From: Iphione sp. A-MEVVRFRX5
Lineage: Eukaryota
Reading direction: 5' to 3'
Assembly: GCA_976226885.1 (NCBI GenBank)
Contig: OZ320321.1
Span: 11,346,001-11,410,000, forward strand
Length of the DNA stretch: 64,000 bases
Below the pieces are notes generated by a model, which was not told the DNA's origin, made no database searches, and saw only the letters and a list, made by a program, of their open reading frames with translations. Position 1 is the first letter of the stretch. Every line of letters starts with the position of its first letter. The position numbers and the translations under genes were made by a program. Of this stretch, positions 1 to 64,000 are shown piece after piece.

Positions 1-5
1 CCTCC

Positions 6-42
<37 letters not shown>

Positions 43-1491
43 TCTCCTCCTCCTCCTTCTGTCCCTCTCCTCCTCCTCATCCTCATCCTGTCCCTCCTCC
101 TCATNNNNNNNNNNNNNNNNNNNNNNNNNNNNNNNNNNNNNNNNNNNNNNNNNNNNNNNNNNNNNNNNNNNNNNNNNNNNNNNNNNNNNNNNNNNNNNNN
201 NNNNNNNNNNNNNNNNNNNNNNNNNNNNNNNNNNNNNNNNNNNNNNNNNNNNNNNNNNNNNNNNNNNNNNNNNNNNNNNNNNNNNNNNTACGCCTTATGC
301 CGTCCTGGCTAGGTTGCTGGTAGCAAAGGCTAGCCCATGTCAAGCCCGAGTACCCCAGCCTGGCTGCTGCACGGGGCTATATGAATAGCCTAAGTAAAGG
401 AGAGGCGGGTGGCTGCCCCCCTTGATGAGGAGGAGGAAGAAGAAGAAGAAGGGGCTGAAGGCACCGGTCCAGTGGCTAGGGAAGATGGAAAGGGGGCGGC
501 GGTGCGCGGAAAATATCGTATTCAGGAGAGTGACCATACCCAGACACCTTAATGATGTCTGAGACAGGCCAATGGTCAGCTGCCCACACTCGAGCAGCCA
601 CAAAGAAGCCACCGCCAGTGCGCGCCACCGACTCGGGTCTAATTTGGGCGCCGCCCGGAGCAGCTCTATGGACGGCGAGCACACACAGTGGTGGCGATTA
701 GGGTCGGGTGCGCGGCGCTGGGTGGTGGTGGTGGCAGCAGCCATGGTGGTGGTGGGTGGTGGAGGGTGGTGGTGTTGGAGATGGTGGTGATGACGGTGGT
801 GCTGGCCAGGTATATTTGTTCACACACGAAGCCAGCTAGCTCGTTGCTAGAGCAGCAGGACCGAGGGATGGAGGGTGGAGGGAGGGGGGAGCGAGGTGGG
901 AGGGGGAGGGGGGCAGTCCGTGTATGACAACGCCATTGGGAAAAGAGGGGAAAAGGGAGGGGGCAGCCGCTTAAAGGCCTAGAGATGGTCGGTGGGGAGG
1001 GGGAGGTGGAAGGGGGAGGGGGAGGCAGGCTGCCATATATAGGGAGAGGGCGAGGGACGGGCCGACTAGATGTATCTGACATTCTGATCAATAATCTCCC
1101 ATGCTCCGATTGTCGACCACGGCCTCCGCCAAATCATGGCCCTCGCCACCGCGCACCGGGTGAACAAGAGCCTTTCAGCAGCGGCGGCAGCCAGCCCCCT
1201 CCCCGCGCCTCCTCCTCCACCTCCTCCTCCTCCACCTCCCGCTCGGCACCCCTCTCCTCTGATGAGATGGAATATCACACACCGGCCGCAGCCCATATAT
1301 AATTTTAATGCCAACGTTTATTGGGAGGAGAGTGGTCCGGTGGTGGTGGTGGTGGTGGCGGCGATGGAGGTGGAGGAGGACGAGGAGGAGGGGATTGGTG
1401 GTGGGCGGGTGAACTGCTCACACATACGACGGGTGTTACTATTAATGACCAGGGGAGCCGCTCGCAAGCCGATCCTCTCCATGGACGACGA

Positions 1492-1538
<47 letters not shown>

Positions 1539-2076
1539 GCTAACACCGCAGGGGGGACACGCCGAGCGACGACATATGCGCAAAGATAACATTAGGCAGC
1601 GGGCAGCGGTGGTGGTGGTGGACGGTGGCGGCGGTAGTAGTGCCGGAGTCCAAACGGCGTATATCTAATAAGCATGTTATTTCGCACTGCCGCCGGAGAC
1701 GGCGCGAGTCATAAACAGCGCCTATAGCTCGGGTGATCAATATTTAATTTGCGGAGAAATGCCGCCATCGGTAAGGTTGAATGAGTCATATGGTTGGCTA
1801 ATGCTAGGGTACATGTCCGTCTGAATTTGGGAAGTGTCTTTCAGCGTGACCCCGGCCGTCTGCCCGTGGAAATCATCGATCCATCTCCACGCAAGCAAGC
1901 TATTCTAACTATCTATTTACCACTAAAGGGGACGTTTGCCTCTCGCTTTGTTTTCACCTGTGTACATAACGCTGGACGTATTTTATTAACCGTTAGACGT
2001 CCATCTCCTCGCTCGCCCTTCGATGGCACCTTTTGTCCAGTTTCCTGTGTTCTAAACAGAAGTGGTTTTTCAACAT

Positions 2077-3912
2077 GACCCACTAAGAACACTACCATCA
2101 AGCACTACCACTCACCAATACCTACACCACCACCGTAAACCACCACAACACCGCCACCCACTTACACCTACCAACCACCACCACCCACTACGAACCCTAC
2201 CATCAAGCACTACCACTCACCAATACCTACACCACCACCGTAAACCAACACAGCACTAGCACCCACTTACACCTACCAACCACCACCTCCACCCACTTAC
2301 ACCTACCAACCACCACCACCCACTACGAACACTACCATCAAGCACTACCACTCACCAATACCTACACAACCACCGTAAACCACCACAACATGGCCACACA
2401 CTAACACCTACACCACTGCCACTGCCACCTACTAACACCTACCAACCACCATCACCACCACCCACTACGAACACTACCATCAAGCACCACCACCCACTAA
2501 TACCTACCAACCACCATCTCCACCCACTTACACCTACCAACCACCACCACCCACTACGAACACTACCATCAAGCACCACCACCCACTAATACCTACACCA
2601 CCACCGTAAACCACCACAGCACAGCCACCCAGTAAGACCTACACCACTGCCACTGCCACCTACAAACACCTACCAACCACCGTCACCACCACTATTGACT
2701 AATACCTACACAACAACCGTAAACCACCACATCACCACCACCCATTTACACCTACCAATCACCAGCACCACTACCCACTAAGAATACCACCATCAAGCAC
2801 CATCACCCTTTAATACTGACACCACTGCCACCACCACCCACTAACACCTACCAACCACCACCTCCATCCACTTACACCAACCAAACACCACCACCACAGC
2901 CACTCACTAAGGCCAAAAAAATAGGTGTGTTTCTGGTCAGGACCACCCAAAAACCTAGGTAGGGAGAGGGGTATCTTTTTTTTCACTTTCTTTCTGGTTT
3001 TCAATAATAATAAAGACAGTATGAAGAATTGTGACCAATGTGTATGAGTTTTACAGTTTTGTTGTGAATTTTCATGGATTTTCTTGTTTTTCTACTAAAT
3101 GTACTAAAAACATGTGCCATGAAAACATGCATCTAAAGAAATTCAGCCTTGGAATCTCTTTGGAGCCAAAAATTTTGTAGGTAGGGTGAGGTTTTACTAG
3201 GTAGGGGTGGGTTACCAGAAACACACCTATTATTTTTTTTGCCTAACCTACACCACCATCACCACCTCCACCACCCACTAACCTACGCAACCATCACTGC
3301 CCACTTACACCTACCAAACACCACCACCACTACTGCCACCCACTAACCTACATAACCATCACCACCCACTTACACCTACCAAACACCACCACCTCCACCA
3401 CCCACTAACCTACGCAACCATCACCACCCACTTACACCTACCAAACACCACCACCACTACTGGCATCCACTAACCTACGTAACCATCAACACCCACTTAC
3501 ACCTACCAAACACCACAACCAGTACTGCCATCCACTAACCTACACCACCATCACCACCCACTTACACCTACCAACCACCACCACTACTGCCACCCACTAA
3601 CCTACGTAACCATCAGTACCCACTTATACCTACCAAACACCACCACCACCACCACCCACTAACCTACACAACCATCACCACCCCTGTACACCTACCAAAC
3701 ACCACCACCACTACTGCCACCCACTAACCTACGTAACCATCACCACCCACTTACACCTACCAAACACCACCACCACTCCTGCCACCCACTAACCTACGTA
3801 ACCATCACCACCCACTTACACCTACCAACCACCACCACTACTGCCACCCACTAACCCACGCAACCATCACCACTCACTTACACCTACCAAACACCACCAC
3901 CACCACCACCCC
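2077..3912. repeat. C/A-rich minisatellite array (core cacccacttacacctaccaa(a/c)caccaccac), interrupted by the MITE at 2911-3243
   Basis: Visible tandem units. The + strand is almost G-free. Two sub-types occur: one with ctacgaacactaccatcaagc (left) and a ~60-bp unit with ctaacctacgtaaccatc (right). Confidence 0.9.
2911..3243. mobile_element. 333-bp MITE, PIF/Harbinger (Tourist)-like, with TAA target-site duplication
   Basis: Left end ggccaaaaaaataggtgtgtttctggt pairs with right end accagaaacacacctattattttttttgcc. TAA lies on both sides (2908-2910, 3244-3246). Removing the element restores the host repeat motif cactaacctac. Confidence 0.8.
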
Positions 3913-4415
3913 CAGTCGACTCCTGGTATGACTACTCGCCTGTCCGGCGTGTGTTCTCTATAGCACGTGACCCGCGCGTAGTTTTTTTGGGGGAAGGGGG
4001 TTAATTTATTTTGGGGGAAGGGGAGGGAGGAGATGCACGATCACGCTAATGACGTACGTGTAATTGCGGTATGTGTGTGTGTGTGTCTGTGTGTGTGTGC
4101 TCCGGGTCCCAAGTCGGACTTGGGGCTGAGATCGATGCCAAGGAGAGACCGACCCCCTCTGCCCCCGCCCCCTCCCCCCCCCGTCGGCCGCCGCCGCCGC
4201 CGCCGCCTCCATTAGCATTCGGTGGCGCCGTGTGAACAAAGAGTCAGCCAGTCGGAAACGGAGCGCGTGCGTAAATATGAAACCTGACCAAACAATATAC
4301 TTTGTCACCGGCATGATTGATTTTTCTCGGGGTGTGTGTTTTGTTTCTTTTGTTGGCGCTTTCGGGGGTGAGTATAGGTGCGCCCCCTCTCTCTATCGCT
4401 GCAATAGCATGTGTG

Positions 4416-4446
<31 letters not shown>

Positions 4447-7400
4447 GCATAACGCACACGCGCACACGCCCACCAACCCCGGTCCACCCCCTCCCTCCCC
4501 TGTGAGTGGGGCTCATCCAGCCGCCCTCCATGCCTCCTCTCAGGAAGACTGTGACGAATGGTGCTGGCTAACAGCAGGAGAAGGAAAAGGGACCTGAGTT
4601 GTTGAGACGGGTGGAAGGGGGGGGGGTAGGGCCCTCATCTGCCGCGGACTGCTATTGATATGCAACTCGCCACCAAGGTAGAGCAGTGCTCCAGAATATG
4701 ATTGACTGGCCTGTAAGACTGGTGGATGCGCCTAGATGGACACTGTGCTAAGGGCATCACCTAGCTCTCGCCGCAGCCAGCGCCCCCCACCCAACCTCCC
4801 GCCACCACCGCTCGCTCGCTCGCTAAACCCCTTGCTGCTGCAATTGTCTAGTTTACCTTTCAGTTGTCATTTCCACGCCAGGGCTTTGCTAAATCCCTGA
4901 TAAAAAAAATATGAGCCTTGTTTCCCGGACACACTCCGTCTTACCTGTCGGCAGATTGGCCTGGATAAGTTTCTCTTTTTTTTCTACGTAATTTCACACC
5001 TCATGATTAGAATTGTTTTTCACCTTCCGCGGTGCGGTATTGTTTAGGCCGTTTCTCCCGAGCTCGAGTCGGTGCTCCTTTGTGGAGGAGCTGCTCTCGG
5101 CATCCTTGCCTTACGTTTCTGCCTGTAGTGCTCAGCCCCCTGACGTGCCCCGATAGCGGCGCCCGCCGCCGCGCAGGCCGGAAGTGCCGCTCGCCGCTCA
5201 TATCGGCTATCTTTGTCCGGATGGCGTTAAGAGCAGAAATCCATCACTGTTGCCGCATTATTTTTATCCGAGAAGGAGGCGGCGGCGGCGGTCACCTTGG
5301 CAGTGGTGTGATGTGTCAGTTTCTTGTGTTTCACGTCTGTTTGACCAAGTGAGGCTATATAAACGGGGCATTGGGTATCGCGAGGTGAGAGGGGGAGGGG
5401 GAGGAGGGGGGCACAGAACCAAAGGCGGGCTAGTGGAGGGGGGCGGGCCGGGGAGTGTGTGTTAGTGTGTGTTAGTGTGTGGGAGGGGATGGGGGTGGTG
5501 GAAGGGGGTGCATTTAAGCGGCTCTAATAGGTGCTTGTGTCTGGTTTCTGGCTGTGGAGAGGGCTCCAGCCTTCACGCTCATGTAGGATTGTCGCCGTGT
5601 GCCGGGCCCGCTCCGTCACCGCCACCAATCACACCTCGGGTTTCTACCCTCCCTAGCCATCTTCCTCCCCCCCCCTCCCCCCTTCTTCTCCTGCTCCTGC
5701 TCCTCCTCCTCCTCGTGCTGCTGTAGCACCCAGCCAGCCGCCGCCGCCGTCGTCGTCGATGATAAAAGCGGCCCAGCGGTGATTCGATCGTGTCCCTTCG
5801 CTACGCCCCGCAGCTCCATTACCCGACCGAACATACGGATACACGAGGTATATGAGACGACGATAATTAATCACTGCCCACCGAGCATTGTTCTTCGGGA
5901 GGAGAAGGAGGAGAAGGAGGTGGAAGACGGGGGGGAGGGCCCCCAACTCCCGCGGGCCGCCGCCGCCGCCGCCCGAAGCCACTTCAGAAGCCACTGTAGG
6001 AGGAACCTGAATGGCGTAGACGTGCCGATTTATTGTGTTGGTTTTGGCGGTGCCGGGTCAGCGGTGGGTGCTTTTGTTCAGATGTCATGTTAGCAATCGA
6101 TGGCGTTTCTATTGATTCTGTCTGAAATAGCAGAGTAGATTGGTCAATCCTCTCTGTCGGAGATGAGAAGGCGGTGCGGCGCGGCGCAAAGAATATCTCC
6201 CCGGCTGCAAGCTTCCTCCTCCTTGCCCAAACACACAGTGAAAGCACTCGTCGTCGCCGCCGCCGCCGACGGCCTTCTTCGCTAAAGTCCGGGTCCATCT
6301 GCATGACTTATGGTTCACGGCGTGCCACCAACCGTAGGAAAGAGTCATTGTTTATTGTATCGGCCGTGTGCACTGTTTACTATAATGTATATCTAAAATC
6401 TCACTCCTTCCATACATGTCTCGCCGAAAAATGTATTTTCATCCATGCCATTTTTTTTTTTGGGGGGGGAGGGACGGTTTTGCATTCATATGTCGCCGTT
6501 TATTCCTGATAGCTATGCTTGTTATGCAGGAGGTTCCCTCATAAATCAGAGCAGCGAAGAGGGGGGGTGTTTTCAACAGTATACTGAGACGAAACTGTCA
6601 CCAATCCAGCGTAAGCGGCTTATTGACTCAGGCAGTGGTATAATCGGGCTGTTGTAGCATAAGATTAGCCAGTTAGCCGGGCTGCTGGGGGCCGCCGGTC
6701 CGTGCATGAGGCGCGATTCCATGGGCCGCCGCCGCCGCCTAATGTTTTTAATGGTGCATGTTCGTACTCACTTATGTATTTAGGCTAGGCCGTGAATTAG
6801 TTCACTGGGCTAGTGCAGTTACCTAGTTTCGCGGCCGGCAGTAGTAGTAGTAGCAGCAGCGGTCGTCGCCTATAGTCGATAATATGGATCAGGACCCCCC
6901 CCCCCCCCGCCCGCCGGTCCCACTGTTAGAAGCTTTCGGACTTTGACTAATGACATCTTGTTTCTCTGCTAGTCGCGGCTTAAATATCACCGCCAATTAT
7001 TTTGTCAGTGGCCTTATCCAGTCCTACTGTGCAAGGCCTGCTCGAGCTGCTCCTGCTCCTGCTCCTGCTCCTCCTCGCAGACCGAATACAGGCAATGCTG
7101 GCGAGCAGCTCGTCGGCAGCGGAGGTTTGTGTACGCAACTGGTCGTGGTGGTGGAGAGAGACACTGGAGGAGGTTGAGGGAAGCTGCTGTGGTGGTGGAG
7201 GTGGTGGTGGTGGTGGTGGTGGTGGTGGGGCGGAGGGCGCGTGTCAAACGCTCTGATGGCTCCTCCATGGTACATGAAAAGGGCGCCGACACCCACCCCC
7301 CCTCTTGCCAGTTCTTCCCGCGATGCCCCCCCCCCCGCCCCTTTAACATGACGGGGGTGGGAAAGGTTGATTGGTGGGTGGGTAGGAAAGGGTGGAGATT

Positions 7401-10400
7401 AGATACCTCTCGCTGAGGCACTTGGCCGTCGGCTCCTCTCGGGCCATTAAGAATTAAGAAATATCGAATTAATTGAAGGCCGTGCTGTGATCTGGGGCTG
7501 TTTGCGTATTACGTGCACGACACACAGTCCGCGCTGGAACGGATCAAAGTAGCCAGCTACACAAGTAAACTAGTCATAAATGGCAGAAGGGGGAAGAAGA
7601 AATAAAATGTCAGGGAGGACTTTCCATGCTTAGTACTATCACGATGGGAAAAGAGACAGAGTAAGGGAGAAGGCCATAAAAAGCACCCCCTCGCCCCCCC
7701 ACCCCACTTGATTATCAGCCGTGTGCGCAGCTTCAAAGGATCTTTGGGTTTGAGGTATTTTAGGTGTGTCCTTAGTGAAAGTTGTCGCTTATATCTGGCT
7801 GATTACGCACTAAGTTGGCGCATGCGCTGTAATTGGCTGTCTCTCCATTGTAGTCCCCGGACGACTGGCACACATCCCAAGACATCGTGTTGATTGACTC
7901 GCTTAGTCCCCCCCCCCAACTCTTCCTCACCCCCCCGCTCCCCCCCCCCAAACCGAACCTCTTTTTTATCGTAGTAGAAGAAAATTGAAATTGAATGTCT
8001 TTTTAGGCGGACCGCCGCCGCCATCGCTGCCGTCTCGAGCCCCGTTTAATTGTAATTACGGGAGTATACATGCAATGACAAATACATGTGCTTGGCGCTA
8101 ATGAGAGGCGTAATGGGGCTATATACCCGCGCTTTGATATCGGTTTTTCGCGCCTTATTAGGGGACAGGCTGTTGATGAACATTGCTGTAATTCGACATC
8201 AACAAGGACTTAATGATTCAGCGCATTTTATCCTTTCAGGGATGATGAGTGTTTATCCCCGGCGATGAAATAAGATTAATTCCACGTAAGGCTCGCGTTA
8301 GTCATAAGAATGAGTGTGTCCCTCCTATGTATATAGTTTTAAGTGCGGCTGGATATTGAGCCGGATGCAGTCGTCCGCAGGGAGGACGGTTAACGGCCGC
8401 TTTGTATACGCTCGGTACATTCTGTGTGTGTGTGTGCGTGTGTGTGTGCGTGCGTGCGTGCGTGCGTACGGCGGCTGATTCATGGCGTATTTCACCATAT
8501 GTAACGACGACGACGACGACGTCCGTGATTCAGCCACGGTCCGCCCGTCCGTGGATTACAGGCGCCGCGCCGCCGCCGCGCCCGGGTCACGCCAATCGGT
8601 GGCGTACGGCAAACAATGCAGCGGGAATGATTGCCCGTCTTTGTGCCGGCCACAAGGGCACTTGAGCGCCGACAGAATGTTACATTTCCATTGGAAGCGG
8701 CCGCTCCCCGGAGGCGGGCGGGCGGGCGGGCGGGCGGGCGGGCGGGAGGGGCGGGTGGTGGTGGTGATGGTATTGAGGAGAAGGGAGGCCAGGTTCACTG
8801 CTATAGTGGCAGCCTGGAGCCGCCTGCTGGGGTTTACCTCGTCACCCTAGAACCGACTACTCGGAGGAGGAGGGGGAGGAGGAAGAAGCATTGGTGGTGG
8901 TGGTGAGGGGCAGGCTGCGAGACGAGGGGGGGGCGGGGGAGGGGAGGCAGGAGGAATCACTATTAGAGGTTGGGTGTCAGCTGTGTGACGCACAGGCTGA
9001 GGGGCTAACACCCCCCCCTTTCTCCTTCTTACCGCCGCTGATGCCCTACCGTATGACACATACCTACTGGGGGGGGGGCTCTTTGTTTGAGGACCGAGGC
9101 GTGTGGACGTACGGCCACTCTTGCATACTGCCAGACTGAGGGAAAAGGGGTGAGTCAGTTGTTGCCCGACAGTAGTGCATCCAACTACCCACACACAGCC
9201 TCACGCACCCACGCACGCATACTACCGCGGTCGGTGGGTCACGCATCCCAATACGCGCCCCTCTTGGCTCTGTTCACAGCTCTCTATCACGTTAGTCAGC
9301 CACGCATGCCCTGGTGGGTGGGGTGGGGGTTGGATGGGGGGAGGGGGACTGTCACGCACGCACGCCCCCGCCAATATTGCCTGCATGACCGAAGCTCTAT
9401 AAAGCATATTATCTCCACTCACTTCGGGGAGGTGGCGGCGAGCGCGGCCGTACGTAGCAGGCGCGGCGTGTCAGCAGCTAGGGCGAGGAGGCCGCGCGGC
9501 CAGACGCGCTGATGACGGCCACTGACAAAAAGGTCATCCTGCGATATTGGCTTCTTTTTCGGGGTGTGAATTAGTGGACATGGGAAGCAGCGGCGGTCGC
9601 CACCACCACCGCCGCCGCCACCGCTGGGGAGAAGCGAGCGATGACGTGAGCGGCAGGGACAGATTTGGTGGGCTATGGGCAGCGGGAGAAAGTAGCCAGC
9701 CAGCCAGCCATCACTGACCACTCGCCGCCGCCGCCGCCTCCAGGAATAGCAACACCTCCTCCTCCTCCTCCACCTCCCGGGGAATAGTAACACTGCAGGG
9801 CGCAGGCGGCGCGCGGGGAGCCGGGGCCACATCACTTCTAGGACTAGCGGCTGTGATTTCACTCACGTCAGCTTGGCGCTGGCAGCGGTGGCGGTGGAGG
9901 AGGGGGGGGGGGGTGGTGGGGGGGATGGTTGGGGGCGGGGCGCTAGGCCAGCTACCAGCACTGCGCCCAGCCTACCGCTAAGGTGGACAGCGGGACTGGG
10001 TCATCTGCTACTATTGACCTGCAGCATTCTGAGTCACAGCTAACGGGAGCACATGGAGGGCAAGCACCACCAGCACCACTGGTGGTGGTGGTGGTGGCAG
10101 CAGCAGCAGCAGCAGCAAATGGAGAGGGAGCAGCGGTGGCAGTGGCAGCAGGAAAGACGGGAGGAGGTGCAGGAGCCGCAGCACGCATGACGGGCTGGGT
10201 GCGAGGCAAGTAGTGCACGACCGCGGAGGTTTGTAGCAGGCTCCCCAAGGCCGCCTGGCAGCTGGCCCAGCCTAGCCGCCTCCCACCACCTCTCTTAGCT
10301 GCCTTGGCCAAGACCGGGCCCTATATAGCAGCACAAGGGCCGCTCACGGGGGGGCCGGCCGGCCTCCATCAGGTGATGATCGTAACCGATTTGCTTTTTA

Positions 10401-11052
10401 TTGGCAAGGCTAGCAAAAACACGAACAAACTCCCATCAAGTCACAGAACAAAACAACGAGGCCAACAACAGCATCATTAAGACCATAGTAGAGTGAGGTA
10501 ATGTAGGAGGTAAAAAGGTGCGGCGGCGGCGGCGGCCCCGGCCCGGGCCTCCTCCTCCTCCTCCTCGCTGATGGCTTATCATGTTACGTACACTTTCGGG
10601 CCGTCCTCCTCCTCCACGGCTGCGGCGGCTGACAGGCGTGTGTTGCTGGAGAATCTTGACTCGTATTTTCCCCGAGATGTGTCACTCGTCCGAGTAGTCC
10701 ACTGCTGGCCATTGAATGCACAAACAAAGGATGACGAGCCGCTGCCACTGCCGCCGCCGCCGCCGCTTACCTCTCCCAAACAGACTTGCCCCAGCTCCAC
10801 CAGTTTACAACCCCCGAACTATATACAGTGTTTGTGAAACTCCTCCTTCTCTCACCTGACCCACCGCCTTCACGCCCTGCTCTGTATGAACTCTGCGGTC
10901 TCTATCATTGGCCTCCCCCCTCCCCCCTCGCGGAGCTGCTTTATCAGGCCACGCAACTATGTAGCCTGGCAGTCTTAAACGTCAGGCGTGATCGTGTGTA
11001 CCAAAACCACAACAAGGAAACCCTGAACAGGCAATGACAAAAAAAACAAACA

Positions 11053-11092
<40 letters not shown>

Positions 11093-11990
11093 GGAGCTCT
11101 CGGCCACCGTTTTTTGGTTCACAGACTGCTGCTGCTGCCGGTGGTGCCACGTCTGGTGTGGTAATTGGTTTCATGGAAAGGTGTTATATTTCGCTTTGTG
11201 GAGTATGTGTGTGTGTGTGCTCGACTTGGGTGCCGCTGCTGTATCCGGGAGAGGTGAGTTGTCATGGCGAGGAACAAGCCTTCCCACCTGCACCACCTCC
11301 CGCACGGCGGCGGCGGCGGCGGCTGATGTGGTGGGCGCCGGCTAATTAATATAGCTTGAGTGCCATGGCGTGTTTTTATTAGCCTGATACTAATACCTCC
11401 TGATATGTCGGAAGGGGGCGCTGATACGGTAGACTCGTCGCCCCTGGCCTCCACCTCCTCCTCCTCCTCCTCCTGGGTGGTAGTGGTGGTGGTGGTGGTG
11501 GCAGCGTGGAGAACGGAATGATTGATCTCATTGATTAGGCGCCATTGAGTATGGCGCTAACCGTGTGTACATTGTCGGCTCTATAGGAGCGGGGCCATGT
11601 CGGCAGTGACGGCGGGGGGCAGGATGGGGCGGCTTTCTTTGTCTCTGAGGGCGGGAAAGGAGAACCATTAAACTGTACCCTGGGGTGGAGGCTGCCAGAG
11701 GCAGGAGATCCACCACCGCTCGCCTGGGTAGACCGGGCTAGAAGGGTCAGTACCTGCTTCTAACCGTCGCCTCCACCAACTAAACTACACATGCTTGCTG
11801 CGAGAACTATTGCTCATCAGGACATGCTATTTATACATTGACCCGAGCTACTCGGGCGTGGAGTCGACGGTAGGGAGGGGGAGGGGGGCGGGGGCGTGGG
11901 GCGCCTGATAGCAGTAGCAACAATAAACAAAGTGCTTAGTGCTTGGCCTGTGTAATAATAACATCTGATCCCAGTGGTGCCAATAGACGG

Positions 11991-12460
11991 GCCATGGAGA
12001 CATGCTGCAGGCTTGCACCCTCCTATAGGCCAGACAGACTAGCCATGGAGACATGCTGCAAGCTTGCACCCTCCCATAGGCCAGACAAACTAGCCATGGA
12101 GACATGCTGCAGGCTTGCACCCTCCCATAGGCCAGACAAACCAGCCATGGAGACATGCTGCAGGCTTGCACCCTCCCATAGGCCAGACAAACCAGCCATG
12201 GAGACATGCTGCAAGCTTGCGCCCTCTGACAGGCTGGCCATGGAGACATGGTGCAGGCTTGCACGCTCCTGCAGGCCAGCCATGGAGACACGACTCAGGC
12301 TTCTACCCTCCCGTTGACCAGCCATGTAGACACGATGTCCATAGATATAGTGCAGGCTTGCACTCTCCCACAGGCCAGCCATGAAGACATGGTGCAGGCT
12401 TGCACCCTCCGGCAGGCCGGACAGGCCAGCCATGGAACCATGCTGCAGGCTTGCACCCCC
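11991..12460. repeat. 51-bp minisatellite (gccatggagacatgctgcaggcttgcaccctcccataggccagacaaacca), degenerating to ~42-bp units
   Basis: Unit starts at 11991, 12042, 12093 and 12144. It produces the repetitive ORFs 11943..12317, 11848..12291 and 12023..12463. Confidence 0.9.
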
Positions 12461-13623
12461 CACGCAGACCTCTACTCTCTACCTATTGTGGATTTTGGCG
12501 GGATTTCCTTCGAACTCCTTCAAACTGCATCCCTTTCATAAACCAGTTTTTTTGCCCCTTTACCTCGTAGGTGAGGAAAGCGTGAACAGGACAGAAATAG
12601 CTGCGGCAGTAAAATGAAAATGAAACATAATCGCTCTATACAGAACGTTAAGAGAGAATTAAATACAGTAAGGTACATGTGTGTAATTGAAGACGACCTG
12701 CTTGATTGCCTCCCGGTAACAGTATTGCATAGAATATGATCTTACACGTGAACAGTAGACGTCTGGCTGTATAGGTGTAGTAGCACAGTTCTTACAGTCA
12801 GTAATACAGACACAGAGGCAGTTTGGTGTACGGGTAGGGAGGGTGAGGAGGGTGGGGGTGGTGGGCACATATATACATACACAGATGAAGTATGGGTGCA
12901 TAACAGTATACACGCACACCTTCACGCATACACGTGTGCGTCACGTGCGTAGTTAGTGAATTGATACGGAAACACGCACGGGAGGCGAGGAAGCGCAAAC
13001 AGCGGGCGATGAATGGGGGCTGTTTGTTGATTGCTCATTCCTGATCATCAGGACCTCCTCGACTTCCAGAGAAACCGGGGCTGGTGGCGGCGGCGGCGGC
13101 GGCCAACGTTTTGACACACAGGCAAACGGCCATATCCTCGACGACAGCCATTGATGAAAGGGGCGGTGTGTGAAAAGCCGAAGCGGCTTGTATTGATATC
13201 ACAAAGGAATGGGCGGTAATTGGCCGCCGACGTTCCTGCGTCAAGCCACGCGCTCCGGCAGCAGCAGCAGCAGCGGTATGACCAAACTCCCCCAACATGA
13301 ATCATGGCCCATATCGCTGCTGTTAAGCTTGGGGTAGATGTGCATTTGTCTCCATAAATAGAAAGGGATCTATTGGTTACTCGATACAAGCCAAGGAGAC
13401 TACTCATTACTGGGCCATATGTACTACCACGCAGGATCCACTTAATTCATAAACACATGCATATTGTACATTGTACAGGTATATGGAATATCATCAGGTA
13501 CATGTGAGATCCGTGTACGTGGGTGTATCTTCTGTGAACGCTTTGTTTGTGCATATATCTTGGTCTCTCGATCCGTCCTTCTGTCTCTTTCTGTCTGTCT
13601 GTCTGTCTGTCTGTGCCTGCCTG

Positions 13624-13669
<46 letters not shown>

Positions 13670-14165
13670 GTTTTTTTTACTAAATTAAACCAGCACCACA
13701 CACATATCCATTATTGATTGTCGATTCACCACTGGGCGCGTGATGCCCATTATTGGAACAGACCTTGTGTCTGTGGCTAGTTCTGAAGGGGGGGGGGGGG
13801 TTTAATGTGGTCACGTCGGCCCCTCCATTATTGATACATATATCATAAGCCAGCATGGTGGCCAAAGGGCCAGCATAGCAAACACAGGATAATTACGCAG
13901 TCCGGATGGGTTTGGACTCTCACCATTGTGTAGTCAACATGCGTCAAATAACAATTTTCCATATATGAATTATGTCTGCCTTGCCGGCTACTCTTGTCAT
14001 ATATATTTGAATATAATATCAATAATTCAAAAGCATACTGCCTGTTGATGTCCCATATGGTATGTTCACTTCGGAGAAATGTTTCATTTGATGAATAATG
14101 TGCGGGATCGATTTTGAGTGACGCTCTCATATAGGCAACTCTTTGTTTTTTTTGTCTCTTTACAG

Positions 14166-14216
14166 CTTCTGGTGACCTATCAGATCAACGGCAACGAGTA
14201 TCACTTCATGGACTAA
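14166..14216 (+). other. Coding-like segment in the 5' leader (LLVTYQINGNEYHFMD*), in frame with the main ORF; contains a minimal uORF ATG-GAC-TAA at 14208-14216
   Basis: It starts at the first base after the acceptor. 12 of 15 non-Met sense codons end in G/C. It ends in TAA 27 nt before the main ATG. The other two frames also stop before or shortly after the main ATG. Confidence 0.4.
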
Positions 14217-14243
14217 CTGGCCACCAGTACAGTGTCCAAAGAC

Positions 14244-16053
14244 ATGAAGCGGCAATTTGATGAGCCACAGCTAGCATCCCTCAGCCTCATCCCCAGTAGT
14301 CCCCACACGTCCATCCAGTCGTCGCCCTGTAAGCGCCTCAACCCGGTCAGTGTCAGCGTCAACCGACGCTTTTCCAAGAAGCCGCGACTGGGAGGTTACG
14401 ACGAGACCTCCTTCTGTGCCGACGACCTCCTCTCCGGCCCCGAGCCCTTCGCCTTCAACGGCGTCGCGCTTTGCGCCAGTTTCGCCGAGAGTACCGGCCA
14501 CCTGCACCATCAGGCGCAGCACGGCGTCGTCGGCGGCTGCGACGGCGGCGACTTCTTCTCCACCGGCGTCGGCGGCGGAGACGGCGGCGGAGGCGGCGGT
14601 GGAGGCGGCGGAGGCGGCATCACCGGCGCCGAGGTCGAGACGTACGACCGCAGCGGCGAGCGCGGCCTCTCCCCTCCCGCGCCGGCGGCGACGGCGCCAC
14701 GCGCGCCTCAGCGGCAGGAAGTGAGCCCAGCCGCTCCCCCCGCCCCCGAGCAGCAACACCTGCGCCACCAGGGGTCGCAGCAGGTGGCGCCCCAGCAGCC
14801 GCGCCCGGCGAGCGAGGCTCCGCAGCAGAAGGAGGTGGACTCGACCACCTCCTCCAAGACCAGCCTCATCAACAACAATAACAATAACAACAACGTTACC
14901 AACCACAACCCCCCGACGACGGCGGCGGCCCCCACCACCGCCACCACCGGCAGCACCACCGCAGCGACGATGAGGTCCAAACCGGAGCCCGAGCGGCTGA
15001 TCGCCGAGACCAAGATGGACCTTGACCTGGAGGACGAGCGGTCGCTGAGCGGCGGGGGCGGCGAGTCGCCCGAGCCGCCCATGAGCCGTCCTTTCCCCTG
15101 CATCTGGCTCGACCGCTCGCAGGAGCCCACCATTTGCAAAGACCCGCCGCCCGAGGCCATCAAGAGCCACAACCTCCACGACGTCATGGTCACCAGCAGC
15201 GACATGCGCAACGGCTCGGACGGCGTGGCCCACGAGACCGGAAGTCAGCCCAGCGACGACGAGATGCGCCACACGCCGCAGCCGTCCCATCCGCTCGACG
15301 GCTCGAACGTGTCGGTCGTGGCGGCGGCGGCCGCAGCGGCGGCGGCGGAAGCGCAGCACCGCGCCGCCATGGAGCACTCCATGCACCAGATGCTGGAGCG
15401 GTCTCACCTGGAGCGCGGCCAGATGGAGCGCGCCCAACTCCAGCATTCCCCACAGCACCAACAGCAACAACAACACCAACAACAACAGTCCCAACAACAA
15501 CAACAGCAGCAACAACAACAGCAACAACACCACCAGCAACAGCTGCAACAACAGCAGCAGCAGTCGTCGCCGCACCACCCGTCTCTGTCCATGCACGGGC
15601 CCGGCGGTCACCCACCCCCGCCGCACCCGCAGCAGCGCTCGCCGCACCGCGACCAGCCGCACCACGGCGACCAACCGCTGCACCCGCAGCCCCCGCCGCC
15701 GCCCCACCAGCCCGGAGGGCCGCACCCGCAGCAGCAGCAGCCGCCGCCGCAACCCAACGGCTTCCCGCCCTTGAAGGAGGGGCTGACCCCGTCGCCGCTG
15801 AAGAACGGCCTCTCCCCGCACCACCACTTCAACGGGCTGCCGCCAGAGGGCACGACGGTGGTGGGGCCGGACGGCGAGCAGCTCACGCTGGAGGTGTGCC
15901 CCGAGTGCAACAAGGTCTTCAAGCGGCGCGTCTACCTGCAGCGCCACATGGAGCGCGAGCACTGGTCGACGGCCAAGGTCTTCAAGTGTAGTGACTGTTC
16001 CTACGAGACCAAGCACCAAAGCAACCTGTCCGTACACCGTCGAATCCACACAG
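14244..16053 (+). CDS. Zinc-finger gene, first coding exon (603 codons + 1 nt; fingers 1 and 2 at its 3' end)
   Basis: Strong acceptor ttttttgtctctttacag ends at 14165. ATG at 14244 (gacATGa) is the first ATG after an in-frame TAA at 14214-14216. Donor ag|gtgagc at 16054. ORF track 14232..16136. Confidence 0.88.
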
Positions 16054-19000
16054 GTGAGCAGCCCCCTACTTCTACTCCTCCACAGCCCGCGAGTAACTCC
16101 CCACCTTTACCTATGACTACATATTTACCACAGTAAACTTAGTTAGGTGTGTGCGGCGGACAAACATGCTCAGTTCCTCGCATCGCCTTAACGATTCCCC
16201 TGGTAATTATACTCATTCCTTTTGGAAGTTCGAAATTGACGCCTCTCATCACTGTATGCTTTCGTTTGTAATTGGTCGTTGATTTGTTGTCGGCCGTATA
16301 CCACCAGTGTAAAAAAAACGAGCGTAATGGCCGCATTCAGATTATTAAATTTAGGAAGGGAGGGCTAATTTCACGGCCCCGTGAGCTCATCGGCCTTTTT
16401 GGCAATCGGGCGGCGTTTGTGTTTATAGTTTACGACGCTGTCTCGGCAGCAAAGCCCTCAGTGTGTCCTTAAGCTGCCAGGAAGTGCCGAGCATTGATGG
16501 CGCCCCCGTCAGTGGAAGAAAGGGCGCCAATGGCGGCGTATTCCTCGCCTCGGCACTTGATTGATTGCTCGCTTGTCCCCCGCAAGTTTCGCTGAAAATT
16601 CTTTTGAATCTGGCGCGGCGGCGGCGGCGGCGGCGGTGGCGGCGGCGCCGATCAGATAACGATGCGGACGTATGTGTGAAAAATCCGCCATTAATCTCTA
16701 TCTTTGCGAGGAGCAGAGCAGAGAGTGCGAGTGGCAGAGGACTTCTTTACCTCGGCCTGGCCCGGCACCTCGTCTCCCGGCTGTGATGGAGAGCATTTGC
16801 GTATTTAATATGCTGTCGCCTGACAAAGGAAACCTCCTCGGCCTCGTATGCTCACTAATTTGACAGCCTATTCTTCATAACACACACACTCACACATACA
16901 CATACAAACTGAGGGTGATGTGATCCACAGGAATTGGCTTTCCTAGCTTAAATTTGAAGATTTGTGTTTACCTTAGCCCCGTCAGCAGTGCAGCCTACGT
17001 CAAACAGTCATGAGGCACGCGGTTCAAACAGAAGTAGCATGCCTAATGTTCAGTCAGGACCTCCTGCTTCTGCTCCTCCTGTTCCTCCCTCCCNNNNNNN
17101 NNNNNNNNNNNNNNNNNNNNNNNNNNNNNNNNNNNNNNNNNNNNNNNNNNNNNNNNNNNNNNNNNNNNNNNNNNNNNNNNNNNNNNNNNNNNNNNNNNNN
17201 NNNNNNNNNNNNNNNNNNNNNNNNNNNNNNNNNNNNNNNNNNNNNNNNNNNNNNNNNNNNNNNNNNNNNNNNNNNNNNNNNNNNNNNNNNNNNNATACAG
17301 TCATCGCCCTCTGTCTTCTCTATCATCATACAGCTAGCACAGACACACAGTTTACACGCCGACTCACGCCAGTTGCAGACTGGAGTTGTTATTTACTCTG
17401 GCAGTCCCTTACTCTACAATGGTCAGTAACAAAAGATTAGGCTACGCTGCAGGTGCACTCGCGTTATGTCCCTGACAGCAGTAACAACGGTGTATGATAT
17501 TCCTCCCGTTCACAGAAACGAAGCACCTTTTTCTTACCGGGATGGGCGGCACATTAAAACTTCATTGGCTTTCAGCCTTTCTATTCCTAAACGTGCTATG
17601 TAAGTGCAGGCTTCGTCCCAGGCGTCACATCAATTCTTCACCCAAATGGAATTAAAGCCAGGCCAGCTCAAAAAAAAGGAGGACAATTGGAGAAAACGTG
17701 TTTGAAGCATGAGGTGCCTCCCCTGAGTCTAGGTCTCTGTTACTTTAAATGGTTTAGCCATGAATGTAACTGGATTAGCCTTAAATATAAATGACTTAAC
17801 GACGAGTAAAAACTGGCGCAACCCCCCCCCCCCCTGCCATTCCCTTCCACCCACCCCCACCCCCATTAAAAGCATTGAGTGCCTTACTCTGCTTAGAACA
17901 TAGACTATGTGCTTCTTCTGGGGAAACAAATGATACGAAAGGAATTCTTTTAATTTCCCCTCTCCAGTTGTCGCCAAGAAAGGGTACATCGGTGGCAAAT
18001 TTGATTCATCATTGAGCAGCTTGTAGCGTATTTTCACCAGCAGGGCTAGAAAGCACATATCTATAGTGGAGGCCTCCTTCATTTCACCGGCGAGGCAAAA
18101 ACAGAATCCATTCCCAGGCAAGCTCTGCAAACAATACGCCAAAACAATTAAATTATTATGCGCGTAAAAGAAGGGGGCCTATATTAATTATTAAATCTTG
18201 CTGAAGAAGCTGGGGTCTATATTATTAGTTCCCAAGCGAAGTAATTGCATTCAGTCGTGGTCGCTACGCAACAATCGCGTCAGGACTGTTTTTTTTGTGT
18301 AGATTGAACATTTCTTTTTGGCGCACTCATCCTTTACGCGGGAGGAATCATACTTAAAGTTAGTCCCGCGCGCGTTGCGGGGGTGAATACATCAATACTT
18401 GTTGGCGGCTTTTTAGTCGGGCGCGATTCTACAGTTTTGCAATTAGGCGCGTCGGTCGGCAGGCACTGTATGTTTGCCTGAACGATGTACCTCATTAGAG
18501 GGTCCGCTACCTACTCATTCCTTAAACATGATTAAGACAAGCTTTTTCTGGCAGAACCCCCTACAGGAGTGCTCCGCCTTTTCCTTCCCCGGCCGACGAC
18601 GCCACACAACAAACAAGGCTCCCGCCCGCATGTGGATTTGCATATTTTTACTTCTGTAACGTATCACTACCGAGTAGTGTAGCTTGTGGTGGTGGTGGTG
18701 GGTTGGGAGTGGGGGTGATGCTGCACTGGGGGTGTACGCTTGCTCAGAGAAATCCTCTGTTTTTTTGACAAATTAACGCCGATGAAATGGCCAGTGTGGG
18801 AATACAGAAGCGCCGCCTTCCGTGCCTAACAAACATGCACTTTCGTCGTCCAACTTCCCGGCCGGCGGCCGAGCAGGAGGAGCACTCCTTTGATTACTCA
18901 CCGCAACTGTCTTCCTTAATAAGGCAGACTAGCCTATCGCGCAGGCCACAAAGCAGCGGCAAAAAAACGCCCGCCGAGTAGTCCCTTCCTGTAATGTACC

Positions 19001-19365
19001 TCAACTTACGCCGGATGAAGAATGGCGCAGAAAAATGGGAAGAGGGGGAGAAAAAAAAGCCTGCTGCAATCGCTACTATACGCTGCGGAGAAGGCAGCAG
19101 CAGCAGGCATTGGTTTCCATTTCAGTGATATGAATGAATGAACAAAGAAGCGAATGTATCGGACCGGATGATCTTTTGTTTGGTAAATATACCTAACGAG
19201 ATGAAGCCTCTCGGCAGGCAAACAAGCCTCGGTTAGGGTTCGCCGTCGGCCTTGAGTGGCTTCGTATTTTCACGCGGAAGGAGGAGACAGTGAATCTTTG
19301 ATACAGCAGCCACGGGCCGCCCGCCTGTCAGCGCCCGTCTCCTCCGTTTGATCTGTTAAAGAGTG

Positions 19366-19401
<36 letters not shown>

Positions 19402-22400
19402 TTGGTAAGGAAGCGCTGTAGAAAACACACATAGACACAACACGCACGCACACACGCACGCACATACACACGCAGAGCAAAACCGCAACAATTGGCGCCG
19501 CCGCCGCCGCCATCGCCGCCTGAGCAGCAAGAGGAAGAGGCGGGGATGGAGTGAAGGGGCCCGGAGCACGCGGTGCCGGGGTCCCGCGCACCCTAATGTA
19601 TTCTTTAGAAAGGTGAGACCATTTCGTGGCGCCAGCCAGCATGTAGCAGGCGCCTGACGCTTGACGTTTGACGCCAGTGACGCTCCCTCCCTTGACGTGC
19701 CACTCTCGCGTCGAGCCACACGCGACGCGTCCAACAACCCCCTCCCTCCCCCCTCCCCCCGCCCTTTCCTGCGCTTTGTAGCGGGCGATGAATGGTGGCC
19801 GGACGACCGGCGGCGGGCCGCTACAGCGCGTTATTGGCTGATTGTTGACAGAGGATCGGCGCTCCGCGGTCGTCGAGCGGCGACGGCGGATGTGGAAAGG
19901 GTGTCCTGCCTTTCCGCCAGGCGGAACGTGATTGGTTGGGGGTGGTTTGTAGAGGCTTGAGGGCGGCGGCGGCGGCCTTCTCGGGGGAGGAGGAGGAGGA
20001 GGCCTGCAAGGAGCCAGTCTTGTTCCTTAAGCTGCTGCCTTGGTTGCTGCGGCTCTACATCAAACGCGTTATTGATGTCACTTGACCTGCTGTGCCGCCC
20101 CCTCCCACCCTGCCGGCGGGCGGGCGGGCGGGCGGGCTGTACGGCGGGGGAGTTGGCTGGTGTGGAGAGTGGGGCGGTGGCCTGCAGATCGGCGGGGCTC
20201 GTGGACAGCTTGAACCTAGCACCTCCTCTGACCTGGAGAGGACCCACGTGGGACCTGGCCTAGCCGCCTGGCCGCCCGTGCAGGAGAAGCAGCAGCAGCA
20301 GCAGTATCCACTGAGGAATCCGACCGACCAAAAAGTACACACGCTGCGCGGATATGGGGGGAGGGGGGTCATGCAAAGAAAAACCCAAGAACAAGCAATC
20401 AAGATCATTACCTTTTTAGACACGTCTCGGCAAAGAAAGCTCAGTAGGTGATAGAATGGGAGAACGTTTTGTTCCGTAGTCGACCCTTTTTTTCCCCTAT
20501 AAGAGCGCCATGTACGAGGGAGTTGCTCCCAAGGCCTGACTGGGTCCACTGGCTGCCGGCTTTTATTGTTTTGTGTTTTTTTGGTTAATATCAATTTCAT
20601 CGGGCGTTGTTGTATGGATGGTGATATCGGACTATCTGTACTGCCTGAGCTGACAAGGCCTACCGCCACCAGCAATCAACAAGGAGGGGGGGGGGAGCTG
20701 GTAGCGAGAGATTTACATACACACACCGCCCCCCGCTCTCCTTGTCTGCTGGCAGCGTGCTTAAAGAAGCCGTCAGGTCTCTCTTAAACACCCACCGTCA
20801 CATATAAAGCTGACTGCCTCGGCTTTTTCTCGCCGCCATGCTTATAATTGCTCATCTCAACTTAAAGTATCAAAGGTGCGTTTTTATGAGGGCCCGTTGT
20901 CTCGCTTCCTTTTACAGTATGCAATCGGACTCCCCCGGACCTTTTTTTCCCCCTCGCCGTTTCATCATTAGGGCCCTCAGAGAAATCTATTGCGATGAGA
21001 GAGACATTATATTACCCTAGAGTTTTTTTTCCTTGCACTTGCTATGTGAAACCATTATTTTTAGGCACTAAAAAGGGACTTAATACCAAACGAAGCTAAT
21101 TAAATTTGTCGTGCATTTTAAATGTCCCTTTTTTTCTGACGCTTTTATGGAAATTCCCACTGTACATATGCATTTGATTCCTAGGGATTTCATTGTCCTG
21201 CTCGCTCATGGAAGCACCTAACTGGATTGATTCCATTTACACAAATTAATCTCCATTCCAATTCATTCTCGGCATTTTCCTATTCACTAAAAGATTACTT
21301 TTTTCAGGCCATGCAAATGGGAGGCACTAAAGATATATTTTTTCCCTTAAGAGAGCTAATGGTATATGCATGTACTCTTTTTCCCCCTTTCAATCGCTTA
21401 ATATAACCTTGGTAAAGCACAGAGTGGCTTCATGAGACATGGACGAGTTCCATCATACCCCTCCCCCCCTCCCCCCCCCCCGCCCCATAGGTTCTTGTCG
21501 TCTTCCTGCAGCGACCGTCAGAGTCCTCAGTTTGATCGTTCCAACCTTGTGTTTAGACTGTGTACATTCCTGTGTGTCGTCCCACCAACCCCTTTACTAC
21601 CACAACCAACATGGCTTCCCCACTTCTTACGATCGCACTGCCTCTCACTCAGCCACCCCCACCCCCTCTAGCCTTCCCCTTCGTGCTCCTCCTTCTCTTC
21701 CTCCCTGCTCTTCTTCCTCCACCATCTCCTCNNNNNNNNNNNNNNNNNNNNNNNNNNNNNNNNNNNNNNNNNNNNNNNNNNNNNNNNNNNNNNNNNNNNN
21801 NNNNNNNNNNNNNNNNNNNNNNNNNNNNNNNNNNNNNNNNNNNNNNNNNNNNNNNNNNNNNNNNNNNNNNNNNNNNNNNNNNNNNNNNNNNNNNNNNNNN
21901 NNNNNNNNNNNNNNNNNNNNNNNNNNNNNNNNNNNNNNNNNNNNNNNNNNNNNNNNNNNNNNNNNNNNNNNNNNNNNNNNNNNNNNNNNNNNNNNNNNNN
22001 NNNNNNNNNNNNNNNNNNNNNNNNNNNNNNNNNNNNNNNNNNNNTCTCGAATCTTCATTGGAATCTTTTGTTTTCCAGGCGAGCGCCCATACAACTGCGG
22101 AGCGTGCGGCCAAACGTACACTCAGGGTCACCTCCTCAAGTCTCACATCCGGAGTCGGCACGGAGGTAACATGGAGTACTACAACCTGGACAAGAGCAAC
22201 AGTACGTCATCTCCCCACTAACCAACCAACCCCCTCCCCAGTCGACAGCCCTGGCTGTCCAGCCCCCGTTACCAACAACAACAAAGACCGCTATTAGACC
22301 GCTTCTATTCCAGGCCGAAGCCAAAATAAATTCCTAACCCTTTTTTCAACTTTTCGGCTTTTTATATATACTTTTTTTGGTTTTATCGTTAGTCTATTTC

Positions 22401-23978
22401 TTGGTGACTTCAACAACCATGGCCCCCATCCCCACCTCTTCGTTCCATTTGCTCTTAACTGCATTTGATTGTTAATGTGGAATTCTGTCGCAGGCTGGAC
22501 GCGCAATGCTCCTTTGTCTCCGCAAAATTGACATTCGCAGTGATTTTTTTTCTATTCAAACGAAACTCGAAACTGGATTCGTTTGGTTTCGTAGGGATTT
22601 GATCTTTTTTTTTGTTAGCACCAAGAGTGTGGTGACAGTAATGTAAGTGTGGCTCAGGTGTGGCCGTGGATTGATGGTCGGGTTCTGTTTTTTTGCTCCC
22701 GTTTGCTGTCTAGGTGAGCGGCCCTACCACTGCGGAGCCTGCGGCCAGCGCTACACGCAGGGCCACCTGCTCAAGTCGCACATCCGCAGCCGCCACGAGG
22801 GCAACATGGAGTTCTACAACCTCGACAAGAAGGGCGAGAGCACGCGCGGCCGCAAGTCGCTCGACCCCAAGCACGACCCGGCGGCCATGATGCAGCAGAA
22901 GCAGGACAAAATCAACTCGCTGGTGGCGCAGATCGAGCGCCAGAAGATGTCCCAGATGATGGGCGGTGGCGCCGCGCCCAACATGGCCTCCTTCCTGGGC
23001 GCCAACATCCCGCCCTACATGAACGCGCTGCGGCCCTTCATGGCGTCGCCGCTGGCGCTCGGCACGGGCCTCCTCGGCGGGCCGCGCCTCTTCGCCATCG
23101 GCAACATGCAGAACATGGGCGACAGCATGATCCCGCTGCCGGCCGGCCTGCCCATGCTCGGGCACGGCGCGCCCGGTCTGGGCATGGAGGGCGCCGGCGC
23201 CGGGGGCATCAAGGTGCCGCTCAAAGTTCCCGAGGTGCCCAGCCCCATCAGCTTCCACGAGAGCGGCGCCAACGGCGGCGGCGGCAGCGGCGGCGGTGGC
23301 CCCAAGATCACCGTCATCGACGACGCGCTACCGCAGGACCTGACCACCAAGAAGACCCCGCCCCTCAAGAGTCCGCCTCTGCGCAGCCCCACGGCCGCCA
23401 AGAGTCCGTCGTCGGTGCTGCGCGAAGTGAACGGCGCGCCACCCACCAGCTTGGCCGGCGGCGGCTGCTACAGCAGCAAACTCTTCCCGGGCTTCGGTCG
23501 CGGCGGCGGCTCGCTCGCCGACGATATGGACGACATCGGCGCCGCCAAGGGCCACTTCCACCCGGCGGGCGCGTCGCCGACCTCGACGACGGAAGAGGCG
23601 GTGCGCGACATGAAGGAGATGAAGGAGGAGATCCCGCCACCGCGCATGCTCGAGGAGAGGAAGGTCCTTCCGGCCGGCGCGGGGGGCGCCGGCGGCGGCA
23701 TGGGGGCGACGACGGCGGAGTCCAAGCCGATGGACTTCACGTGCAGCAACGGCCCGGCCGGCGGCGGCGGCGGTCACCACGCCGTCAAGAACTGCGACCA
23801 CGCGCTGAAGCTGCGCGCCCTGCGCAAGAACATCGTGCGCATGCTGAGCGTGCTGACGCCCGACCTGGGCGTGGAGAACACGCTCGACTACGACAGCGAC
23901 CAGGTGGACGAGCTGCTGCACGAGGTCATCTACAGCAACATCGAGGAGGAGGAGCAGCAGTCAGCCGTCAAGACCTGA
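14244..23978 (+). CDS. C2H2 zinc-finger transcription factor, long isoform: join(14244..16053,22714..23978), 1024 aa, three fingers, polyQ/polyA/Pro-rich regions
   Basis: Fingers CPECNKVFKRRVYLQRHMEREH, CSDCSYETKHQSNLSVHRRIH and CGACGQRYTQGHLLKSHIRSRH. The canonical HTGERPY linker is rebuilt exactly across a phase-1 intron (CACACAG|gtgag ... ctgtctag|GTGAGCGG). Codons are strongly GC3-rich. Joined length 3075 nt is a multiple of 3 and ends in TGA. Orthologue not recognised; N-gaps in the intron could hide extra exons. Confidence 0.9.
21732..22044. other. Assembly gap (N run); other gaps at 105-288, 17094-17294, 32254-32406, 36699-36888, 55097-55240 and 63595-63833
   Basis: Runs of n, mostly next to low-complexity tracts. 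This gap ends 34 nt before the exon A acceptor. Confidence 0.99.
22079..22221 (+). CDS. Zinc-finger gene, alternative exon A (paralogous finger 3, short terminal exon: GERPYNCGACGQTYTQGHLLKSHIRSRHGGNMEYYNLDKSNSTSSPH*)
   Basis: Acceptor cttttgttttccag ends at 22078, in the same phase (1) as exon B. 35/39 aa are identical to exon B, with 14 synonymous codon differences. TAA at 22219-22221 and AATAAA at 22325. An internal donor-like a|gtacgt lies at 22202. Confidence 0.75.
22325..22330 (+). terminator. Candidate polyadenylation signal for the short (exon A) isoform
   Basis: AATAAA lies about 100 nt after the exon A stop. A T-rich downstream stretch follows (ttttttcaacttttcggctttttatatatactttttttgg). 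Confidence 0.5.
22714..23978 (+). CDS. Zinc-finger gene, terminal exon B (finger 3 plus ~380-aa tail with PQDLT/PMDFT motifs and a C-terminal helical module)
   Basis: Acceptor tttttttgctcccgtttgctgtctag ends at 22713. The frame is open to TGA at 23976-23978 (ORF track 22647..23978), with high GC3. Confidence 0.9.
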
Positions 23979-37252: not shown

Positions 37253-40022
37253 GGCGGCGGCGGCGGCGGCGGCGGACGGCGGGGCTGAATACCTTTTGTT
37301 GGGCTATATTGCGAGCAGAGTCGTCGCCGCCTCTTTCTTACGTCAGATCATTAAGCCGAATACTGAGCACTGCTGATTGCCATGTGCGCATCATTCATTG
37401 CGTCATTGAGAGCCCCCTACTTGACGGGGGTGGGGAGGGGGGCGCCACCAAAACCAGCCTCACACCGCTCACCCCTTCAGACTAATGGCTTAACAGCAAC
37501 CCCCCCCCCTGCACATATCTGATACATCCAACTAGTCGCTGGTGGCTTTTCTTCGAGCGGATACGACTGCAGTTCTAGTCCCCGACACCTGGAGCAATGG
37601 TCGTAATTATCGTAATGAATGGCTGCGAATTGCACGGAACAAAAGGCGCCAATTCGGTGATAAGTTTCTGACGGAGCCCCCTGTGTTATCAGCTTCTCCA
37701 GTGAATCGCCTTCGCGCTTGACGATAGACAAGAAGTGTGGCTTGCTTGTGTGTGTGTGGGGGGGGGGGGCTGGGTGGGTGTGTGAGTGAGTGAGGTGCAG
37801 TAGGATGTGGTGGGGCACAAGACAAGTTAAGGAGAGGCCTCCTTATATGTGTACATGTATGTTTATCTGTTTGTGTGTTTGTGTGTCTGTGGGGGGGGGC
37901 ATAGTGCAGTAGAGCATGATGGAGGGGGGCAGCGTAAGTTAATGAGATGCATCCTTGTTGAGTCGAATAATACGAACTTTTACTCTGAGCTGCTTGGAAT
38001 TTCAGCGGGAAACTGCTATCTACGTATGAAATATTAGACAGGCACCGAGTCGGCGAATATCAGTCGCGAGCCTTATTCTCCACAGTCGCAGTTTTAACGG
38101 AAAAAAAGAAAGATCCTCTCGTTATTGGTAGTGAAAATGGCACGCTGGTGGGAACGTGCGCCGATGCAAGGCCGTGTCGACGGCTACGGGGAAGTCGGAG
38201 CAAAAATATAAAAATATACTTACCAAACTATTCTCAGCAACGACCCTCTTCTAATGTTGGCAGCATGTTTTAGTTGTCTATTGTATGGCTCGGTTGTATT
38301 CATAGATTGAGTAGAGTTAACATGTACACATACTCCAGTGAAGTACTGACCGAGCGGTAATATTGTGTAACATCCAGCTAAACCTGGACTGTAGCTGTTT
38401 ATTATTATCATCGTTTATCTTTATCGTGAAGAAAGGCGATGAAACGCTCCTCGTGCCTTACGATCTGGGTATGTTAAATAATATTACTCTATGGACTGTA
38501 TGAGAAATTGCTATGTACAAGAAAATGGGTTGCCAATGAAAACTCTGTACATCTATAGAGATACGGTAAATAAAGACAATCAATCAATCAAATCAATACT
38601 CTATTCAAATGTCAACACTTGTCAATGTGAAAAATAATTGTTATAATTCACCCTTTATACGAGGTGCTCAGATAAGAAATAAGTAACAGTTATTGAGCTC
38701 CTAGACATTTTCCTTGACAATGCAGCTTAATAGGATGCCCGTCTGTGTAAGCATTCTCGTGTTCAATCCGACTTCACCTCAAACCCAAGTACTTTTTCGA
38801 TGCATTCTTTTGATTTATGCCCCGCGACCTTAATTTGTACGATGTTTCTGATCAATCAGCAAACACGGACTTGTTTGAGAATATTTATAAACCGGATATC
38901 TATGTCCTGCTTGGAATACGAGATGAGGCCCGTCCGATTCAGGCTGGACGCATGCGCACGGCAAACACAAGCTTCCATATATTACGTGGCCAGCCAAACT
39001 ACATCGCATATGCCTGAAGCGCCCCGGTCTACCACTGCGTGAATGGCCCAAACTTCCTTGGTGCCCTTCCGAACTAGAGCCGGCGACTAGGCAGGTTATT
39101 ATGGCGAGGTATAGACGTGCGGACGGGATGAAAGGACGGCCACCGCTTGTACTTGACTTCCATCTGTTTACAACGATTGAATAGGAACAGAAAGACGGCC
39201 TGATCTGCTGATGGCGAACTCGCTCTGGCCATCCTATCAAAAAGCACTGGAGGCAAAGAGTACGGCAAGCGGCGGCGCTATTTGGCGGCGGGAGCGAGGG
39301 AGGAGGGGGAAAGGGGAGGGGGGGGGTGTAAAGGATGGGTGAAAGACGAAGCAGGGTTAGTCCGAATGGTGGTGGTAGAGGAGTGGGGGAAGGGAGGGTG
39401 GGGAGAGGAGGAGGAGGAGGAGGAGGAGGAGGAGGAGGAGGAGGTATAAGAGACGAGGGTGGGAGTCGGCCTGGGAGGAGGACGCCACATAACAGGGGTT
39501 GGCCGGTGGGGGTGGGGGGGGGGTTGCTCTCGGTACAACATATGGAGAGTGTGGCTTCCTTCGCCTCTGGCTGCTGCACCCGATGGCGTGGGGGGGTACC
39601 AGGGGGGAGGGTAACCAAGGGGGTGACCAGGTGCATCGGGCACGTCGACGGAGTCTGGTGCAGGCTGAGGTGCCGCACCCGCTGCCACGGCTTTAACTAG
39701 CAGGCTCCGTGTCGCGGCAAAGTGTGCACCCAGCGAAATGTGGTCCCTGGGGACGATGAAAGCTTGCACTGCCGTTCGCAAAGCATCCGTCGAGTGACGC
39801 CCGGTCGATCGATTCAAGGCCCCTTTTTTGGGGGAGGGACAGTGGCTGTAGATCCCCCGAAAAGCTGCCAAATAGCCCAGCTATTGAACTTTAAATGATA
39901 CGGCCAGAGCGGCAGGAGGACCTTTTGCTTTTCGGGCTGTCCTTTTCATGACTTCCATACAGCGCAGGCGCTCCAACTCCTTAACTTTATGCCATCCACG
40001 TCCCACTCTATCTACCTCTACA

Positions 40023-40562
40023 TTCAAACACTCCCCGACACATCCCCCCCCCGAACTACTGGTAAAGGGTGACTATGCCATTTTACAATCTGGTCAAGGT
40101 TATCACTAATATTGCAATGGTTCTAACCAAGTTCAAACACTCCCTGACACATGCCCCTAGAGCTACTGGTAAAGGGTGACTGCACCATTCTACAATCTGA
40201 TCAAGGTGATTGCTAATGTTGTAATTTTGTCTCTAGATTCAAACACTCCCTGACACATCCCCCCTAGAATCACTGGCAAAAGGTAACTGCACCATTCTAC
40301 AATCTAATTAAGGTGATTGCTAATGTTGGAATGGTTCTCTCTAGGTTCAAACACTCCCTGACACATCCTCACAAAAACCTACTGATAAAGGGTAACTACA
40401 CCATTCTACAATCTAGTCAAGGTTATTGCTAATATTGCAATGGTTCTCTCTAGGTTCAAACACTCCCTGACACATGCCCCTAGAACAACTGGTAAAGAAT
40501 AACTGCACCATTTTACAATCTGGATGAGGTTTTCACTAATATTGCCATAGTTCTCTCTAGGT
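40023..40562. repeat. ~108-bp tandem repeat, 5 copies
   Basis: ttcaaacactccc recurs at 40023, 40132, 40238, 40346 and 40455. Confidence 0.9.
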
Positions 40563-42262
40563 CATTGGATGTAAACTAGGTAGAATGCATATGTAAACGA
40601 CCAGGCTAATGAATCAGTAGGAACAGTATTTCTGAACCCCTTCCATTAATTAAACATAATTACACCAGAAAATACGTCGTGGGAATTTTTGATTCCATAT
40701 GATATGCCTGTAACATCCGGAATTGTAAATTTTCACATCATATCTCTAAAACATCCCTCTTTTGAGGTCAGACTCACATGTTGACATTTAAATATGTCAT
40801 AATTATTCCGATCCAACGGCAATGTTCGCAGAGAAAAATAGATGCACAATCCCCAATTAGCCTGTTATATGCAGATGCGTCTCGATAAGGTGCACCCTAT
40901 GAGAGAGGGATTCGGCGTCTCTGTGTCAGTAAATAAGATCACTTTAAAGACAATATGGACAGTAAACTGGATGAAAATAAGGATCATTCCATAGATTAAA
41001 TGAGCTCGGGCTGGTTTTCCTGCACAATGCTGCTTATAAATTCTGCTCTTAAAAGTCTATAATAATGTCACTTTTATATTATTTTCATATAAGGATCTCC
41101 AGAGACTATTTCTTTTCATGCTTTACATTAAGAAGTGTAACAATATGCATGATACCTTAACTGAATCCTAACCATCCTATAATATCCCCAGATTTAGTTC
41201 ACAGTTTGAACATTAGGCGGCCAGTATTCGAGGAGAAAGTACTTGTCACTCAAATGGTCAGTTCACTGGACCCTTCATACTGGGCATCCAGGTTAGTTAT
41301 GTCAGCTTTATTTAAATGTTAATTATGCATGCATGGCAGTTTCTTTTTCTGTAGAGTGAATCATAAGCATGATGGCACATTGACCGTGATCACTGAAAAC
41401 ATTCTGTCTGCAAGAGTTGAAAATATAGTTAGGAACAGCAGACATTGGTGCTCTATTGTTCGGGAAAACCATCTTCTTGATAACATAAGCACAGACATTA
41501 CCACAGCATGTTACTGCTGTCTGATAGAAAGTCCCTTGGTTCTAAGTTGCAATGTGTATCTGCTCCGCTACTCTCAGCGGTGTTTTCAGAAGCAGTCTCA
41601 CCACAATTCACTAGCCAACATATTCCAACCTTGCGTTATACCAAAATCTCTAGTGGAGTGGTCCGCCTTGACCTCTTGGCAAAAACCAGAGTTAAATCTG
41701 TTAAACCATAGTGGTTACATCTGCTGATCTTAGATCAGTGTTCTTGTTCATGAGGTAACATAGACACCCACTGTTCTGAAGTCTGCGAATAGTTTATCAG
41801 AGCGTGGATAGGATTCACTTGAAAGAAAATGGCTGGAAGATATTTTGTTGGATGATGGTGTAAAGTGCAGCGTTTTGTTGAAAAAAACCCTGTCTTTTAG
41901 GCATTTGAGATAGCCAGTCTGTGTTGCTTGACTTTAAGACCTCTTAAATGAGCAGGTGTAAAAGCCCCTGGAACTCCAGGAGGAATGGTGTCAGGGTTTC
42001 ACCTCATACGTGCTCAGGCACCTAACACGCAATCCACATTAAAGGGTCTAAGGCATCCCGTCTTCAGCCGAAACTGTGGGTAGAAGTTTCCAATTAATAG
42101 ACAAGACAACTCACTCTATACTCTCCACACATAGCGTACTAAGCCTTTGAAAGACATCTTTTACCGATGTAGGGAGAGTACTTTAATAGGGGATCACGAC
42201 TATCGCACTAACGGAGGTCATAGGGAAGACAAACAAGTAGCTAGCCTTGATACGAATACATG

Positions 42263-42530
42263 TGATCCATACTTCTACCAGGTGTGAAACGTAGATGGTT
42301 CATGTGTCTATTATGATCCATATTTCTACCAGGTGTGAAACATAGATCTATGGTTTATGTGTCTATCATGATCCATACTTTTACCAGGTGTGAAATGTAT
42401 ATGGTTCATGTGTCTATTGTGATCCATATTTCTACCAGGTGTGAAACATGGATGGTTCATGTGTCTATTATGATCCGTACTTCTACCATGTGTGAAACAT
42501 AAATAATAGATGGTTCACGTGTCTACCATG
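42263..42530. repeat. ~51-bp tandem repeat, ~5 copies (tgatccatacttctaccaggtgtgaaac...)
   Basis: tgatcc recurs at 42263, 42314, 42369, 42420 and ~42471. Confidence 0.85.
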
Positions 42531-42741
42531 CATGGGAAGCAGCTGTTGGTTGAGGCACAGCACAGCCAGTTATAAATCTATCAACACGTTTCTCACAAGG
42601 AGGGGCAAAGATAAATGTGTATGCATGTGTATTATGTATGTCTGTCAGGATGTAGGCATTTATTTGTGTGCGTATGTATGAACATCCATAAAATAGGGAT
42701 GGATACCTTTGTTTACTTCCAGTATGTGAATGGATGACCTA

Positions 42742-42921
42742 CAGTGGAGTCTCTATTTCTGACCTCGTCGATTTTCGAACCATTCTTGCTATTCCGACTA
42801 GTTGAGGTGGGAATTAAAGCATTGTTTTCTGTAATTAACAATTACTGATTTCTGACCATTCTTGCTATTCTGATCATTTGAGCTTGGACCCAACCACTGG
42901 TTGGAAAGAGAGACTCCACTG
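42742..42921. mobile_element. 180-bp MITE, Tc1/mariner-pogo (Tigger)-like, TA target-site duplication
   Basis: Perfect 13-bp TIR cagtggagtctct / agagactccactg, flanked by TA on both sides (42740-41, 42922-23). Internal direct repeat ccattcttgctattc. Confidence 0.75.
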
Positions 42922-44259
42922 TATTTCAAAAACTACTTTCATTTAAAGGTAAATACTGTACAGTAGTCTCCAACTCGGAACATGTATAAATGCATCATAA
43001 CAGTGTGGAATATTCAAGATGTATTATATCAACAAATAATTCCAAAAAGCAGTTCTGACTCGTCCTCTGAAACATCTTTCAGAAGAGAAGTTACTATTTT
43101 TGACTGAGTGTTGCTAAAGATAACTAAGTGTCCTATATGATTTTGACTGTAAATAGATTTGTTGTATAACCTCCACTGTAAAATCAGAGATGACGTTCTT
43201 TAGTTATACCCAGAAGAGTCCTGCACTTGGAGTGAACCAGATATTTTTTATAGACATTCTATATTTCTCTGTGGATATCACCCTTCAGACCAGGCACACA
43301 TTACAATATGTATTAGAAGTGCTCTGTCTCTAGTACATGTACATGTTTAATTTAAACAATCCCGTTTATCAGTCTAACCAGAATTGTCTTGTTATATTGC
43401 ATTATTCTGTTGGAAAATAGAATCGGTATAGGTCTGCCATTGTCTGCCATTTTGTTTGTTTACATTTCAAGCTGAAAGTCATGTGAAAATGAATACCACA
43501 TGTGTGTGGTACATGGTAGGTGATACTGCATGGGTTGGAGAGGCTGGTATTGGTAGTCCTTGTATTGCATGAGCATGGAGCCGGAGCAAACATACACTGA
43601 AGCAAACACACATGGTTCAGAATCCACAGACCAACATGCTCATGTAAACGGAATATGACTAAAAGCATGTTTACTGGGACACCAAGCCTACGGCCCCGTG
43701 TTTCATTCTGTCATTCATGCGTCATGGACTTGTTGAGTGACATGTATCGCTGTCTACATGTGAGGTGTGCATCTCAGGTAGCTAGCTATGATGTACACAA
43801 AGGATATAACAGACACGCTTATTCCTTCCATGTCTGTGGATCCATACACCAGCAGAGTGATGCATAGGAGATCTGGGCACAATCAGCTTTGGTGGACATT
43901 TCTATAAAGACAAATTAATGCGCTGATGTATTAGGGTTTAGGAGGTGAAATAACTCATTATGTGCCTTAATTAAGGACATCAGGTATGCTCGGAATATGC
44001 TGATACACCTGGCGAATACTGTTTATACCTGGTGATCATATTAGTTCATATCAACTCTGCTGACGATCTTTAGCCTAATCCTAGTCAATACTAGATTAGC
44101 AAAATTGAAATCATAGATACCTCTGTAATTGTGAATAGTCTAAATTGAGGATTCAGCAAGTAAAACTTTGAAAATGTATTCTCTAAAGATGCCCTTTTCA
44201 CTTATCCACATATTCACTTAGAAGTAAACGACATTGGAACGTATGATTTTTGGCTTTTG

Positions 44260-45430
44260 TGAATCTGAGTCACTCCTTTAATAGCTGTGAGCCTATCTGA
44301 GTCACTTCTATGCAAGCTGTGAGCCTATTTTAGCCACTCCTATTACTACTGTATGATTCTCTAAGTCAGTCCTGTTATAGCTGTGAGCCTGCTGAGTCAA
44401 TCCCATGACAGTTGTGCACCTGTGTGAATCATTCCTTTAACAGCTGTGAGCCTGAGTTGCATCTGTATCTTCTGTGAGCCTATCTGAGTCAATGTGAGCC
44501 TGTCTGAGTTGCTCCTGTGAGTCTATCTCAATCACTGTGAGCCTGTCTGAATTGCTTTGGTACCTGCTGTGAACCTATCTGAGTCACTGTAAGCCTGTGT
44601 CAGTTGCTCCTGCACCTGCTGTAAGTCTACCTAACTCACCATGAGCCCATGTGATTTGCTCTTATACCTGGTGTGAACCTATATGTGTCAATGTGAGTCT
44701 ATGTGAGTTGCTCCTGTACCTGCTGTGAGTCTATCTGAGTCACTGTGAGCCTGGGTGAGTTATGGTGTACCTGCTGTGAGTCTATCTGAGTCACTGGAAG
44801 CCTATGTGATTTGCTCCCATGCCTGCTGTGAGTCTATCTGAGTCACTGGAAGCCTGTGTGATTTGCTCACATACGTGCTGTGAGTCTATCTGAGTCACTG
44901 GAAGCCTGTGTGATTTGCTCCCATACCTGCTGTGAGTCTATCTGAGTCACTGGAAGCCTGTGTGATTTGCTTGTGTACCTGCTGTGAACCTATCTGAGTC
45001 ACTGTGAGCCTGTGTGATTTGCTCCCATACCTGCTGTGAGTCTATCTGAGTCACTGGAAGCCTGTGTGATTTGCTCGTGTACCTGCTGTGAACCTATCTG
45101 AGTCACTGTGAGCCTGTGTGAGGTGCTCGTATACCTGCTGTGATGACTATCTGAGTCACTGTGAGCCTGTAATAGTTGTGTTGCACCTGCTGTGAGCCTA
45201 TCTGAGTCATTGTGAGCCTGTGTGAGTTTATCTGAGTCATTGTGAGCCTATGTGAGTTGCTCCTGCACCTGTTGTGAGCCTATCTGAGTCACTCTAAGCT
45301 TGTGTGATTTGCTCCCATACCTGCTGTGAACCTATCTGAGTCACTGTGAGCCTGTCTGTACCTGCTGTGAGCCTATCTGAGTCATTGTGAGCCTGTGTGA
45401 TTTGCTCCTGTACCTGCTGTGATGACTATA
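44260..45430. repeat. ~52-bp minisatellite (ctgctgtgagtctatctgagtcactggaagcctgtgtgatttgctcccatac)
   Basis: tgagtca recurs at 44891, 44943, 44995 and onward at a period of 52. Copies are more degenerate at the left end. Confidence 0.9.
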
Positions 45431-47600
45431 AGCAGCTCTGCTCGTGTCGTCACTAGTCGCTGACCTCTGTTCAGCGGTCACCGACACCGTCAATACGACT
45501 GTAGCCACCTCCTCTGTCTATAATAAGCCCCAAGCTGACCGGTCTGACGCGAGCAGTATGACCTGCAGGGCCAGCCGCCTGATTCCCCCCCTCCCCCCCG
45601 GCCCCCGCCCCCCCCGCCCGCGGCGGCTGCCATCCTCGACCACCACCGATTGCTTACTGCCTGCACCCACCCACCCACCCACCCACCCGCACCCTAAACC
45701 CCAACCAGAGGGCCACCACCACCTCCTCCCCCTCTATGCTTCTGCTCCTCCCCGCCCACCCACCTTACCCGCCCGCCCTCCCACCCAAACCCCCCCTCCC
45801 AGCAGCGACCAATGCCGCTGTCGTTGCGAGCCCCGCCGCCGCCGGTCGGCCCGACATATTACGTCGGCGGCGGCCGCGCTCATTCACACCTCGGCTTGCC
45901 CGTCGCCATAGACGCGCCAAATTGCCTAAGGAGGCGGCTAAAGACCCTAATGTGGGAACGCACGCACACCTGTGCAGCCTATCAGCCTCTCCTGCAAGCT
46001 GCCAGCGCTGTCGGTACTGCTGCTACTGCTGCTGCTGCTGCTATCGCTACCATAACCAGGCTACCCTTTTTTTCCCCTACCCATTCCTTTCTCCTCCTTA
46101 AAGAGCATTTTGACCGTTGGACAATGCGGAGACATGTTGGATAGAGAGCCAGGAACGATTGTTCTCGGCTGGGGATTAAACCACCACCAGCCGACAAGAA
46201 CTTCCCCCATCACACTGCACTGTGCTCCACTCGTCACCGCCACAAACCGACCTCCCCCCCTCAATGAGAGCCATATACATGTATTATGGATTTCCTTACG
46301 CATCTCCGCTCGTTTTATTTATTGTCTGTATTGCAGATAATGTATATAATTTTGACAGGTATCGATTAGCGCTCAATGAGCTGCTGTTTAACGTTCATTG
46401 ATAACTACAAGCATCATTTTTCCTGATATGCCTTGATAACGCGACCCATTACAATCCTATATATGGTTCTCGGCCAGGGATATACCCGCAAATCAATTCG
46501 ATTTCAAATTACTCAAAGGCATATAGCGATCGGAAATCAAATTCAGCAAATCAATACCCGAGTCAATAAATAAACTCTATGAAATATTTATTGCATCAGT
46601 TCAATTTACATCACCAGTTCCCTGCGCAAATATCACCAAACAGTCCGATATCAATAGTTGTTGTCACACGAGCAAATATATATGCAAGAAAACGTATCCA
46701 CCTTGCATTTTAAAGCTTCTGAAGAACCATTGTCATGGCTGAACGTGTCTCCTTACCTTCCCTGCTCTCGGTGGTAGGCAAGGCATGCTCCTTACCTTTA
46801 AGGTTAGTTCGTCTCTTTCTTGTACCACACTTTGTTGGGGTTATCTTAACGATTCCCCCCCCCCGAGTTTGCCACTTGAACGTCTCGCGCGACAGGCATA
46901 CAGTATATAGGAACATCCCACTTCATCAGACTAAAAACTAGTTTCTGGTCCCCCCCCCCACCCCGACCCTCTGATGCAGATATGTGACAAACAGAATAAG
47001 GATAGCGAAACCCTGGGGTTATAAATTAGCACGAGTCCCACATGGGCCACGTTAAGGTGAAGAATTAAAACCGATTAGTCTCGAGGTTATTTACACACAG
47101 TGAGATCAAACCCACAATGTAGGTACATTCCACTCTGGTCTTATACTTCTGACACGTCTCTTTTTTTTTGGGGGGGGGAGGGAAACACCACTGCAGGTTG
47201 AATGTAAGAAAGGGTCCCTCTTCTTCCCACCAGAAGACCAGGGAACATACCTACCTACATGCAGGAACGTGAACTGATTTGAACAGATCGGTTTAGAGTA
47301 TTCCTGTCTCCACATCACAGTGATCGAGGTGTAATTCTTCCTCTCTCTCTCTCATCCACAAACGGACAATTTGCACAATCCCAGAATATTAAAGCCACAT
47401 TTTGAACCTTGCTGTTCTGCTCTCTATGTTATATACATATGCACGTAGTTATGATATGTTTGATTATTATATGTACATGAAATGCGTGTATTTTTCTATT
47501 TGTAGTTTATATATCATACAAGTATATGATTATCATGTCATTCTGGAACTGTGCAACTTCTGCTTCAATGCCAACTCTCTCAGTCTCATCGGAACACTTA

Positions 47601-47934
47601 GGCCCGGTTCCCATTGGTGCGTAACCATGCAGATGCGTGGCTGTGCATTGACACGCATATTTTTCTATCACACTGTCATTGATATAGAGATTTCAGTTGG
47701 GGGTGTAGACATGCATATGCATGGTATGCGTATAGCGTGCGTGGTTCATTTTCGGTGCATGCCTGATAATTTTTTTTTTTGCATATGCATACCTATACAC
47801 AGCCGTGCATGGTGATTTCTTTGTACTTCATCATTTTACGCACTGGTCCACACTGATCTGTGCGTAAGGATGCGTAGCAATGCATGGAGCATAGAAACAC
47901 ACCAGACACCTTCCAGCTTAAGGGAAACCGGGCC
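47601..47934. mobile_element. 334-bp non-autonomous TIR element (GGCCCGGTT termini); superfamily uncertain
   Basis: ggcccggttccc at the left end and gggaaaccgggcc at the right end. Flanks are tta / taa (TA shared). The interior is rich in atgcgt/acgcat/atgcat motifs. Confidence 0.65.
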
Positions 47935-48855
47935 TAAGTTAAGACTAACATAACATTCACAGACTGTTAATTCTGTTGTATACATGTACCTCTCAATTTT
48001 GCTCTCAGTTTATTTTCACTATTTCATTCTTCGCTCCATATTCCCGGCCTCATTTTCATTATTCCCGCCTCAAACTCGCCCGAGTCTACGTCTGCCTGAG
48101 TCTCTTTTCCCACCATAGTCACTTTAACCCTCTCTCTATTTCTCTCTCTCTCTTTCTCTTTCTACGCGGCTCTCTCACGTCAGTCTGAAATTGAAACGCT
48201 CCTTCCATTATATGTTGTAGAAAGAGCCTACAACTATTTTTCTTCCAATGATCCATCTTTGATTCGCTATAAATTCAAGAAAAGGGATCCTCGCCAAGAG
48301 GCATGAAAGTATCCCCCGATAAACAGGGCGAGAAAAGGGGCTGTTGCTTATAGAGCCACTCTGGTTACCATGGCAACATACTTTTGATTGGAATCAGGCG
48401 TCAGCGATCTGAATATGTTTCTTGAATGAAATGACCCACTGCTGATGGATTCCATTCCAGGCTGGCGTGAACTAAGACGAGCAGACGACTTTTTACCCCC
48501 TTCTCCCGCTCTTTCTCTGAAGGAGGTTTCGCGAGGCTTAATAGCGTGGCGATCCGGCCGACCAATATCTTACTCCGGGAAATCATCGACTGACAGAAAA
48601 TACAATGTATCATTAGAGAAATGAAATATCATATGACAGCACTTGTAGCACCTATTAGCCCAGCTGCAAACTACTGTAATATGATCAGACCAACGCTGTC
48701 GCCCTCCTCCCGCTTCGCTCAATACAAAAAAAAACAGAGGAGAAAGCGGGACGCACATAAATCCCGGTATTTTTACTAGCTCGGCCGTCAGGGCTAATGA
48801 TTTTCATAAATAACCTCCACAATACCCATGTACACTTGAGGTCGGTTCGGAGCGA

Positions 48856-49403
48856 TCAAGAGGAGTCGCTGGATTTTTGGCTGGAAGGCCGATCATCAGC
48901 AGCAGCGGCGGCGGCCGCCTCACCGCGGGCGCCATGACGCCCTGAGTCGTCATTAGAAGGAATATCTATTTCACCATCGTTAGCTTTTTCGTCACTGTTC
49001 GCAGTGGCTGTAGTAGTAGTAGGAGTAGTAGTAGGAACAGCAGCAGTAGTAGCATCAGTGTCGACGTCGGAATGCTGCTCTAATGGCGGCGGCGGCGGCG
49101 ACCGCGCGGGCGACGAGGAGGGGACCGTGGTTTGTCCGGCTTCACCCCCCTCCTCCTCTTCCACCCCCTCGTCCTCCGGAGACGGAAGGGGACTGGTGTT
49201 CCCGCTGTGGGGGGGCTGGGGCTTCTTCAACTGGGCCATGGCCAGTTGTCCGTACTTGACGTCCGGTCGGTACGGCTCGCCCGACTCCAACTGACTCGTG
49301 CTCTGCGCGGGAAGGGTCTCGTAGACCTTCTGTTTCATGGGCCCGTCCTTAGGCACGAGACACATCTCGGCGGGAAGAGGTTCCGCCCATTTCTGTTTCT
49401 TGG
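48856..49403 (-). CDS. SLC17 terminal exon (AKKQKWAEP... long acidic/Pro/Thr-rich cytosolic tail)
   Basis: Acceptor (ttc/tttc)n tttttcctcag. KQKWAEP matches VGLUT EKQPWAEP. Open to TGA at 48858-48856 (ORF track 48856..49470). Confidence 0.88.
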
Positions 49404-62959: not shown

Positions 62960-63540
62960 AGGCTATTGCCAGCGCTAGCACTGTCAACCTGCTGAACGAT
63001 AGACATGCTGGAAGGCCGGCCGGCGAGTCAGTGTGGCCGAGGCCGGGGAGGAAAGAGGGAGACCAGGAATTCCTCAGAAAGACAAACACTCATGTAACTT
63101 GATAGCGATCTGTGGTGGGTGGGCAAAAGGTAAGAGAGAGAGAAAAACACGATGCCTCATTTGGTGGCACCTGCATTCATTCCCGGCCTGAAATAAAGTG
63201 AACCTCCTGAGGAGGGTGGGTGGGTGGTATCACACGAACGATAATATCATTTTGAGATGCCAAGGTGCAGAGAGGCTTTGACAAGAGATCTGACGTGATG
63301 AGCGCGGACGTATTAGAAACATGTAGTCTATTAAATGTTAAGCTCCGTACTGCATAAAGCTCAGCTGTATTCTCTGGTAGTGGACCTTACCGCTGCCACG
63401 TTGAAGCCGAAGGCGCTCAGATAGGCTGGCTCGTTGGTGATGAGGAGGTAGAAGGTAAAACTGCGAGCGAAGTGACAGATGTTCAAGCTTAGAACCGGAA
63501 GTGACGTAAAAATGGCGACCCAAGGAATTTTAGGCGTCTC
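48856..63540 (-). CDS. SLC17 family MFS transporter, divergent vesicular glutamate transporter (VGLUT)-like; 5'-partial: complement(join(48856..49403,51719..51803,52354..52481,53303..53413,57986..58118,63391..63540)), 384 aa in window
   Basis: Six GT-AG exons with compatible phases (0,1,1,0,1), 1155 nt in total, ending in TGA. The peptides align colinearly with the VGLUT C-terminal half as I recall it: IPWVAIFTSLPV, HFARSFTFYLLITNEPAY, LPH, IAD...[45 protein letters not shown]. Confidence 0.92.
50731..50993. repeat. Diverged direct duplication of ~105 bp in the last SLC17 intron
   Basis: ttcttctactctcttg(t/c)tctg(a/g)tgctgtca...ggcatata(t/c)ttctaat...ttacaggaat occurs at ~50731-50840 and ~50891-50993. 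Confidence 0.7.
51719..51803 (-). CDS. SLC17 exon (TIGEWQNVFLLSSGILIFAVIFYGAFAT), last TM helix
   Basis: Acceptor cctgtccgctgttgcag, donor g|gtgggt, 85 nt. Matches EWQxVF...VIFY. Confidence 0.92.
52354..52481 (-). CDS. SLC17 exon ([43 protein letters not shown])
   Basis: Acceptor gcttttcacag, donor cag|gtgagt, 128 nt. Carries the SLC17 signature NHLD(I/L)APRYA. Confidence 0.95.
53303..53413 (-). CDS. SLC17 exon (GYGMEALSFFALYFTDSGTLAIVFLTIGVSFSGITVS)
   Basis: Acceptor ttcatttatgttgcag, donor g|gtatgt, 111 nt. Matches VGLUT GFGMEA...GFSGFAIS. Confidence 0.9.
53625..54610. repeat. Degenerate ~40-bp minisatellite (ctacttaccccaatcagaactctattac...) in an SLC17 intron
   Basis: cagaact/cagagct recurs at ~40-bp spacing. 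Confidence 0.8.
56628..56642 (+). promoter_or_regulatory. CTCF-like motif (GGCCACCAGGTGGCG) in an SLC17 intron
   Basis: Close match to the CTCF consensus. Motif match only. Confidence 0.35.
56890..57387. repeat. 75-bp tandem repeat (ctaaaccccctccccacctgtacctacc...) in an SLC17 intron
   Basis: ctaaacccc at 56918, 56993, 57116, 57191, 57266 and 57341, with one partial unit. Confidence 0.88.
57986..58118 (-). CDS. SLC17 exon ([44 protein letters not shown])
   Basis: Acceptor tttgcttgtttcaccacag, donor g|gtacgt, 133 nt. Matches the VGLUT LPH...IAD...TNVRKL motif. Confidence 0.9.
58089..58630. repeat. ~189-bp tandem repeat (~2.9 copies) spanning an SLC17 intron/exon junction
   Basis: The acceptor AG (ct on the + strand) occurs at 58119-20, 58309-10 and 58497-98, giving periods of 190 and 188. 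Confidence 0.9.
62712..63056. repeat. Near-identical tandem duplication of a ~160-175-bp segment containing (CA)n and (CAT)n
   Basis: Copies at ~62712-62870 and 62881-63056 differ mainly in CAT repeat length and a few substitutions. Confidence 0.85.
63391..63540 (-). CDS. SLC17 exon (ETPKIPWVAIFTSLPVLSLNICHFARSFTFYLLITNEPAYLSAFGFNVAA)
   Basis: Acceptor tttttatcttctag, donor gcg|gtaagg, 150 nt. Matches the VGLUT TPWRKFFTSMPV...NFCRSWTFYLLL...QPAY motif. Not in the ORF track. Confidence 0.92.
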
Positions 63541-64000
63541 CTAGAAGATAAAAAAACAGAATAATCACGACTCAGAACACGATCGTTCAGTGCTNNNNNN
63601 NNNNNNNNNNNNNNNNNNNNNNNNNNNNNNNNNNNNNNNNNNNNNNNNNNNNNNNNNNNNNNNNNNNNNNNNNNNNNNNNNNNNNNNNNNNNNNNNNNNN
63701 NNNNNNNNNNNNNNNNNNNNNNNNNNNNNNNNNNNNNNNNNNNNNNNNNNNNNNNNNNNNNNNNNNNNNNNNNNNNNNNNNNNNNNNNNNNNNNNNNNNN
63801 NNNNNNNNNNNNNNNNNNNNNNNNNNNNNNNNNACCAAGGCAAATTTCAACAACTACATTACATGATTTTAGACAAGAGTTGCTGACAAGAGATGGAAAT
63901 TGCACGGGGCAGTAGGTGATCTTGATGGCAATAAACAACTTGGCCGAAGTCAAATAAACGTGTCAAAACAGCCTCGCGTTGTAAAACCTATTTATGCAAA

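What the first reader, a model, noticed from the sequence alone, without database searches (positions are those of the whole stretch)
23802..23930. Zinc-finger TF carries a MORC3-like C-terminal module
Seen in sequence: after a long low-complexity tail, the protein ends in an ordered amphipathic segment, ALKLRALRKNIVRMLSVLTPDLGVENTLDYDSDQVDELLHEVI. From memory (not database-checked), the extreme C-terminus of human MORC3/NXP2 reads [42 protein letters not shown]. By hand this gives 19 identities in 43 columns with one gap, including LKLRxLRxN, PDL and YDxDxVDExL. Established: MORC proteins are GHKL-ATPase chromatin compactors and silencers, and their C-terminal coiled-coil region contributes to self-association. 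Here the module sits on a sequence-specific C2H2 protein with no ATPase or CW domain in the exons I can see. Inference: it may be an oligomerisation domain, or an adaptor that hetero-oligomerises with a MORC ATPase and targets it to specific DNA sites. I know of no described TF of this architecture.
Basis: partly seen in the sequence, partly recalled or inferred. Interest (0 to 1): 0.85.

Follow-up and report, generated by a model that had tools for sequence, protein, structure and literature searches.

The report
MORC-type tail on zinc-finger repressor
A three-finger DNA-binding protein of this invertebrate ends in a short two-helix module that also closes MORC3/4-type chromatin ATPases; it probably makes proteins pair up, and I found no entry for it in the domain and structure libraries searched.

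Summary
Window 23802-23930 (+) encodes the quoted 43 residues, near the end of the last exon (22714-23978) of a three-finger C2H2 gene.

The homology claim is supported:
- A profile of the module from 10 orthologues, searched against 1.84 billion proteins, found 100 hits. They include an amphioxus MORC (E 9.6e-6) and turtle MORC4 (E 8e-4).
- The reverse profile, built only from MORC tails, hits only this ORF in the window (42.5 bits).
- hhalign gives 98.8% probability.
- A shape search puts a MORC3 cluster first.

The module is a terminal helix-loop-helix that follows MORC's coiled coil. No Pfam family or solved structure matched it.

It occurs in three architectures: this transcription factor, MORC3/4-type ATPases, and long disordered proteins with two tandem copies. 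The tandem pair is predicted to fold as one compact four-helix unit (pTM 0.74). I therefore read the module as a pairing (dimerisation) unit.

The factor also carries a CtBP-type motif, PQDLTTKK, which suggests a repressor.

Recruitment of MORC is possible but untested. No protostome MORC with the module was found.

The scan had already noted the duplicated finger-3 exon on this window.

The parts
23793..23939 (+). C-terminal module: invariant Cys, helix 1 (HALKLRALRKNIVRMLSVL), loop TPDLGVENTLDYDSD, helix 2 (QVDELLHEVIYSN). Homologous to the extreme C-terminus of MORC3/4-type ATPases.
23802..23930 (+).
22714..23978 (+). Last coding exon. Acceptor AG at 22712-13, phase 1. It encodes finger 3, the low-complexity tail and the module. 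Stop TGA at 23976-78.
   Evidence: orthologues P0001, P0006, P0009 begin the same way
22731..22796 (+). C2H2 zinc finger 3 (CGACGQRYTQGHLLKSHIRSRH).
23331..23345 (+). PQDLT, followed by TKK: a CtBP-type P-x-D-L-S/T-x-K/R co-repressor motif.
   Evidence: kept in 37 of 71 hits of at least 200 residues outside the MORC and tandem families. CtBP binding itself is inferred from established knowledge of the motif.
14232..16053 (+). Large upstream coding exon with fingers 1 (15897-15962) and 2 (15981-16049). Donor G|GTGAGC after 16053. The true 5' end and start codon are not determined.
22079..22221 (+). Duplicated finger-3 exon with the same acceptor phase, ending in a stop (TAA 22219-21). It would give a short isoform without the tail and the module.
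   Evidence: scan note s1-320310

Best explanation
**Shown:**
- The gene encodes a three-finger C2H2 protein conserved in protostomes. Named hits are molluscs, an annelid and an orthonectid. The window's closest relatives are unnamed.
- Its last ~50 residues form a conserved helix-loop-helix module with the signature L..LR.N(V/I)..(M/L)L.(V/L)..P.L, then a loop, then D.VD.LL..V(I/L)..N.
- This module is homologous to the extreme C-terminus of MORC3/4-type GHKL ATPases of chordates. There it follows the coiled coil.
- It is also homologous to both halves of a tandem pair that ends a third family of long disordered proteins.

**Inferred:**
- The module is a pairing unit. Two hairpins pack into a four-helix bundle, as the natural tandem pair is predicted to do within one chain. 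A protein with a single copy, like this one, would then be a dimer through its tail.
- For the transcription factor this would double the three-finger DNA-binding surface, for paired or bridged sites. It would also double the CtBP-type repression motif in the tail.
- An isoform made with the duplicated finger-3 exon would lack both the motif and the module. It could compete for sites as a monomer.
- Pairing with another protein that carries the module remains possible.
For: **Homology**
- Profile A1 hits the amphioxus protein P0088 at 41.5 bits, E 9.6e-6. Its cluster mate P0106 has HATPase_c_3, Morc6_S5 and zf-CW.
- A1 also hits 'microrchidia 4' P0100 at E 8.2e-4.
- MORC4 of turtles, a crocodile, birds, monotremes and marsupials all end in the module.
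- hhalign of A1 against A2: 98.8%, E 1.2e-16, 50 columns.
- BLASTP against the amphioxus MORC: 44% identity over 50 residues.
- Reverse profile: 42.5 bits, the only hit among 1343 six-frame pieces of the window.
- Shape search: the top row is a MORC3 cluster, TM 0.65 over 61 residues.

**Conservation**
- 26 invariant columns across 10 orthologues.
- About 80 of the 100 hits are neither MORC nor tandem-family. Those carrying Pfam hits or a finger-3 motif are this transcription factor; many are last-exon fragments.

**Pairing**
- The single module is modelled as two helices with middling confidence (pLDDT 67, pTM 0.44).
- The natural tandem pair is modelled as four helices with pLDDT 82 and pTM 0.74, from an alignment of similar depth.

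**Repressor**
- The PQDLTTKK motif is conserved.
Against:
- Packing of the tandem pair is inferred from pTM and pLDDT only. I could not inspect the coordinates.
- The published MORC3 dimerisation maps to the 'coiled-coil' region in general, not to these last 50 residues.
- The helices are not significantly amphipathic by hydrophobic moment.
- No RNA run was listed, so use of the exon in this species is not shown directly.
- MORC3 itself was not tested with a tool-derived sequence.
Confidence: 0.6

Rival explanations
1. MORC adaptor. The module pairs heterotypically with the same module on the species' own MORC3/4-type ATPase. The sequence-specific factor would thereby bring the chromatin-compacting ATPase to its DNA sites.
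For: The core positions are shared between the factor's modules and MORC modules. In a weakly resolved tree the two classes group together, apart from the tandem family. The tandem family shows that two non-identical modules can pack together. A scan note says this genome has a MORC-family gene (unchecked).
Against: All MORCs found with the module are chordates, while the named hits of the factor are protostomes. No protostome MORC is among the 100 hits, although amphioxus MORC scored well above threshold. The C-terminus of this species' MORC is unknown. A metagenome scan found no further MORC.
Confidence: 0.17
2. Docking module for a common third partner. The hairpin does not self-associate. 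It binds one conserved nuclear protein, for example a nuclear-body or matrix component, which all three families need.
For: The module always sits at the extreme C-terminus after long disordered linkers, as many short docking domains do. The solvent-facing acidic residues D.VD.LL and the LR.N motif are as conserved as the core.
Against: The tandem pair is predicted to fold on itself with high confidence, which a pure ligand-binding hairpin need not do. No candidate partner emerges from any search.
Confidence: 0.18
3. Chance resemblance of two generic helical, leucine-rich tails, with no common origin.
For: The module is short (about 50 residues) and helical. Shape matches of short helical hairpins mean little on their own (note).
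Against: The profile hits are significant in both directions at a library size of 1.84 billion. hhalign gives 98.8%. The best shuffle scores 13.6 bits against 47.5 for the real module. The matches are in the same position, at the extreme C-terminus, in all three families.
Confidence: 0.02

Closest known systems
C-terminal end of MORC3/MORC4-type GHKL ATPases (MORC4 of sauropsids, monotremes and marsupials; an amphioxus MORC)
   Same: The same ~50-residue helix-loop-helix module at the extreme C-terminus. Identity is 36-44%, with the shared signature L..LR.N...L....P.L ... D.VD.LL..V..N.
   Different: The window's protein has no GHKL ATPase, S5 or CW domain and no long coiled coil before the module. 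It has three C2H2 fingers and a CtBP-type motif instead. It adds a Cys...Cys-x-His stretch before helix 1, which MORCs lack.
Tandem-module family: unnamed long disordered proteins such as Liolophura sinensis XP_064617139, P0082-P0101
   Same: Both of their C-terminal halves match the module profile. Some members also have N-terminal C2H2 fingers.
   Different: They carry two copies in one chain, and the first copy is divergent (L..LR..V..LF.VLFP.L.YP..F). They have extra motifs, F..EF.KFLQQ and KYNLRPK, and a C-K-x-P-x-x-C stretch before the second copy. They lack the three-finger block.
Zinc-finger factors with a dedicated dimerisation domain (SCAN, BTB/POZ, arthropod ZAD)
   Same: They work alike in principle: a small protein-protein module attached to a C2H2 array that sets homo- or hetero-dimer partners. 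This is established knowledge of those families; the analogy is my inference.
   Different: There is no sequence relationship. Pfam finds none of these domains. Those domains are N-terminal, whereas this module is C-terminal. None of them is shared with an ATPase.
CtBP-dependent short-range repressors (Knirps, Krueppel and Snail type, with the P-x-D-L-S-x-K/R motif)
   Same: PQDLTTKK fits the motif and is conserved in the arthropod-like orthologues.
   Different: Binding was not tested. The mollusc-like branch of the family lacks the motif.

Membership tests
MORC (microrchidia) ATPase family | N-terminal GHKL ATPase domain (Pfam HATPase_c_3) | tested here: not met
   Pfam scan of both coding exons finds none. 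The full-length orthologue P0004 (564 aa) carries only C2H2 families. Genuine MORCs P0106 and P0108-P0126 do carry it.
MORC (microrchidia) ATPase family | S5-fold domain (Morc6_S5) and, in animals, a CW-type zinc finger | tested here: not met
   Absent from the window's exons and from the orthologues. Present in P0105 and P0106.
MORC3/4-type C-terminal tail module (no Pfam entry found) | Significant profile match in both directions | tested here: met
   A1 to MORC: 41.5 bits, E 9.6e-6, and 35.3 bits, E 8.2e-4. A2 to the window: 42.5 bits, E 5.4e-6 at Z of 1.84e9. hhalign 98.8%.
MORC3/4-type C-terminal tail module (no Pfam entry found) | Position at the extreme C-terminus and a two-helix hairpin | tested here: met
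   The conserved module ends 12 residues before the stop codon. The AF2 model has helices 7-30 and 46-67. The shape search puts a MORC3 cluster first.
MORC3/4-type C-terminal tail module (no Pfam entry found) | Match to MORC3 proper | tested here: inconclusive
ESM Atlas rows named MORC3 appear. No tool-derived MORC3 sequence was obtained.
C2H2 zinc-finger transcription factors | C2H2 fingers recognised by Pfam | tested here: met
   zf-C2H2 at E 2.9e-10 and zf-C2H2_16 for fingers 1 and 2. Finger 3 matches weakly, below the cut-off, but has the full C-x2-C-x12-H-x4-H pattern.
CtBP-binding repressors | P-x-D-L-S/T motif followed by a basic residue, and binding to CtBP | tested here: inconclusive
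   The motif is present and conserved in 37 of 71 hits of at least 200 residues outside the MORC and tandem families. Binding cannot be tested with these tools.
SCAN / BTB / ZAD zinc-finger dimerisation domains | Pfam domain match | tested here: not met
   None was reported for either exon at E up to 1.

The most novel reading that the evidence does not exclude
The tail module is a heterotypic 'handshake' domain that defines a small network of chromatin proteins. Through it, sequence-specific zinc-finger factors (this family, and the finger-bearing members of the tandem family) would recruit MORC3/4-type ATPases to defined DNA sites. That would give MORC a sequence-guided targeting route distinct from histone-mark reading by its CW domain.
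Probability: 0.15. Interest if true: 0.85.

Novelty: new variant of a known kind. Interest (0 to 1): 0.62.

Why it matters
How MORC3 and MORC4 are assembled and targeted beyond their ATPase-CW cassette is poorly understood. One recent paper states that MORC4's function 'remains poorly understood' (PMC13562400). Another describes the MORC3 C-terminal region as mostly disordered (PMC6614601).

This result does three things:
- It defines a discrete, conserved, foldable unit at the very end of these ATPases.
- It shows that the unit moves between protein families.
- It supplies natural 'controls': a tandem version, and a transcription factor that also has a module-less isoform.

That makes the function of the MORC tail directly testable, by dimer assays, partner swaps and deletion.

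It also gives a first functional handle on an uncharacterised, widely conserved invertebrate zinc-finger factor: a likely CtBP-dependent, dimeric repressor. In addition, the module would merit an entry of its own in the domain databases.

Tried and rejected
- **Pfam on the module and both exons:** no family covers the module.
- **ESM Atlas feature search**, with the module and with the amphioxus MORC tail: no usable hit.
- **PDB sequence profiles (A1, A2):** only chance hits at E above 1.
- **Foldseek and VIA-align against PDB,** for both models: nothing above the background for helical bundles, best Z 5.0.
- **Word-indexed protein search from the window and from P0004:** found only orthologues, because of its length window and word requirement.
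- **RNA runs:** none was listed.
- **Metagenome scan.** The narrower one returned only a known orthologue of the factor.
- **Hydrophobic-moment test:** amphipathicity not above shuffles.
- **Module tree:** 53 columns. Only the separation of the tandem family's first copy is well supported.
- **Literature searches:** I found no description of the shared tail.
- **Rejected readings:**
  - The module is not MORC's coiled coil; it follows it.
  - The Cys/His residues before helix 1 are not a proven zinc site, because the His is not invariant.

Full report
**What is in the sequence**

They lie near the end of ORF 22647-23978, whose stop codon is TGA at 23976-78.

The gene model follows from splice signals and from a full-length orthologue:
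- A large exon ends at 16053 with the donor G|GTGAGC. It carries C2H2 fingers 1 and 2.
- The last exon starts at 22714, after AG at 22712-13, in the matching phase. It encodes finger 3, about 330 residues of low-complexity tail, and the module.
- The 564-residue orthologue P0004, which a source labels 'uncharacterized C2H2 Zn-finger protein', has the same order: three fingers, tail, module. Its finger block is 95% identical.
- Pfam finds no GHKL, S5 or CW domain in either exon, and no family for the module.

**Conservation**

Nine relatives found by word search keep the module at 59-98% identity. Twenty-six columns are invariant. The conserved unit runs from an invariant Cys (23793) to the Tyr-Ser-Asn (YSN) that ends the second helix (23939).

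**The test of the MORC claim**

I searched the ten-sequence module profile (A1) against 1.84 billion representative proteins. It gave 100 hits at E up to 0.001. They fall into three architectures.

1. *The transcription factor.* About 80 of the hits are neither MORC nor tandem-family. Those with Pfam hits or a recognisable finger 3 are orthologues of this three-finger factor, and many of the rest are last-exon fragments. The named ones come from molluscs (Bulinus, Elysia), an annelid (Owenia) and an orthonectid (Intoshia).

2. *A tandem family.* Thirteen long, mostly disordered proteins end in two tandem copies of the module. One is an uncharacterised chiton protein, and some have N-terminal C2H2 fingers.

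3. *Genuine MORCs.*
   - P0088 scores 41.5 bits, E 9.6e-6. It is from amphioxus. Its 90% cluster mate P0106 (1112 aa) has HATPase_c_3, Morc6_S5 and zf-CW.
   - P0100 scores E 8.2e-4. It is 'microrchidia 4' of a turtle. Its cluster mate P0105 is MORC4 of Dermochelys.
   - P0093 scores E 2e-4.

A search from the turtle tail then showed that MORC4 of turtles, a crocodile, birds, monotremes and marsupials all end in this module.

Further comparisons agree:
- Profile against profile gives 98.8% probability, E 1.2e-16, over 50 columns.
- BLASTP of the window's module against the amphioxus MORC tail gives 44% identity over 50 residues.
- A profile built only from MORC tails, run against all 1343 six-frame pieces of the window, hits only this ORF. 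It scores 42.5 bits, E 5.4e-6 even at the size of the large library.
- Two thousand shuffles of the module reach at most 13.6 bits, against 47.5 for the real sequence.

**MORC3 proper**

I could not obtain a MORC3 sequence from a tool. It scores 31.7 bits against A1, which is just under the reporting threshold of the large search. It scores 55.5 bits against the MORC4 profile.

[quoted passage not shown] The tandem model finds a MORC3-like cluster in second place. Shape matches of short hairpins are weak evidence on their own, but these agree with the sequence result.

**What the module is**

AlphaFold2 models the single module as two helices (7-30 and 46-67) joined by the P-D-L loop, at middling confidence: pLDDT 67, pTM 0.44.

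In MORC4 and the amphioxus MORC the module follows the long coiled coil. It is therefore a separate terminal unit, not 'the coiled coil'.

No solved structure matches it by sequence or by fold. The Pfam annotations stored for the MORC hits list no family for it.

The signature shared by all classes is L..LR..h..hL.hh.P.L.h...h......VD.hL..Vh, where h is hydrophobic.

**How it probably works**

The tandem family is a natural experiment. With an alignment of similar depth, its two copies are modelled as one four-helix unit with pLDDT 82 and pTM 0.74. I take this to mean that two hairpins pack against each other. A protein with one copy would then pair through it.

This fits the published report that MORC3 homodimerises through its C-terminal region (review PMC8627505). 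That work does not map the effect to these residues.

I could not inspect coordinates or run a multimer model, so pairing is inference, not observation.

The tail of the factor also holds PQDLTTKK (23331-23345). This fits the P-x-D-L-S/T-x-K/R motif of CtBP-dependent repressors. It is kept in 37 of the 71 hits of at least 200 residues outside the MORC and tandem families. Together these suggest a dimeric, CtBP-recruiting repressor.

**The adaptor idea**

Heterotypic pairing with a MORC tail is compatible with the shared core. It also fits a weakly resolved tree that groups the factor's modules and the MORC modules together.

The evidence against it is indirect. Every MORC found with the module is a chordate. 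The named hits of the factor are protostomes. No protostome MORC appeared among the hits, although the amphioxus MORC scored well above the threshold. A metagenome scan added none.

A scan note says that this genome has a MORC-family gene. Its C-terminus is unknown to me.

**Comparison with known families and novelty**

The protein is not a MORC, because all three defining domains are absent. It shares only the tail.

Functionally it resembles zinc-finger factors that carry a dimerisation domain (SCAN, BTB, ZAD), but it is unrelated to them in sequence.

I found no paper that describes this shared tail. I found no Pfam entry for it. I therefore rate it a new variant of a known kind: a transcription factor with an oligomerisation module, where the module is an uncatalogued one borrowed from, or lent to, a chromatin ATPase.

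**Limits**

- No RNA run was listed for this exon.
- The species was not identified.
- The factor could not be matched to a named gene of a model organism.

Noticed in passing
window 22079-22221 (+): A second copy of the finger-3 exon, with the same acceptor phase: GERPYNCGACGQTYTQGHLLKSHIRSRHGGNMEYYNLDKSNSTSSPH, then a stop. Used as a terminal exon it would give a three-finger protein without the tail, the CtBP motif and the module. A GTACGT at about 22202 could instead act as a donor. The distant orthologue locus L001 has only one finger-3 exon. The scan already noted this feature (s1-320310).
   Followed up: partly
window 23331-23345 (+): PQDLT followed by TKK, a CtBP-type co-repressor motif. 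It is conserved in the arthropod-like orthologues (37 of 71 hits of at least 200 residues outside the MORC and tandem families) but absent from the mollusc-like branch.
   Followed up: partly
window 23742-23801 (+): A Cys ... Cys-x-His stretch just before helix 1 (here C-x16-C-D-H; in most orthologues C-x3-7-C-x-H). The second Cys is invariant and the His nearly so. MORC tails lack it. The tandem family has C-K-x-P-x-x-C at the same place. Its function is unknown: a helix cap, a zinc site or a redox site are all open.
   Followed up: no
proteins P0074, P0082-P0087, P0091, P0092, P0095, P0096, P0098, P0101 (not in the window): An unnamed family of long disordered proteins ending in two tandem modules. 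They share further motifs: F..EF.KFLQQ and KYNLRPK(R)K. Some have N-terminal C2H2 fingers. One named member is Liolophura sinensis XP_064617139.
   Followed up: partly
window 22800-23260 (+): Islands in the 'low-complexity' tail are conserved across orthologues: YNLDKK..STRGRKSLD, QKQ.KINSLVAQ.E.QK, LRP.MASP.AL and GIKVPLKVPE. These are likely further short linear motifs.
   Followed up: no
window 52105-52527 (-) and 57986-58630: An exon typical of an SLC17-type transporter on the minus strand (… LAPRYASILVAISTAVGTVGAIVMPIITGELT …). The scan has a note (s1-320394) on a tandem repeat near one of its splice acceptors.
   Followed up: no
window 21730-22044, 17090-17300 and other runs of N: Assembly gaps or masked stretches lie in the long intron between the finger-2 exon and the finger-3 exons. 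They were left as they are, so any small exon hidden there would be missed.
   Followed up: no
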